A DNA stretch of 64,000 nt, from positions 32,376 to 96,375 of the forward strand of contig JBDKER010000003.1 of NCBI GenBank assembly GCA_039795165.1, in the 5' to 3' direction. The notes below the pieces were generated by a model that was not told the origin of the DNA, ran no database searches, and saw only the letters and a list, made by a program, of their open reading frames with translations. Position 1 is the first letter of the stretch; each line of letters starts with the position of its first letter. Below are positions 1 to 64,000 of the stretch, piece after piece. The stretch is from Verrucomicrobiota bacterium. Lineage in GTDB: Bacteria > Verrucomicrobiota > Verrucomicrobiia > Verrucomicrobiales > V1-33. A program made the position numbers and the translations under genes.

Positions 1-2
1 GC

Positions 3-3000
3 ATGACGCTGGCGGCCATGGGGCAGCCGAGCACGAGGACCCGCTACTGCCATCTTTTCCTCAATGGCCTTTACTGGGGGATTTACGACATTCACGAACG
101 GGCCGAGAATTCGTTTGGTGAAACCTACCTTGGCGGGAACAAGGACGATTACGACGTCATCAAGTGCGGTGACCGCTACACGCTCGACTTCAAGACAGAG
201 GCTACCGATGGCTATCTGACCACCAATCCGGACGGCAGCAAGGCGGCGTGGCGGGACCTCTGGGATCGGTCGATTGCTCACCGCACGGCACCGACCAATG
301 CGAACTATTTCCGGATGCTTGGGCGGAATCCGGATGGCACGCGGAATCCAGCCTTTCCGGTCCTCGTGGATATTGATGACCTCATTGATTACATGATGGT
401 GATCTTCTACACGGGGGACGGCGATGCCGTGCTTTCGAGCTTCCTGTCGAACAACAAGCCGAACAACTGGCATTCGATGCGCGACCGGAAGGGCGAGCGC
501 GGTTTCACCTTCTACCTGCAGGATGGCGAGCACACCCTGCTGGCTCCGAACTGGGGAGTCGACCGCACGGGTCCGTTCCTGACCCAGAGCAACAGCACGG
601 TGCCCGACTGGTCGAATCCGCAGTGGATTCACGACAGTCTTGCCCTCAATCCCGAGTACCGGTTGCGCTTTGCAGACCGTGTCCGCAGGCACTTCTTCAA
701 TGGCGGGGCCATGTCGGCAACGGTGGCCAAGCAGCGCTGGCTCGACAAGGCAGCCGGCATCAACCGTGCCATCCGCCTGTACTCGGCCCGCTACAGCAAT
801 TCCTCGACGGGCGAGTCCGCATGGAACACGCGGATCAATTTCATCCGCGACAACTTCTTCGATTCCCGTCCGGCGGTAGTGCTCGCGCAGTTCACGGCTG
901 ACAAGCTCTGGCCGTCGGTGGCGGCTCCGGATTTCTCGCAGCATGGCGGGCAGGTCCCCGGTGGATATCCTCTCGTGATCAATGCTCCGCCAGGAGCGAG
1001 AGTCTATTATACCACGGATGGAACCGATCCCCGGAGAATCGTGGAGTCGGTCCCGACTCCGAATGTCTTCAGTCCTGCCAATGCGGCCATGAACTGGCGC
1101 GTGCCGGCTTCAGCCAACGAAGGATTCACAATCGGGCCGCCGCCTCCGCCAGTGACGGATGGACTGGCGGCGCGCTGGAGGCTTGATGGCAATGGCGATG
1201 ATGCGGTCGGCGGGTTCACTGCTGTTCCTGCGGGCAATCCGGCCTACACCACGGGGCAGAACGGACAGGCCATCTCGCTCAACGGGTCGAGTCAGTACCT
1301 GAGCGTGGGCAATCCCGCGGGCCTGCAGATCACGGGGCAGATCACGATGGCGGCGTGGATCCGTCCGACTGCGAGCACGAATATCCGGAACATTCTGAGC
1401 AAGGGATTCAACACGGCTCCGAATGGCGAAATCAGTCTGCGCATCAGTGCGGGAGCGCTGGAGGTGGGAACGTGGGATGGAGCCAGTTACTTTGCGAGTT
1501 CGCCGGCGGCGGTGGTGCTCAATCAGTGGCAGCACGTCTGCGGGGTGTTTGATGGCAGCGCGTGGCGGCTCTACCGGAACGGCGAGGAGATTGCCAACTT
1601 CCCGACGACGCAGGGAGCGGTGGCGGTGGCCGGGGCGACTGCGGTCAACAATGCATGGTCGATTGGTTCGCGCGGGGGTTCCACGGAGCGGGCCTATGCC
1701 GGGCAGATTGATGAAGTTTTCCTGTACCGCCGGGGGCTGACGCCTGCGGAAGTGCGCGGGCTCTGGCAGGGAACGCAGCCGAGCGTGACCGATCCGGAAT
1801 GGTCGAAGCCCGACTATACGGTACCGGCGGCATGGCAGAATGGCACGGGCGGGATCGGATACGATACCAATCCGACGGTATCGTTTCTGCCGTGGATTGG
1901 CACCAATGTGGAGACGGCGATGCTGGGGGTGTCGCCGACGGTGCTGACGCGGCGGGAATTCACGCTGAGCGGTGCGCAGATTGCCGATACGGCGGTGCTG
2001 CAGCTGGCGGTACGGTATGACGACGGCTTTGTGGCTTATCTCAACGGGGTGAAGGTGGCGGAACGGAATGCGCCGCCTACTCCCAACGGGGCATCTGCTG
2101 CTGCTGCGGTGCGCGCCGATGCTCAGGCGATTGTGCCCGAGCGGATCGACATAAGCAACTTCATCGGGGTCCTGCGCGAGGGCCGCAATGTACTGGCTTT
2201 CCAGGCGCTCAATGCGACTGCGGCGGACAACGATCTGCTACTGGAAGCGGAATTGCAGGCGGGTGGAGAATCGGCCTTTGTGGCCGATGGAGCCCGTCAG
2301 TACACCGGCCCGGTGACCCTCTCGCAGCCCGGGATGATCCGTGCGCGGGTCTTCTCCAATGGGCAGTGGAGTGCCATGACGGAAGCCTTCTTCAGCGTGG
2401 CTACGGAACCGGCGTCGGCTTCCAATCTTGTCATCAGTGAACTGCACTACAATCCGCTGCCCCCGGCCACGGCGGGCGAGCTGGCGGTGTCCGTCGATGC
2501 CGGTGACTTTGAATTCCTTGAACTGATGAACATCCGGGCGGCCACGGCGGTTGATCTCACGGGGATCCGCTTCACGGGTGGGGTTACGACGTCGCCTCTG
2601 GGCAATGTGGTTCTGCAGCCAGGTGAGCGTGCGGTGCTGGTGAGCAATCCGGCGGCGTTTGCGGCCCGTTACGGCACGGCCTTTGCGGGTGCGCGGGTGC
2701 TTGGGGCCTACAGTGGATCCCTTTCCAATCAGGGGGAACCACTCGTGCTCAATGCAGCGGATGGCAGTGTGATCCGCGACTTCGTGTACGACGACAATGC
2801 CCCGTGGCCGGAGGAAGCCGATGGTCAGGGCCCGTCGCTTGTGCTCGTGGCTCCCGGGACGAATCCCGATCATGCGCTTCCGCAGAACTGGACGTCGAGT
2901 TCCGCCGCCGGTGGAACTCCGGGAACTTCTGCGTGGCTGGCATGGGCGGCCCAGTACGGCGTGACCGATGCGGTGGCTGATCTCGACGGTGACGGAGCGG

Positions 3001-3293
3001 AAGCTCTGCTGGAGTACGCTCTCGGCACCGATCCCGGGCAGAGCAGTCCGGCCAATGTGTCGGCCACCGTGGCTCCCGATGGCTATCTGACGGTTTCCGT
3101 GACTCATGCTGCTGCGGAGGATGTGGTCATCGAGCCGCAGCAGTCGCTGGGACTAGAGTCATGGACGGGCGGAATGATTCCGGTGTCCCGCGTGCCGGAC
3201 GGAGCGGGCCGCTTCACGAGCACGTGGCGCACGACGGAACCAGTGGGTGCCAGCCTGCGTCGGTTTGTCCGCATCAAGGCGACCCTGCGCTGA
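3..3293 (+). CDS. Large secreted multidomain protein (5'-truncated): CotH kinase domain, FN3-associated/chitobiase-like, LamG, lamin-tail domain, C-terminal DxDGDG domain
   Basis: CotH-like HLFLNGLYWGIY..ER, DIDDLIDY, NNW, DGEH; YYTTDGTDPR; LamG ITMAAWIRP/WQHVCGVFDG/GQIDEV; LTD VISELHYNP..EFLEL; ADLDGDG..LLEYALGTDP. The ORF is open from the window edge. Confidence 0.85.
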   Translation: MTLAAMGQPSTRTRYCHLFLNGLYWGIYDIHERAENSFGETYLGGNKDDYDVIKCGDRYTLDFKTEATDGYLTTNPDGSKAAWRDLWDRSIAHRTAPTNANYFRMLGRNPDGTRNPAFPVLVDIDDLIDYMMVIFYTGDGDAVLSSFLSNNKPNNWHSMRDRKGERGFTFYLQDGEHTLLAPNWGVDRTGPFLTQSNSTVPDWSNPQWIHDSLALNPEYRLRFADRVRRHFFNGGAMSATVAKQRWLDKAAGINRAIRLYSARYSNSSTGESAWNTRINFIRDNFFDSRPAVVLAQFTADKLWPSVAAPDFSQHGGQVPGGYPLVINAPPGARVYYTTDGTDPRRIVESVPTPNVFSPANAAMNWRVPASANEGFTIGPPPPPVTDGLAARWRLDGNGDDAVGGFTAVPAGNPAYTTGQNGQAISLNGSSQYLSVGNPAGLQITGQITMAAWIRPTASTNIRNILSKGFNTAPNGEISLRISAGALEVGTWDGASYFASSPAAVVLNQWQHVCGVFDGSAWRLYRNGEEIANFPTTQGAVAVAGATAVNNAWSIGSRGGSTERAYAGQIDEVFLYRRGLTPAEVRGLWQGTQPSVTDPEWSKPDYTVPAAWQNGTGGIGYDTNPTVSFLPWIGTNVETAMLGVSPTVLTRREFTLSGAQIADTAVLQLAVRYDDGFVAYLNGVKVAERNAPPTPNGASAAAAVRADAQAIVPERIDISNFIGVLREGRNVLAFQALNATAADNDLLLEAELQAGGESAFVADGARQYTGPVTLSQPGMIRARVFSNGQWSAMTEAFFSVATEPASASNLVISELHYNPLPPATAGELAVSVDAGDFEFLELMNIRAATAVDLTGIRFTGGVTTSPLGNVVLQPGERAVLVSNPAAFAARYGTAFAGARVLGAYSGSLSNQGEPLVLNAADGSVIRDFVYDDNAPWPEEADGQGPSLVLVAPGTNPDHALPQNWTSSSAAGGTPGTSAWLAWAAQYGVTDAVADLDGDGAEALLEYALGTDPGQSSPANVSATVAPDGYLTVSVTHAAAEDVVIEPQQSLGLESWTGGMIPVSRVPDGAGRFTSTWRTTEPVGASLRRFVRIKATLR

Positions 3294-3348
3294 TGATTGG
3301 CTCTCCCGCAGTCTTTTCAGGGAAGGCCCGCTGGGTGGAGCCATGCCG

Positions 3349-4383
3349 TCAGGTCGCGCTGACGATGCCGGGCCAGAGGGTGACGCCGTTGCCGGGGGTG
3401 TCCGGGAAGCGGGCGATGCCATGGTCGAGCTTGACGCCGTCGGCGATGTCGGTGGCGATGAGGACCGCTCCGTCCATGTCCACGTAATCGAGCAGCGGGA
3501 GCAGTTGCCCGATCGCGGAGATGCCGACGGTACTTTCGTTCATGCAGCCGACCATGACCTTGAGACCGAGGTTGCGGGCCTGCGTGATCATGCGCCGGGC
3601 GGGGGTCATGCCACCAGCTTTGGTGAGCTTGATGTTGATGCCATCGAAGGATGCGGCGCAGCGGGCCACGTCATCTTCCGTCTGACAGCTTTCGTCGGCC
3701 ATGAGGGGAAGGCAGCAGCGGCCGTGGAGCTGCCGCATGCCATCCCAGTCGTCGCGCGGCAGCGGTTGTTCGATGAATTCGACTCCGAGCTCCTTCATTT
3801 CCGGGGCGAAGGCGAGTGTCTGGGCCACGGTCCATGCGGTATTGGCGTCGACCCGGAAAACGGCGTCGGTATGGCGGCGCAGTTCCCGCACGATGGCGGG
3901 ATCGTCGGGAGTTCCCAGCTTGATTTTGTAGATGGGCCAGCCGGCGAATTCCTTCATCTTGGCGACCATGCGGGGAATCGTGTCGATGCCGATGGTGTAA
4001 TTGCTCGGTGGAAGCCCGGCGAGCTGCAGGCCCCAGAGGTCCCAGACCGGACGGCCGGCGCGTTTGCCCCAGAGGTCGTGGGCTGCTTCATCGAGTGCGC
4101 AGAGAGCAAAACGGTTGTCCGCCAGCAGGGGGAACAGCTCGTCCCACAGCCCGGAGGGATCGGTGAAGTCGCGCTGGGCAAGGAAGGGTTCGACCGAAGC
4201 GAGGGCCGCCCGGATGTTCGCTGGATTGAGGTGATAGGCGCGTGAGGGAGCCGCTTCTCCGTAGCCCGTGTGGGTTCCGTCGCTCAGCGAAACAAGAACA
4301 TTGTGCTGCACGGTGGTGGTGCCGTGCGTGATGGTGAAGGGATGGCGCAGCGGCAGATGGAGGTCGGTGATGGTCAGGCGCAT
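3349..4383 (-). CDS. Dipeptide epimerase (L-Ala-D/L-Glu epimerase, enolase superfamily)
   Basis: YKIKLG, RVDAN, IEQP, ADES, INIKLTK, GCMNES and DMDG motifs; start moved to MRLTITDL (CAT at 4381-4383). Confidence 0.88.
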   Translation of the reverse strand: MRLTITDLHLPLRHPFTITHGTTTVQHNVLVSLSDGTHTGYGEAAPSRAYHLNPANIRAALASVEPFLAQRDFTDPSGLWDELFPLLADNRFALCALDEAAHDLWGKRAGRPVWDLWGLQLAGLPPSNYTIGIDTIPRMVAKMKEFAGWPIYKIKLGTPDDPAIVRELRRHTDAVFRVDANTAWTVAQTLAFAPEMKELGVEFIEQPLPRDDWDGMRQLHGRCCLPLMADESCQTEDDVARCAASFDGINIKLTKAGGMTPARRMITQARNLGLKVMVGCMNESTVGISAIGQLLPLLDYVDMDGAVLIATDIADGVKLDHGIARFPDTPGNGVTLWPGIVSAT

Positions 4384-4549
4384 GAGATAGTTTCGGCCGA
4401 CCCGGTTCTTTTTCCATCGCGGGCCTGCCTTGTTTGCGAGAAATGCGCTTGGCAGCAGGTCTCCTGGTGTTAGGAGGGGGCTGCTTTCCGGTGGCAGCTG
4501 CTGCCTGGATGACTTCCCACCCAAACCAATCAATCACTGCTTGCCTCAC

Positions 4550-5314
4550 ATGATGCGTTCTCTTCCTGTTTTTTCTGCGGCCCTTGTGGCCAGTGTCTGT
4601 TCGCTGTCGCTGGCGTCGGCTGGCGAGCCTGATGGCGATGCCATTCTTCGGGCGATGTGCGACAAGCTGTCGGCGGCGCAGAGCCTTCGTTTCGAGGCTG
4701 TCCGCGAAATTGATGCGGCTCTTCTGGAGGGCCGCGATGCGGCTTCCAAGGCGACTGTTTCCGTGTCCATGCAGCGTCCTGCGCGGATTGCAGCCACTTC
4801 CGTGAGTAGCCGGGGGACCCGCCGCTTTGTGGCGGACGGAGCGAATCTTTCGGTGCTGGATGCGAAGGAGAATCTGTACGCGGTGCTTCCGATGGCGGTG
4901 GGCATTGATGGTCTGGTGCAGCGTCTGGATGCGCATTACGGTTTCACGCCGCCGCTGGCCGAGTTTGCGGTGAGCGATGTCTACGCACAGTTCCGGCGGG
5001 AGGCCCGCACGGTGAGCTATGCGGGCAAGGGTCGCCTCGGCGGTTTCCTTGGTCTGGGTGGCACGCTCTGTCATCGGCTATCCCTGAGTGGACCGCAGGC
5101 CGATGCGGAACTCTGGGTTGGTGTCGCTGACAGTCTGCCGAAGCAGCTGGTGGCGACTTTCCGGACGGAGGGTCAACCTAAGGTGCGCATCCGGTTCCGC
5201 TCATGGGAACTGAATCCGACCGTCGCTCCGGAAACCTTCACCTTCAACCCACCGACTGGGAGTGCCCGCATTGAGATGTGGACGACCCGTCAGATGCAGG
5301 CCGCGGCCCGCTGA
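4550..5314 (+). CDS. DUF2092-family periplasmic protein (LolA-like fold)
   Basis: Signal peptide; DAILRAMCDKLSAAQSLRF, MQRPARI, DGANLSVLD, C-terminal FTFNPPTGS, all typical of DUF2092. Confidence 0.75.
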   Translation: MMRSLPVFSAALVASVCSLSLASAGEPDGDAILRAMCDKLSAAQSLRFEAVREIDAALLEGRDAASKATVSVSMQRPARIAATSVSSRGTRRFVADGANLSVLDAKENLYAVLPMAVGIDGLVQRLDAHYGFTPPLAEFAVSDVYAQFRREARTVSYAGKGRLGGFLGLGGTLCHRLSLSGPQADAELWVGVADSLPKQLVATFRTEGQPKVRIRFRSWELNPTVAPETFTFNPPTGSARIEMWTTRQMQAAAR

Positions 5315-5351
5315 GCATTCACCGAATCCAAACCAACCTGATTTCACGAAA

Positions 5352-5723
5352 ATGACTGCATTTCTTTCCCGATTTCTCCCTGTGATCGTCTGTGGGGTAC
5401 TTTTCCACTCTGTGCTGTCCGTTCCGGCGGGCGTTTACGGGGTTGCTGGGCCGCGTGGAGGTGCGGTCGTGGCGACCCGTCCGGCGGTGGTGGCGCGTCC
5501 GGTGGTCGTTGCTCCACGGCCCGTGGTGGTGGCACCCCGTCCAGTAGTGGTGGCACCCCGTCCGGTAGTGGTGGCTCCGGTACTGCCGTCTGGCTACGTC
5601 CGGGTGGTGCCGGCTGGCTACCGCACGGTGATGTACCGTGGGTACAACTGCCGTTTTGTGGGTGGAGTGTACTACCGTCCGGTGATGTACCAGGGCACCT
5701 CGGTGTGGGTGGTGGTGCATTGA
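5352..5723 (+). CDS. Small exported protein with RPVVVAP repeats and a Tyr-rich C-terminal beta domain (DUF6515-like)
   Basis: Hydrophobic N-terminus; GPRGGAVV; 4x RPVVVAP; LPSGY..YRGYNC..GVYYRP. Confidence 0.65.
   Translation: MTAFLSRFLPVIVCGVLFHSVLSVPAGVYGVAGPRGGAVVATRPAVVARPVVVAPRPVVVAPRPVVVAPRPVVVAPVLPSGYVRVVPAGYRTVMYRGYNCRFVGGVYYRPVMYQGTSVWVVVH
5496..5579 (+). repeat. Four tandem 21-bp in-frame repeats encoding RPVVVAP
   Basis: cgtccggtggtcgttgctcca / cggcccgtggtggtggcaccc / cgtccagtagtggtggcaccc / cgtccggtagtggtggctccg, preceded by an 18-bp variant at 5478. Confidence 0.9.
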
Positions 5724-5808
5724 TCCTTCATCCGCGAGTCACGGCATCGCGTGGTGCGGCGGTTTCCCGCTGCCGGGCTACGGAACGTTGACCGCTGCGG
5801 ACTCATTT

Positions 5809-5855
5809 CCGGGCTTCTCCTGACCGTGCGGTTGGAGAAGCCCGGTTCCTTTTTC
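5809..5855 (+). terminator. Intrinsic terminator hairpin
   Basis: CCGGGCTTCTCC...GGAGAAGCCCGG stem followed by TTCCTTTTTC. Confidence 0.7.
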
Positions 5856-5958
5856 TGACGGTGGTTGCGGGGCAGGTTGGTTCGTGCGGTTCCTGCCGCG
5901 CCGGGGCCACGGGATCGGACGGGCGGTTATCGGGCGGGGATGGTGCCCGTTGCCGTCT

Positions 5959-7299
5959 TCAGGAAATGACGGAGAGCCGACCAGTGCTGTCGCCGAAGCG
6001 TTCCTCTTTGACGCCCATGCGGTCGAGCAGGGAGAGGTAGAGGTTGCACATGGGGGTTTCGCCGGGGAGGCGGATGTGACGACCCTGTGTGAGGGTGCCG
6101 CCGCCACCACCTGCGAGAATGACGGGGAGGTCGTCGTGATTGTGGCGATCGGGGTCGCTGATGCCGCCGCCGAAGACGATCATGCTGTTGTCGAGGAGGG
6201 AGCCATCCCCTTCCTTGGTGGCCTTCATTTTCTCGAGGAACCATGCGAGTTGGACGCTGTAGAATTCGTCGATGCGGGCGATTTTCTCGAGTTTCTCGGG
6301 ATCGCGCTGGTGGTGGGAGATGCCGTGGTGCTGGTCCGGGACGCCGATGTCCGGGAAGGTGCGGTTGGAGCCGTCGTGGGCGAGCAGGAAGGTGGCGACG
6401 CGGGTGGTGTCGGTCTGGAAGGCGAGCCACATGAGGTCGAACATGAGGCGGATGTGTTCCTGGTAGGCTTCGGGGACACCGGTGGGGCGCTGGTAATCCG
6501 GCATTTCGCGGGCGGCCTGATTGGCCTTGCTGATGCGGCGTTCGATGTCGCGCACTGAGGTCAGGTATTCGTCGAGCTTATTGCGGTCCGTCCGTCCGAG
6601 GTGCTTCTGGAGGGCCTTGGCATCGTCCATGACGAAGTCGAGGATGCTCTGATTGTAGAGGTCGCGGCGGGCGCGGGAGGCTTCTTCGCCGGCGTCGCCG
6701 CTGCCGAAGAGGCGCTCGAAGGCCAGACGCGGGTCGCGTTCCGGAGCGAGGGGCATGGTTTCGTTCTTCCATGCGAGATTGAACTGGTAGGCGCAGCTGT
6801 AGCCACTGTCGCAGTTGCCGGCGCGGCGGACTTCATCGCAGCTCAATTCGAGGGAGGGCAGGCGGGTGACTTGACCGATGGCATTGGCGGCGATCTGGTC
6901 GACGGAGACGCCGACGCGGATGTCGGCTCCGGCGGTTTTACGGGCCTGGATGCCCGTGAGGAAGGTGGCGTTGGCGCGGGCGTGGTCGCCGGCTCCGTCG
7001 CCATTGGCACGGGCCTTGTCGTGGGCGAGACCGGTGAGGACGGTGATGTCCTTTTTCACCTTGGCGAGCGGGGCGAGGGCGCGTGACAGTTCGTAATCGG
7101 TCCCATCCTGTTTCGGGGTCCAGTGCTCCATGTTTTTCCCGTTGGGGGAATAGATGAAGGCCATGCGGAGAGGGAAATGAGACTTGGCGGCGGCGGCGGC
7201 GGCACGGGCGGTCCGTGGGGCGATTGATTCCATGGCCGGGAGGGCCATGAGGGTTCCAAGGCCGCGGAGGAAGCGTCTGCGGGAAAAGTCAGGTTTCAT
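5959..7299 (-). CDS. DUF1552 domain-containing protein with Tat-like N-terminus
   Basis: SRRRFLRG; RMAFIYSPNG; SVDQIAA; CDSGYSCAY; DPRLAFERLF; HHGISHH; HNHDDLP. Confidence 0.9.
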   Translation of the reverse strand: MKPDFSRRRFLRGLGTLMALPAMESIAPRTARAAAAAAKSHFPLRMAFIYSPNGKNMEHWTPKQDGTDYELSRALAPLAKVKKDITVLTGLAHDKARANGDGAGDHARANATFLTGIQARKTAGADIRVGVSVDQIAANAIGQVTRLPSLELSCDEVRRAGNCDSGYSCAYQFNLAWKNETMPLAPERDPRLAFERLFGSGDAGEEASRARRDLYNQSILDFVMDDAKALQKHLGRTDRNKLDEYLTSVRDIERRISKANQAAREMPDYQRPTGVPEAYQEHIRLMFDLMWLAFQTDTTRVATFLLAHDGSNRTFPDIGVPDQHHGISHHQRDPEKLEKIARIDEFYSVQLAWFLEKMKATKEGDGSLLDNSMIVFGGGISDPDRHNHDDLPVILAGGGGGTLTQGRHIRLPGETPMCNLYLSLLDRMGVKEERFGDSTGRLSVIS

Positions 7300-7372
7300 G
7301 GCAGGATGGGCGGAGATGGTTGCCTTCCGGGACCGGAGTCCCGGCAGACTGATTTTCTTAGGTGTCAGAACG

Positions 7373-7399
7373 TACGCAGGAAACGGGCTGGCTGTGTCA
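7373..7399 (-). promoter_or_regulatory. Possible ECF-sigma-type promoter upstream of DUF1552 gene
   Basis: Minus strand reads TGACA-N17-GCGTA, about 75 bp upstream of the ATG; resembles ECF -35/-10 (CGT core) layouts. Confidence 0.35.
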
Positions 7400-7437
7400 G
7401 ATTCGTTGCCGTGTCCGCGGACGGCTTCATGTGAAAT

Positions 7438-7638
7438 TCATTTCCGCAGCCACGAGGAAATCAGGGTCAGAAGAGCGCTGGCGAGCAGCATGGAGGTGAT
7501 GGGGAGGTAGACGCGCACGCCGGGGCGTTCGATGAGGAAATCGCCGGGCAGCCGTCCGATGGGGATTCGGACGAGCCATTTCCATGTGAGTCCGGCGATG
7601 ACCAGGACGATTCCTGCGATGATGAGATGGCGCTGCAT
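7438..7638 (-). CDS. DUF2905-family small membrane protein
   Basis: GRLPGDFLIER...YLPITSMLLAS signature; two hydrophobic segments; start MQRHLII. Confidence 0.85.
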   Translation of the reverse strand: MQRHLIIAGIVLVIAGLTWKWLVRIPIGRLPGDFLIERPGVRVYLPITSMLLASALLTLISSWLRK

Positions 7639-7753
7639 GGGAAGATCATCCGGTGGATTCCCGGGGGCGGCAAGAAGGTCGAGGCTGCGGATTCCTGCTT
7701 GCGTGGCGGTGTCGTGGACTGGACGGAGAAGCATTCTTGTTTCGCTCACCTGC

Positions 7754-8557
7754 ATGAAGATTTTCCGAGTCAAATCCGGCACCCGAGTCAGTCTGGGCGC
7801 CCATGATCCGGACGGTGGTCCGTCGCTGGTGGCGACCAAGGACGAGGGGGCGCGGCAGTTGGAACTGATCAAGGCGGACATCCGCAATCTGCAGCGCAAG
7901 CTTTATGCGGAGCGGCGGCATCGGCTTCTTGTGATTCTCCAGGGACTGGATGGGAGCGGCAAGGACGGGACCGTGCGGCATGTCTTCACGGGCATTGATC
8001 CGCATGGGCTGCGGGTAATTTCCTTCAAGGCACCGACGGCGGATGAACTGTCGCACGATTTCCTCTGGAGGGTGCACCGGGAAGTGCCTGGCCGCGGTGA
8101 AGTGACGGTCTTCAACCGGAGTCACTATGAAGACATTGTGGCGGTTGGAGTGAAGAAGCTGGCACCGGAATCCGTGTGGAAGCGGCGGTATGAGCACGTG
8201 GTGAACTTCGAGCGATTGCTGGCGGACGAGGGCACGACGATCGTGAAGATTTTTCTGCATATATCCCCGGACGAGCAGCGGCGCAGGCTGCAGGCGCGGC
8301 TGGAGAATCCGGAGAAGCACTGGAAGTTTCATCCGGACGACCTCGCGGACCGGAAGCTCTGGCCGGAATTCATTGCGGCGTATGAGGAAGTGCTGAGCCG
8401 GACGAGTGCGGAGCATGCGCCGTGGTTCATTGTTCCGGCGAACCGGAAATGGTACCGCAACCTTGCGGTGGCGGGGATTGTGAGGGAAGCGCTGGGGCGT
8501 CTTGAGCTGAAGTTTCCGCCGCCGGCATGGGACCTGAGCGGCATGCAGATTCCGTGA
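7754..8557 (+). CDS. ppk2: Polyphosphate kinase 2 family protein
   Basis: LQGLDGSGKDG Walker A, SFKAPT, HDFLWR, FNRSHYED, KHWKF, APWFIVPANRKW. Confidence 0.92.
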   Translation: MKIFRVKSGTRVSLGAHDPDGGPSLVATKDEGARQLELIKADIRNLQRKLYAERRHRLLVILQGLDGSGKDGTVRHVFTGIDPHGLRVISFKAPTADELSHDFLWRVHREVPGRGEVTVFNRSHYEDIVAVGVKKLAPESVWKRRYEHVVNFERLLADEGTTIVKIFLHISPDEQRRRLQARLENPEKHWKFHPDDLADRKLWPEFIAAYEEVLSRTSAEHAPWFIVPANRKWYRNLAVAGIVREALGRLELKFPPPAWDLSGMQIP

Positions 8558-8563
8558 TGGGCC

Positions 8564-9427
8564 ATGCTTCCGCAGTTCACCAGTGATCCGGCGCTCCGGC
8601 TGATTCTTCCGGCGCTGACGCTGCTGCTGGCGTTCACTGGATTTCTGCGCGGGCTGGGTCGGCTGCTGGTGCTGGCGGTTTCGCTGGCGGCGGGGGCGGC
8701 GGCGGGCATGGCGTGGTTCCGCTATGGTCCGGCCCTCTGCATTCAGTGGATGGGGTCGCTGCCAGTCTGGCTGGTGAATTATGGATCGCTCATCACGGCG
8801 GTGGTGGGGGCGTGGCTGGCGCATCGTCTGCTTTCCGGGCTGGCGAGCGGGGCGGCACCGGCGGACCGCGGAGCGCGCATGCGGGGCGGCATCATTGGAA
8901 TCATTCCATCGTTGCTGCTGACGTGGGCAGGGGCCATGGCACTGCGGGTCACGGGAGCGACGGCGGGGCTGCGGGAACTTGAGGCCGCGGTGAAGTCGGG
9001 ACGGGTTCCTGCGGGTCAGCAGGCGGGACTGCTGCCGAGGATGAGTCACAGTCTGTCGACTGGCATGGTGGGCGATGTACTCAACCGGCTGGACCCGCTC
9101 TCCACTGGCCAGACGGTGCCGCTGGCATCACTGCTGGTGCTGCGGCATAGTGAGGCGGTGTGGGAACGGGCGCTCCGTCATCCCGAAGCCGCTCCGCTGG
9201 TGCAGCACTGGGCGGTGCAGAGGCTGCTGCGGGACAGTGATGTGGCGCATGCGCTGAGTTTCTCGGATTACACGCGGCTGCTGATGCTGCCCGAGATGGC
9301 CGAGGCGCTGCGTGAGCCGGTGCTGCGGGCGGCCCTGCTGGATGCCGACCTTCCCGATGTCCTGCAGGCCTGCATTACCGGGCGCGGGGCAGCGGAGGTG
9401 ATCCCGCGGGCGATTCCCGTGCCCTGA
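8564..9427 (+). CDS. Membrane protein, CvpA-like N-terminal region
   Basis: About four hydrophobic segments (TGFLRGLGR..., DRGARMRGGIIG) followed by a soluble helical domain; starts 6 bp after ppk2. Confidence 0.55.
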   Translation: MLPQFTSDPALRLILPALTLLLAFTGFLRGLGRLLVLAVSLAAGAAAGMAWFRYGPALCIQWMGSLPVWLVNYGSLITAVVGAWLAHRLLSGLASGAAPADRGARMRGGIIGIIPSLLLTWAGAMALRVTGATAGLRELEAAVKSGRVPAGQQAGLLPRMSHSLSTGMVGDVLNRLDPLSTGQTVPLASLLVLRHSEAVWERALRHPEAAPLVQHWAVQRLLRDSDVAHALSFSDYTRLLMLPEMAEALREPVLRAALLDADLPDVLQACITGRGAAEVIPRAIPVP

Positions 9428-9534
9428 GAGCCTGTTGAAAAACCGGGCCAGGCAGCGGATCCGGAGTCCATGGTGTTTGGATGAGCGGCTGCGCTGTGGT
9501 TTAGTGACGGGATCCCCTGCGGGCGGCGCGGCGT

Positions 9535-11304
9535 TCAGTCGGCCACCAGTTCCGGATAGAACTGGACGGCGGTATCGCGGCAGAGGGCCATGACGTGGGC
9601 GGCATCGCGGCAGCGCAGGGCTTCGGTGAGCAGCTGGCGGCAGTGAGCGGCCGGGAGCCTGCGGACCGCGAATTTCACCTGCGGGAGCTGCACGGCCGCC
9701 ATGCTCAGTTCCCGGAAGCCGAGGCCGATCATGAGTGGTGTCGTGAGGATTTCCCCGGCCATTTCGCCGCAGACACCGGTCCAGATGCCGGCGCGGCGCG
9801 ATGCCTCCGCGACCATCTGGAGGAGCCGCAGAATGCCCGGGTGGAATGGCTGGTAGAGGCTGGCGACCAATTCATTGCCGCGGTCCACGGCGATGGTGTA
9901 CTGGATGAGGTCGTTGGTGCCGATGCTGAAGAAATCGACTTCAGGGGCGAGCACGTCCGCGATGAGGGCAGCGCTCGGAATTTCAATCATGGCACCGACT
10001 TCGAGGGTGGGATCGAACGGGATGCCTTCGCTGCGGAGTTCGTCCATGCATTCGGCGAGCACGCTGCGGGCTGCTCGCAGTTCCTCGAGGCAGGAAATCA
10101 TCGGGAAGAGGACACGGACGCGGCCGGCCGTGGATGCCCTTAGAATTGCCCGCAGCTGGGTCCGGAAAAGTTCACGGCGGGAGAGCGAGACTCGGATGCC
10201 CCGCCAGCCGAGGAAGGGGTTGGATTCTTCGAGTCCGTTGTGGAGGTGGTGGAGCTTGTCGCCACCGATGTCGAGGGTCCGGATGATGACGCCTTCGGGT
10301 CCGCAGCCTGCAGCCACCCGGGCGTAGTTGGCGGCTTGTTCGTCTTCGCTGGGAAGGTCGTGCCTTCCGATGTAGAAGAATTCCGTGCGGTAGAGCCCGA
10401 CGCCCTGGGCTCCGTGCCGGGCCATGGCGGGCACTTCGTTTTCGAATTCGATGTTGGCGGAGAGCACGACGCTCTGACCGTCCGGCGTTTCGGCCGGCAG
10501 GTCGATCATTTCGTGAAGGTGCCGGTCGAGGGCGGCCTTGCGGCGGCGGACGACTTCGTAGTTCTGGAGGGTTTCCTCGGTGGGATTGACGATGAGGAGG
10601 CCGCGGTAGCCATCGAGGAGGGCGGGTTGCCCGTTGTGAAAGCGGGCGGTTATGTCCGGGAGACCGACGACGGCGGGAATGGCCATGGAGCGGGCCATGA
10701 TGGTGCTGTGGCTCGTGTGGCTTCCGGATTCCGAGGCGAAGCCGAGGACGCGGGTGCGGTCCATCCGGGCGGTGTCGCTTGGCGAGATGTCCAGAGCGAG
10801 GAGAATGTGCGGGTGGTCATGTGCCGCGGCTTCTTCATGGCCGCGCAGGACGCGGACGACGCGGCGGGCGACGTCCTCGATGTCGGCCACGCGTTCCCGC
10901 AGGTATTCATCGTCCATGCGCCGCATGCCTTCCATGTATCGGTTCATGACGCGGTAGAAGGCACCTTCCGCCTTCTGAGGCTGGGAGCGCATGATGCGTT
11001 CCACTTCCTCGATGAGAGAACGGTCCTCCAGCATGAGCTGGTGGGCATCGAAGATGAAGGCATCGTCCGTGCCCGCTTCCGCGGCGACGCGGTCGCGCAG
11101 GGCCGCCAGCTGCCGTTTCGTTTCCGCGAGGGCGGCGTGGAAGCGATCCAGCTGGGCCGGGAGTTCCGCGGCATCGACCGGCTCTGTGCCGGGAATGTCG
11201 AAGACATCCGTGGAGAGGCAGACGGGACCGAGCGCGATGCCCGGGGACACGCCGATGCCGACGAGGACGACCTCGCGGATCTGATCGTGGCTGGAGGAGG
11301 GCAT
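9535..11304 (-). CDS. ptsI: Phosphoenolpyruvate-protein phosphotransferase (PTS enzyme I)
   Basis: GIGVSPGIA, TSH phospho-His site, GVGLYRTEF, RTLDIGGDK, NPFLGWRGIR, FFSIGTNDLIQY, GVCGE. Confidence 0.93.
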   Translation of the reverse strand: MPSSSHDQIREVVLVGIGVSPGIALGPVCLSTDVFDIPGTEPVDAAELPAQLDRFHAALAETKRQLAALRDRVAAEAGTDDAFIFDAHQLMLEDRSLIEEVERIMRSQPQKAEGAFYRVMNRYMEGMRRMDDEYLRERVADIEDVARRVVRVLRGHEEAAAHDHPHILLALDISPSDTARMDRTRVLGFASESGSHTSHSTIMARSMAIPAVVGLPDITARFHNGQPALLDGYRGLLIVNPTEETLQNYEVVRRRKAALDRHLHEMIDLPAETPDGQSVVLSANIEFENEVPAMARHGAQGVGLYRTEFFYIGRHDLPSEDEQAANYARVAAGCGPEGVIIRTLDIGGDKLHHLHNGLEESNPFLGWRGIRVSLSRRELFRTQLRAILRASTAGRVRVLFPMISCLEELRAARSVLAECMDELRSEGIPFDPTLEVGAMIEIPSAALIADVLAPEVDFFSIGTNDLIQYTIAVDRGNELVASLYQPFHPGILRLLQMVAEASRRAGIWTGVCGEMAGEILTTPLMIGLGFRELSMAAVQLPQVKFAVRRLPAAHCRQLLTEALRCRDAAHVMALCRDTAVQFYPELVAD

Positions 11305-11470
11305 GGTGGGGGGATGGAAGCGGAGTGGAGGGCGGCTGAATGGGAAGTTAAACGCGGATCCTCCGGACGGCGCAACCGTTCGGTTCCCCGCTCCGTCTGC
11401 GGATTTCCACAGGAGAAAAACCGTGTCTTTCATGGCAGACGGTGTCAGGCTTTGCTACAGAGCCGCCCCG

Positions 11471-12676
11471 ATGAGCGACCCGAATTCCTCAGCCCACCCA
11501 ATCTGGAGCGAACTGCCGCCTGCGGCCGAGGCCATGGCGGTCCTGCGCAGTCTGAGCGGCGGGGAAGCTTCGCATCTGGTCTTTGCTCCCGGGCGGGTCA
11601 ATCTGATCGGCGAACACACGGACTATAATGGGGGGTTTGTGCTGCCGATGGCGATTGACCGCGGTGTCTTCATGGCGGCGCGGCCGCTGGCGGAGCCGGT
11701 GGTCAGGCTCTGGAGCACGTCGTTCCCGGGCGAGTGCGCCGAGTTCCGTCTCGATGGGGGGCTTTCGCCGGGTGAGCCTGCCTGGAGCAACTATGTGCGG
11801 GGCGTGCTGGCCGGGCTGGTCCGGGAAGGTTTTGCGCTGCCTGGATGCGAGGCCGTCATTCATGCAGACCTGCCGGGTGGTGGTGGGTTGAGCAGCAGTG
11901 CTGCGCTGGAAGTGGCTACAGCCACGCTTGGCGAAGCCTTGGCGGGCCGGCAGCTCGACCCTGCCGCCAAGGCGCTGCTCTGCCAGCGTGCGGAGCATGA
12001 CTTTGCGGGCGTGCCATGCGGCATCATGGATCAGTTTGCCGTCGTCATGGGGCGGGCCGGTCATCTTCTGCTCATCGACTGCCAGTCACAGCAGACGAGG
12101 CACGTTCCGATGCCGGGGCGCGACACGGCATTTCTCGTGATCAATACGATGGTGCGGCATGAATTGAGCGATGGCGGCTATCGTGCGCGGCGGGACGATT
12201 GTTTCGAAGCTGCCCGGATCATGGGACTTCCTGATCTGCGGCATGCGTCGCCGGAAATCCTCGCAGCACACTGTCGGCAATTGCCCGAGCGGCTCTTCCG
12301 CCGTGCCCGGCACGTCATTTCCGAGAATGCCCGCACCCTTGCGGCGGTTGATGCGCTTGCGCGGTCGGCTTGGCCGGAACTGGGGCGGCTCATGGTGGCA
12401 AGTCACGGATCGCTGCGGGACGATTTCGAGGTCAGTTGTCCGGAACTTGATGCGGTGGTCCATGCGGCGGAGCGCATTGGGCTGGCGGGTGGTGTCTATG
12501 GCTGCCGGATGACGGGCGGAGGTTTCGGGGGCTGCTGTGTCGCTCTGGTGGCGGCCGCGCAGGCGGATGCCACCGCGGAAAGGATCGCAGAGGATTACCT
12601 CGGAAGCACGGGAATCCAGCCGGTTCTCTTCATCACGAAGCCGTCGGATGGTCCGCGGATTCTTCTCCAGCCCTGA
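11471..12676 (+). CDS. galK: Galactokinase
   Basis: APGRVNLIGEHTDYN, GLSSSAA, CGIMDQ, RMTGGGFGGC. Confidence 0.95.
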   Translation: MSDPNSSAHPIWSELPPAAEAMAVLRSLSGGEASHLVFAPGRVNLIGEHTDYNGGFVLPMAIDRGVFMAARPLAEPVVRLWSTSFPGECAEFRLDGGLSPGEPAWSNYVRGVLAGLVREGFALPGCEAVIHADLPGGGGLSSSAALEVATATLGEALAGRQLDPAAKALLCQRAEHDFAGVPCGIMDQFAVVMGRAGHLLLIDCQSQQTRHVPMPGRDTAFLVINTMVRHELSDGGYRARRDDCFEAARIMGLPDLRHASPEILAAHCRQLPERLFRRARHVISENARTLAAVDALARSAWPELGRLMVASHGSLRDDFEVSCPELDAVVHAAERIGLAGGVYGCRMTGGGFGGCCVALVAAAQADATAERIAEDYLGSTGIQPVLFITKPSDGPRILLQP

Positions 12677-12688
12677 TCTGTGCGCACC

Positions 12689-14179
12689 ATGTCCGTTCTG
12701 CTGCAGCTGGATGAAATCGTTAAGCGCTTCGGAGCGTTTACGGCGCTGCGCGGGGTATCCCTGGCGCTGCGCAGCGGGGAGATTCATGCGCTCATGGGAG
12801 AGAATGGAGCCGGCAAGAGCACGCTCATCAAAGTGATCACCGGCGTTCATGCGGCGGATGGTGGCACCATTTCGCTGGGTGGCCGGATGCTGCAGCCGCG
12901 CAGCCCTCGCGATGCCGAAGCGTCTGGTATCAGCACGGTCTTCCAGGAAGTCAATCTGCTCCCTAATCTGACTGTGGCCGAGAACATTGTGATGGGACGG
13001 CAGCCGATGCGCGGTCCCTTCATCCGGCATGGTGAATCCCGACGGCGCGCACGGGCAGCCCTCGCGCGGCTTGGGATGGAAGTCGATGTGCATGCGGTAC
13101 TGGGTTCATTACCCGTGGCTGTTCAGCAGATGACCGCGATTGCCCGCGCTCTCGATCAGGAGGCCCGCGTTCTCATACTCGATGAACCCACCTCCAGTCT
13201 CGATGCCCGGGAGTCGGCGGAACTCTTCGCGGTCATGAAGCGCCTGCGCCGGGAAGGCATGGGCATCATTTTCGTGAGCCACTTTCTCGATCAGATCTAT
13301 GAAGTGTCGGACCGCATTACGGTGCTGCGGGATGGTTCCGGGATCGGCACGTGGGACACGGCGGAGCTTCCGAGGCTGGAACTGGTCGCGCAGATGATTG
13401 GACGGCCGGTTGCCACGCATGAACCGGCGCCCGTGTCTGCCCGTGCCGGGGAACTGCCGGAGTTACTGAGGATTGAGGCACTGGAGCGGCGGGGCTCGGT
13501 GGGCCCCCTCGATTTCTCCATCCCGTCGGGAGCTGTCACTGGTCTGGCGGGCCTGCTTGGAAGCGGCCGGACAGAAACAGCCCGGCTTCTGTTCGGGATT
13601 GATCCGGCGACTGGTGGACGTGTCTGGCTGAAGGGAACTCCCATGTCACTGAAATCGCCGCGCGATGCCATGTCGGCCGGTTTTGCCTTCTGCAGCGAAG
13701 ACCGGAAAGTGGAAGGGATCATTCCGTCGCTCAGCGTGCGTGAGAACATTGTGCTGGCCCTGCAGGCGTCGCGCGGGGCCCTGCGCCGGTTGCCGCAGGC
13801 TGAGCAGGAAGCCCTCGCCGACCGTTTCATCCGGGCCCTCAACATCAAGACGCGCGGTCCGGAGACTCCTATCGGCACGCTGTCCGGAGGCAATCAGCAG
13901 AAGTGCCTGCTGGCCCGCTGGATGGCTGTGCAGCCGAGCCTGCTGATACTCGATGAGCCGACGCGTGGCATTGATGTCGGAGCCAAGGCGGAAATCGAAG
14001 CCCTCTGCGGTGAACTGTGCCGGGCGGGCATGAGCATACTCTTCATTTCCGCGGAACTGGAGGAAGTGGTCCGCAACAGCAACCGGGTGGTGGTGCTGCG
14101 CGACCGCCGGCAGGCTGCTGTCCTCGAGGGAGCCGCCATTTCCGTTCAGACGATCATGGAAACCGTGGCTGCCGCATGA
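12689..14179 (+). CDS. ytfR: Sugar ABC transporter ATP-binding protein (YtfR-like, two NBDs)
   Basis: GENGAGKST, LDEPTSSL, AGLLGSGRTETA, LSGGNQQK, LDEPTRGIDVGAK. Confidence 0.85.
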   Translation: MSVLLQLDEIVKRFGAFTALRGVSLALRSGEIHALMGENGAGKSTLIKVITGVHAADGGTISLGGRMLQPRSPRDAEASGISTVFQEVNLLPNLTVAENIVMGRQPMRGPFIRHGESRRRARAALARLGMEVDVHAVLGSLPVAVQQMTAIARALDQEARVLILDEPTSSLDARESAELFAVMKRLRREGMGIIFVSHFLDQIYEVSDRITVLRDGSGIGTWDTAELPRLELVAQMIGRPVATHEPAPVSARAGELPELLRIEALERRGSVGPLDFSIPSGAVTGLAGLLGSGRTETARLLFGIDPATGGRVWLKGTPMSLKSPRDAMSAGFAFCSEDRKVEGIIPSLSVRENIVLALQASRGALRRLPQAEQEALADRFIRALNIKTRGPETPIGTLSGGNQQKCLLARWMAVQPSLLILDEPTRGIDVGAKAEIEALCGELCRAGMSILFISAELEEVVRNSNRVVVLRDRRQAAVLEGAAISVQTIMETVAAA

Positions 14180-15168
14180 ATCTGTTCCGTTCCACTGTCA
14201 TCTGGCCGCTCGCCGCTCTGGCGGCCCTGCTGCTGTTCAATGCGGCGGCATCGCCGGGATTCTTCCAGCTCGAGTGGAAGGATGGCCGCCTGTTCGGAAC
14301 GCTCGTGGATATTGTCAATCAGAGTGCCCGGGTTCCCATGCTGCTGGCGCTGGGCATGACTCTTGTGATTGCCACGGGGGGTATTGATCTTTCGGTCGGT
14401 TCGCTCATGGCCGTGAGTGGCGCGCTTGCCGCCATGCAGGTCAACCGTGGTGCTCCGCTCGTGTCGGCGGTCGGTCTGGCGCTTCTTGCGACGACGGTCC
14501 TTGGACTGCTCAATGGTGTGCTCGTGGCGAAGGTCCGGCTGCAGCCGATCATTGCCACGCTGGTGACGATGGTGGCGGGCCGCGGACTGGCCATGCTGCT
14601 GACCGGGAGTCAGATGGTGCCGTTCCAGCACAAGGGTCTGCAGTGGCTGGCGAATGGGACGATGCTGGGTCTGCCGGTGCCGGTCCTGCTGGTGCCGCTG
14701 CTGGCGGTGCTCGCGGGTCTCGCGCTGCGCCGCACGGCGGCGGCTCTCTTTGTGGAGGCGACGGGTGACAATGAAACCGCCAGCCGCTTTGCGGGTATCC
14801 GCACGGATTCGGTGCGCATGGCGGTCTACGTTTTCAGTGGCTTCTGCGCTGGGTTGTCCGGCATCCTCGAGGCGTCCAACATCGCTGCCGCGGATCCGGC
14901 GAGAATCGGAGACACGAGGGAACTCGATGCCATTTTTGCGGTCGTAGCCGGCGGTACGGCGCTGGCGGGCGGGCGCTTCAGTCTCGCCGGATCCATCGTG
15001 GGTGCCCTGCTGCTGCAGACGCTGACGCTGACACTCTACAATCAGAATGTGCCTCCGGCAGTGGCTCCGGTTCCCAAGGCGATCGTGATCCTTGCGGTCT
15101 GCCTGCTTCATTCCCCCAGGGTGCGGGCCGCGCTGGCCCGCCGCAACGCCAACGCAGCGAAGGCATGA
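14176..15168 (+). CDS. ytfT: Sugar ABC transporter permease (YtfT-like)
   Basis: DGRLFGTLVDI, GMTLVIATGGIDLSVG, QPIIATL, ELDAI; ATGA overlap with the upstream gene. Confidence 0.85.
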   Translation: MNLFRSTVIWPLAALAALLLFNAAASPGFFQLEWKDGRLFGTLVDIVNQSARVPMLLALGMTLVIATGGIDLSVGSLMAVSGALAAMQVNRGAPLVSAVGLALLATTVLGLLNGVLVAKVRLQPIIATLVTMVAGRGLAMLLTGSQMVPFQHKGLQWLANGTMLGLPVPVLLVPLLAVLAGLALRRTAAALFVEATGDNETASRFAGIRTDSVRMAVYVFSGFCAGLSGILEASNIAAADPARIGDTRELDAIFAVVAGGTALAGGRFSLAGSIVGALLLQTLTLTLYNQNVPPAVAPVPKAIVILAVCLLHSPRVRAALARRNANAAKA

Positions 15169-16133
15169 ACCGGATTCTATCCTCACGGCTCCTTCCGCTT
15201 GCCGCCACGGCCCTCGTGCTGCTGGGCCTGTTTGCGGCGGCCGGCTGGCAGTATGAAAACTTCTTTTCGGCCCGCGTGGTGCTCAATCTCTTCAAGGACC
15301 GGGCGTTTCTCGGCGTCATTGCCATTGGCATGACGTTTGTGATCCTTGGTGGAGGCATTGACCTGTCCGTGGGAGCGGTGATGGCCTTCACGACTGTTTT
15401 CATTGCTTCGCTCATCGGCCGTCATGGCTGGCCTGCTCCGGCGGCCATGGTGGCGGCGCTGGCGGTGGGGGTGGCCTTTGGAACGCTCATGGGATGGATC
15501 ATTCAGTCGTTCCGCATTCCGGCGTTTCTCGTGACGCTGGCGGGCATGTTCTTTGCCCGGGGCATGGCCTTCATGGTCAGTCCCCGTTCGCTCGAGATTG
15601 CGGATCCCTTCTATGCCGACCTTGCGGAGCGGGGCATTCCGCTGGGGCCGGGCCTGCTGCTGACGATGGGACCGTTGCTTTTTGTGCTGCTGCTGGTGAT
15701 TGCGATGGTGGTGGCCCACGGCACAAGGTTCGGACGGCATGTGTACGCCCTTGGAGGGAACGAGGCGAGTGCCACGCTCATGGGTCTGCCGGTCGCGGCG
15801 ACGCGCGTGGCCACCTATGCACTCTGCGGCGGATGTGCGGCCCTTGGCGGAATTATTTCGACGCTCGCACTCAGCAGTGGCGATCCCACCCGCGGCAACG
15901 GACTGGAACTCGATGCCATCGCTGCGGCCGTCATCGGGGGCACGGTGCTCACGGGCGGGAGGGGCTGGCTTCTCGGAACCTTCCTTGGCGTACTCATCCT
16001 CGGGACGATTAAGACGATCCTCGATTTCAACGGAAGCCTTGATCCGGCGTGGCTGCGGATTGCCAGCGGCGGTCTTCTGCTGGCCTTCATTCTTCTCCAG
16101 AAACTGCTCGCCAGCCGCAGTGGCGGAAACTGA
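15165..16133 (+). CDS. yjfF: Sugar ABC transporter permease (YjfF-like)
   Basis: AFLGVIAIGMTFVILGGGIDLSVG, VTLAGMFFARG, LELDAIAA, LDFNGSLDPAW. Confidence 0.85.
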   Translation: MNRILSSRLLPLAATALVLLGLFAAAGWQYENFFSARVVLNLFKDRAFLGVIAIGMTFVILGGGIDLSVGAVMAFTTVFIASLIGRHGWPAPAAMVAALAVGVAFGTLMGWIIQSFRIPAFLVTLAGMFFARGMAFMVSPRSLEIADPFYADLAERGIPLGPGLLLTMGPLLFVLLLVIAMVVAHGTRFGRHVYALGGNEASATLMGLPVAATRVATYALCGGCAALGGIISTLALSSGDPTRGNGLELDAIAAAVIGGTVLTGGRGWLLGTFLGVLILGTIKTILDFNGSLDPAWLRIASGGLLLAFILLQKLLASRSGGN

Positions 16134-16282
16134 AGCCTTCCGGAGCCCATCGTGTCTGCCAGGACAAACTCCAGACCAGTTGCCCGGGATGGTACTTTCT
16201 TGACCGTCGATCCCGATTTTGTAACGATAAACCGACTCCGTTCCGGCGGAAATCCTCTACCCCCATCCCATTCTGCAAACCG

Positions 16283-17254
16283 ATGAAACGACTGAATTTT
16301 CTCATGCTGCTGAGCGCAGCCGCGGTGGTTCCTGCCTGCAAGCCATCTGCGACGGGTGGAAATGCTGCGGCCGGAGGCAGCGGCCGCCTTGTGGTCGGCT
16401 TTTCCCAGATCGGGGCGGACAATCCATGGCGCACGGCGGAAACGGAATCGATCAAGTCGGAAGCCGCCCAACGCGGGATTGAACTGAAGTTTTCCGATGC
16501 CCAGGGCCAGCAGGAAGCCCAGATCAGCGCGATGCGCAGCTTCATTGCCCAGGGAGTCAGCGCCATCATCCTTGCACCGAAGGTCGAGACTGGCTGGGAT
16601 GCCATTCTCAAGGAGGCCCGCGAAGCGAAGATTCCCGTGGTGCTGGTCGACCGCGGTGTTGCCGTGTCGGACGATACGCTGTTCACGACATTGATCGCTT
16701 CCGACTTCGTGGAGGAAGGCCGCATGGCCGGAGAGTGGCTTGCCAAAAAGACCGGAGGCAAGGCAGGCATCATTCAGCTGGAGGGTACTACGGGTTCGGC
16801 TCCCGCCAATGACCGCCGCAAGGGATTCGAGGTCGCCATTGCTGCCCATCCCGAGATGAAAATCCTCGCCAGCCAGACTGGCGACTTCAAGCGGAGTGAC
16901 GGCAAGAATGTCATGGAGGCGCTTCTCAAGGCGCACGGGAACGCCATTACGGCGGTCTATGCCCACAACGACGACATGGCCATTGGAGCCATTCAGGCAC
17001 TTGAAGCGGCCGGCCGTGCCCCGGGCAAGGATGTCACTGTGGTCAGCATCGATGGCATGGGTTTTGCCTTTGAAGCCATCCGGGATGGGAAACTGAACTG
17101 CACAGTGGAATGCAATCCGCTGCTTGGGCCCATGGCGTTCGATGCCATCGCCAAGGCGCTCAAGGGCGAGACGCTTCCGAAGAATCTCGTGCAGGAAGAC
17201 CGGCTTTTTGACGAGACGAATGCGGCGGCGGAACTTCCCAACCGGAAGTACTGA
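16283..17254 (+). CDS. ytfQ: Sugar ABC substrate-binding lipoprotein (YtfQ-like galactofuranose-binding)
   Basis: Lipobox VPAC; VGFSQIGADNPWRTAET, SDFVEEGR, HNDDMAIGAIQA, TVECNPLLGP, C-terminal NRKY. Confidence 0.85.
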   Translation: MKRLNFLMLLSAAAVVPACKPSATGGNAAAGGSGRLVVGFSQIGADNPWRTAETESIKSEAAQRGIELKFSDAQGQQEAQISAMRSFIAQGVSAIILAPKVETGWDAILKEAREAKIPVVLVDRGVAVSDDTLFTTLIASDFVEEGRMAGEWLAKKTGGKAGIIQLEGTTGSAPANDRRKGFEVAIAAHPEMKILASQTGDFKRSDGKNVMEALLKAHGNAITAVYAHNDDMAIGAIQALEAAGRAPGKDVTVVSIDGMGFAFEAIRDGKLNCTVECNPLLGPMAFDAIAKALKGETLPKNLVQEDRLFDETNAAAELPNRKY

Positions 17255-17255
17255 G

Positions 17256-18377
17256 ATGAAATCCTTTCTGCTGCCGGTGCTGTCGGCTCTCGTCCTTGGC
17301 AAAACGGCTGTCTGCGGGGCGGACGCTCCGAGCCGATGGTCCGTGGAACGTGCCAACGCATGGCTGGATCAGCACGGCTGGCTGGCCGGGTGCAACTTCA
17401 CGCCGAGCACGGCCATCAACCAGCTCGAAATGTGGCAGGCGGATACGTTCGATGAGGAAACCATCGACCGCGAGCTGTCCATGGCCGCCGGTCTCGGCTT
17501 CAACAGTGTCCGGGTCTATCTTCACGATCTCGCATGGAAGCAGGATCCCGAGGGTTTCCTTGCGCGCGTCGACCGCTTCCTAGCGATCGCCCACAACCAC
17601 GGCATCGGCGTGCTTTTCACGATCTTCGACAGCTGCTGGCATCCGCTTCCCGCGACTGGCCGCCAGCCGGCTCCCATTCCGCACACGCACAATTCCGGCT
17701 GGGTGCAGAGTCCTGGCACGGACATACTCCAGCATCCGGAAAAGCAGGGATACCTGCGCGACTACGTGACGGCTGTGGTGCGGCGCTTTGCTGACGATCA
17801 CCGGGTGCACGCATGGGACCTGTGGAACGAGCCGGAGAACAGCGACGGCGGCGAACCTGGCCGGCCCGGACTCGAGCCGAAGCAGAAAACGGAATTCGTG
17901 CTGAAACTCCTCCCGCAGGTCTTTGCATGGGCCCGTGCGGCCCAGCCTTCCCAGCCGCTCACCTCGGCTCCGTGGCTGGGTGACTGGTCGGGCGACGACC
18001 GGCTCAGCCCGACCCAGCGCATTCAGCTGGAGAACAGCGATGTCATTTCGTTCCACAACTACGATGCGCTGCCGGAAATGCAGAAGCGCGTGGGCTGGCT
18101 GCGGCGCTTTGGCCGGCCGATTCTCTGCACGGAATTCATGGCGCGTCCCAACGGCAGTACGTTTGATCCTCATCTCGGCTGGATGAAGGAACAGAAGGTC
18201 GCGGCCTACTGCTGGGGCTTCGTAGCTGGAAAAACCCAGACCATCTATCCATGGGATTCATGGAAGAAGAAATACACTGAGGAACCGCCTGTGTGGTTTC
18301 ATGACATCCTCCGCCCGGATGGATCGCCCTTCCGCCCGGCAGAGGCCGATTACATACGCAAAGTCACTGGAAAATGA
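17256..18377 (+). CDS. Secreted glycoside hydrolase family 5 (GH5_13-like)
   Basis: Signal peptide; WSVERANAW, PSTAINQLEMWQ, WDLWNEP (acid/base), ISFHNY, CTEFMAR (nucleophile). Confidence 0.82.
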   Translation: MKSFLLPVLSALVLGKTAVCGADAPSRWSVERANAWLDQHGWLAGCNFTPSTAINQLEMWQADTFDEETIDRELSMAAGLGFNSVRVYLHDLAWKQDPEGFLARVDRFLAIAHNHGIGVLFTIFDSCWHPLPATGRQPAPIPHTHNSGWVQSPGTDILQHPEKQGYLRDYVTAVVRRFADDHRVHAWDLWNEPENSDGGEPGRPGLEPKQKTEFVLKLLPQVFAWARAAQPSQPLTSAPWLGDWSGDDRLSPTQRIQLENSDVISFHNYDALPEMQKRVGWLRRFGRPILCTEFMARPNGSTFDPHLGWMKEQKVAAYCWGFVAGKTQTIYPWDSWKKKYTEEPPVWFHDILRPDGSPFRPAEADYIRKVTGK

Positions 18378-19894
18378 ACGCACTCACCCCGGCGGTGCTG
18401 GCCGCACTTCTCGCGGCAGCCTCCGCAGATGTTCCCTCCTACCGCAATCCCGTGCTCCGCGGCGACTACCCCGATCCCTCGGTGGTGCGCGTCGGAAACG
18501 ATTACTTCGCCACGGCCACCTCGTCGGAATGGGCACCGCATTTTCCCATCCTGCATTCGACCGACCTCGTGAACTGGACGGTCCGCGCGGCGGTTTTTCC
18601 GGAGCCGCCCGCATGGGCATCGGGGAATTTCTGGGCCCCGGAACTCTGTGCGTGGAAGGGACGCTTCTACCTCTATTACACCGCCCGGAAAAAGGATGGT
18701 CCGCTCTCGGTGGCCGTGGCTTCGGCCGACCGTCCGGATGGCCCATGGACCGATCACGGACCGCTGGTCTCCCAGGAGGCCGGATCGATTGATGGCGCGG
18801 CCATTGATGACGAAAACGGCGAGCGCTTCCTCGTCTGGAAGGAAGATGGCAACAGCCGGCAGCTGCCCACCATCCTCTGGGCTCAGCCTTTGGATGAAAC
18901 CGGGACCCGCCTCACAGGAGAACGCCGCGAGATCCTCCGCAACGATGTGAAGTGGGAAGGAGCCGTGGTCGAAGGCCCGTTTCTGCTGAAGCGTGACGGA
19001 TGGTTCCATCTCTTCTATGCCGGCAATTCCTGCTGCGGCAGCCGCGCCGAATACGCCGAAGGGTCTGCCCGCTCGAGGTCACTCCTCGGCCCATGGGAAA
19101 AGAGCCCGCGCAATCCGCTGCTCGCCTCCAACGAGGCCTTCCGCGCCCCCGGCCACGGCAGCATCGTCGACGATCCCTCGGGTCGGTTCTGGCTTCTCTA
19201 TCATGCCTACTCGCAGCCAACCATGGTCTTCACCGGGCGCGAAATGATGCTCGATGAAGTCACCTTCGGCCCGGATGGCTGGCCCGCCATCAATTCCGGC
19301 AGAGGTCCATCGGTGAACGCTCCGGCCCCGCTCGCGATGCCCGGACGCCGTGCCGAATCCACCTTCCGCGACGAATTCCGCTCGCTGCAGCCAGGCTGGC
19401 AATGGCCGATCCACCGCAGACCGCGCTTTGAACCCGCAAGGGAAGATGGAACCAAGGCAGTGCTCGCATCGACCGGAGATCAGCCGGCCATCCTGGGACG
19501 GTCGGTGACTTCGGGCGACCTCCGGGCCACGGCTGTCTTTGGCCGCCCTGCGGACGGCGCCATGACCGGTCTGAGTGCCTGCGGCGACCCCGGCAACATG
19601 GTCACGCTGGAATGCACGGACGACAAGGCGGCGGTCGTGCGCACGGAACACGGAAAGCGCGAAACCCTTTCCTCCGTCGCTCTTCCGGAAGGCGCCACCC
19701 TGCATCTCCAGCTCTCCATTTCCGGCGGCCATCGCCTCCAGTTTGCCGTCAGTCCGGACGGACAGACATGGACTGCGGCCGGCGACGGCGACGGTGGTTT
19801 CCTGCCGCCATGGGACCGCTCGATCCGAACTGCGCTGATCGTGCGCGGAGCCGCCACCGTCCACCGCTTCCAGTCCGAACCCCTCACGCCCTGA
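18374..19894 (+). CDS. Secreted glycoside hydrolase family 43 with C-terminal beta-sandwich
   Basis: NPVLRGDYPDPSV, HSTDLVNW, WAPE, SIDG, EGP, APGHGS. Confidence 0.9.
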   Translation: MNALTPAVLAALLAAASADVPSYRNPVLRGDYPDPSVVRVGNDYFATATSSEWAPHFPILHSTDLVNWTVRAAVFPEPPAWASGNFWAPELCAWKGRFYLYYTARKKDGPLSVAVASADRPDGPWTDHGPLVSQEAGSIDGAAIDDENGERFLVWKEDGNSRQLPTILWAQPLDETGTRLTGERREILRNDVKWEGAVVEGPFLLKRDGWFHLFYAGNSCCGSRAEYAEGSARSRSLLGPWEKSPRNPLLASNEAFRAPGHGSIVDDPSGRFWLLYHAYSQPTMVFTGREMMLDEVTFGPDGWPAINSGRGPSVNAPAPLAMPGRRAESTFRDEFRSLQPGWQWPIHRRPRFEPAREDGTKAVLASTGDQPAILGRSVTSGDLRATAVFGRPADGAMTGLSACGDPGNMVTLECTDDKAAVVRTEHGKRETLSSVALPEGATLHLQLSISGGHRLQFAVSPDGQTWTAAGDGDGGFLPPWDRSIRTALIVRGAATVHRFQSEPLTP

Positions 19895-19913
19895 TCCCAT
19901 TCATTTCCTTCTC

Positions 19914-22445
19914 ATGACGAAACTCACGCTATCCCTGATCGCCCTTTCCTCGCTTCTCGGCACGGCATCCGCCGGTGTCCTCGACAAGCAGAAGGCTCTC
20001 GAAACCCAGACGTTCTGGGACAACCGCGACTGGGAATGGTACAAGGCCAATATCCCGTTCTTCGAGTGCCCGGATGAAGAACTGGTCACCACATACTACT
20101 ACCGCTGGGAACTGATCACGAAGCACATGACCTACGGGTCGCCCAACAGCGGCTACAGCTTCACCGAGTTCACCGACCGTCCCTTCTGGAGCGGTGCCTA
20201 CGGAGCCATCAGCTGCCCCGTCGGGCACCAGCTCTACGAACTCCGCTGGCTGGCGGACGACCGCTACGCCCGCGATTACTCGCGCTACTGGTTCCGCACC
20301 CCGGGAGCCCAGCCGCGCAACTACGGATGCTGGCTCGCCGACGGCATCTGGGCCATGCATCAGGTGCATCCCGATGACGCCTTCATGATCGATCTCCTGC
20401 CCGACCTGAAGAAGAACTACGAGGAATGGACGAAGCGCCAGTTTGTGCCGGAGGTCGGACTCTTCTGGCAGAACGGGCACGACGACGGCATGGAATTTAA
20501 CATCAACAGCCGTCAGACCACGGACATTCTCCGGGGAGCGCCGGGCTACCGTCCGGGCTTCAATGCCTACATGTACGCCGACGCGCTATCGATTGCCCGC
20601 ACGGCAAGGCTCGCAGGCGACACGGCCACGGCAGAGGAATACGAGAAGAAGGCAGCGTCACTCAAGGAGAAGGTCCAGCAGCTCCTCTGGGATCCGAAAC
20701 GCGAATTCTACTTCCCGATGTCGATGCGGGAGGAGAAGGACAAGGAAGGCGTCGTCGTCCAGAAGCACACGCTGACCTACCAGTCGGGCCGCCATGCCGG
20801 CAGTCCCCACGGCCGCGAGGAACATGGCTACATCCCATGGCAGTTCAACATGGTCGACCCCGGCCGCGAATCGGCATGGAAGTTCCTCATGGACCGGAAC
20901 TACTTCTACGCGGACTTCGGTCCGACCACCGTGGAGCGGCATGATCCCATGTTCCTGCTCCAGAAATGGTGCTGCTGGTGGAGCGGGCAGTCGTGGCCGT
21001 ACTCGACGGCGCAGACTCTCAAGGCGATGGCCAATGTCCTGCACCAGTACCCTCAGGATGTCATCACCCGCGCGGATTACGTGAAGCTCCTCCAGATCTT
21101 CTCGAAGTCACACCGCAAGGAGGGTAAGCCCTACCTCGCCGAGGCCCTCCACCCGGATACTGGCTCATTCGAAGGACACGATGGCTACAATCACAGCGAG
21201 CACTACTTCCACAGCAGCTTCAACGACCTCGTCATCACAGGCCTCGCCGGTCTGAGGAGCCGGGCGGATGACACGCTCGAAATCGATCCGCTCTTCCCGC
21301 AGGACTGGGCTTTCTTCGCGATGGATGACATCCCGTACCGCGGACGGAAGATCTCGATTCTCTGGGACCGCGATGGTTCACGCTACGGCAAGGGAACGGG
21401 TCTGCGCGTGCTCGCCGATGACCGCGAAATCGCCTCGGCTCCAGCCCTCGGGAAACTCGCGGTGAAGCTTCCGGACGCCGCGGCGGGCCGGGGGCCAGCC
21501 ACCACGGTCTTCAACTACGCGGTCAACAATGATGGCGATTACTGGCCGAAGTTCGCCGCCACCTTCACCGCGGACAAGACTTCGCTGAACCGCATCCACG
21601 ACGGGCACGCATGGTACACCATTCATCCCCCCAACCGCTGGACGGCCGAAGGTTCGCCGAATGCCACGGATGCGGTCACCGTCGAACTGGGCATGAAGCG
21701 CCGCATCGACACCGTGAAGCTCTACTTCCTCGACGACAGCAAGGGAGTCACGGCCCCGGCTTCCTACACCCTTGAGTCATGGAATGGATCGGCATGGCAG
21801 GAAATCCCGCAGCAGCAGCGGCAACCGGAGAAACCGGAGGGCCACCGCGCCAACACCACCCGCTTCCCAGCCCTCGAAACGGACAAGGTCCGTGCGGTCT
21901 TCACCCATGGCTCCCCCGGACAGACGGGACTGACGGAATTCGAGATCTGGGGCCCGGGCGAACGTCCCTACACCGCGGCTCCGCCCCCGGCCGGCAACCT
22001 TGCCCTCAATCAGAAAGGCGAAGGCTTCCCGCAGGCCACGGCGTCGCATCACGATACCTTCGGAGGCCTGCCGAAACTCGCCATCGATGGCCGCACCGGC
22101 TACCTGCCCACCCCCGTGAACCGCTGGACCTGCTACGGATCCAAGTCGCCCAGCGACTGGCTCGAAGTCGATTTCGGATCGCCCAGAGAATTCCAGCGCC
22201 TTGAGATCGGATTCTTCGATGACCGCGGCGGAGTCCAGGCACCGGAAAGCTACACCATCGAATACTTCGATGGCAGCACATGGAAGCCAGCCGCCAACCA
22301 GCGGCGCAGCCCGGAGAAGGCTGTCGGGGGAGCCATGAATTCCGTGCGCTTCGACAAGGTGAGCGCTGCAAAGGTCCGGCTCGTCTGCACCCACAAGGGA
22401 GAAGCAAAGAGCGGGGTCACGGAACTTGAAGTCTGGAACGACTGA
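19914..22445 (+). CDS. Secreted MGH1-like (alpha/alpha)6 glycoside hydrolase (GH121-like) with two F5/8-type C/CBM32-like domains
   Basis: NIPFFECPD..YYYRW, DDGME, WSGQSWP, HYFHSSFNDL; two C-terminal repeats with NRWT...VTELEVW / LTEFEIW. Confidence 0.72.
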   Translation: MTKLTLSLIALSSLLGTASAGVLDKQKALETQTFWDNRDWEWYKANIPFFECPDEELVTTYYYRWELITKHMTYGSPNSGYSFTEFTDRPFWSGAYGAISCPVGHQLYELRWLADDRYARDYSRYWFRTPGAQPRNYGCWLADGIWAMHQVHPDDAFMIDLLPDLKKNYEEWTKRQFVPEVGLFWQNGHDDGMEFNINSRQTTDILRGAPGYRPGFNAYMYADALSIARTARLAGDTATAEEYEKKAASLKEKVQQLLWDPKREFYFPMSMREEKDKEGVVVQKHTLTYQSGRHAGSPHGREEHGYIPWQFNMVDPGRESAWKFLMDRNYFYADFGPTTVERHDPMFLLQKWCCWWSGQSWPYSTAQTLKAMANVLHQYPQDVITRADYVKLLQIFSKSHRKEGKPYLAEALHPDTGSFEGHDGYNHSEHYFHSSFNDLVITGLAGLRSRADDTLEIDPLFPQDWAFFAMDDIPYRGRKISILWDRDGSRYGKGTGLRVLADDREIASAPALGKLAVKLPDAAAGRGPATTVFNYAVNNDGDYWPKFAATFTADKTSLNRIHDGHAWYTIHPPNRWTAEGSPNATDAVTVELGMKRRIDTVKLYFLDDSKGVTAPASYTLESWNGSAWQEIPQQQRQPEKPEGHRANTTRFPALETDKVRAVFTHGSPGQTGLTEFEIWGPGERPYTAAPPPAGNLALNQKGEGFPQATASHHDTFGGLPKLAIDGRTGYLPTPVNRWTCYGSKSPSDWLEVDFGSPREFQRLEIGFFDDRGGVQAPESYTIEYFDGSTWKPAANQRRSPEKAVGGAMNSVRFDKVSAAKVRLVCTHKGEAKSGVTELEVWND

Positions 22446-22471
22446 AGCCCCGCCCGGGCGGGGCCTCCGCG

Positions 22472-23611
22472 TCAGCGCGGACGGAACTGCATGACGAGGG
22501 AATCGTAGCCCAGGGTGCGGCTGAAGGCGGCTTCGTGCTCGGTCCTCGGCTCCGCGCTCACGATTTCCATGGAACCAACCCGCTCGGCACAGAGCCGCAG
22601 CAGGGTCCGCATGATGAGGCGCGCATGGGCGGCTCCGAGGCAGAGGTGCGCCCCGAAGCCAAAGCTCAGATGCGGATTCGGCTTGCGGTCGAGCTTCACG
22701 CTCAGTGGATCCGGGAAGGCCTGCTCGTCTAGATTCGCAGACGCCCAGCACAGGGAGATGCGGTGGCCCGCGGGCACGGCCTCCCCATGCACTTCCACAG
22801 GTTCCGGGCAGACCCGCCCGATGTGCGTGAGGGGCATGAAAACGCGGAAGAATTCTTCGCCCGCATGCACGACCCTCGCAGGATCCTCCCGCAGCCAAGC
22901 CAGCGCTTCCGGATTCTCAGCAAGCCACCCAAGGGCGCAGCTGATGCTGTGGATAATGGTGTCCCGGCCACCCGCAAAGGCCAGATTCGCAAACCCCATC
23001 ATCTCTTCCCGTGTCAGCCTCCGGCCCTGGTATTCGGCCATGGTGAGTGCACTGAAGAAATCCTCTCCGGGGTCCGCTTCAGCCCGGTCGAACTGCCGCT
23101 GCAGGTATTCCTCCAGCGCCACCCCCTTCTTCAGACCACCCGCCACCTTGAACACATGAATCCCCCAGCCGATCCATGTCTCGGCCTCGGCCGCCGGCAC
23201 GTTCAGAAGGTACGTGAGCGCATGCGACTGCACCGGAAGAGCAAATCCATGCACCACTTCCTGCGGACCACCATGCAGCATGGCATCGAGACGCGATCCG
23301 ATCAGTTCCTCCACCCGGGCCACGAACTCCGGATGCTTCGGTCGCTGGAAAAACGGCTCCACGATCCGCCGCCATTCCGTGTGCTCCGGTGGATCGGTCT
23401 CAATCGGCAGCTGGCGCATGGAACGCGCGTCTTCCTCGGAAGGAATCGGTACCCGGAAGGGCGCGTCGGAACTATACGTCTTCCAGTCCTTCGCAGCCCG
23501 ACGTACATCCTCGTGCCGCAGCAGCATGACGATTTCCTCGCCGTGAAACGGACACTTGAGCACCCCAGCCTCGCGGCGGGCATCCCGGAACGGATCTGGT
23601 TGCGTAGTCAT
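22472..23611 (-). CDS. Cytochrome P450
   Basis: DPPEH, I-helix FAGGRDT, EEFFR (ExxR), heme motif FGFGAHLCLG. Confidence 0.92.
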   Translation of the reverse strand: MTTQPDPFRDARREAGVLKCPFHGEEIVMLLRHEDVRRAAKDWKTYSSDAPFRVPIPSEEDARSMRQLPIETDPPEHTEWRRIVEPFFQRPKHPEFVARVEELIGSRLDAMLHGGPQEVVHGFALPVQSHALTYLLNVPAAEAETWIGWGIHVFKVAGGLKKGVALEEYLQRQFDRAEADPGEDFFSALTMAEYQGRRLTREEMMGFANLAFAGGRDTIIHSISCALGWLAENPEALAWLREDPARVVHAGEEFFRVFMPLTHIGRVCPEPVEVHGEAVPAGHRISLCWASANLDEQAFPDPLSVKLDRKPNPHLSFGFGAHLCLGAAHARLIMRTLLRLCAERVGSMEIVSAEPRTEHEAAFSRTLGYDSLVMQFRPR

Positions 23612-23701
23612 GCGGAAAGTCTGCCCTGTACCGCCATCCCGCCCGCCGGAAAGCAGGGATTGCATCCCAGCAGCAACCGCCTCGCAGTCGCGGAAAAATT
23701 T

Positions 23702-23726
23702 CTTATTTGGAATTATTCTTGATAAG
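23702..23726. promoter_or_regulatory. AT-rich imperfect palindrome; probable Fur/PerR/Irr-family operator
   Basis: CTTATttgGAATtATTCttgATAAG. The core TTTGGAATTATTCTTGA matches 15/17 positions of the ICE consensus TTTRGAAYNRTTCYAAA and lies directly upstream of a Fur-family gene. Confidence 0.65.
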
Positions 23727-23755
23727 CTGCCAGACGTAGCTATGCCCACAAGCCC

Positions 23756-24220
23756 ATGTCCGCCCGTCCGTCATCTCCCGCAGCCACCCCGTCCGAAGGG
23801 CCTGGACTCGGTCCTGCCTATCGCCTGACGCGCCAGCGCCGCGAGGTTTACGAGATTCTTGTCAATCAGCGCGACCATCCGACGGCCACGGAACTCTTCA
23901 TCCGGGTCAAGGAACGCATCCCGAGCATCTCGCTGGCCACGGTTTACAACTGCCTCGAGGCCCTCACCCAGAATGGTCTCGTCAAGCAGGTCAATCTCGA
24001 CCGCGCGCCGTCGCGCTACTGCCCGAACCTCAATGACCATGGGCACTTCCACTGCGAATCGTGCGGCAGCATCGCAGACATCAGTTTCACTCCGGAATCT
24101 GGTTCGGTGCTCGACCTGCCGCGCGGCACGGTGGTGAGCCGCATGGACGTGGCCATCCGCGGCCTCTGTCCAAAGTGTGCCCGTACCGCCCGGGCGGGGC
24201 GCCGCTCCAGCCAATCCTGA
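23756..24220 (+). CDS. Fur-family transcriptional regulator (PerR-like)
   Basis: [35 protein letters not shown]. Confidence 0.92.
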
Positions 24221-24228
24221 ACAGCGCA

Positions 24229-24978
24229 ATGATCATGAAACTCGAAATCAAAGACCTCCACGCCTGCATCGGCGAACGTGAAATCCTCAAGGGGCTCTCC
24301 CTCGAAATTCCCAAGGGCCAAGTCCACGCCATCATGGGGCCCAACGGCTCGGGCAAGAGCACGCTGAGCAAGGTGCTCGCGGGGCACGAGGATTACACCG
24401 TGACCGGTGGCGAAGTCCTCATGGATGGACAGAATCTTCTGGAAATGGAAGTCGATGCACGCAGCCGTGCCGGCCTCTTCCTCGCCTTCCAGTATCCCAT
24501 CGAGATCCCGGGAGTAAGCAATGCCAACTTCCTGCGCGCTGCCCTGCAAGCCCGGCTTCCGAAGGGCGAGCAGATCGACGCCGTGCAGTTCTATCAGCGG
24601 CTTTATCAAAAGATGGACATGCTGAAGATGGATCGTTCCTTCACGGCGCGCAGCGTCAACGAAGGGTTCTCGGGAGGCGAAAAGAAACGCAACGAAATCC
24701 TCCAGATGGCCATGTTGGAACCGCAGTATGCCATTCTCGATGAAACCGATTCCGGACTCGACATCGATGCGCTCAAGATTGTCGCCGACGGGGTCAATGC
24801 CATGCGCGGACCCGATCTCGGCATCCTCGTGATCACTCACTACCAGCGGCTGCTCGACTACATCAAGCCGGATGTCGTTCACGTTCTCGCCGACGGACGC
24901 ATCATCCGGACCGGCGGTCCGGAACTGGCTCTCGAACTCGAAGAAAAGGGCTACGACTGGCTGCTCAAGGCTGCCTGA
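24229..24978 (+). CDS. sufC: Fe-S cluster assembly ATPase SufC
   Basis: [45 protein letters not shown]. Confidence 0.95.
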
Positions 24979-25009
24979 TCCTCCCGCTAACCCAAACGGA
25001 TTCCACACC

Positions 25010-26452
25010 ATGTCCGATTCCTTCACTGCCCATCCCGAAATCGATGAGGAAACCCGCTCAGCGGTCGATATCGACCGTTCCGTCGGCGACTTCACTTACG
25101 ATGTCACTCACAAGTACGATGCCGGCTTCGGCCTCAGCGAGCAGACCGTTGATTACATCTGCAACGTCAAGAACGACCCCGATTGGGTCCGCGATTTCCG
25201 AAAGCGGGCCCTCAAGGTCTTCAATGAAAAGCCCATGCCCACGAACTGGGCCACGAAGGATCTGGAGGCCATCGACTTCGACAAGATCCGCTACTACCTG
25301 AGCAGCGGCTCGCTTCCGAAGCGTTCGTGGGATGAAGTGCCGGAAGACGTGAAGCGCACCTTCGAGCGCCTTGGCATCCCGGAACAGGAACGCAAATTCC
25401 TTGCCGGAGTGGAGGCGCAGTTCGATAGCGAAGCGGCTTATTCCAACATCCAGAAGGCCGTCGCCGATCAGGGAGTCATCTTCGTGAACAGCACGGAAGG
25501 CCTCAAGGAACATGCCGACATCTTCCGTCCATGGTTCGGCAAGGTCATCCCGACCGGGGACAATAAGTTCAGCGCCCTCAACAGTGCGGTCTTCTCGGGT
25601 GGATCGTTCATTTACGTTCCGAAGGGCGTGAAGGTGAAGCACCCGCTGCAGGCCTACTTCCGCATCAACAGCGAGCAGTTCGGTCAGTTCGAACGCACCC
25701 TCATCATCGTCGATGAAGGAGCCGAAGTGATGTACATGGAAGGCTGCACCGCTCCGAAGTTCGAGACGAGCACGCTGCACAGCGCCGTCGTCGAACTCGT
25801 CGCCATGAAGGGCGCGAAAATCCAGTACGTCACCGTCCAGAACTGGTCGCCCAATGTCTTCAACCTCGTCACCAAGCGCGGCCTCGCTCACGAGGATGCC
25901 GAAATCCGCTGGATCGACTGCAATATCGGCAGCCGGCTCACCATGAAGTATCCCGGCGTCATCATGAAGGGACGGCGCGCCCGCGGCGAAGTCATCAGCA
26001 TTGCTCTCGCGGGTAATGGCCAGCACCAGGACACGGGAGCCAAGATGATTCATGCGGCCGACGAAACGACCTCGAATATTGTCAGCAAATCGATCAGCCT
26101 CGGGTCCGGCCGTGCCACGTACCGTGGCCAGGTCCATATCCCGAAGCACCTCAAGGGCTGCAAGAACAACACGGAGTGCGATGCTCTGCTCATCAACAGC
26201 AGCAGCCGAACGGATACCTATCCCGCCATCACGGTCCGAGGGAATCAGCACGCCTGTCAGCACGAAGCCAGCGTCAGTCAGGTGAGCGCCGAACAGATCT
26301 TCTACATGCAGCAGCGGGGACTCAGCGAAGGCGAGGCCATGAGCCTTTCCGTCAATGGCTTCATCAACGACCTCGTCCGCGAATTCCCCATGGAATATAG
26401 TGTCGAACTGAAGCGCCTCATCGACCTCGAAATGGAGGGCAGCGTCGGCTGA
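25010..26452 (+). CDS. sufB: Fe-S cluster assembly protein SufB
   Basis: [55 protein letters not shown]. Confidence 0.95.
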
Positions 26453-26454
26453 CC

Positions 26455-26670
26455 ATGAAGCGTTGGGAGTACAAGGTGCTCAAGCCCGAGGTGAGCGGAC
26501 CGCTCGGCTTGTGGGGTGGAGGCCGCGTGAGCGCGGAAGCCATCGCAGAGGAACTCAACCGGCTGGGGTCGCTCGGCTGGGAATTGGTTTCCTCCCTCGA
26601 TACCAGCAACACCACCGGCCGCACCGTCGAGGTGATCCTTCTCTTCAAAAGGGAACTTCTGCCCGCATGA
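26455..26670 (+). CDS. DUF4177-family small protein
   Basis: WEYKV...LNRLGSLGWELVS...FKR signature. Confidence 0.85.
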   Translation: MKRWEYKVLKPEVSGPLGLWGGGRVSAEAIAEELNRLGSLGWELVSSLDTSNTTGRTVEVILLFKRELLPA

Positions 26671-26978
26671 CCCACGCCGCCATCGACCTGCGCAGCCTGA
26701 TGATGCATCGCATCATCGCGGAGCGTCTGCTTGCAGATCCCTCGCTGCTGGAGATTCCGCGGGCGAATCTGGCCCGATGGAATTGCCCGGATCGCGCATG
26801 GTGGCATGAATGGTCGACCATTCTCCGGAAGCCTCTCGACGAAATTGTGTCCATCATGCTGCGCGACGACGAGGAAGGATGCCGCATCCGGCAGAGTTCG
26901 CCATTCGCCGGTATCCTCAGCCCGCAGGAGGTCTGGAAACTCAAACGTGAATTCAAGGAGAGCCATGCAGCGGCATGA
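26667..26978 (+). CDS. Small helical protein with RQSSPFAG motif; putative antitoxin/partner of DUF6036 NTase
   Basis: SLMMHRIIAERL, RANLARW, EWSTIL, RQSSPFAGIL; ATGA overlap with DUF4177 and 14-bp overlap with the next gene. Confidence 0.7.
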   Translation: MTHAAIDLRSLMMHRIIAERLLADPSLLEIPRANLARWNCPDRAWWHEWSTILRKPLDEIVSIMLRDDEEGCRIRQSSPFAGILSPQEVWKLKREFKESHAAA

Positions 26979-27501
26979 ACTTGAGCACATTCTCCGTGCC
27001 TGTGCCGGCATCACGGGACGGGATCGCTTCGTGGTCATCGGCAGCCAGGCGGTGCTGGGGCAGTTCCCTGAAGCTCCGGTGGAGCTGCTGGTTTCCCGGG
27101 AGGCCGACATCTTCTGCCCGGACGATCCCGAGGCGACAGAACTGATCGATGGCACGATCGGCGAGCTGTCTCCCTTCGAGCAGACATTTCATTATTATGC
27201 CCACGGGGTTGCGGAGGAAACGGCAGTGCTCCCGGCGGGCTGGAAAAGCCGCCTGATCCCTGTGAAGACGTCATTCACGGGCGGAGCCACGGGCTACTGC
27301 CTCGAGGTGCATGACCTCGCCGTTTCAAAGCTGGTGGCCGGCAGGGGCAAGGATATCGATTTCATTCGGGACTTGTCGCGTCATGGGATGGTACAGCAGT
27401 GCACTCTGGAGGCGCGCCTTGCCGATACCGAAATCCACCCGGAACGCCGCCCGGTCTGCGAGGGCCTGCTCCGGCGGCTTTTTCCGATCACCCAGTCCTG
27501 A
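26965..27501 (+). CDS. DUF6036-type nucleotidyltransferase (AbiEii/MenT-like putative toxin)
   Basis: LEHILRA, VIGSQA, SREADI, IGELSPF, LPAGW, DLAVSKLVAGRGKD; RBS AAGGAG upstream. Confidence 0.8.
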   Translation: MQRHELEHILRACAGITGRDRFVVIGSQAVLGQFPEAPVELLVSREADIFCPDDPEATELIDGTIGELSPFEQTFHYYAHGVAEETAVLPAGWKSRLIPVKTSFTGGATGYCLEVHDLAVSKLVAGRGKDIDFIRDLSRHGMVQQCTLEARLADTEIHPERRPVCEGLLRRLFPITQS

Positions 27502-27512
27502 TAATTTCCGCC

Positions 27513-28814
27513 ATGTCCGCTTCCGCAACTCAATCCACCACTACCTTCGTGCCCTCTGTGTTTCTCGATGCACCAAAATGGGACCATGCCGGTCTCCCGG
27601 AATGGTTCGTGCAGTCCCGGCTTTCCGCATGGGAACAGTTCACCAATCTTCCGGTGCCGCACCGCAAGGATGAGAACTGGCGCTTTGCGAATCTTTCGCT
27701 GCTGCAGTTTGACGGGTTTCACCGGCTCGCGGCGGTTCCGGTGCCGGAGGCCAGGGGGCTTGCGAAGACAGCGGCGCGCGTGGTGACGGTCAATGATGCG
27801 GTGGTTTCGTGTGAGGCTTCGCAGGTGGCCGGGCTGGAGGTGCTTTCGCTGCGCGATGCTCTCGAGCGTCATGGCGAGCGGCTGCGTCCGTTTCTGACGG
27901 TCCCGGATACGGGACTGGGCGGCGCGCGCTTTGCGGCTCTGCATCATGCGCAGCTGGCGGACGCCGTGGTCATGGTGGTGGCTCCCGGAACGGAAGTCGC
28001 GGATCCGGTGGAAATCGTGCACTGGCTTTCGGGCGATCATGCCACGGGGTTCCCGCGGACCATTGTTCTTGCGGGTGAACGCGCGAGGCTCGCCGTGGTG
28101 GAGCACCATCTCTCGGCGGGATCGGCTCCGGTGCTTTCCTGCGGAGCGACGCAGATCGATGCCGCTGCCGGGGCCGCCGTCACCTTTGTGCAGTTCAACC
28201 GTCATCATGCGGCCGGATCGGCGCTCAATCTGGTGTCGCTGCGGAGCGGGCGCGATGCCCAGGTCAAGCATGCCTCGTTCAATATCGGTTTGGGCTATGT
28301 CCGCAGCGAAGTGGTCAGCCGGGTGGCCGGGGAAGGGGGACGGAGTGACATGCTGAGTGTTTCCGTGGCGGCGGATGGACAGGAAACCGACCAGCGGACG
28401 CTGCAGGATCACCTTGTGCCGCACACGGGGAGCGATCTCCTCTACAAGCACATCCTCTTCGGGAAGGCGCGCACGATTTTCGCGGGACTGATCCGGGTGG
28501 ATGAAGGGGCGCACTTCACGGATGCCTATCAGAAGTGCCGCAACCTGCTGCTCAGCGACGAATGCGAGGCGAATTCGATGCCGGGTCTGGAGATCAATGC
28601 GGACCAGGTCAAGTGTTCGCACGGGGCGACCAGTGGCCGACTCAGCGAGGACGAAGTTTTCTATCTGCTGAGCCGCGGGATTCCGCGCGAGGCCGCCGAG
28701 CACATGATCTCGCTGGGCTTTGCGCACGAAGTCATCGACCGCCTCGGGCATGACGAAATCGAGGCGCTCGCGCTGCAGTTGCTGGAGGAACGTTTTGCGC
28801 AACTCAGTGCATGA
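27513..28814 (+). CDS. sufD: Fe-S cluster assembly protein SufD
   Basis: DENWRF, SDLLYK, QKCRNLLLS, PGLEINADQVKCSHGAT, FYLLSRGI. Confidence 0.92.
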   Translation: MSASATQSTTTFVPSVFLDAPKWDHAGLPEWFVQSRLSAWEQFTNLPVPHRKDENWRFANLSLLQFDGFHRLAAVPVPEARGLAKTAARVVTVNDAVVSCEASQVAGLEVLSLRDALERHGERLRPFLTVPDTGLGGARFAALHHAQLADAVVMVVAPGTEVADPVEIVHWLSGDHATGFPRTIVLAGERARLAVVEHHLSAGSAPVLSCGATQIDAAAGAAVTFVQFNRHHAAGSALNLVSLRSGRDAQVKHASFNIGLGYVRSEVVSRVAGEGGRSDMLSVSVAADGQETDQRTLQDHLVPHTGSDLLYKHILFGKARTIFAGLIRVDEGAHFTDAYQKCRNLLLSDECEANSMPGLEINADQVKCSHGATSGRLSEDEVFYLLSRGIPREAAEHMISLGFAHEVIDRLGHDEIEALALQLLEERFAQLSA

Positions 28815-29557
28815 GGCGGTTTCTGCGGTGCTTCCCGCTGCTGGCTCTGGCCATGGTGGTGGGCTGTGCGCACCGGACGCCGGATGCAGCGCATGGATTC
28901 GACCCACCGCGCGCCGCGCAGCCCGCGCAGACGACCTTCCTTCCGCCGGGCCCGGAATTCGGCACGCTCGCGGAGGCTTTGCAGCGCAATGCGCAGATCT
29001 TTGCGGCTACCTATGGAAGGTACCGCTGTGCTGGCGGGGCCCCGCCAGGACTTCTCCGCATGGCATTTGAGCAGCCGCGTGCCGGACAGATCCTTGGTTC
29101 CGTGGATGACGGCCGGATCTCGCTGCAGCTTGGTCCGGAGCGCCGGACCGACGACGGAGGACGGCGCACAGGCTCGCGCTACCGGCTGCGGAATGCCGGC
29201 GGCAAAGCCCTCGCGGAGTCGGAGAGCTTCCTCGCCGAAGGTCTGGTGCCTGATTACATTGAATGGTGGACGGAACTCTTCACGGATCCGGCTGGCTCGG
29301 CCTTCATGGTGGTGGAGTTCCGCTCGGGAACGGGCCCGCGGTACCATCTTTTCGTGCGCAGAGGCGACGCATGGCAGGCCCGCATGGTGTACGTCCCGGT
29401 GCGCGAGGAACCATCGCACAGCCCCATGCATTTCACGGAGCCTCAGGTGATCGGCGTCGCCGTTGGCCGGGTCTTCTGTGAAACCGACGGGGTCGTCTAC
29501 GCATTCCCGTTCAGCGAACTTGCCGAGCTGACGGATCCCGCATTCGGCATCGGGTGA
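28811..29557 (+). CDS. Hypothetical lipoprotein
   Basis: Lipobox VVGC after a hydrophobic leader; ATGA overlap with sufD; no recognised domain. Confidence 0.55.
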   Translation: MRRFLRCFPLLALAMVVGCAHRTPDAAHGFDPPRAAQPAQTTFLPPGPEFGTLAEALQRNAQIFAATYGRYRCAGGAPPGLLRMAFEQPRAGQILGSVDDGRISLQLGPERRTDDGGRRTGSRYRLRNAGGKALAESESFLAEGLVPDYIEWWTELFTDPAGSAFMVVEFRSGTGPRYHLFVRRGDAWQARMVYVPVREEPSHSPMHFTEPQVIGVAVGRVFCETDGVVYAFPFSELAELTDPAFGIG

Positions 29558-29605
29558 AGCGGTGGCTCCGGTGGACGTGGCCGCATGGGTGGTGCTGTGA
29601 TGCCG

Positions 29606-30418
29606 TCAGGAACTCTGATCCCATGCGCGGCGCAGCAATTCCGGTCCGTACAGCCGCTCAAGCCGGCGGACCGTGAAATGAGCCGTGGCCATGCGCTGGT
29701 AGTGCCCCATGAAGAGCAGGTTCACGGCGGCTCCCGCGACCGCTCCAGCGACGGGGACGGCCTTCGCTGCCAGTTGTTCTCCCACGGTCGCTCCAAAGCG
29801 ACCAGCGATCGCGTCGAGCAACCTCACGAGCGCAGGTCCGGTGCCACCCGTGGCCCCCCGGGCGGCCCACGCGGCGGCATCGCTCACCGCCGCCCCAAGG
29901 GCGGCCCGCGCGGCCCAGTAGCCACTCTCCGCCGCATCATCAAAGGGAGAATCGGATCCGAGCGCGAAGACGGCAAGGCAATCGAGACGGCCTTCGGCGG
30001 TACCGATGTCATGGCCCTGCGACCGTGCGATGTCGGCAATGCTGCGCAGAATCAGACAGGTCGACACGGGCAATTCCAGCGGCAGGGCAGCGAGCCCGAA
30101 GGCTCCACCGGCGGCTCCGCTCGCGGCCGTCATGAGCTTGTGCAGCCATGGCGATGGTTCGGACGCCTTCCGGGGATCGGATTCCATGGAGCTGAGCGCG
30201 AAGTGCGCCGCTTTCTCGAGTGCTCCCTGGACGGCTCCGCGCACGGTTTTCTGCCAGCCGGCCGGAAGGGCACCGAGTCCCTTTTCAATGGGGGTTCCGA
30301 GGACGCTGGCGGCCTGCATCGCGAAGGAAGGTGTCTCCAGTGCGATGCGCGCGGCCCGCAGCTCTGCCAGATGCTCCGGCCGCAGAGAGGTCACCAGTTC
30401 CGGCTGGGAATTGTTCAT
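29606..30418 (-). CDS. EcsC-family protein
   Basis: SGAAGGAFG..ELPVST..LRSIADIARSQG, VFALG, KAVPVAGA, HFTVRRLER. Confidence 0.85.
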   Translation of the reverse strand: MNNSQPELVTSLRPEHLAELRAARIALETPSFAMQAASVLGTPIEKGLGALPAGWQKTVRGAVQGALEKAAHFALSSMESDPRKASEPSPWLHKLMTAASGAAGGAFGLAALPLELPVSTCLILRSIADIARSQGHDIGTAEGRLDCLAVFALGSDSPFDDAAESGYWAARAALGAAVSDAAAWAARGATGGTGPALVRLLDAIAGRFGATVGEQLAAKAVPVAGAVAGAAVNLLFMGHYQRMATAHFTVRRLERLYGPELLRRAWDQSS

Positions 30419-30436
30419 GGCAGATAGGCAGTTGGT

Positions 30437-31288
30437 TCAGGACAGGGTGGCACGCGTTCCAAGAATGGCTTCGGTCATGCGCAGAGCCTCGGCATTGGCC
30501 CGTACGTCATGCACCCGGAAGATACGGACTCCCGCTTCCCGCGCAAGGCACGTGAGCGCCACCGTCGGCCAATCGCGCCCGGCTGGATCGGCTGCCCCGG
30601 TGAGCTGACCGAGGAACGATTTGCGGCTCGCACCGAGCAGCACCGGGCGGCCACCCACGGCAAAGCTCCCGGGCGAACGCAGGATCGCAAGATTATCCTC
30701 GAGCCGCTTCCCGAAGCCGATGCCGGGATCGAGCACGATCGATTCGGCTGGTACGCCGGCCGCACGGGCGATTGCCATCGAGGCCTGCAGGGCAGTCGCC
30801 ACCTCGGCAAGGACATCTCCGTAGCCCGGCCGGATCTGCATGGTGCGCGGCGTCCCCTGCATGTGCATGATGACAAGCCCGGCCCCGGAGCGGGCCGCGA
30901 CCGCAGCCATGGCGGCATCGAAATGCAGTCCAGAAACATCGTTGATGATATCGGCGCCGGCTTCCATGGCGGCGTCGGCCACCGCGGCTTTCATCGTGTC
31001 CACGGAAATGGCAGCGTCCGTGAGCGCACGCAGTTCCCGGATCACGGGGAGCACGCGGGCCATTTCCTCCTCCTCCGAAACCGACTCTGCTCCCGGCCGC
31101 GTCGATTCGCCGCCCACATCAATGATGTCAGCTCCTTCGCAAACCAGCCGGAGTGCATGCGCCACGGCATCGCCCACTCCAGCATGCTGCCCGCCATCGG
31201 AAAAGGAATCCGGCGTCACGTTGACAATGCCCATGATGAGGGCGCGGTCGGTGAGGTCGAAACGCCGGGATGGGGTGCGCCAGATCAT
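30437..31288 (-). CDS. folP: Dihydropteroate synthase
   Basis: MGIVNVTPDSFSDGG, DVGGESTRPG, INDVSG, DPGIGFGK, SRKS, RVHDV. Confidence 0.95.
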   Translation of the reverse strand: MIWRTPSRRFDLTDRALIMGIVNVTPDSFSDGGQHAGVGDAVAHALRLVCEGADIIDVGGESTRPGAESVSEEEEMARVLPVIRELRALTDAAISVDTMKAAVADAAMEAGADIINDVSGLHFDAAMAAVAARSGAGLVIMHMQGTPRTMQIRPGYGDVLAEVATALQASMAIARAAGVPAESIVLDPGIGFGKRLEDNLAILRSPGSFAVGGRPVLLGASRKSFLGQLTGAADPAGRDWPTVALTCLAREAGVRIFRVHDVRANAEALRMTEAILGTRATLS

Positions 31289-32262
31289 GCCGGGGATCGC
31301 TTCCATGGAAGCTGCAGGAGAATGTTGGCGAGTGTGATGAGCACACCGCCGGTGATGGTGGTGCTGCTGAGCACTTCGTTGGCGTACGGCACCCCGGTCC
31401 ATGCGGCCAGCAGGGCGGGCAGAAAGAGTACGTACAGAGCGGTGGTCACCGGCTCGAGACAGTAGATCAGGCCTGCTTCGGTGGCACGCACGAAGGGCTG
31501 CCAGCGGTTCATGGCCGTATAGGCATAGACGGTGCAGATCAGAATGATCGCGAGCATGATGAACATCTCGGGCGGACTCTGGTAGATGTTCCCGATGGCC
31601 TGCCACGACGGCTTGCGCTGCAGCACGACCGGCAGGGCCACCAGAAAGAAGCCAAGGAACATGATCACTGAAACCGGCAGCATCCGGTGATGCCGCCAGC
31701 GCTTCACTTCCAGCAGCTGGATCTGCACGGTGAAAATCGCAGCAGACAGCAGCGTCTCGGTCTCGCCCCGTCCGAGACGGAAATGATGCCAGTCAAAACC
31801 GGACAGCACCGTGATGCCCGCCAGCACAAGAATCGTGCACAGCAGCAGCTTCGGGCTGGGCCATTCCCGCCGCCGCAGGCATTCCCATGCAGGCAGGAGC
31901 ACGCAATAGAACTGTGTAAGGAACGCACTCGTCGACGCACTCGTGTAGTGCAGTCCGTCGGCCTGGAGGATCAGCCCCACCCCCCCGAACAGCCCCAGCA
32001 GGGAGCCCTGCAGCCATTCCGAGGCCTGCAGTCCCCGCAGCAGCCGCGGCACAAAGGCAAGAATGATGACCGCCGCCGCAATCGCCCGCAGCCCGATGGC
32101 ATGCGCCGCCAGAAAGAAACTGTCAGCCTGCGGTTCATGTCCCTGCTGCACCGCAAAGAGCATCTTGAAGAGGGGAAAGCTCAGGCCCCACGCCGCCGTG
32201 GCCAGCACCAGCTGCACGACTGCCTTGCGATGATGGGGAGTATCAGGAGCGGTCGGCTGCAT
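31285..32262 (-). CDS. DMT/EamA-family transporter
   Basis: WGLSF, GLHYTSASTSAFLT, EAGLIYCLEP; about 10 hydrophobic segments. Confidence 0.85.
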   Translation of the reverse strand: MQPTAPDTPHHRKAVVQLVLATAAWGLSFPLFKMLFAVQQGHEPQADSFFLAAHAIGLRAIAAAVIILAFVPRLLRGLQASEWLQGSLLGLFGGVGLILQADGLHYTSASTSAFLTQFYCVLLPAWECLRRREWPSPKLLLCTILVLAGITVLSGFDWHHFRLGRGETETLLSAAIFTVQIQLLEVKRWRHHRMLPVSVIMFLGFFLVALPVVLQRKPSWQAIGNIYQSPPEMFIMLAIILICTVYAYTAMNRWQPFVRATEAGLIYCLEPVTTALYVLFLPALLAAWTGVPYANEVLSSTTITGGVLITLANILLQLPWKRSPA

Positions 32263-32304
32263 GGAGACGCTGCCTTCCAGCGGAATGCGGCTTTCCGCAA
32301 GGAT

Positions 32305-32778
32305 TCACTCGGCCGCGTGTTCCTGCTCGGCCATCCGCGTGATGGTGGCGTCCAGCAGCGCAATGTATTCCTGCACCGGCATGGCATCGGCTCCGGGAAC
32401 ACCCCGAACCGCATACAGCCAGCCGTCAATATACGGATCCGTCCGCACCAGACAGGCGTCCGCCGCAAGGGCCGGATTGCCACCCGCAAAGCTCCCGTTC
32501 ATCACACAATAGACATCGCTCGCGGCCTTGAAGCCTTCCACATGCCCGATTTCCATCCCGGCTTCCACCGGTTCCCCCAAAGCCGGCCGGAACACGAAGT
32601 CGACCAGTTCCCCAAGCATGCGGGTCGCAAACTTAGTAAACCCGACCTGCCACAGGCCGGGTTCCACTTCCCGCATGCAGTAATGCGAGGCCGAGTACAG
32701 AAAGTCCGCCGGAAATCTCGCGCTGAAACGGGCGTGCCGGTACCGGACCCATTCGCGCGCAGGAACGGATTCACTCAT
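32305..32778 (-). CDS. Glycine cleavage H-like lipoyl-carrier protein
   Basis: VGFTKFA..LGELV, VEGFKAASDVY (lipoyl Lys), DPY..GWL. Confidence 0.8.
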   Translation of the reverse strand: MSESVPAREWVRYRHARFSARFPADFLYSASHYCMREVEPGLWQVGFTKFATRMLGELVDFVFRPALGEPVEAGMEIGHVEGFKAASDVYCVMNGSFAGGNPALAADACLVRTDPYIDGWLYAVRGVPGADAMPVQEYIALLDATITRMAEQEHAAE

Positions 32779-33389
32779 GCGCCTGTGCCGAACTGAACCT
32801 TCACCGGTGCGCGTTCCGCTTCCGTGGCCACTTCAAAGAGCTGCGCCGGCGTGAAGCCGAAGCCAGTTGCCAGAATGCTTCCCGGGAACATTTCGCGCTG
32901 GTTGTTGTAATCCGTCACCGCCGCGTTGTACCCCTGCCGCGCATAGGCAATGCGGTCTTCCGTCGCCGCCAGTTCCGCACTCAGCTGCGTCATCACCGTG
33001 TTCGTCTTCAGATCCGGATACGCCTCCGTCAGAGCCATGAAACGCGTCATGGCTCCGGTCAGCCCGGTCTCCGCCTGCGTGAGCGACTGCACGGCTGCCG
33101 CATCGCCGGGATTGGCATGGACAGCCTGACGCGCGGCGGAGGCCTGATTGCGGGCATTGATGACGGCCTCCAGCGTCCCCTTTTCATGGGACATGTAGGA
33201 TTTGGCGGTCTCGATGAGGTTCGGAATGAGATCGTGACGGCGCTTCAGCTGCACGTCGATTTGCGCGAAGGCATTCCGGTAGCGGTTCCTCAGGGAAACC
33301 AGTCCATTATAGAGGCTGAGCCCCCAGATGGCCATCAGCAGGGTGAGGCCGGCAATGAGAGCAATGACAATGAGCAAGGCTTTGATCAT
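32775..33389 (-). CDS. lemA: LemA-family protein
   Basis: YNGLV, IDVQLKRRHDLIPNL, EAYPDLK, TEDRIAYARQGYN. Confidence 0.92.
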   Translation of the reverse strand: MIKALLIVIALIAGLTLLMAIWGLSLYNGLVSLRNRYRNAFAQIDVQLKRRHDLIPNLIETAKSYMSHEKGTLEAVINARNQASAARQAVHANPGDAAAVQSLTQAETGLTGAMTRFMALTEAYPDLKTNTVMTQLSAELAATEDRIAYARQGYNAAVTDYNNQREMFPGSILATGFGFTPAQLFEVATEAERAPVKVQFGTGA

Positions 33390-33474
33390 GGAGAGCAGAG
33401 GGTTCCGTTTGCGGGCTGACTGTAGCCGCTCCGGCGCAGGCGCAAAGGAAATCGCAGGGCATCCCGCTTTTGTG

Positions 33475-34092
33475 TCAGGCCGCCCCGGGCACGCCAAGGC
33501 GAGCCGCCGCATGCACCAGTTCCACCACGCTCGTCAGCCCCAGCTTTTCCATGAGCCGCATCCGGTGCACCTTGATGGTCTGCTCGCTCGTTCCCAGCTT
33601 CTGGGCGATCTGCTTGTTGAGAAGCCCGGTGATCACATGCTGCATGACCTCGTACTCCCGAGGCGTCAGCCTTTTCAGCCGCATCCTCAGCGCGCGTTCC
33701 TGTTCCTCTTCCGCTGCCAGCCGCCCAGCCTGCGCAAGGGCAGCACGCACCGCCCTGAGAAGATCTTCGTCGTGCACCGGCTTAGTCAGAAAATCGACCG
33801 CCCCGGACTTGATGGCGCGGACACTCATCGGAATATCCCCATGGCCCGTCAGAAACACGATCGGTACCCGGACCCCCTCGGACTGCAGGCGCGACTGCAG
33901 CTCAAGCCCGCTCATCCCGCTCATCGCCACGTCCAGAATCAGGCACCATGCCCCCGTCATCCGCGGAGCCTCCAGAAAGGCCTCGGCCGATCCGAAACTG
34001 CGCACGGAAAAACCCTCGGCCTGCAGCAGTCGTGTCAGCGCCCGCAGCATGCCTGGTTCATCATCGACCAGCACAACCGTTCCCGATTCCAT
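33475..34092 (-). CDS. FixJ/NodW-type response regulator
   Basis: LVDD, LDVAM, FLTGHGDIPMSVRAIK, DFLTKP, LTPRE, LNKQIA, HRMRLMEKL. Confidence 0.92.
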   Translation of the reverse strand: MESGTVVLVDDEPGMLRALTRLLQAEGFSVRSFGSAEAFLEAPRMTGAWCLILDVAMSGMSGLELQSRLQSEGVRVPIVFLTGHGDIPMSVRAIKSGAVDFLTKPVHDEDLLRAVRAALAQAGRLAAEEEQERALRMRLKRLTPREYEVMQHVITGLLNKQIAQKLGTSEQTIKVHRMRLMEKLGLTSVVELVHAAARLGVPGAA

Positions 34093-34196
34093 GCCGCATC
34101 GTTCCCATGGCTCCGGCGGCCCGCCAACGCCAATTTGTCAGGAAATCCAAGGGTCCGCCTCCCGTCCGGGAATCCCGCCGCAAAGGCAAATGGCAT

Positions 34197-34224
34197 TTGA
34201 CAGATGGCTCCGGGAGAGTAGGAT
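34197..34224 (+). promoter_or_regulatory. Sigma70-type promoter of rplM-rpsI
   Basis: TTGACA-N16-TAGGAT about 55 bp upstream of rplM. Confidence 0.6.
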
Positions 34225-34277
34225 CCCGCCCCTGCTTCCCGGGGCAATTTGCAAACATCCTTGATTTTCAACGACAA

Positions 34278-34706
34278 ATGAAAACGATCTCCGCCAAAGC
34301 TGAAGATATCCAGCGCAAATGGTATCTGATTGATGCCAAGGACCGCGTCCTCGGGGACGTGGCCGTCGAAGCCGCCAACCTGCTCCGCGGCAAGCATAAG
34401 GTGACCTACACTCCGCACATCGACAACGGCGACCACGTCGTCATCATCAATGCGGAAAAGGTCGTCCTCACGGGCAAAAAGGAAACCGCCAAGATCTACC
34501 ACCGCTTCTCGGGCTATGTCGGCGGCCATCACACGGATTCACCCCGTTCCCTGCGGGCTCGCCGTCCGGAACAGATCATCCTCCTTGCCGTCCGCGGCAT
34601 GATCCCCCACAATAAGCTGGGGCGCCGGATCTACACCAAGCTGCGCGTGTACCGCGGCGAAAAGCACAACCACGAAGCCCAGCAACCGACGGTGCATCAG
34701 TTCTGA
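34278..34706 (+). CDS. rplM: 50S ribosomal protein L13
   Basis: RKWYLIDA, LRGKHK..YTPH.DNGD, AVRGMIP, HEAQQP. Confidence 0.96.
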   Translation: MKTISAKAEDIQRKWYLIDAKDRVLGDVAVEAANLLRGKHKVTYTPHIDNGDHVVIINAEKVVLTGKKETAKIYHRFSGYVGGHHTDSPRSLRARRPEQIILLAVRGMIPHNKLGRRIYTKLRVYRGEKHNHEAQQPTVHQF

Positions 34707-34735
34707 TTCCCTGAACCTTTAGCGAATACCATACC

Positions 34736-35128
34736 ATGGCCGAAACAGTCTACGCCGCCACCGGACGCCGCAAAACCGCGAGTGCCCGCGCCCGCCTCAC
34801 CGCCGGTGAAGGTCACATCACCATCAATGAACGGTCCTTCGAGGACTATTTCACAACGGAAACCATGAGGAATGCGGTTCTCGCTCCCCTCCAGGTCACC
34901 GGAAATGCCAATAAATTCGACATCGCAGTGACCGCCGTCGGCGGCGGCCTCAACGGCCAGGCGGGAGCCGTCCGCCTCGCGATTGCCCGCGCTCTCCTGC
35001 AGGTTGACGCCGGATTCCGCGCCCAACTCAAGGAAGGACGTCACCTGACCCGGGATGCGCGGGCCAAGGAACGGAAGAAGTACGGCCGTCCGGGTGCCCG
35101 GAAGCGCTTCCAGTTCAGCAAGCGCTGA
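34736..35128 (+). CDS. rpsI: 30S ribosomal protein S9
   Basis: TGRRKTA, GGGLNGQAGA, ERKKYG, QFSKR. Confidence 0.97.
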   Translation: MAETVYAATGRRKTASARARLTAGEGHITINERSFEDYFTTETMRNAVLAPLQVTGNANKFDIAVTAVGGGLNGQAGAVRLAIARALLQVDAGFRAQLKEGRHLTRDARAKERKKYGRPGARKRFQFSKR

Positions 35129-35260
35129 TGCCGGGGCTCCCGTGGAGCCGCCTCATCCCGCAGAATCACGGCGGCACCCGGAAACGGGTGCCGTTCTGCT
35201 GTCGGCAGGAATCGTTCTTGCCGCATCATTGCGGGACAGGCTAACAGAGAACCAGAACCC

Positions 35261-35941
35261 ATGAAATTCCTGATTCCCGGAGGACTCCTCATCGCAGTGG
35301 AAGGCATCGACGGAGCCGGCAAGACGAGTGCTGCGTCCCTGCTGGCCCAGTATTGCGGCGAACGCGGCATTGCCTGCGTGCTTTCCAAGGAGCCAACCAG
35401 TCTCCGCTGGGGTCAGGAACTGCGGCGCTCGGCCCAGGAAGGTCGGCTGACCCTCGAGGAGGAACTGCGCCTTTTCCGGCTCGACCGCGCCATGCACGTC
35501 CGGGGCACCATCCGCCCGGCCCTGGCCGCAGGCTGCGTCGTCATTGTCGACCGCTACTACTGGAGCACTGCGGCGTACCAGGGAGCCCGCGGAGCAAACC
35601 CCGCCGCCCTCGTCGCCGACCACGAAACCTTTGCCCCGCGTCCCCACGCCGTGCTCCTCCTTGATATCCCGGCTATCGCGGGACTCGAACGGATCCGCCG
35701 CCGGGGAGATGAACCGAATTCCTTCGAAAACGCCCACGCCCTTGAATCGGCCCGCGCCATCTTCCTCGATCTCGCCGCCCGCTTTCCGGAAACCGCCCAC
35801 GTCATCGACGCCTCCGCCTCCGCCCGCGAGGTCGCCCGCCGCTGCGTCGCCACCATGACGGCCCTCGCTTCGTCGCGGCTCTCCGCCGACCCCGCGGCCC
35901 TCGCATGGCTGCGCGACGGGATCGCTTCCACCGGGGACTGA
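35261..35941 (+). CDS. tmk: Thymidylate kinase
   Basis: EGIDGAGKTS, KEPT, DRYYWSTAAYQG. Confidence 0.93.
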   Translation: MKFLIPGGLLIAVEGIDGAGKTSAASLLAQYCGERGIACVLSKEPTSLRWGQELRRSAQEGRLTLEEELRLFRLDRAMHVRGTIRPALAAGCVVIVDRYYWSTAAYQGARGANPAALVADHETFAPRPHAVLLLDIPAIAGLERIRRRGDEPNSFENAHALESARAIFLDLAARFPETAHVIDASASAREVARRCVATMTALASSRLSADPAALAWLRDGIASTGD

Positions 35942-36014
35942 TGCGGAGGAAACTCTGGTTGTGCCGCGGCATCTCCGTCCCATCATCCGGAGCCCATCCG
36001 GCCCTTTGCATTCC

Positions 36015-37262
36015 ATGTCCGCTGACCGTTCCAAACACACAGCCCACCTACTGATCTTCCTGACGGTCCTGATCGATCTGATCGGTTTCGGGATTCTCAT
36101 TCCGATTCTTCAGCCATTTGCGGTGCAGTTCGGGGCGACGGATCAGCAGGCCATGTGGCTCATGGGGATCTACAGCCTCATGCAGTTCTTCTTCTCCCCG
36201 GTCCTCGGGAGGATTTCGGACCGCGTGGGCCGCCGTCCGGTGATCATTGCGAGCCTGCTGGGCAGCATGCTCGGCTACCTCATCATCGCGCAGGCCGCCA
36301 ATCCGGTCCTCAGCATGGGCGGGAAGCTGAGTCTCTTCCTCCTGTTCTTTGCCCGCGTCGTCACGGGCATCTGCGGGGCCAGCTTTTCGACGGCCCAGGC
36401 CTACCTCGCCGACATCACGGCCCCGGAAAAGCGCGCCGGAGTCATGGGAATGATCGGAGCGGCCTTCGGACTCGGCTTTGTGCTTGGTCCAGTGATTGGC
36501 GGGCTCACCAGTTCGACCCGCTTCGGGCCCTCGCTGCCGTTCTACATTGCAGCGGCCATGAGCCTTGCCAATGCCGTCTTCTGCATGACGAGCCTCCCGG
36601 AAACACTGCCTCCGGAACGCCGTGGCACTCCGCGCGCCCATGCATCCATCCGGGAAACCATGCGCCGCATGAACCACACGCATTTCCCCGCCGTCCTCAT
36701 TTCCAATTTCCTCGTCATCATGGCGTTTTCGATCATGACGGCCACCTTTGTGATCTGGGCGGGTCGGGCGCTTGGCTACAGCCAGCGCGGCATCGGTCTG
36801 CTTTTCGGCTTCGTCGGCATGATCGCGATCCTCATCCAGGGCGGCCTCATCCGGAGAATTGCCCGCCATGGCAACGAGGGACGGCTTGCGCTCGCGGGAG
36901 CCGTGGCCATGACGCTGAGCCTGGCACTGCTGCCATGGGGTGTCGCCCTGCCGGCGCTCCTCGGAATCATGGGCCTGCTTTCCACGGGCAACAGCCTCGC
37001 CACGCCCACCCTCAATACCCTCGCCTCGCGCTGCGGTACGGTCCAGAATCAGGGCGAAACCATGGGAGCGATGTCGGGAGCAGGCAGCCTCGGCCGGTTC
37101 TTCGGCCCCTTCATCGGTGGCTGGGTCATGAAGCTGGCCCCGGGCCGCTACGAATGGGCTTTCTGGCTGGCCGCCGCCATCATGGCCGTCGCCGCCGTCG
37201 CCATCGCCCGAATCCGGCCCGCCCCTCCGGAGGATAGGCCACCGTCCGTCCCGACGCCCTGA
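36015..37262 (+). CDS. MFS transporter (TetA/DHA1-like)
   Basis: DLIGFGI, GRISDRVGRRPV (motif A), AYLAD, GAAFGLGFVLGP. Confidence 0.9.
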   Translation: MSADRSKHTAHLLIFLTVLIDLIGFGILIPILQPFAVQFGATDQQAMWLMGIYSLMQFFFSPVLGRISDRVGRRPVIIASLLGSMLGYLIIAQAANPVLSMGGKLSLFLLFFARVVTGICGASFSTAQAYLADITAPEKRAGVMGMIGAAFGLGFVLGPVIGGLTSSTRFGPSLPFYIAAAMSLANAVFCMTSLPETLPPERRGTPRAHASIRETMRRMNHTHFPAVLISNFLVIMAFSIMTATFVIWAGRALGYSQRGIGLLFGFVGMIAILIQGGLIRRIARHGNEGRLALAGAVAMTLSLALLPWGVALPALLGIMGLLSTGNSLATPTLNTLASRCGTVQNQGETMGAMSGAGSLGRFFGPFIGGWVMKLAPGRYEWAFWLAAAIMAVAAVAIARIRPAPPEDRPPSVPTP

Positions 37263-37277
37263 ACGCTTTCTCCGGCC

Positions 37278-38078
37278 ATGAACGACGTTCCCAAACCAGC
37301 AGCCCTCGAGGAAGAAACCCTCACGCTTTGGGACATCTTCATGCTGTTTCTCTCGGTCGCGGTGCTCGTCACGCTCGCGGTCGAAATGCTCGTGCCCATG
37401 GACGAGGAAGGTCAGCGTCTCCTGAGCCGCATCGATGCCGCCACCTGCCTTGTCTTTTTTGGCGACTTCCTCTGGCGCTTCACAAGGGCCAAAAACCGGA
37501 AGGAATACATGAAATGGGGCTGGCTGGACCTTGTCTCCAGCATTCCATGGCAGGAATTCTTTGCATGGGGCCGACTTTACCGCGTGGTCCGCGTGGTGCG
37601 GGCGGTCAGGTCGGCCCGGCACATCATTCTCGTGCTGCAGCGGCAGCGGCGGCAGAGCGTGTTCTTCGCTGCCTTCCTCCTCGGTTTCCTGCTCATCGAA
37701 ATCTCTGCCTTTGCCATCTGGCATTTCGAACGCGGAGCCCCGGGCGCTTCCATCACCGACCCGCAGCGCGCCTTCTGGTGGGCCATCGTCACGGTCACCA
37801 CAGTCGGCTACGGCGACGTCTATCCAGTGACCACGGAGGGACGCGTGGTGGCCGCCGTCCTCATGTTCAGCGGCATCGGGATCTTTTCCTCGCTGGCTGC
37901 CGTGCTTTCCTCATGGCTCACCACCAAGGAAGTCGAGCAGGTCGAAATCGAGGACGAGCAGCATCTGAAGATCATGCTCGCGGAAATGCGCGAAATGCGC
38001 GCGGAGATCAGTCAGCTGCGCGGGGAACTCCAGCAGGGGCGCGGTGAGCCGCCGCCCCCGACCCTTCCGCTGGAATGA
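37278..38078 (+). CDS. Potassium channel (6-TM ion transporter)
   Basis: Selectivity filter TTVGYGD; S4-like [13 protein letters not shown]; C-terminal coiled coil. Confidence 0.9.
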
Positions 38079-39012
38079 GCCGACCGAGCGCTTCGCCGAG
38101 CTGCGGGGCTGCAAAGCGGAATCCCCGCGCCAAAAGGGCCGCCGGAAAAGCCCTCCGGCCATGCAGCAGCGGTTCCGCAGCCATGCCTCCCAGCCATGCT
38201 CCGGCCTGCACCAGCGGGGCGGGCCAGCCCGGACACCACGGACGTCCCCATGACTTGCGCAGCGCTGCCATGAAGGCCGCATTGCGTTCAGCACCCGGAG
38301 CCGCCGCCACGACGGGCCCATGCAGCGTGGCATCCTGAAGCGCCCACAGAAACGCCTTCACGGCATCATCCTCATGCACCCAACTCACCCATTGCCGCCC
38401 GTGTCCGATGGCTCCGCCCAGCCCGGCCTTCACCACTGGGGCCAGCGCCTTCAGGATTCCGCCCTGCCCGGAGAGCACAAAACCCAGCCGGAGCGAAACC
38501 CGCCGCACTTCCGGCAGCGGTGCCGTGAAGAATTCCCGTTCCCATGCCCGGCAGACTTCCGCACAGAAGCCCGTCCCGCTCTCCGCCTGCTCATCGCAGG
38601 CCGCCTCTCCGACATCCCCGTACCATGCCACCGAATTCGCCTGCACCCACACCAGCGGAGGCGATGACGCCCGCCGCACCGCCTCTGCCAGCGCCCGCAC
38701 CGCATTCAGCCGCGAGGCCGTGATCTCCCGGCGGTTCGCCTCAGAAAACCGGCACATGGTGCTGCGCCCGGCCAGATTGATGAGCGCCGCGGCCCCGTCC
38801 AGACTCCCCACCCACGACCCGAAAGTAAGACCATCCCACGGAACCGCCTTCACCCCGGCAGGCAGTGGCCCGCCTCCCCCGCGCGTCAGCACATCCACCT
38901 GCCATCCCGCCGCCAGCAGCGCAGGAATGAGCAGCCGGCCAAGCATGCCCGTGCCGCCCGCCAGCACCACCCGCGGAGCCATTTCGTTCGGATTCATGTT
39001 GTTCATAAGCAT
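38008..39012 (-). CDS. TIGR01777-family NAD-dependent epimerase/oxidoreductase
   Basis: [36 protein letters not shown]; start uncertain. Confidence 0.88.
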
Positions 39013-39019
39013 TCGGCAT

Positions 39020-39556
39020 TCAGTCGTTCCCCAGTCCCAGCAGCGCGAAAACCTTGTCCCCCAGCTTCATCGCCTTCTTGAGCCGCGCGGCCGGCATCTG
39101 ACTCATCTTGTCAAACCACGAGGCGCTCAGCGTGAAAAACCCCTGCAGTTCCTCCAGCCGCTGCCGCGTGTAGGCATCCGAAGCATTCCTCCCATCCGCA
39201 TGTGCAATGCAGTCGCGCAGCAGCGCCAGCGTCGGATCCACCTCCCGCTTCTTCCGCTCCGCCGCAATCACCCGGAACATCTCAAACACATCCTTGAGCG
39301 TCTCGAAATGATCCCTCCGGTCCCCCGGCAGATGCACCACCTTCACCACACCCCAGTTCTGCAGCTCCCGCAGACTGTTGCTCACATTCGACCGCGCCAC
39401 CCCCAGCGCCGCACAGATGTCCTCCGCATGCCGCGGCCCCTCGCTCACATACAGATACGCATGAATCTGCGCCATCGTCCGGTTGATGCCCCAGCGGGCT
39501 CCCATCTCGCCCCAGTGAAGAATGAACTTGCGCGCCGTCGGTGTCAGGTTTTCCAT
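39020..39556 (-). CDS. GbsR/MarR-family transcriptional regulator
   Basis: FILHWGEMGARWGINRT, ARSNVSNSLREL, GDRRDHF, ERKKREVDP. Confidence 0.9.
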   Translation of the reverse strand: MENLTPTARKFILHWGEMGARWGINRTMAQIHAYLYVSEGPRHAEDICAALGVARSNVSNSLRELQNWGVVKVVHLPGDRRDHFETLKDVFEMFRVIAAERKKREVDPTLALLRDCIAHADGRNASDAYTRQRLEELQGFFTLSASWFDKMSQMPAARLKKAMKLGDKVFALLGLGND

Positions 39557-39561
39557 GTCTG

Positions 39562-39585
39562 ATATTTCTGTTGCGACAGAAATAT
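39562..39585. promoter_or_regulatory. Perfect inverted repeat; probable operator of the adjacent GbsR-family regulator
   Basis: ATATTTCTGT-tgcg-ACAGAAATAT, 5 bp from the regulator start codon. Confidence 0.7.
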
Positions 39586-39691
39586 ACAAAATTCGGGAAA
39601 CCGCAAGCTGATTGTGCGGCGATTGTTCCTGGGCAGCGTGGGAGCTGGTGGGCGGTTGCGGAGGGGCGGGGAGGAGGCAGGGGAGGAAGCG

Positions 39692-41458
39692 ATGCACAGG
39701 GAATGGAAGCACCGACCGGAGATTGATGGCCTGAGGGCGCTGGCGGTGCTTGGGGTGATTCTGTTTCATCTGGATGCCGGGCTGCTGCCGGGTGGTTTCA
39801 TGGGGGTGGATGTGTTCTTTGTGATTTCCGGCTATCTGGTGGGCTGGGTGTTGCTGGGGGCGGAGGAAGCGGGAGGTGTGAGGCTGGGGGAATTCTGGCA
39901 GCGGCGGGTGGCGCGCATCTGGCCGGCCTTTGGGATGATGCTGTTTGCGGTGCTGGGAGCGGCGGTGCTGCTGTACGATGACTGGGACCGGGCAGCGACG
40001 GGGTCCGCGGCGGCGGCGGCACTCTGTGCGTGGGCGAATCATCATCAGCTTGGCCTTGGCGGATACTTTGCGGTTACGGAGGACACGCAGCCTCTGCTGC
40101 ACTGCTGGTCTCTGGCTGTGGAAGAACAGTTCTATGTGCTGCTGCCGCTTGGCTTCATGGCACTCCGGCACTGCCGCCCGGTCGTCCGGCTGAGGCTGGC
40201 GGTGCTGCTGGCCGCGGTAAGTTTTGCGCTCTGCCAGTGGATGACGGAACGCCATCCGGCCCATGCGTTCTATCTGCTGCCGGCGCGTGCATGGGAACTG
40301 CTTGCCGGAGTCATCATGGCCATGGCGGAAAGCATCCACGGGCCGATGCGGCGCGGACGCGCCCCCGCTGGCTGGCTGGGCCTCGCCATGATCGTAGTGG
40401 TCTTTGCCGCCGGTCGCGGCAGCTGCGGTTTTCCCGGATGGCTGGCGCTCGTGCCGGTCGCGGGAGCCGCCGCGGTGATCAGCGGAAACGGAGCCGGCTG
40501 GGCGGGACGCTTCCTGTCTGCCAAGCCGATGCAGGCGGTGGGCCGCTGGTCGTATTCTCTGTATCTCTGGCACTGGCCGGTCTTCAGCTTCACCGATTAC
40601 CGGATGCTGACGGCGACGGAGGGCACCCGCACTGCCGTGAAACTAATCCTGACGGTGGGCCTCGCACTGGCCTGCCACTACGGAGTCGAGGCTCCCGCGC
40701 GAAACGCCCTGAGGAAGCCCGCCCACCGGAAACAGGCATGGATGCTCGCTGCCGCCCTGCTCATCGCGGGCATCCCTGCCGGGCTTGCCCTCCGGAGCCA
40801 CTTCTACAAGGATGGTGCCGATGCCGCTGACGGCCGACTCGTCTTCCCGGGAACGGGAGCCGCAGACCGCACCATCATGCTGGTCGGCGACAGCCATGCC
40901 ACCATGTACGCCCGCGCCGTGCGCAGCATGGCCGCGGCACAGGGCCGCCGCTTCGTGCTCGTCTCCGAGGCCGGCGGCGACCCCCTCACCCCGGGACCAC
41001 TCAACGACCGCGTGACCGCCACCATCGCCACCGAGAAACCCGAGGTCGTCATGCTTGCCTGCCACTGGGCTTATAAACTGTCCGCGCAGCCAGAACGCCT
41101 CGCGGCGTTCAATCGGCAGATTCTCGGAAATGCCGGACGACTCATTCTCGTCATGCAGCCACCCCTTCCTCCCCCGGAAGCAGAACGCAGCTCCCTCCGC
41201 CATGGCCAGCTGCCACCCTTCCGCGAAACTTCAGCCGATGCCGCGGCCCGGCTCCATGCCCGCCGCTTTGTGCAGGCCTTCGCCGGTCCACGCATCTCCA
41301 TCATCGACCCCGTTCCCCTCTTCCAGAACCCGGATGGTTCCCTCCGCATCCTCGACAACGATGGCCGCCCAGTCTTCCACGACCGCAATCACCTCACCGC
41401 CCGCGCCACTCTGCTCGTCCGCTCGTTGCTTGAACGTGAATTGCAGGAAAAACCATAA
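39692..41458 (+). CDS. Acyltransferase family 3 with SGNH domain (OafA/OatA-like O-acetyltransferase)
   Basis: DGLRALAV, GVDVFFVISG, HCWSLAVEEQFY, SYSLYLWHWP, GDSHA, DRNHL. Confidence 0.92.
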   Translation: MHREWKHRPEIDGLRALAVLGVILFHLDAGLLPGGFMGVDVFFVISGYLVGWVLLGAEEAGGVRLGEFWQRRVARIWPAFGMMLFAVLGAAVLLYDDWDRAATGSAAAAALCAWANHHQLGLGGYFAVTEDTQPLLHCWSLAVEEQFYVLLPLGFMALRHCRPVVRLRLAVLLAAVSFALCQWMTERHPAHAFYLLPARAWELLAGVIMAMAESIHGPMRRGRAPAGWLGLAMIVVVFAAGRGSCGFPGWLALVPVAGAAAVISGNGAGWAGRFLSAKPMQAVGRWSYSLYLWHWPVFSFTDYRMLTATEGTRTAVKLILTVGLALACHYGVEAPARNALRKPAHRKQAWMLAAALLIAGIPAGLALRSHFYKDGADAADGRLVFPGTGAADRTIMLVGDSHATMYARAVRSMAAAQGRRFVLVSEAGGDPLTPGPLNDRVTATIATEKPEVVMLACHWAYKLSAQPERLAAFNRQILGNAGRLILVMQPPLPPPEAERSSLRHGQLPPFRETSADAAARLHARRFVQAFAGPRISIIDPVPLFQNPDGSLRILDNDGRPVFHDRNHLTARATLLVRSLLERELQEKP

Positions 41459-41589
41459 ATTCCACAACAAGGCAGGGGGGAATCTGCCCGCTTTCCCTCG
41501 GACGCGGAAACGGCCTTCACAAAAGATTGGTTGCCCGCCCTGCCACGGTGTTTCATGATATCCGCCACTCCTCAAACCCTACCCTCTTC

Positions 41590-42750
41590 ATGAACGAATC
41601 GAATGACCCCAAATCTGCCCGGAGCGGCCGCCTCGCCCTCGGAGCCAGCGGAGTTCTGCTTGCCGCCCTCGGCGTTTCCCAGACGCAGAACCAGAACGTC
41701 ACCACCATCAACAACAGCCTGACCGCCCGGAATGGTGAACTCGTGCGCGACCTCGGCACGGAAAAGGAAACCACCACGCGGCTCACCGGTGAACTTGGCA
41801 CCACCCAGAAGGAAGTGGCCCGCCTCAATGCCTCCGTGAACGAACTCTCGGGATCGGTCGCCCAGCTCAACGGGGTCGTCAGCGAGCGTGACAAAGCCAT
41901 TGCCTCCCTTGATGGCAAGCTGGCCGATGCCATGCAGACCCTTGCGAAAACTTCTTCCGATCTCGACGCCAGCCGCGGCCGCGAAAAGAATCTCACGGAA
42001 CAGCTGACCCTCGCGGAACGCCGCGAAGTTGCTCTCAAAACCGATGTCGCCGCCGGCATGGACCGCGAGAAGTCAATGAAGTCGACCATTGAGAGCCTCG
42101 AGAAGGCCAAGGGCGACCTCAATGTTGCCCTCGATACCCGCGGCAAGCAGCTGGCCGACGCCGCGGCCCGCGAAGCTTCCCTCAAGACGGAAATCACGGC
42201 CGCCATGGACCGCGAGAACAGCATGAAGGGCAGCATGGCCGCTCTCGAAAAGGAGAAGACGGACCTCGCCAATGCGATCAGCACCCGCTCGGCGGAACTC
42301 GGTGAACTCAAGAAAGGCCTCGAAGACCTCAACAAGGCGTATTCGGATCAGCAGTCGCTTAACAGCAACCTCGCAAAGAACAATGAGGCCCTTGCGAAGG
42401 AAAAGGCGGAACTCATGTCCGCCCGCGAGAACCTTCAGAAGCAGATCGACGACCTGAGCGCCCGCCTCAAAGCCCTTACGGAGCAGAACAAGGATCAGCA
42501 GAACGCCATGGATCAACTCCGCCAGGAACGCGATTCCCTTGCGGCTGAACAGAAGATCCTCACCGTCCGCGCCGAGAGTGCCGAACAGGAAAAGGGCATG
42601 GCCAGATCGGAGCGTGACCAGTTTCAGCAGGCCTGCACCGATCTCGTGGGTCGGCTTGAATCACTCACACAGAAGGTACGTGTGCTCGAACAGGATTTCG
42701 CTTCGCTGAGCGGAGTCGGAGAAACGCCGATCACGACGAACGCTCAGTGA
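41590..42750 (+). CDS. Membrane-anchored long coiled-coil protein
   Basis: N-terminal hydrophobic LALGASGVLLAALGV followed by about 350 aa of continuous heptad pattern with no internal Pro. Confidence 0.8.
   Translation: MNESNDPKSARSGRLALGASGVLLAALGVSQTQNQNVTTINNSLTARNGELVRDLGTEKETTTRLTGELGTTQKEVARLNASVNELSGSVAQLNGVVSERDKAIASLDGKLADAMQTLAKTSSDLDASRGREKNLTEQLTLAERREVALKTDVAAGMDREKSMKSTIESLEKAKGDLNVALDTRGKQLADAAAREASLKTEITAAMDRENSMKGSMAALEKEKTDLANAISTRSAELGELKKGLEDLNKAYSDQQSLNSNLAKNNEALAKEKAELMSARENLQKQIDDLSARLKALTEQNKDQQNAMDQLRQERDSLAAEQKILTVRAESAEQEKGMARSERDQFQQACTDLVGRLESLTQKVRVLEQDFASLSGVGETPITTNAQ
42022..42315 (+). repeat. Tandem 147-bp (49-aa, seven-heptad) internal duplication
   Basis: REVALKTDVAAGMDREKSMKSTIESLEKAKGDL versus REASLKTEITAAMDRENSMKGSMAALEKEKTDL. 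Confidence 0.8.
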
Positions 42751-42761
42751 TTCCTCCGATT

Positions 42762-42789
42762 CTGGAGCGCAGAGGTTACTGCGCTTCAG
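42762..42789. terminator. Hairpin downstream of coiled-coil gene
   Basis: CTGGAGCGCAG-aggtta-CTGCGCTTCAG; no clear U tract. Confidence 0.45.
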
Positions 42790-42887
42790 TGACGGGAGGT
42801 CCGTCCCGCTGATTCCTGTACCGTCACGGTTCGCAGGAAACCGTTGCGTTGTCGCTCAATCTGCTGGGCCGGGCCGATGATTCCGCC

Positions 42888-44489
42888 ATGAAGCTTCGCC
42901 GCCGGCACCTGCTCCAGCGCCTCGGTTCCGATGTGGCTCTGCTCGCGAAAACCGCCGCCGCGGTGGTCGTGACCGGGATGTTGCTGGCATGGCTGGTGGC
43001 GGTGCCGCCGGAAGCTGGGATTTTTCCGGATGGCGAGGATTCACCCCATTCATTCAAGGTGGCCTCGCGTGAGGACATCCCCAAGCTGCTCGACAGGATC
43101 CGGTTTCTGTCGGCAGCACACCGCGAGGTGGTTGGCTCGGAAGATACGGCCAACCCGCTGGATCCAGACCACGGCCGCCCGGCTTTTGCCGGCTTTGCGG
43201 TCGATTCGCTCGATCTGCCAGCCGCCGAGGTGAACCTCCTTACGGATTATCTCAACGCCTTCCGTGGTGGCCGCCCTCCCCGCGAAATGACGGCAAGGTT
43301 TCTGCAGCCGGCCACGCGGATTCCGCCGTCCGCGGATAAGGCGCTGGCCGCTGCGGTGGCGGGTGATGTGCTCCGGCATGCAGGAGAGTACGAGGCCGCC
43401 CTGCAGAGCTACGACGAGGGGGCTGCCATGGAAAATGCCTGTGCGGTCTACTGCCGCCGCCGGGCCCTCGAACTATGTGCCGACAAACTCTGGAAGGACC
43501 AGCTCCGCTCCCGGTACCATCGGCCCGGGTGGCCGGAATCGCTCGCGGATGAATCTTCCTTCGCAGAGACCGACCGCATCATTGTCGCCGCGGGCGACTG
43601 GCGCGGTCTCCTGCGCCATGCATGGAGTCATTTCCGCAGCGGTCTCGCCCGGCCTCAGTGGCTCGCTCTCACCCTTGTCATGGCCGCAGTCTGGCTCGTC
43701 ACCATCGGGCTGGTCTGCGGGATCCGCCGCGCCGGCTGGCTGCTCTGCTTCCTCGCTCTCGTCACCGGTGCTCTCGGTGTCGTGCCCATCCTCATGATGG
43801 TCGTACTCCAGAACCGGCTCTCGAGCCTGCAGGAAAATGGAACGGCTCTCAACGACCTCATCTTCTACACAAGCGGAGTCGGCCTGCGCGAGGAACTCGG
43901 GAAACTGATCGCCTTCCTGCCGCTCCTGCCGTTCCTGCGGCGCGCGACGCCGGGGACGTGTTTCGCCGTCGCCTCCTGCTGCGGGCTTGGCTTCGCCGTC
44001 GCCGAAAACCTTTCGTACCTCTCGGCAAGCATGGGCCTCGCTGCCCTTCCGCGCTTTCTGACGGCCAATTTCCTGCACCTCGCCCTCACCGGGCTCTGCG
44101 GCGGATACCTCTGCCTTGCCCTCCGCTGGTCCCGCTCGTTCTTCCACCAGTTCAGCACGGTCCTCCTCGGTTCCGTGCTCGCCCATGGCATCTACGACTG
44201 GTCCATCAGCGGTGCCTCAGGCCCCGAAGGAAGCGCCATCCATTTCTTCTGCTTCCTCGCCATCGCATGGCATTACTTCCAGAGCCTCCACCGCTTCTCG
44301 GATCGCTCGGCGTCCGAAGTCCAACCGGAAGCCATCTGGGTCATGGGCGTCGCCTTCCTCTCCGCCGCTCTCATGATCGTCACCGCAAGGCAATCCGGAT
44401 TCGCTTCCGCCATGGACGCCGTCATCCCCACGGCCGGCAGCCTCTTCGCCACCGCTGCCCTCATGATCTGGAAAATCCGGCATTCCTGA
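42888..44489 (+). CDS. PrsW-family glutamic intramembrane protease with N-terminal TPR-like extension
   Basis: EELGK (EExxK), GLGFAVAEN (FxxxE), NFLH, HGIYD; helical AGDVLRHAGEYEAALQSY segment. Confidence 0.82.
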   Translation: MKLRRRHLLQRLGSDVALLAKTAAAVVVTGMLLAWLVAVPPEAGIFPDGEDSPHSFKVASREDIPKLLDRIRFLSAAHREVVGSEDTANPLDPDHGRPAFAGFAVDSLDLPAAEVNLLTDYLNAFRGGRPPREMTARFLQPATRIPPSADKALAAAVAGDVLRHAGEYEAALQSYDEGAAMENACAVYCRRRALELCADKLWKDQLRSRYHRPGWPESLADESSFAETDRIIVAAGDWRGLLRHAWSHFRSGLARPQWLALTLVMAAVWLVTIGLVCGIRRAGWLLCFLALVTGALGVVPILMMVVLQNRLSSLQENGTALNDLIFYTSGVGLREELGKLIAFLPLLPFLRRATPGTCFAVASCCGLGFAVAENLSYLSASMGLAALPRFLTANFLHLALTGLCGGYLCLALRWSRSFFHQFSTVLLGSVLAHGIYDWSISGASGPEGSAIHFFCFLAIAWHYFQSLHRFSDRSASEVQPEAIWVMGVAFLSAALMIVTARQSGFASAMDAVIPTAGSLFATAALMIWKIRHS

Positions 44490-44677
44490 CCGCAGGCGCA
44501 AAAAGGCAGACCTGAACTAACTGCCTGCCTTCCTTCGTCCTCCGGGGATTCGGGTCATTGAAGCTCAATCCCGATCCGCATCCAGCCATCCCTTGGAGCC
44601 CCCGGAAAACCGGGCATTCCGCAAGTGCCAAGCCGTGTGAGCGACAAACGGACAGACCTCTTGCCGGAATGCGCCAC

Positions 44678-44956
44678 GGGGGCACAGGCGTCCCGCCTGT
44701 CGCTTCCGGCTTCCCGCGGAAAAGCATCGAATCCGCCTCGTCGCCAGCCACCGACGACAGAAGGCGACGACAGAAGGCCAGACCATTTCGCTTCGACGGA
44801 ACCAGCGCGTCCCCAACGGGGACCGAGAGGACAGCCTGGGGCTGAGCGCCGCGATGCCCCAGGTAACTGAGCAACCCTATTCGAGGCGCCCTGAGGGGGC
44901 GCGAGAGTCGTGCGGTCACTAGAAAAGAGTACGGTAAAGGGACAGACCACTTTTTC
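44678..44956. repeat. Composite cluster of REP/MITE-like short palindromes
   Basis: ACAGGCG-tcc-CGCCTGT (44684-44700); 2x CGACGACAGAAGG (44752-44777); GTCCCC-aac-GGGGAC (44809-44823); CCTGGGGC...GCCCCAGG (44835-44863); GCGCCC-tgagg-GGGCGC (44886-44902); AAAGGGACAGACCACTTTT. Confidence 0.6.
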
Positions 44957-45088
44957 CCGACCTCTTCTTTTCGCTTCTGCGGCGGTCTTCTGCGCTGATG
45001 TCGTGGGCCAAGTCGGCCCAGGGGTGCAGGAGCAACGGGTGAGGAATTCCGTGTGGAACCCTGTTCCGGGCTCCCTGGAGGAGGGCGC

Positions 45089-45123
45089 AAAAAAGGGGTC
45101 GGTGCCGCCATGGCACCGACCCC
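45089..45123 (-). terminator. Intrinsic terminator of the beta-barrel gene
   Basis: GGGGTCGGTGCC-gccat-GGCACCGACCCC with an A6 run on its left (U6 on the minus strand). Confidence 0.85.
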
Positions 45124-45166
45124 ATGATTCTGTGCAGATTCCGGTTTGGCCGGAGGCTGCTTGTGC

Positions 45167-45802
45167 TTAGTAGCGGAGACGGACGCCGGCGTTCACCGTT
45201 GTCTCGTTCTTCCCGGCGCTGATGCCGGCGGCGAGGTCCCAGTTCGGAGTGATTCCGAAGTAGAGACGGCCAAAGCCAGCCCACTCGTTGGTGATGTCGG
45301 CGTTGGTCCAGGCAGCGCCGGCGTGCGCTTCGAAGTTGCCCCAGCGGCCACGGAAGTGCGGACGGACATAGAGGCTCGATTCATCATCCGATCCGATCGG
45401 ACTGTTGTCGAAACCGTAGAAGGCAGCGCCCACTTCGGTGACAAAGTGAATGTTGCTGGTCAGCGGGATGTAGCCACCGAGGCCGACGTTTGCGGTCCAG
45501 AGGTCAGCGGAATCACGGGCCGTATCCACCTGCTGCCAGCTGCCGCCAGCTGTAATGTACAGGCTCTGCACGGGTGAATAGCTCAGGTTCAGACCAACTC
45601 CATCGCTTGAATCGAGACCAACGACGTCCCATTCGGTGTGCAGCCAGTTCACTTCGAGCAGGTTGTAGGAAATGTCGCTGGCCACGGGGGCCACTGGGCC
45701 ACCACCGACGGCCGGACCGCCGTAGGAAGCATCAGTACCGGCATGGGCCGTCATGGCAGCGGTGGCAAGGGCGCCAAGGGAGAGAATCAGAGTTGTTTTC
45801 AT
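45167..45802 (-). CDS. Small outer-membrane beta-barrel protein
   Basis: Signal peptide; alternating amphipathic strands; C-terminal NAGVRLRY beta-signal. Confidence 0.8.
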   Translation of the reverse strand: MKTTLILSLGALATAAMTAHAGTDASYGGPAVGGGPVAPVASDISYNLLEVNWLHTEWDVVGLDSSDGVGLNLSYSPVQSLYITAGGSWQQVDTARDSADLWTANVGLGGYIPLTSNIHFVTEVGAAFYGFDNSPIGSDDESSLYVRPHFRGRWGNFEAHAGAAWTNADITNEWAGFGRLYFGITPNWDLAAGISAGKNETTVNAGVRLRY

Positions 45803-46229
45803 AAGGGTTTTCAGGAGGCGTTTTGGTTTGGTTGGATGACCTCGGCCATCAGAGCCGCGGCTTCAGTCCCCATGTAAGAAAACCATCCCGCATGAGCAGG
45901 AGGAAATCATTCCATGGATCCCGATAATCAATAAATACGAGATTTTTTGGAAATATGCAAACAAAGTTTGCGAGAGGTCTGCGGAGGACTGAAATGGGCG
46001 CACGTGGTGAGCGTGGTGGGATGCGACGGAAGATTCACAGGATTTCCGCTTTCACGATGGGGGGAAGCACGCATGCTGCGCGCCCTTCGGTTCCTGAGGG
46101 TGTGGATTCTTCCATTGCCAGTGAGCTGACGGGACCGGGTTTGCTGCCGGCATGGCGCAGACCATTGGGGGAAACGGATCCGCCGTCCCGGCACATGCCA
46201 CCAATCAATTTTAATCACCGCAGCATTTC

Positions 46230-48059
46230 ATGAACGATCACATCCGCAACATTGCCATCATTGCCCACGTTGACCATGGGAAGACCACCCTGGTTGACAA
46301 ACTCCTGCGGGCCGGGGGTGCCTTCCGGGACAATCAGGTCGTGGAGGAGCGGGCCATGGACAGCATGGATCTTGAGCGGGAGAAGGGGATCACCATCCGT
46401 GCCAAGAATACTTCGGTGCGCTGGGGCGACCGCATCATCAACATTGTGGACACGCCCGGTCACGCGGATTTCGGGGCGGAAGTGGAACGGGTCATGAAGA
46501 TGGTCGATGGCGTTCTCCTTGTGGTTGATGCCTATGAAGGTCCGCAGGCGCAGACCCGTTTTGTGCTGCGCAAGGCGATTCAGGAGGGTCTCAAGCCCAT
46601 CATTGTGATCAACAAGATCGACCGGGAGCATTCGGATCCGGCGGGCATGCACGACAAGGTGCTGGAACTGTTTCTGGAGCTGGATGCGACGGAGGACCAG
46701 TTCGACGCCCCTACGTATTATGGTTCGGCGCGGGATGGTTACTTCAAGGAAAAGCTGAGCGACGAGAACAAGGACATGATGCCCTTGCTCGAGGGGATCT
46801 GGAATCACATTCCGCCGCCGAAGGCTGACCCGCATGGTCCATTCCGCATGCTTGCGAGCAACATTGGGTATGATGACTACGTGGGCCGTATTGCCATGGG
46901 CAAGGTTCTCAGCGGCAAGGCTGCCAAAGGCGATACCCTTTTTCTTCTGCGCAAGGACGGGACCAAAGTGAAGGCCAAGGTGACGCGGATCTTTGAATAT
47001 TCCGCTCTGCAGACTCAGTTCAGCGAGGTGGCCGAGGCCGGGAATATCGTGGGCATTGCTGGATTTGAAGATGTCGACATCGGCGAGACGCTGACGTCAT
47101 CGGAAGAGGATGTCGCTATCACCTTCGTCGACATCGACCCACCGACGATCAGCATGGAGTTCTCGGTGAATGACAGCCCGGGAGCTGGTCGTGAAGGCAA
47201 GTATGTGACCAGCCGCCAGATCCGCGACCGGCTCATGCGGGAAACCAAGACGAACATTTCGATTCACGTGGCGGATACCGATCTTGCGGGTGTCTTCGCG
47301 GTATCGGCGCGGGGAGCCATGCAGATTGCGGTGCTGGTCGAACAGATGCGCCGCGAAGGCTTTGAGCTGCTTGTTTCCCGGCCGAATGTCATCATCCGCC
47401 GCAATGAAGCCGGAGAACGGCAGGAACCGTACGAGACTCTCTACATTGAAGTTCCCGAGGAACACGTCAGCGGCGTTCTCAAGAGCCTCAACGAACGAAA
47501 GGGAACCCTTGTGGACATGAAGCCTCACCGGACTTCCACGCTCATCGAGGCCAACATCACCACCCGTGGACTCATTGGCTTTGAATTCGAACTCATGAAC
47601 ATGACGAGCGGTCACGGTGTCATGAGCCACCTTTTCAAGGAGTATGGTCCGTGGGCCGGCCAGATCGCCACCCGCACCAGCGGTACCCTTGTGAGCATGG
47701 AAACCGGAGTTGGTACTGCCTACAGCCTCGAAGCCTGTGCTGTCCGCGGCAAACTCTTCGTGGCTCCGGGCGATTACATCTATACGGGCATGATCGTCGG
47801 CGAGAACCCGCGTGCCGACGACTTGCCGGTCAATCCCTGCAAGGAAAAGCACCTCACCAACTTCCGCAGCGCAGGATCTGAAAAAGGTGACGGTCTCCCC
47901 CCGCCGCTCAAGTTCTCTCTCGAACGCGCCATCGAATATGTCGCGTCGGACGAACTCGTCGAGGCCACTCCGCAGAATATCCGTCTCCGGAAGCGCATTC
48001 TCGACCCCAACGAGCGTCGGCGTATCAAGAAGCAGATGGACACTGCCGGGGCGTCCTGA
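46230..48059 (+). CDS. typA: Translational GTPase TypA/BipA
   Basis: [49 protein letters not shown]. Confidence 0.96.
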
Positions 48060-48090
48060 GTCACAGCATCAGAGGGATCTGGCGAGTTCT

Positions 48091-48126
48091 GCAAAGGGTT
48101 TTCCGGGCAGCCGGGAAACCCTTTGC
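48091..48126 (+). terminator. Hairpin downstream of typA
   Basis: GCAAAGGGTTTTCCGG-gcag-CCGGGAAACCCTTTGC. Confidence 0.6.
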
Positions 48127-48170
48127 CGTGTCTGCAGTCGGGCATTTATGCTGACGCCGCATGAAATGCG

Positions 48171-48803
48171 ATGATTCCGATGTCAGGGACCCGGAAAGAA
48201 TACGTTGAGCATCCCCGCTATGGTGCCGCGCCCCGCTTGACCGGGCTGGATGCGGACATGGACAGCATGGAGGTGCATCTTCATTACCGCCTGTGCGCCT
48301 TCACGAAGCCGCTGCTGGAGGCGTTTCGCCGCGGAGGATGGGGGATTCCGCAGCCAAGGGACGACGGTCCCAGACTCATTCCCGGGACGGCGATAGCGGC
48401 CGATCTGACGCGGCAGAGCGCGGCCACTGTGCCGGTGACGCACTACTACGATGAAGAGAGGCGGTGCCTTGATTGCCGCCGCTGGTTTCTCTTTTTCGCG
48501 GAGGAACAGCGATTCTGGTACGAGGAACTGCGGTTTCCGATCGAAGCCGACTGCGTGCGCTGCCATCCCTGCAGGCGAGTCGAGCGGGAAAGGCAGCGGA
48601 CGAAGCAGGAGTACGACGATCTGATGACCCTTGCGGAGCCCACGCCTGATGAAATGGCCCGCATGGCCTTCGCCCGGATCCTCCTTGTGGAGGCCGGCAG
48701 CTTTCACCCCCGCCAGCTGGAGCATGTCCGCGCCTTCCTGCGGCGTCATCCAGACCATGAACAGGCAGCGGCTCTCAAGTCGAGGATGGAGCAGTCCGCG
48801 TAA
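48171..48803 (+). CDS. Zinc-ribbon (zf-trcl-like) domain protein
   Basis: CLDC..FLF.AEEQRFWYE...RCHPCRR; start uncertain. Confidence 0.75.
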   Translation: MIPMSGTRKEYVEHPRYGAAPRLTGLDADMDSMEVHLHYRLCAFTKPLLEAFRRGGWGIPQPRDDGPRLIPGTAIAADLTRQSAATVPVTHYYDEERRCLDCRRWFLFFAEEQRFWYEELRFPIEADCVRCHPCRRVERERQRTKQEYDDLMTLAEPTPDEMARMAFARILLVEAGSFHPRQLEHVRAFLRRHPDHEQAAALKSRMEQSA

Positions 48804-48922
48804 TCCAGCTCAGAACGGGCGGAAGCCATGGGGCACGACCGAGCCCGTTTCGGCAGACGCAGCGGCAGCGTGGCCTTATCCATGAGGCACGTTTCCACGC
48901 GGCTGACCACGCCGCCGCGGCA

Positions 48923-49597
48923 TCACTGTTTTCCGAGGGCGGCGCGGATGTCGTCGATAGTGGCCGGGTCGTCGGCGGGACGGCTCATGACCATGGAGGT
49001 GACTTTTTCCGAGGCTGCCTTGCCGGCATTGACCATTTTGGGTTCCGTGAGCCTTGGGTTGTCGGCCTTCTGGGCTGGGTAGAAGTCGCGGGTGGTGGTC
49101 ATGCGCGAGCCATCGCGGTATTCGCCCGTCCTGGCGAGCCGACCGTCTTCGCGGCTGGCCGGGGTGGAGAGGGAGCGGGAACCCTCGCGGTAGGACTGAC
49201 CGGATTCGCGCGCGGCCCCGGATTCCCGGGCGGATGTTCCGTTGAAGCGGGATGACATACGCTGGAGGAAGGACTGTTTTTCCGCTCGGCTGAAGTCGCG
49301 GGTGCCGCTGTAGCGCCGGGTGACGAAATCGCGGGTCTGCGTGAATTCCTTCATGTGTTTCTCCGCCGTGCTGCCGGAAAACATCTTGCCGCTGAGGGCG
49401 TTGAGACCGCCGCTCTTATTGTCCTGGTAGCCGAAGGGGTCGGCTGCCTGGAAGCGGGAATTGGGATCCACTTCCGAACCGCCGAACGACTGCGAGAGGC
49501 TCGTCTTGGTGGGTCCGGCCACGACCGTCCGTTCCGTGCGGCAGCAGGGGAGCAGCAGCAGGGACAGAGCCAGGAATGCGGTGGTGGCTGGATGCAT
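48923..49597 (-). CDS. Hypothetical lipoprotein
   Basis: Lipobox-like LLPCC after a hydrophobic leader; Ser/Arg/Gly-rich body. Confidence 0.6.
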   Translation of the reverse strand: MHPATTAFLALSLLLLPCCRTERTVVAGPTKTSLSQSFGGSEVDPNSRFQAADPFGYQDNKSGGLNALSGKMFSGSTAEKHMKEFTQTRDFVTRRYSGTRDFSRAEKQSFLQRMSSRFNGTSARESGAARESGQSYREGSRSLSTPASREDGRLARTGEYRDGSRMTTTRDFYPAQKADNPRLTEPKMVNAGKAASEKVTSMVMSRPADDPATIDDIRAALGKQ

Positions 49598-49605
49598 CGC
49601 GGGGG

Positions 49606-50490
49606 TCAGCGGGGCTGGTTCTGCCATTCGCTGAGGACGCCTTCGAGGTAGCGCCGGTAATCCGGGCTGCGGGTCGAGGCGATTACCCCGGAGAATTCGG
49701 CTTCCGTGATGAATCCGCGGTTAAAGGCGATTTCCTCAATGCAGGCGACCTTGAGATTCTGCTGGTGTTCGATCGTGGCGATGTAGTTGCCGGCTTCGAG
49801 GAGGCTGGCGGGGGTGCCGGTATCGAGCCATGCGATGCCGCGGCCGAGGAGTTCAACGCTGAGGGCTCCGTCGCGGAGGTAGGCATTGTTGAGGTCGGTG
49901 ATTTCCAGTTCTCCGCGGGCTGAGGGCTGCTGTTTTTTGACGCGGTCGACCACTGATTCGTCATAGACGTACAGGCCGGGGACAGCGTAGCTGCTGCGGG
50001 GTTTCTTTGGTTTTTCCTCGATGCTGAGGACGCGGCGCTGAGCATCGAATTCGACGACGCCGAACCGTTCGGGATCGCGCACGTGGTAGCCGAAGACGCA
50101 GGCTCCCTGATTCTTCTGGAGGGCGGCGCGGAAGAAGTCGAGTTTTCCGTAGAAGATATTGTCGCCGAGGATGAGGGTGGCACCGGAGCCGGCGAGGAAA
50201 TCCTCGGCGAGCAGGAAGGCCTGGGCGATGCCTTCGGGGGCGGGTTGTTCCTTGTATTCGAGGCGGATGCCGAGGCGGCTGCCATCGCCGAGCAGGTCGC
50301 GGAAGGCGGGCAGGTCCTTGGGAGTGGAGATGATGAGGATTTCCTGGATGCCGCCGAGCATGAGCGTGCTGAGCGGGTAGTAAATCATCGGTTTATCGTA
50401 GATCGGGAGCAGCTGCTTGCAGGCGATCCGGGTGAGGGGATCGAGTCGGGTACCGGCTCCGCCGGCGAGGATGATGCCTTTCTTGTTCAT
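49606..50490 (-). CDS. rfbA: Glucose-1-phosphate thymidylyltransferase
   Basis: [51 protein letters not shown]. Confidence 0.95.
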
Positions 50491-50589
50491 GGTAAGGATG
50501 CTGAGGGGAGTGGTGGTGAGCGAGTAAGCGCTGGTTGGCCGGGTGGGCAAGCGCTCGGGCAGACGGCTGGAGGTGGAATCTGCCGGCGG

Positions 50590-51402
50590 TCAGTGAGCGG
50601 TGACGCGGGTGAGGGTGCCGCGCTGGCGTCCGGTGCGGAGGACCCAGAGGTAAATGCCAGAGGCGATCGCCATCCATACGAGGTTGGTGATGAAGGCGAG
50701 GCCGAGGAGGGACCAATTGACGGGTTGGCCGCGGACGATGGCGCGCATTCCTTCGAAGACCGGGGCACAGGGCAGGCAGAGTCCGAGGTTCTGGGCCCAT
50801 GACGGCAGGACGGAGAGAGGGTAGTAGACGGCGGCGAGGGGCTGGATGAGAAAGGGGACGGCCCATGCGAGGCTTTCGGCGGCCTGTCCCCAGCGGAGGA
50901 TGAGGGCGCTGGATATCATGCCGAGGCTCCAGCCGAACATCATGAGCAGGGCGAAGAAGGGAAGCAGGTGCCAGCTGAAGAGGAAGACATTGAAGTGGTA
51001 GGCGATGCCCGAGAGGAGGGCGAGGGCCGTGACCGTGATGGCGATGCGGAGAGAGCCGACCACGAAGCCGCTGAGGATGTATTCGATGGGGCGGACGGGA
51101 GCGGCGAAGATGTTGAGGAGGTTTCTTGTCCAGACGTCCTCGAGGAAGGAAATGGCGACACCCTGCTGGGCGCGGAAAACGACATCCCACAGGAGAACGC
51201 CTCCAATGAGGGAGGGAATGAAGACCGGCACGGAGGGACCTCCCTTGGAAGACTCGAGCCACATGGCCAGATTCCCCCAGACCAGCAGTTCCATGACTGG
51301 CCAGAAGAGGAGTTCGACCAGCCGGATGGGATTCCGGGCGTAGAGGAAGAGGTGGCGGAGGACGAGGGCCTGAATGACGTGCAGGGACATCGCTTCAGGC
51401 AT
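50590..51402 (-). CDS. ABC-2 type transporter permease
   Basis: FLEDVWTRNLLNIFAAP, YYPLSVLPSW, VFEGMR; six hydrophobic segments; start uncertain. Confidence 0.82.
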   Translation of the reverse strand: MPEAMSLHVIQALVLRHLFLYARNPIRLVELLFWPVMELLVWGNLAMWLESSKGGPSVPVFIPSLIGGVLLWDVVFRAQQGVAISFLEDVWTRNLLNIFAAPVRPIEYILSGFVVGSLRIAITVTALALLSGIAYHFNVFLFSWHLLPFFALLMMFGWSLGMISSALILRWGQAAESLAWAVPFLIQPLAAVYYPLSVLPSWAQNLGLCLPCAPVFEGMRAIVRGQPVNWSLLGLAFITNLVWMAIASGIYLWVLRTGRQRGTLTRVTAH

Positions 51403-51468
51403 GGCCGTGCGGACGAGTGGCGTCAAGGCCCGGGGTGGTTTGTTCCGTGGGGGGCCTCGCCATTGGAA

Positions 51469-52329
51469 TCAGCCGGAAAAGCGGCGGCGCCAGTCGCGCG
51501 GGGGCATTTGTTTGAGGCGGAGGAACTGGCGGTTGAAGTTGGCGAGATTGGTGAAACCGCAGCTGAGGGCGATGGTGGTGACGGGGATATCGGTTTCGGC
51601 GAGGAGGCGGCAGGCGCGTCCGATGCGGAGCTCGTTGATGAAGCCGGGGACGGTTTTGCCTGTGCGGGTTTTGAAGAAGCGGCTGAAGGCTCCGGCGCTG
51701 AGGTGGACGAGGCTGGCGAGGTGGTCGAGGTAGATGGTTTCGTCGAGGTGCTTCTGGATGTACTGGACGACGCGGTTGACGCGGTCTTCGTCGCGGGGGT
51801 CGAGTTCCGGGGCGAAGCCGCGGCTGGCGATGGGGTGCAGTTCCCTTGATTCGGCAAGCCGCTGCAGGATTTCGAGGACCGTGATGACTCTGGGGAGGCC
51901 GGATTGGTGGGGGCAGCGGAGCAGAAGGGATTCGACGTCATCGCGGGTCCGGCCGGTGACGTGGAGGCCGAGGGCTGCGCGGTGGAGGAGGCGCTGGACC
52001 TGCTGCATGGCCGGGAGGTCGAGCCAGCCGCGTCCCAGCCAGTCGGGATGAAAGTGGATGCAGATGCTTTCGACGGCCTGGGGGCCTCCGGGGGCGTGGG
52101 CGTCGTTCTGCCAGTCGTGCGGGAGATTCGAGCCAACGAGGACCATGTCGCCGGGCTGGAGGCTGGTGAGGGCATCACCGACGAGGCGGTGCCCGCGGGC
52201 CTTCTGCACCATGGTGATTTCGAACTCCGGGTGGCAGTGCCAGACGCAGCCGAACGTGTTGCCGCGGACGACGTTGCAGTGGATGCCGTCTTCCGAGCTG
52301 GCGGCGAGTTTTTCAAAGGCAGGCTTCAT
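51469..52329 (-). CDS. AraC-family transcriptional regulator
   Basis: WHCHPEFEI cupin; FSRFFKTRTG, CGFTNLANFNRQF. Confidence 0.92.
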   Translation of the reverse strand: MKPAFEKLAASSEDGIHCNVVRGNTFGCVWHCHPEFEITMVQKARGHRLVGDALTSLQPGDMVLVGSNLPHDWQNDAHAPGGPQAVESICIHFHPDWLGRGWLDLPAMQQVQRLLHRAALGLHVTGRTRDDVESLLLRCPHQSGLPRVITVLEILQRLAESRELHPIASRGFAPELDPRDEDRVNRVVQYIQKHLDETIYLDHLASLVHLSAGAFSRFFKTRTGKTVPGFINELRIGRACRLLAETDIPVTTIALSCGFTNLANFNRQFLRLKQMPPRDWRRRFSG

Positions 52330-52478
52330 CCGAGGGGAGCGGTAGCGATTCCACTATCATGGAGGATTCTCCGCTCGCAAGGCCTGCGGACCGGGAAAAT
52401 GCAGGGAATCGGATGCGGCTCCGTGGGTGCGGGATGGGAAAGCTTGCGGGGACGGGTGTGGCTGGCATCCTTGCGGGG

Positions 52479-53579
52479 ATGAAAAACGAGATGCTGGGAA
52501 TGATCCGCTGTGCGCTGCTGATGCTGGTGGTTTCTGCGGGAGAGATCCGGGGCGGAGAAGGGCTGGAGAGCAGGGAATTCATTTATGAACGGGCTTCCTT
52601 TCCGTCGTGCCATGCCTCGACTCTGGCGGAGACGTCCACCGGGTTGGTGGCTGCGTGGTTCGGGGGGACGGAAGAGAAGCATCCCGACGTGGGAATCTGG
52701 GTGGCGCGGAAGGAGGGAGGGAAATGGAGCGAGCCCGTGGAAGTGGCCAACGGGGCCCCGGCCGAAGGTTCCGGGGACAAGCGGTATCCGACCTGGAATC
52801 CGGTGCTGTTTCAGGCTCCTGGCGGGCCACTGGTGCTCTTCTACAAGCTTGGTCCGTCCCCGGAGGCATGGTGGGGCATGCGGATGACGTCCGGTGACGG
52901 GGGAAAAACGTGGAGTCGGCCCGAGCGTTTGCCTGATGGAATGATCGGGCCGGTGAAGAACAAGCCGGTAGTGCTGCCGGACGGGTCGCTGCTCTGCGGG
53001 TCGAGTACCGAAGATGATGGCTGGCGGGTGCATTTCGAGAGGACCACGGATCTGGGGAGGACATGGAGCCGGACGGCGGCGGTGCATGATGGGAAGGCCA
53101 TTGCCGCGATTCAGCCATCGATTCTGTTCACGGGTGGGGACGGGCTGCTGGCGGTGGGGCGGACGCGGAACGGCAAGATCTTCCGGATTGCTTCCCCCGA
53201 TGCGGGCCACCGCTGGGGAGAAATGGGGCTGACGAATCTGCCCAATCCGAACAGCGGGACCGATGCGGTGACGCTGAAGGACGGACGGCATCTGCTGGTG
53301 TACAACCATGCGCCGGGATTGCCGCCGCGCTGGGGTGGGCCGCGTTCGCCGCTCAATGTCGCGGTTTCCGAGGACGGGATGGTCTGGCAGGCCGCGCTGG
53401 TCCTCGAGGATGAAAAGGGCGGGGAATTCAGTTATCCGGCGGTGCTGCAGTCAGCCGATGGCCGGGTGCACGTCACATGGACATGGAAACGACAGCGGAT
53501 CCGGCATGCGGTCATTGATCCTGCGAAGCTGCGGCCGGTGGCGATGCCCGATGGGGTCTGGCCTGCCGCGGTGCGCTGA
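52479..53579 (+). CDS. BNR/Asp-box beta-propeller protein (sialidase-like)
   Basis: SCHAST, WFGG, Asp boxes SGDGGKTW / TTDLGRTW / SPDAGHRW / SEDGMVW, EFSYP. Confidence 0.85.
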   Translation: MKNEMLGMIRCALLMLVVSAGEIRGGEGLESREFIYERASFPSCHASTLAETSTGLVAAWFGGTEEKHPDVGIWVARKEGGKWSEPVEVANGAPAEGSGDKRYPTWNPVLFQAPGGPLVLFYKLGPSPEAWWGMRMTSGDGGKTWSRPERLPDGMIGPVKNKPVVLPDGSLLCGSSTEDDGWRVHFERTTDLGRTWSRTAAVHDGKAIAAIQPSILFTGGDGLLAVGRTRNGKIFRIASPDAGHRWGEMGLTNLPNPNSGTDAVTLKDGRHLLVYNHAPGLPPRWGGPRSPLNVAVSEDGMVWQAALVLEDEKGGEFSYPAVLQSADGRVHVTWTWKRQRIRHAVIDPAKLRPVAMPDGVWPAAVR

Positions 53580-53604
53580 TGGGTGCGGGTGCGGGGCGCT
53601 TGGT

Positions 53605-54774
53605 TCAGCCCTTTCCCTTCCGGCGGGGGCGGTGTTCGCTGCGGAACTGGCCGGGCGGCATGCCCACCTTGTTCTTGAAGACGGCCGAGAGATACTCGAC
53701 ATAGCGGAAACCGGTGCGGTCTGCGATTTCTGCGAGGGGAAGATCGGTTTCCGCGAGGAGTTCCTTGACGCGGCGGAGCTGGACGCGGGTGATTTCGTCG
53801 TGCGGGCTGCGGCCGAGGAGTTTCTTGAAACGGGTTTCGAGGAGGCGGCGCGAGAGGGCGGCATGGGAGACGACATCGTCGACGCAGATCCCTTCGCAGG
53901 CGTGTTCCCGAATGTAGCGCACGGCGCGGGCCACATTGCGGTCTTCCACGGCAAGCACGTCAGTGCTCTGGCGGGTGACTACGCCGATGGGCGGAATGAG
54001 TCGCGTCATGGGGCCGGGATCGCGACCGGCCATGAGAGCTTCGAGGACCGCGGCGGCTTCGTAGCCAGTGCGGCGGGCATTGGGAACGACACTCGAGAGA
54101 GGTGGAAAGGCGAGCGCGCAGAGGAGTTCGTCATTGTCGACGCCCAGCACGGCAACCTCGTCCGGTACGGGAATGGAAAAACGGCGGCATGCATCGAGCA
54201 CTTCGCGGCCGCGGATATCGTAGCAGGTGAAGACAGCGACCGGGCGGGGTAGCTGCAGCAGCCATTGGCCGAGGGCCTCGAGGCCCGCGTCGTCGTCCGT
54301 CTCCGCGCTGGCCGGCGGTGGCTGGTATTCCGAGGCGGCGAACCCGGCTTCCGCAAGGGCCGCGGCATAGCCATCGCCGCGCAGCTTCGACCAGACAAAG
54401 CGGGGATCGCCGCACCATGCGAAATGGCGGAAACCCCGCTCGAGAAAGTGTTCTGCGGCCATGCGGCCGACGGCACCCTCGTCGATCTCCAGCATGGGAA
54501 GATCCGGCAGAAGCCGGGCTGCACTCAGATCGACGGCCGGAATGGCCAGTGTCGAGATGACACGGGCAATGGCCGGATTCTCGATCCTTGCGATGATGCC
54601 ATCGCCTTTCCATTTGGTGAGCCAGTGGGGTGGCTCGTCGCCGCGGCTCTGCTCATCGAGGTAGACCGACCATGGCCGATGTTCCCTGATGAACGCCTGG
54701 ATGCCCCCGAGGAGACCGCGGGCATAGGCATTCGAGGTTTCGATGAGCAGCGCTACTTTCGGGAAGGCAGGCAT
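53605..54774 (-). CDS. XylR-type LacI-AraC hybrid regulator
   Basis: VALLIETSNAYARG, DGIIAR, VLGVDND, LSS; C-terminal AraC HTH. Confidence 0.9.
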   Translation of the reverse strand: MPAFPKVALLIETSNAYARGLLGGIQAFIREHRPWSVYLDEQSRGDEPPHWLTKWKGDGIIARIENPAIARVISTLAIPAVDLSAARLLPDLPMLEIDEGAVGRMAAEHFLERGFRHFAWCGDPRFVWSKLRGDGYAAALAEAGFAASEYQPPPASAETDDDAGLEALGQWLLQLPRPVAVFTCYDIRGREVLDACRRFSIPVPDEVAVLGVDNDELLCALAFPPLSSVVPNARRTGYEAAAVLEALMAGRDPGPMTRLIPPIGVVTRQSTDVLAVEDRNVARAVRYIREHACEGICVDDVVSHAALSRRLLETRFKKLLGRSPHDEITRVQLRRVKELLAETDLPLAEIADRTGFRYVEYLSAVFKNKVGMPPGQFRSEHRPRRKGKG

Positions 54775-54801
54775 CGGAGGGGGGTGCCGCCCCGGCCCGT
54801 C

Positions 54802-55950
54802 TCAGGAGGACAGAGTGAAGGCCGGCAGCTTGATGATCTGTCCGCCTTTCATGGCGGATTCGTGTGCGCAGAGACCCACGCACGTCCAGTTGGCTGACTG
54901 GCGGGCATTGGGGAAGGGTTCGCGGTCGTCGACGAGCGCGCTGATGATTTCGTGGGCAAGGTGGGGGTGGCTGCCTCCGTGGCCCGCCCCCTGGGTGAAA
55001 CTGAGGTGCGTCTTCTTCCCGAGATCGTACACTCCCTTGGTGGTGAATGGCTGAATGGCTTTCGGGAGGCGTTTGGCGTAGTCGGGAGCCGTCACCTTTT
55101 TGGGGATCTTGGGTTCCGGCAACTTGGCGCGGTGCATGACGAGCGGTTCGTGTTCGATGAGGGGCCATTCCACAGAGATCTTGTCGCCGTAGACATCGAT
55201 GCTCTCGCGGTACTGGCGGGCTGTGTCGAAGAGGCTGCGGATGATGCGGGCCGAGAGGTCGCTGTTGCGGAACTTGATGTGTGCAGTTTCGACGGCAAAA
55301 GGGCTGCCGTAGTGTTTCTGCAGTTCCTCGCGGACGGTGCCGGAACCGAAGCAGCTGACATATTCGGCGTCGGCTTCGGCAAGTCCGGCTACGGGTCCGA
55401 CGCAGTGGGTGGCGTACCACATGGGGGGCAGTCCAGGCCAGTAGTTTGGCCATCCGTCCATGTCCTGCTGGTGCGAAGCCTGCACGAACTGAAGCTTTCC
55501 GAGAATCCCTTTGTCCTTGAGTTCCTTCATGTAGAGGTACTCGCGGGCATAGACGACCGTTTCCGCCATCATGTACTTCAGGCCCGTCTTCTTGACGAGG
55601 TCGACGATCTGCTTGCATTCCTCGATGCTGGTGGCCATCGGCACGGTACAGCAGACGTGCTTGCCGGCTTTGAGAGCGGCAATGGACTGCCAGCCATGAT
55701 CCGGGATGGGGGAATTGATGTGGACCAGGTCAATGTCCGGGTCCTTGAGCATCTCATTGAAATCGGTGTAGCGCTTTTCGATTTCGAAGGCATCGCCAAT
55801 GGCATCGAGCTTCGAGCGCGTGCGCTGGCAGATCGCGTACATCTTCGCCTGCGGGTGGCGCTGGTAGATCGGAATGAATTCGGCTCCGAATCCGAGGCCG
55901 ACGATGGCCACGTTCACCTTCTTGTAGGATTTTTTCGCTTTGGCTGGCAT
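54802..55950 (-). CDS. Gfo/Idh/MocA-family oxidoreductase
   Basis: VAIVGLGFG, GKHVCCTVPM, GHGGSHPHL. Confidence 0.88.
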   Translation of the reverse strand: MPAKAKKSYKKVNVAIVGLGFGAEFIPIYQRHPQAKMYAICQRTRSKLDAIGDAFEIEKRYTDFNEMLKDPDIDLVHINSPIPDHGWQSIAALKAGKHVCCTVPMATSIEECKQIVDLVKKTGLKYMMAETVVYAREYLYMKELKDKGILGKLQFVQASHQQDMDGWPNYWPGLPPMWYATHCVGPVAGLAEADAEYVSCFGSGTVREELQKHYGSPFAVETAHIKFRNSDLSARIIRSLFDTARQYRESIDVYGDKISVEWPLIEHEPLVMHRAKLPEPKIPKKVTAPDYAKRLPKAIQPFTTKGVYDLGKKTHLSFTQGAGHGGSHPHLAHEIISALVDDREPFPNARQSANWTCVGLCAHESAMKGGQIIKLPAFTLSS

Positions 55951-56131
55951 GGGGTGCTGAGATGAGTGGAAAGATGGGGGGGACTGAGAAAATGCGACGC
56001 CACTGTGTTCCCGGAAAACCGGACGATCCAGTGATTCTTGCGTATTTGACTTGAGGAAATGGACACCCAGTCCGGTCAGGATGAGGCGGGTGCTTCCGGG
56101 TCTCGGTTCGCGGGGCGCACCCCGGAGCCAT

Positions 56132-56506
56132 TCACTTCCGTGGCGGCGTGGTCTTGGCCGTGGTCTTGGCCGCTGCTTTGGGCACCGATTTCTTGCGGGG
56201 GGCGCGCTTGATTTCGACCGGGCCGAGTTCGCGCTTCATGATGGCGAAGAGGCGCTGCAGTTCGAGTTTCTTGGAAGCCGGGATCTCGTTCCAATGGGTA
56301 TCGGTGAGCGCTCCTTCGATGGCGTAGGCGGCCACCACGGAAACAGGATGACCGGCCTGGAGCATGCGGCGGCAGACTTCGATGGCTCCCAGCTTGGCGA
56401 GTTCCGATTTGGTTTTGACTCCTGCATCGAGGAGCCAAAGGGCGGTTTTTTCCCCGAGATTCTTCAGGGCGGCAAGCTGGCGGAGGCTGGTTTCTGCGTC
56501 TGGCAT
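56132..56506 (-). CDS. TfoX/Sxy C-terminal domain protein with basic tail
   Basis: LKNLGEKT..L..AGV....L..LGA, YAIEGAL...HWN; tail KRAPRKKSVPKAAAKTTAKTTPPRK. Confidence 0.82.
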   Translation of the reverse strand: MPDAETSLRQLAALKNLGEKTALWLLDAGVKTKSELAKLGAIEVCRRMLQAGHPVSVVAAYAIEGALTDTHWNEIPASKKLELQRLFAIMKRELGPVEIKRAPRKKSVPKAAAKTTAKTTPPRK

Positions 56507-56508
56507 AG

Positions 56509-57018
<510 letters not shown>

Positions 57019-57046
57019 GAACAGAAAACCAGAAGAAATCAACAGC

Positions 57047-58447
57047 ATGAAAACAATTCTTGGAATCATAGCATTGAGCATGTGGACGGCCTTCGGAGGC
57101 CTGACGGCGGTGGCACAGGACGCGGCGCCACCGGCTGCCGCGGCGGAAACGGCGGCACCTGCCGCGGAAGCTCCGGCGGCGGCGGAGGCTCCGGCGGAGG
57201 AAGCGCCCAAGCCTCTTGATCCCGGGCATCAGGCCTGGCAGATGACATCGACGGCGCTGGTGCTATTCATGACGCTGCCGGGCTTGGCGCTTTTCTACGG
57301 CGGGCTTGTCCGGAAGAAGAACGTGCTTTCGGTGCTGGCGCAGTGTCTTGGCATTGCGGGCATGGTGACGATCCTGTGGTGGCTGTGCGGCTACAGTCTG
57401 GCGTTCAGCGGGGCTGGGAAATTCATCGGAAACCTGGACATGATTTTCTTCCGGGGGATTGATCCTGCGAAGACTGGCGAAGGCAGCGCTGACATTTCGA
57501 ATGGGATCTGGGTGATTTTCCAGCTCACCTTTGCGATCATTACGCCAGCGCTCATTGTCGGGGCGATTGCCGAGCGGATGAAGTTTGCTGCGGTGATGCT
57601 GTTTGTGCTGCTGTGGATGTTTGCGGTTTATTTCCCGCTGGCGCACATGGTGTGGGATTCTGACGGATTCATGTGCGGTGGCCTCGCTGGTGACAAGGCA
57701 CCGATTGCGGCGCTGGACTTTGCGGGCGGTACGGTGGTGCACATGAGTTCGGGATTCAGTGCCCTTGTGCTGTGCATCCTGCTCGGGAAGCGTCACAACT
57801 ACGGCAAGGAGAAGATGTCTCCGCACAGCATGGTTTTGTGCATGGTGGGTACCGGGATGCTCTGGGTGGGCTGGTACGGCTTCAATGCGGGTTCGGCTCT
57901 TGGTTCGAATGCTCTCGCGGTGACTGCATTTGTGACGACCACGCTGGCGGCCGGGACGGCTGGGTTCGTGTGGGGCATGGTGGAATGGCTGCACCGCGGC
58001 AAGCCGAGTGTGCTGGGCTTCTGTTCCGGGATTGTTGCAGGTCTGGTGGTGGTGACCCCTGCCTGCGGGTTCATCACCTTCAACGGAGCCATGATCATCG
58101 GGCTGCTGGCCGGCATCATTCCGTACTTTGCGGTGGTCGTGCTGAAGGCGAAGCTGGGGTATGACGACGCTCTCGACACCTTTGGTGTTCACGGAGTGGG
58201 TGGGACCCTGGGAGCCATTCTGACTGGTGTGCTCGCGGACCCATCCAATTCGACTGTTGCCGCGGTCAAGGACGGCCTGCTGCTCAATCAGATCAAGGCC
58301 GGGGCGGTGACCATTGTGCTGAGCGTGGTCGCGACGGTGGTGATAACCTTTATTGTGAAGGCCGTGGTGGGCCTGCGTCCGTCTGCTGAAGACGAGACGA
58401 TCGGACTCGACCTTACCGATCACGGTGAGGAAGGCTACCACGCCTGA
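57047..58447 (+). CDS. amtB: Ammonium transporter
   Basis: PGLALFYGG, FQLTFAII, DFAGGTVVH, WYGFNAGS, DDALDTFGVHG, HGEEGY. Confidence 0.96.
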   Translation: MKTILGIIALSMWTAFGGLTAVAQDAAPPAAAAETAAPAAEAPAAAEAPAEEAPKPLDPGHQAWQMTSTALVLFMTLPGLALFYGGLVRKKNVLSVLAQCLGIAGMVTILWWLCGYSLAFSGAGKFIGNLDMIFFRGIDPAKTGEGSADISNGIWVIFQLTFAIITPALIVGAIAERMKFAAVMLFVLLWMFAVYFPLAHMVWDSDGFMCGGLAGDKAPIAALDFAGGTVVHMSSGFSALVLCILLGKRHNYGKEKMSPHSMVLCMVGTGMLWVGWYGFNAGSALGSNALAVTAFVTTTLAAGTAGFVWGMVEWLHRGKPSVLGFCSGIVAGLVVVTPACGFITFNGAMIIGLLAGIIPYFAVVVLKAKLGYDDALDTFGVHGVGGTLGAILTGVLADPSNSTVAAVKDGLLLNQIKAGAVTIVLSVVATVVITFIVKAVVGLRPSAEDETIGLDLTDHGEEGYHA

Positions 58448-58477
58448 GCAGTATCCAATCGGGGTTGCTGCAGAAAC

Positions 58478-58525
58478 GCTGTGCCCGGGACCGGCTGAAA
58501 AGCTGACCCGGGCACAGCCATTTTG
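58478..58525 (+). terminator. Hairpin after amtB
   Basis: GCTGTGCCCGGG...CCCGGGCACAGC followed by CATTTTG. Confidence 0.65.
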
Positions 58526-58636
58526 CGGTGGAGCGGAGAGCGGTTTGCGTGAGTGGCGTGTGCTCCGTGGCTGGCATGTCATTCCAACTCGGCAAGAGTG
58601 GGAAGAGCGGGCCGGAACGGAGACCGGGAAAGCCGG

Positions 58637-59347
58637 TCAGATGGTGCGGCGCTGGGCGTCTGCGGGCGGCCGTTCTCCTCCGTGGCGGATATCGTATGCG
58701 GTCAGGAGGTAGACGGCGTCCTCCGAGATATTGACAGACTGGTCGCCGATGCGTTCGAGGAGGCTGGTGATGAACAGTGCGTCGACATGTTCCCGGATGC
58801 GGACGGGATTCTGTTCCATGCGCGCGATGATGTCGCGGTGGAAGGCCTTGTAGGCGGCGTCGATTTCGTCATCGCGGCCCTGGATGCGGAGGGCGAGTTC
58901 GAGGTCGCCATTGCAGAAGGAATCGACGCTGTCCTTGAGCTGGGCGGCGACGAGTTCGTGGATGCCGCGGATGCCTTCGACTTCCTCGGTGGCAGGGTGC
59001 TGCATGATCTGGCGGGCGCGGCGGGCGAGGCTGACGGCGTGGTCGGTGATCCTTTCCAGAGCGGTGGAGACCTTCATGGTGGCGACGACGCGGCGCAGGT
59101 TGCGGGCGACCGGGCTGTATTTGACCATGATTTCGATCCCTTCGCGGTCGATCTTCTTCTGGAGTTCATCGACTTCGTCGTCGTCGGCGATGGTACGGTT
59201 GCAGAGGTCCGGATTTCTTTCGTAGAGGCCCTGCATGGCGTGGCCGAGGCTGCGCTGGGCGATGTCCCCCATCTGGCGGATGTCGGCTTTGAGGTTATTG
59301 ATGGCGTCTTCAAACACCCCGAGAATATGGCGGGAATCAGTGCTCAT
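58637..59347 (-). CDS. phoU: Phosphate signalling protein PhoU
   Basis: DDEVDELQ, LERITDHA, RDDEID, LERIGDQSVNISE, DIRH. Confidence 0.93.
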   Translation of the reverse strand: MSTDSRHILGVFEDAINNLKADIRQMGDIAQRSLGHAMQGLYERNPDLCNRTIADDDEVDELQKKIDREGIEIMVKYSPVARNLRRVVATMKVSTALERITDHAVSLARRARQIMQHPATEEVEGIRGIHELVAAQLKDSVDSFCNGDLELALRIQGRDDEIDAAYKAFHRDIIARMEQNPVRIREHVDALFITSLLERIGDQSVNISEDAVYLLTAYDIRHGGERPPADAQRRTI

Positions 59348-59351
59348 GTGC

Positions 59352-59369
59352 GTGTCAGTTTTGTAACGG
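59352..59369 (-). promoter_or_regulatory. Pho-box-like site upstream of phoU
   Basis: Minus strand CCGTTAC-AAAA-CTGACAC; matches CTGTCATAAAACTGTCAC at 14/18 and the pstS-upstream site at 15/18. Confidence 0.5.
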
Positions 59370-59418
59370 AGTCCGGAGCACGGTGGTGCCCGGGAGGGAG
59401 AGAGGATGGTCGTGGGGA

Positions 59419-60189
59419 TCAGCCGTAGCGGCCCTCGATGTACATGCCGGTTTTCTCGTGCCGCGGAGCTGTGAAAAGGTCGAGGGTGGGCGAGTGTTCG
59501 ATGATTTCGCCCATGAGCATGAAGATGCATTCGTCACTGGCGCGGCGTGCCTGGGCCATGTTGTGGGTGACCATGACGATGGTGAACGTGCGTTTCAGTT
59601 CCGAGATGAGTTCCTCGATGCGTTCGATGCCTGCGGCATCGAGAGCCGAGCAGGGTTCGTCCATGAGGATGATGTCCGGTTTGAGCGGGAGCAGTCGGGC
59701 GATGCAGAGTTTCTGCTGCTGTTCGAGGGTTAGTTCCGTGGCTTTGCGGCGGAGGTTGTCGCACACGGTATCCCAGAGCGAGACCTCGCGGAGGGCGGAT
59801 TCGACCGCTTGGTCGAGCACGCTGCGGGAGAGCTGGGAAGCGGGGGTGTGGGCCCTCAGGCCGAAGACAACATTTTCGTAGATGGAGACGGGGAGTGGAT
59901 TGGGCCGCTGGAAGACCATGCCGGTGCGTTTCCGGAGGGACGCGAGGGAGACATCTTCATCGAGGATGTTCTTGCCGAGGATGGTGATGCGCCCGGTGGT
60001 GCGCACGTTGCCGTAGCGTTCGTTGATGCGGTTGAACGAGCGGAGCAGGGTGGTTTTGCCGCAGCCGGAAGGTCCGATGAGGGAAGTGATGATGCCCGGG
60101 CGGATCTGCACGCTTACGTCGGTGAGGGCCTGAAAGCTGCCGTACCAGAGGTTGAAGTTCTGAACGTCGATGCTGATGGGAGATGGCAT
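59419..60189 (-). CDS. pstB: Phosphate ABC ATP-binding protein (canonical Walker A/B, degenerate signature)
   Basis: GPSGCGKT, MVFQRPNP, LMDEPCSALD, VTHN, EGRYG; signature reads LTLEQQQK. Confidence 0.9.
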   Translation of the reverse strand: MPSPISIDVQNFNLWYGSFQALTDVSVQIRPGIITSLIGPSGCGKTTLLRSFNRINERYGNVRTTGRITILGKNILDEDVSLASLRKRTGMVFQRPNPLPVSIYENVVFGLRAHTPASQLSRSVLDQAVESALREVSLWDTVCDNLRRKATELTLEQQQKLCIARLLPLKPDIILMDEPCSALDAAGIERIEELISELKRTFTIVMVTHNMAQARRASDECIFMLMGEIIEHSPTLDLFTAPRHEKTGMYIEGRYG

Positions 60190-60207
60190 GGCGCGGGTGG
60201 GGGGAGT

Positions 60208-60960
60208 TCAGCCGAATTCGCCGTTGAGGTAGCGGCCGGTGATTTCCTTTTCCGGGGAAGTGAACATTTGGGAGGTTTCGCCCCATTCGACGAGGGACGA
60301 AGCGTTGATGAACGCTACGTGGTCGGCCATGCGGCGGGCCTGCTGGGTGAGGTTGGTGACGAGCACGATGGTCATGCGTTCGCGGAGGCGGGAGAGGACC
60401 TCCTCGATCTTCATGGTGGTCACCGGGTCGATGGCGATGGAGAATTCATCGAGGCAGAGGATTTCGGGGTCGAGGGAGAGGGCGCGGGCGAGGGTGAGCC
60501 GCTGCTGCTGGCCACCGGAGAGTCTGGTTCCGAGAAGGTCGAGACGGTCCTTGACCTCGTCCCACAGCACGGAGTCGCGCAGGCAGCGTTCCACGATGGC
60601 GTCGAGGCTGGCGCGGTCGTGGATGCCCATGCGGCGCGGGGCGTAGGCGACGTTGTCGTAGACGCTCATGGGCAGGCCCACGGGGAGGGGGAAGACCATG
60701 CCGATGCGGCGTCGCAGGCCGTAGACATTCCGGATCGCACGGACGTTTTCGCCCGCCACAAAGACATCTCCGCCGACGTGGGCGCTGGTGATGAACTCGA
60801 TGGTGCGGTTGATGGTTTTGAGGAGGGTGGTTTTGCCGGAGTTGGCTGGGCCGACGATTCCGAGGATGGTATTGCGGGGGACCGAGAGGGAGATCCGGTC
60901 GAGCGCGGTGCGTCCGCTGTAGGTTACGGAGACGTCCCTGAATTCGATGTGAGGGGTCAT
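60208..60960 (-). CDS. pstB: Second phosphate ABC ATP-binding protein (canonical signature, degenerate Walker A/Q-loop/H-loop)
   Basis: GPANSGKT, MVFPLP, LWDEVKDRL, LSGGQQQR, LDEFSIAID, VTNL. Confidence 0.88.
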   Translation of the reverse strand: MTPHIEFRDVSVTYSGRTALDRISLSVPRNTILGIVGPANSGKTTLLKTINRTIEFITSAHVGGDVFVAGENVRAIRNVYGLRRRIGMVFPLPVGLPMSVYDNVAYAPRRMGIHDRASLDAIVERCLRDSVLWDEVKDRLDLLGTRLSGGQQQRLTLARALSLDPEILCLDEFSIAIDPVTTMKIEEVLSRLRERMTIVLVTNLTQQARRMADHVAFINASSLVEWGETSQMFTSPEKEITGRYLNGEFG

Positions 60961-60973
60961 GGCGGGAAGAAGC

Positions 60974-61891
60974 TCACCAGCGTTTGCCGCGGCGGAGGCG
61001 CAGTCGCAGGAGGACGGCGGCGCTGTTGATGGTGAGGATGAGGAGGAGCAGGACGAGGGCGCTGCCGAACTTCATGTGGATGGGCATGCCGGGTACGTCG
61101 CGGGCGATGCTGTTGAGGTGCATGGCCATGGCCATGAACTGTTCGTCGAGGCGGTAGGGTGTGAATTTCGCCCAGCCGGAATCCTCTACCCACATGGAGG
61201 CGACGGCTCCGGTGAGCATGATGGGAGCTGTTTCTCCGGCGGCGCGGGCGACGACCAGGATGACGCCAGTGAGGATGCCGCTGATGCTATTGGGCAGCAC
61301 GATGGTGCGGATGGTCTGCCAGCGGGTGGCTCCGAGGTTCCAGCAGGCTTCGCGGAAGTTCCGGGGAACGGCGGCGAGGGCTTCGCGGGTGCTTGTGATG
61401 ATGACCGGCAGCGTCATCACGGCGAGGGTGGCAGCGGCCACGAAGAGACTTTTGTTCATCTTCATGGCGGCGACGAAGGCGCCGAGTCCGAAGAGGGCGT
61501 GGACGATGCTGGGCACGCCGGCGAGGCTGGTCACCGCGATCATGATGGCGCGGGTGAAGCGGTTTTCGGGTGCGTATTCGTTGAGGTAGATGCCCGAGAG
61601 GATGCCGATGGGAGCGACGATTAGGAGGCAGAGCACCGTGAGGTAGAATGTGCCGATGAGGGGGCCCCAGATGCCGCCGGAGGATCCTCCGCGGAGCGGA
61701 TTTTCTGTGAGATACTCCCATGAGAGGGCCGGCCAGCCCTTCACGAAGATGATGCCGATGATCCAGAGCATCGGGATGATGAGGGCGGCACTCATTGCGA
61801 GGAAGACCGACCGCATGATGGCGGTGGTGCGGTCCTTGCGGGCCTCGTGCTCGGTGGGGGCGAAGGGGTTATCGGTCTCAGGTGCTGGCAT
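60974..61891 (-). CDS. pstA: Phosphate ABC permease PstA
   Basis: IYLNEY, LAGVPSIV, LGATRWQTI, ARAAGETAP. Confidence 0.93.
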   Translation of the reverse strand: MPAPETDNPFAPTEHEARKDRTTAIMRSVFLAMSAALIIPMLWIIGIIFVKGWPALSWEYLTENPLRGGSSGGIWGPLIGTFYLTVLCLLIVAPIGILSGIYLNEYAPENRFTRAIMIAVTSLAGVPSIVHALFGLGAFVAAMKMNKSLFVAAATLAVMTLPVIITSTREALAAVPRNFREACWNLGATRWQTIRTIVLPNSISGILTGVILVVARAAGETAPIMLTGAVASMWVEDSGWAKFTPYRLDEQFMAMAMHLNSIARDVPGMPIHMKFGSALVLLLLILTINSAAVLLRLRLRRGKRW

Positions 61892-62861
61892 TGGCTTTGG
61901 CTCCCTTGATGATGAAGTCGGCGATCAGGTTGATGGCGCAGGTGATGACGAGGAGGAGGATGCCGATGAGGAAGAGGACCTGGTAGTGGGGGTGTCCGGG
62001 AGTGGCTTCTCCCATTTCCGCGGCAATGGTGGCGGTGAGCGTCTTGATGGGATCGACGAACGAGGTGGGGATCTGGACGACGTTGCCGGTGGCGAGCAGG
62101 ACGGCCATGGTTTCTCCGACGGCGCGGCCGACACCGAGCATGCAGGCGGCGAGGAGACCATTGCGTGCGGCTGGGAAGAGGACGCGGTAGACGGTTTCCC
62201 ATTTGCTGGCTCCGAGGGCCATGGCGGCTTCCCGGTAGGAATCGGGAACGGCCCGGAGGGCGTCTTCTGAGATGGAGACGATGAGCGGGACGCTCATGAG
62301 GGCGAGGATGATGGCTCCATTGAGGAGGTTGATGCCGAGTTCCGCGCCGGCGTAGCGGATGAGCATGGGGCTGATGATGGTGAGCCCGATGAAGCCCCAG
62401 ACGATGGAGGGGATGGCCGCGAGGATTTCGATGGCAATCTTCATGGTCTCGCGGGTGCGCGGCCCTGCGAATTCGCTGATGTAGATGGCTGCGCCGAGGC
62501 CAAGGGGGACGGCCATGGCCATGGCGACGATGGCGACGGCGAAGTTGCCGATGATGAGGGCGAGGGCACCGTAGCGTGGTTCTGCGCTGGTGGGTCGCCA
62601 TGTGATGGAGCCGAAGAATTCGCTCCAGTTCATGGATGGCAGAATGGGGGCGGCCTCCTGGAGAATGAAGTAGAAGATGGCGGCGACGCAGATGATGGAA
62701 CTCCAGCCGCAGAGCCGGATGAGGAACTCCACCGGTCGTTCCATGAGGTCGGCGAGGTCCGCCCAACCGCGCCGGGAGGCCTGCGGCTGGACGGGGCCTC
62801 CGGCCGGCACCGCGGATGGGGAGCGGGATTCGGCACCGCTTTCCGCTGATGGATTGCTCAT
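61878..62861 (-). CDS. pstC: Phosphate ABC permease PstC
   Basis: AIYISE, LAAIPSIVWG, ALGASKWET, GRAVGETMAV. Confidence 0.93.
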   Translation of the reverse strand: MSNPSAESGAESRSPSAVPAGGPVQPQASRRGWADLADLMERPVEFLIRLCGWSSIICVAAIFYFILQEAAPILPSMNWSEFFGSITWRPTSAEPRYGALALIIGNFAVAIVAMAMAVPLGLGAAIYISEFAGPRTRETMKIAIEILAAIPSIVWGFIGLTIISPMLIRYAGAELGINLLNGAIILALMSVPLIVSISEDALRAVPDSYREAAMALGASKWETVYRVLFPAARNGLLAACMLGVGRAVGETMAVLLATGNVVQIPTSFVDPIKTLTATIAAEMGEATPGHPHYQVLFLIGILLLVITCAINLIADFIIKGAKANAST

Positions 62862-62891
62862 GGATGGGTGGACTTGTTGGGGGTGGCGGGG

Positions 62892-63779
62892 TCAGGGAAG
62901 CGGGACGCAGGCGGCGTCGGCGACGACCTTCTGGCCATCGGGGGAGCGGACCCAGTCGATGAACTTCCTGATTTCGGGGGAGGGTTCTCCGAGGGTGTAC
63001 ATGTAGAGTTTACGGGAGAGGGGGTACTTGCCGGACTGGGCGTCTGCGACCGAGGGCAGGACTGCTGGTTCGCCGGCTTTTTTCGAGATGGCGAGCCACT
63101 TCACCTTGTCGGTTTTGAAGGCCATGCCGTCGTAGGCGATGGCATTTTTGGTCGAAGCGAGGGTATCGACGACTGCCTGAGAGCTGTTCATTTCGGCGAT
63201 GCCGCTGCGGAAATCCTTCATTTTGCCCTTCTTGGGTCCGTCGGCGAATTTTCCGTTCACGGTTTCGCCGAAGTACTCGAAGGTTCCGGAATTGGATTCG
63301 CGGCCGAGGAGTTTGATTTCGCCGGTGATGCTTCCGGGCGCGAGCGCTTCCCATGTGGTCACGGAGCCTTCCGAGGAGTAGATGGAGTTGAGTTGTTCCA
63401 CGGAGATTTCCTTGAGGGGGTTCTCCGGGTGGACGAAGACAGCGAGGGCATCGATGGCGACTTCGAATTCGGTGGGTGTCTTGCCGTGTTTCTTCTGAAT
63501 TTCCTCGGCTTCTTCCGGCTTCATGCGGCGGCTGGAGTTGGCGATCTGGATGCGGCCTTCCTTGAGTTCATTGATGCCCTGGCCGGAGCCACCGAGGGAG
63601 ACCGTGATGCTGACGGAGGGATCGACCTTGCGGTAGGCTTCCGAGAGCATGGTGACGACTGGGCCGAGGGTGGTGGATCCGGCGGCATTGATCTGGAGGC
63701 GTTGTCCGCCGGAGCGGCCGCAGGAGACGAGGACGACGGAAGCGAGAGCTGCGCAGGAGAGGAAGGTGGAGCGTTTCAT
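62892..63779 (-). CDS. pstS: Phosphate-binding lipoprotein PstS
   Basis: Lipobox LVSC; GSTT, GGSGQG, ANSSR, RESNSGT, YPLSRKLY. Confidence 0.93.
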   Translation of the reverse strand: MKRSTFLSCAALASVVLVSCGRSGGQRLQINAAGSTTLGPVVTMLSEAYRKVDPSVSITVSLGGSGQGINELKEGRIQIANSSRRMKPEEAEEIQKKHGKTPTEFEVAIDALAVFVHPENPLKEISVEQLNSIYSSEGSVTTWEALAPGSITGEIKLLGRESNSGTFEYFGETVNGKFADGPKKGKMKDFRSGIAEMNSSQAVVDTLASTKNAIAYDGMAFKTDKVKWLAISKKAGEPAVLPSVADAQSGKYPLSRKLYMYTLGEPSPEIRKFIDWVRSPDGQKVVADAACVPLP

Positions 63780-63880
63780 GGAGGGGGGCCTTTCTGGAAA
63801 GGATCGGGGAGGGGTTCTGGCGGGTTTGGGGATGTTTATTTACGTTGTGGAGGAATGGGCTGAGTTGCCATGCGTGCCGT

Positions 63881-63898
63881 GTGTCATTTTCGTCACGG
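63881..63898 (-). promoter_or_regulatory. Pho-box-like site upstream of pstS
   Basis: Minus strand CCGTGAC-GAAA-ATGACAC; near-copy of the phoU-upstream motif. Confidence 0.45.
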
Positions 63899-63916
63899 CG
63901 GCGCGTGATGGTTCCG

Positions 63917-64000
63917 TCAGTAGTTCCACTGGAGCTGGAAGCTGATGCGGTCGGCGTCTTCGACGGTATTGTAGGGGGCGACGCTGGTATTGGTCCGTTC
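63917..64000 (-). CDS. C-terminal fragment of probable outer-membrane beta-barrel/porin (continues beyond window)
   Basis: Translates ...ERTNTSVAPYNTVEDADRISFQLQWNY-stop, an alternating terminal strand ending in an aromatic residue; absent from the ORF track. Confidence 0.6.
   Translation of the reverse strand, partial: ERTNTSVAPYNTVEDADRISFQLQWNY

Follow-up and report, generated by a model that had tools for sequence, protein, structure and literature searches.

Organisation of the suf operon and its junctions

The window analysed here, a 64,000-nucleotide stretch of DNA from a Verrucomicrobiota bacterium, contains a suf operon in the order Fur-family regulator, sufC, sufB, DUF4177, a gene for a protein of 103 amino acids (hereafter the partner), a DUF6036 nucleotidyltransferase (NTase) and sufD (Table 1). 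The sufC, sufB and sufD equivalogs belong to one co-directional unit and all score above their cut-offs (TIGR01978, TIGR01980 and TIGR01981). For the Fur-family gene, the top NCBIfam matches were PerR/Irr types, each under its cut-off. The order fur-sufC-sufB recurs in five relatives (L034, L035, L037, L038 and L041).

Table 1. Features of the suf unit, in positions of the window
Feature	Position	Strand	Evidence or remark
Fur-family regulator	23756..24220	+	PF01475 85.8 bits; first gene in unit
sufC (Fe-S assembly ATPase)	24229..24978	+	TIGR01978 362.7 bits, cut-off 212.8
sufB	25007..26452	+	TIGR01980 613.6 bits; start codon picked by eye, ORF open from 24872
DUF4177 protein, 71 aa	26455..26670	+	PF13783 36.9 bits, cut-off 25
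Partner, 103 aa, putative antitoxin	26667..26978	+	predicted complex with NTase; DNA-binding fusions in relatives
AAGGAG, Shine-Dalgarno-like hexamer	26955..26960	+	4 nt 5' of NTase ATG, within partner 3' end
DUF6036 nucleotidyltransferase, 178 aa, putative toxin	26965..27501	+	PF19502 37.0 bits, cut-off 23.6
sufD	27513..28814	+	TIGR01981 229.5 bits, cut-off 222

Reading the sequence together with the ORF list confirmed the tight junctions that had been described in the initial annotation. The sufB stop codon (TGA, 26450-26452) is separated by 2 bp from the ATG of DUF4177 (26455), whose own stop codon (26668-26670) overlaps the ATG of the partner (26667) as ATGA. The partner gene ends (stop codon 26976-26978) in a 14-bp overlap with the NTase gene (ATG at 26965), and the NTase stop codon (27499-27501) is followed after 11 bp by the ATG of sufD (27513). 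The AAGGAG hexamer probably serves as a Shine-Dalgarno sequence. As reported before, no transposase was visible at the junctions, nor any repeat, and the search for a target-site duplication turned up no more than a weak CCGC(C)ATG similarity at the two sites. An Rfam search of positions 23400-29700 returned no match, and minus-strand ORFs across the cassette were treated as spurious because they matched no Pfam family.

An assembly chimera was rejected on the basis of independent metagenome contigs across the junctions: a contig of 3341 nt (X16) spans positions 25906-28100 with 41 differences, and one of 995 nt (X7) spans 26632-27626 with 0 differences. In addition, at least 0.88 of the sampled words were recovered in each of 16 DNA runs, which come from no fewer than 13 studies. 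The G+C content is flat across the cassette (about 0.60), and composition gives no support for a recent foreign import.

A search for sigma-70-like promoters between 23400 and 30000 yielded none (shuffles mean 1.3), so that the cassette shows no such site of its own. The same region contains three weak terminator-like matches against 4.2 expected, one of them within the DUF4177 gene (26559-26580). RNA cover consisted of two 151-nt contigs at depth 2 from one RNA library, possibly reflecting DNA carry-over, and the libraries X17 and X19 yielded small or relative-derived contigs only; gaps in this cover carry no weight either way.

The three small genes had initially been taken for one cassette. 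Within the genus of this bacterium (g1), 10 of the 13 genomes examined have DUF4177 between sufB and sufD, compared with 0 of 19 from other genera, and the gene remains where the pair is absent. We therefore rejected a three-gene cassette: DUF4177 belongs to the operon at the level of the genus, and the partner and the NTase constitute a separate two-gene module. DUF4177, which had no match among PDB sequences, would be an unrelated and older occupant of the same slot. Annotations would best treat DUF4177 and a small membrane ORF as separate tenants of a variable sufB-sufD slot and keep them apart from the pair.

The DUF6036 nucleotidyltransferase and its partner

The NTase is a member of DUF6036, matching PF19502 over residues 17-149 above the gathering cut-off. 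We found 3719 homologs, named “DUF6036 family nucleotidyltransferase” by NCBI; 119 of the 120 listed carry PF19502, with none on record for P0076. The NTase-like motifs recognised earlier are present as VIGSQA (23-28), SREAD (44-48) and K122-L-V-A-G-R127-G-K129-D130, with G26-S27 and H116-D117 as further motif residues. Across 41 NTase sequences (alignment A2), G26, D48, D117, K122, R127, K129 and D130 are invariant and S27, S44 and H116 nearly so. We read the DUF6036 protein as a nucleotidyltransferase of the Pol-beta type whose catalytic motif is preserved.

The structural models of the NTase and the partner have pLDDT values of 95.7 and 94.5, respectively. The best solved neighbour of the NTase is MenT1 (8an4_A; 16% identity, rmsd 4.3, with 159 of the 178 residues aligned) with a Z of 8.9, a middling score near the range that the notes of the tool call common. 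The C-domain of AbiEi (Z 8.4) and MenT3 (Z 7.8) follow, and the small-molecule nucleotidyltransferases ANT(2'')-Ia (Z 7.2-7.3) and LnuA (Z 7.0) lie about 1.5-2 Z units under MenT1. The top Foldseek match was 8an5_B (E 0.1, probability 0.72). An NTase fold for the last gene of the cassette, as proposed at the outset, is thus supported by its closest solved structures. According to the report on MenT1 (PMC10435456), the active site of this toxin comprises T39, D41, D43, K137 and D152, and the enzyme adds CMP to tRNA 3' ends. The spacing of S44-R-E46-A-D48 equals that of T39/D41/D43, and K122 and D130 are also conserved; these residues were matched by sequence motif rather than by residue-level superposition.

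The likeness to AbiEii/MenT (DUF1814-type) toxins stood in fold and motifs but not as family membership by sequence. Pfam gave no row for DUF1814/AbiEii/MenT (PF08843) at E up to 0.1, hhalign of alignment A2 against 11 DUF1814 domains from relatives yielded a probability of 0.7%, and a search of PDB sequences with the NTase profile returned nothing below E 1.4. The NTase matched no resistance-gene family, and phage records contained no homolog.

The partner belongs to no family in Pfam, NCBIfam or PADLOC. Its model consists of six helices, and the conserved residues (alignment A1) are R9, H14, P25, W38, W49, R75 and S-P-F-A-G at 78-82. Fold searches with the model gave nothing usable in Foldseek (best E 2.2), a best Z of 5.1 to YdaT in a wide VIA-align search, which is inside the stated noise range of the tool, and unnamed clusters only in the ESM Atlas. 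A profile search with the partner domain nevertheless collected 4248 cluster representatives. The previously noted absence of a helix-turn-helix (HTH) is true for the local copy, which lacks a DNA-binding domain and would correspond to the bare 103-aa toxin-binding domain, but not for its relatives: an N-terminal DNA-binding domain was found in 6 of the 36 longer partner homologs scanned (ribbon-helix-helix (RHH) in two, Xre-type HTH in three and winged HTH in one). Moreover, plasmid regulators annotated as HTH/XRE upstream of DUF6036 carry the partner domain at their C-terminus (hhalign probability 98.1%, E 1.3e-13 and 94.5%, E 7.9e-8). We therefore propose that the partner is the toxin-binding domain of a modular antitoxin family.

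Pairing of the two genes is strict. In each of 22 loci examined, which come from Verrucomicrobiota, Myxococcota, Pseudomonadota, Thermodesulfobacteriota and Bacillota, a partner homolog lies directly upstream of the NTase gene or overlaps it. A second pair of identical layout is present in the genome to which the window belongs. In being small, co-directional, overlapping and invariably found together, the two genes resemble type II-like toxin-antitoxin (TA) modules in general.

The complex of NTase and partner, modelled as 1:1, was predicted with a score of 0.85 (best control 0.00). In calibration, 58 of 80 solved complexes and 2 of 110 mismatched pairs attained the mark, counts that hold only roughly for the present pair because our own alignments were used as input. 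Runs agreed in at least 92% of contacts, with a partner pLDDT of at least 90. The partner is predicted to cover the catalytic face, with an interface formed by NTase residues 43-46 and 125-129 and the partner loop 79-84; R9 and H14 of the partner also fall in the interface region. Direct binding of the putative antitoxin to the putative toxin is thus predicted by the model, and the initial view of the two genes as a pair is supported.

Distribution and history of the module

The module occurs in many phyla. At least one homolog was found in 60 plasmid records, 29 of them conjugative, and in 21 of 61 genomes (G000 and 60 relatives), some with several copies. Such a patchy and mobile distribution is common to TA modules in general. 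Neighbourhoods vary and include Fic, IS200, CcdA, Mrr, a DUF4143 ATPase, other TA genes and housekeeping genes. Among the neighbours, tRNA-related genes recur (alaS, a class II aminoacyl-tRNA synthetase and, twice, tgt), too few for a signal.

Adjacency to suf is confined to one verrucomicrobial family. Elsewhere 0 of 20 loci adjoin suf, which argues against a general Suf-related target. In the 32 family genomes with a resolved region upstream of sufD, we found six intact pairs, three remnants and 23 cases without the pair; eroded copies occur in G002, G024 and G033. All suf-located NTases form one clade (support 98/99) that spans two genera. A one-off passenger insertion was therefore rejected, as the same site is filled in six genomes of two genera, with three remnants and a single clade. 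The nearest relatives G004 (95% sufD identity) and G009 are without the pair. The pair has apparently been inside the suf operon since before the split of the two genera.

The dN/dS values lie between 0.07 and 0.17 in the A-type NTase and between 0.12 and 0.48 in the partner. A B-type NTase variant, present as second copy in G012 and as sole copy in G007 and G011, has lost S27, E46, K122, R127 and K129. It is under purifying selection (dN/dS 0.095 at dS 0.24), and the accompanying partner keeps C40 and C72.

Seven positions of the pair are specific to the suf-located clade, and three of them are cysteines. C40 of the partner is found in 17/18 clade members vs 0/154 others, C72 of the partner is enriched (16/18 vs 3/154), and C51 of the NTase occurs in 26/27 vs 0/93. 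The remaining positions, R45 and A57 of the NTase and M12 and N39 of the partner, adjoin the catalytic strand or the interface. C40 and R45 are within the predicted interface, and C51 and C72 are outside its confident residues.

Proposed function and comparison with known systems

We propose, with a probability of roughly 0.7, that the pair (26667-26978 and 26965-27501) is a two-gene TA-like module of an uncharacterised family that works most like MenA1-MenT1. Varied contexts, plasmid carriage, multiple copies and eroded copies are traits typical of TA modules. We infer toxicity, substrate, mode of neutralisation and co-transcription as follows. The free NTase would most likely modify an essential RNA by adding nucleotides, the best guess being tRNA 3' ends, and thereby slow translation. 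Binding of the partner to the catalytic face would neutralise the NTase by occlusion, and the partner may also trigger auto-phosphorylation of S44, which is at the position of T39 in MenT1. The pair is most likely transcribed, and translationally coupled, within the unit of Fur-family gene, sufC, sufB, DUF4177, pair and sufD, because it has no promoter-like site of its own. As suggested initially, the upstream Fur-family repressor might conceivably control the pair and link iron or peroxide stress to growth arrest. The module would have arrived between sufB and sufD a single time, ahead of the divergence of the two genera. Some lineages would have retained it, one would have duplicated it, and most others would have lost it or let it erode, such that it is still present or absent among very close relatives. 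The retained degenerate B-type NTase, unexpected for a plain toxin, sits less well with this proposal, as does a stay in an essential operon that, extending over two genera, is long if the module is purely selfish.

Alternatively, the suf-located clade could be a domesticated regulator, tied to Fe-S or redox status and no longer selfish, in which the clade-specific cysteines at or near the interface sense oxidation, a metal or an Fe-S cluster, and NTase activity and translation follow suf-inducing conditions. We consider this unlikely. It would accommodate a single suf-located clade (98/99) under purifying selection across two genera, the share of cysteines among the clade-specific positions (C40, C72 and C51, three of seven), the location of C40 and R45 in the predicted interface, the Fur/PerR-like first gene of the operon and a degenerate B-type NTase that is kept under selection with a partner holding C40 and C72. 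However, all of this stems from one clade and hence one evolutionary event, and neither C51 nor C72 belongs to the interface residues predicted with confidence. The pair is also dispensable, being absent from G004, G009 and 23 of the 32 family genomes, a cassette-free variant is present in the same lake sample, and the module is unlinked to suf elsewhere (0/20 loci). It is likewise doubtful that the clade has been recruited as a cysteine sensor, either a redox switch or a site for a metal or an Fe-S cluster, by which neutralisation of a tRNA-modifying NTase would depend on Fe-S or oxidative status; the three cysteines are at or next to the predicted interface and the catalytic strand. If true, a translation brake would be wired into the SUF operon, and the B-type NTase would be a further regulatory subunit.

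The pair could also act mainly in abortive infection, as an AbiE-like phage defence. The likeness in fold to the AbiE/MenT group is compatible with such a role, as are the neighbours elsewhere (Mrr, the DUF4143 ATPase and other TA genes), but the locus is an essential operon and no defence island. PADLOC, to which four proteins including the NTase and the partner were submitted, matched none of them and so does not back the defence reading offered initially; we judge this role improbable.

A reversal of roles as in HepT-MntA (HEPN-MNT), in which the small helical protein acts as effector and is kept in check through nucleotidylylation by the NTase, appears very unlikely. MNT-type NTases are known antitoxins, and the HEPN Rx4-6H motif is located on the last core helix. 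The partner does contain R9-x4-H14 with this spacing in the predicted interface region, and both residues are widely kept (R9 in 135 and H14 in 125 of 154 distant representatives), but the motif is on helix 1 and R9 is replaced by E or Q in several verrucomicrobial members. A HEPN reading of the motif is thus unsupported; no HEPN structure was among the fold matches (best Z 5.1, YdaT), a result too weak to exclude such a fold. Furthermore, fusion to RHH or HTH domains is a trait of antitoxins, and the small-protein-first gene order is that of MenA-MenT.

Finally, a small-molecule nucleotidyltransferase that modifies antibiotics or metabolites and has a regulatory subunit is highly improbable: although ANT(2'')-Ia and LnuA score near the MenT proteins, the strict pairing with a partner over the active site, the DNA-binding fusions of the partner, the eroded copies and patchiness, and the lack of a resistance-gene family match all speak against it.

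DUF6036 is a large family (3719 homologs and 60 plasmid records), yet a full-text literature search found no paper naming it, and the partner domain, with its thousands of representatives, has neither a Pfam family nor a known fold. Reading the pair as a MenAT1-like TA module with a new modular antitoxin domain would give both a testable function and extend the nucleotidyltransferase toxins by one branch. The suf-embedded lineage offers a naturally occurring example of a TA-like module long resident in an essential, stress-induced operon. It displays duplication, loss of catalytic residues under selection and clade-specific cysteines, and thus lends itself well to studying the possible domestication of such modules.

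In comparison with known systems, the NTase is a member of Pfam DUF6036 (PF19502), “nucleotidyltransferase of unknown function”, an entry that records neither function nor partner. Antitoxins of generic type II-like modules have an autoregulatory DNA-binding domain, which is absent from the local putative antitoxin and present in some of the long forms among its relatives. MntA-HepT (MNT-HEPN) likewise combines a Pol-beta NTase with a small helical protein of Rx4H spacing, but it has the opposite gene order, whereas the local motif is on helix 1, no HEPN fold was matched, and the DNA-binding domain of the local system is fused to the small protein. AbiEi-AbiEii and MenA3-MenT3 (COG5340 antitoxin and DUF1814 toxin) resemble the local pair in its modelled NTase fold (MenT3 Z 7.8, AbiEi C-domain Z 8.4), in a C-terminal K...R..KD-like motif that compares with the K...R...RD.YD consensus of alignment A4, and in the N-terminal DNA-binding domain carried by relatives of the local partner; in contrast, the local putative toxins are about 100 aa shorter and the antitoxin domain is unrelated to COG5340.

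MenA1-MenT1 (Rv0078B-Rv0078A) differs from the local pair in that the NTase has no detectable sequence relation to DUF1814 and in that MenT1-MenA1-MenT1 is a trimer, as opposed to the 1:1 model of the local pair. The partner has 103 aa and six helices of no known fold, whereas MenA1 has 68 aa (PMC10435456) and is unrelated. Even so, in both systems a small known or putative antitoxin lacking a DNA-binding domain is encoded immediately ahead of an NTase some 180-190 aa long, and MenT1 is the top structural neighbour (a middling Z of 8.9, 159/178 aligned). A strand of the form Ser/Thr-x-Asp/Glu-x-Asp, putatively catalytic in the local NTase, has equal spacing in both, and the partner is predicted by the complex model to block the active-site face, as reported for MenA1 (PMC10435456).

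The suf operon and the three genes between sufB and sufD

Between sufB and sufD in the window lie a DUF4177 gene, a gene for a 103-aa protein (the partner, a putative antitoxin) and a gene for a DUF6036 nucleotidyltransferase (NTase, the putative toxin); partner and NTase are referred to as the pair. The tight junctions noted initially could be read directly from the sequence: 2 bp separate sufB from DUF4177, DUF4177 and the partner overlap as ATGA, partner and NTase overlap by 14 bp, and 11 bp lie between the NTase and sufD. An AAGGAG hexamer precedes the NTase start by 4 nt. A scan of 23400-30000 found no sigma-70-like promoter and only three weak terminator-like matches (4.2 expected), one of which (26559-26580) falls within the DUF4177 gene. 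The G+C content of about 0.60 is flat across the cassette, minus-strand ORFs over it matched no Pfam family, and Rfam gave zero family matches in the region.

The possibility of an assembly chimera can be dismissed, as the junction is spanned by independent metagenome contigs. One of 3341 nt covers 25906-28100 with 41 differences and another of 995 nt covers 26632-27626 with 0 differences; 16 DNA runs, drawn from 13 or more studies, contained at least 0.88 of the sampled words. RNA evidence consists of only two 151-nt contigs (depth 2) from one RNA library, for which DNA carry-over is possible; one of them joins the NTase 3' end, stop codon included, to sufD.

Upstream of the Fur-family gene, a probable cytochrome-P450-like ORF, as judged by sequence, is divergently oriented. 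Just 6 nt separate the listed starts of these two ORFs, which places the true starts further inside them. Downstream, an ORF of 248 aa bears a lipoprotein-like signal (…LAMVVGC) and has no matched family; it overlaps the sufD stop codon by ATGA and adjoins an EcsC-family gene on the opposite strand. Neither sufS nor sufE follows sufD in the window.

Features of the suf region in the window and at loci fetched from relatives (L numbers; G numbers denote genomes, G000 being that of the window)
Feature	Location	Strand	Basis or remark
Cytochrome-P450-like ORF (putative)	22472-23749	-
Fur-family regulator	23756-24220	+	family search
sufC	24229-24978	+	family search
sufB	about 25007-26452	+	family search
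DUF4177 protein, 71 aa	26455-26670	+	family search
Partner, 103 aa	26667-26978	+	ORF
DUF6036 NTase, 178 aa	26965-27501	+	family search
sufD	27513-28814	+	family search
248-aa ORF	28811-29557	+
EcsC-family gene	29606-30418	-
Small hydrophobic ORF	L049 1617-1943; L048 1644-1994; L028 2018-2326		after sufB
Small hydrophobic ORF	gaps in L031, L036, L050, L030		after sufB
300-aa gene, signal peptide (G031)	L044 472-1374	-	between sufB and sufD
B-type NTase	L048 2856-3392 (G012)		second copy, tandem with A-type
B-type NTase	L008 488-1021 (G007); L009 411-944 (G011)		only NTase there
Second DUF6036 NTase of G000	G000:C4:37613-38056; L002 about 1414-2282	-	39% identical
alaS-like, a class II aaRS, tgt twice	L002; L059 1700-3058; L065 7403-8473; L054 1939-4128		near non-suf modules

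Occupancy and history of the sufB-sufD slot

A search of 38 genomes of the window's family, G000 among them, placed sufD in 34; for 32 of these we fetched the region upstream of the gene and mapped the window proteins onto it. DUF4177 occupies the sufB-sufD gap in 10 of 13 genomes of the window's genus (g1) and in none of 19 genomes of other genera, where the family, if present, is found elsewhere. The closest relatives, G004 (95% sufD identity) and G009 (88%), keep DUF4177 in the slot and have a mere 48-nt spacer in place of the pair. The pair is intact in four of the 13 g1 genomes (G000, G007, G011 and G012) and in two of ten genomes of genus g3 (G027 and G061). In three genomes it is eroded: G002 contains frameshifted NTase pieces with the partner missing, and in G024 and G033 only the first 23 and 38 partner codons remain of the pair. 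No trace was detected in the other 23 of 32 genomes (tblastn, E up to 0.01). The initial annotation had described one three-gene toxin-antitoxin-like cassette co-expressed with Fe-S biogenesis; this reading is partly supported, for the pair but not for three genes as a unit, since DUF4177 stays without the pair, and partner and NTase travel together. Two genera share the same site, with patchy occupancy: the pair is intact in 6/32 and eroded in 3/32 genomes.

The slot is variable and has occupants besides the pair. A small membrane ORF (about 85-116 aa, hydrophobic, without assigned family) follows sufB in seven g3 and g1 genomes (G002, G010, G012, G024, G027, G032 and G033), in G010 upstream of DUF4177. 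G031, of a third genus (g2), carries an opposite-strand gene here. In G024 (L031, reverse strand), a 181-aa ORF follows the partner remnant and the eroded gene continues into a tandem repeat coding for SSRLA(S/P)P, which occupies the former cassette position.

A maximum-likelihood tree of 40 NTases places every suf-located copy, along with the nearest metagenomic relatives of these copies, in one clade (support 98/99) nested among non-suf verrucomicrobial NTases. Therefore, the simplest history is that the pair entered the slot once, ahead of the split between g1 and g3, with losses afterwards; the three eroded copies agree with this. Together with the presence of the pair in two genera, the single clade argues against a one-off passenger insertion. 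Within the suf clade, a duplicate (B-type) on a long stem branch (1.04) differs from the form with the catalytic motif (A-type) by loss of S27 (Asn in G007 and G011), E46 (Thr), K122 (Arg in G007 and G011), R127 and K129. The B-type is under purifying selection (dN/dS 0.095 at dS 0.24, G007 vs G011); A-type pairs gave 0.07-0.17 and partners 0.12-0.48.

Presence of the pair is polymorphic among close relatives. The sufB DNA of G000 and G004 is 95-100% identical, and a junction that lacks 26661-27549 and has 84 different letters in their place was found in a lake DNA run also holding the cassette form, as well as in an RNA-library contig. Over the first ~150 nt of sufD (27440-27664), G000 and G004 share 75-88% identity vs 91-99% elsewhere in sufB/sufD, and G004 resembles G009 more. 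This divergent start hints at a possible breakpoint, where the pair may have been gained or lost by homologous recombination.

The partner domain and the pair outside suf

The partner matched nothing in Pfam, NCBIfam or PADLOC. Its model is a confident structure of six helices (pLDDT 94.5), with which fold searches returned no usable match. A 37-member profile retrieved 4248 cluster representatives, many with N-terminal extensions. Among 36 longer forms scanned, the N-terminus was RHH in two, an Xre-type HTH in three and a winged HTH in one; one had a HicB-like C-terminus and one was an integrase fusion. Plasmid regulators annotated as HTH/XRE upstream of DUF6036 carry the partner domain at their C-terminus (hhalign 98.1% and 94.5%). 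Such an arrangement, in which a variable DNA-binding head precedes a conserved toxin-binding domain, is that of modular antitoxins. The window copy, noted initially to lack an HTH, is the bare binding domain, and some of its relatives bear the heads. Roles could also be reversed as in HEPN-MNT, with the small helical protein as effector neutralised by the NTase, and the R9-x4-H14 spacing of the partner does resemble the HEPN motif; we consider this a minor alternative because the motif sits on helix 1 and R9 is replaced in several members.

NTase homologs numbered 3719 (E up to 1e-3), many of them 60-65% identical across phyla, and 119 of the 120 listed have PF19502. A partner homolog lies directly upstream of or overlaps the NTase at 22 of 22 loci from five phyla, and suf adjacency was found at 0 of 20 loci outside the window's family. 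Non-suf neighbours vary (Fic, IS200, DUF4143 ATPase, CcdA, Mrr, housekeeping genes). Sixty plasmid records hold a homolog (29 conjugative, 11 mobilizable), and phage records none. G000 itself encodes a second NTase with a partner-like ORF (~107 aa) of its own upstream, in the same layout; it directly follows the 3' end of an alanyl-tRNA-synthetase-like gene. In 4 of ~17 non-suf contexts, too few to test, a tRNA-related gene is found no more than 3.5 kb from the module. Partners from Woeseiaceae (L055, L057, L058, L060-L063) have a ~50-aa basic N-terminal extension with RGRPRK, and one alignment member matched the AT_hook family (E 0.01); in L055 and L062 a Fic-domain gene lies upstream.

The NTase, its predicted complex and comparison with MenAT1

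G26, D48, D117, K122, R127, K129 and D130 are invariant in 41 NTase sequences, and S27, S44 and H116 nearly so. C112, beside the H116-D117 motif, is conserved in 119/120 and C165 in 114/120 listed DUF6036 homologs; together with H116, these two cysteines (window about 27298-27459) may bind a structural metal.

The partner-NTase complex was predicted with a score of 0.85 (best control 0.00). In the calibration, which applies here only roughly because our own alignments were used, the mark was reached by 58 of the 80 solved complexes tried and by 2 of the 110 mismatched pairs. Runs agreed in at least 92% of contacts, with partner pLDDT of at least 90. NTase residues 43-46 (S44, E46), 125 and 127-129 (R127, K129) contribute to the interface, as do the conserved 79-84 loop and N-terminal helix of the partner. 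As a prediction, the model supports, rather than demonstrates, a partner bound over the catalytic face.

Comparing the 27 NTases and 18 partners of the suf-located clade with 93 and 154 more distant homologs, respectively, yielded only seven clade-specific positions, three of them cysteines: partner C40 (17/18 vs 0/154) and C72 (16/18 vs 3/154), and NTase C51 (26/27 vs 0/93). The other four (NTase R45 and A57, partner M12 and N39) lie beside the catalytic strand or interface. The G007 and G011 partners retain both cysteines. Because three of seven positions are cysteines, a redox-, metal- or Fe-S-sensitive interface of the suf-embedded module is conceivable, although we regard it as improbable; a single lineage counts as one event.

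The analysis shows the gene layout, the families, the likeness in fold, the constant pairing, a predicted interface, the distribution and the phylogeny of the pair. We read it as a MenAT1-like toxin-antitoxin pair with a probability of about 0.7; toxicity, substrate, mode of neutralisation and co-transcription are presumed. The pair would be transcribed with the suf operon and translated by coupling, and the NTase would be held inactive in complex with the partner; once released, the enzyme would attach nucleotides to an essential RNA, probably to the 3' ends of tRNA. The pair would thus be of a known kind, an NTase toxin-antitoxin pair, with a new antitoxin domain, and a full-text search for DUF6036 returned no paper that names the family. 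Among the matches listed (titles and abstract starts), none described a module inside a suf operon in searches for toxin-antitoxin and suf operon, and no DUF4177 title concerned suf; combining antitoxin, nucleotidyltransferase toxin and iron-sulfur cluster returned only an unrelated preprint. Residence inside the suf operon is unusual and apparently ancient.

The likeness of the NTase to AbiEii/MenT (DUF1814-type) toxins, noted initially for its motifs, is one of fold and motifs, not of DUF1814 membership by sequence: the Pfam search gave no PF08843 row, and a comparison by hhalign with 11 DUF1814 domains taken from relatives reached a probability of 0.7%. With the confident NTase model (pLDDT 95.7), the best Foldseek match was MenAT1 complex chain 8an5_B (E 0.1, probability 0.72). 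VIA-align, run on Foldseek's list, ranked MenT1 (Z 8.9, 159 residues aligned, rmsd 4.3, 16% identity) above the AbiEi C-domain (8.4), MenT3 (7.8), ANT(2'')-Ia (7.3) and LnuA (7.0). According to PMC10435456, MenT1 adds CMP to tRNA 3' ends with an active site of T39, D41, D43, K137 and D152, and PMC11375011 describes T39 auto-phosphorylation induced by MenA1. The S44-x-E46-x-D48 strand of the NTase has the same spacing as T39/D41/D43 of MenT1.
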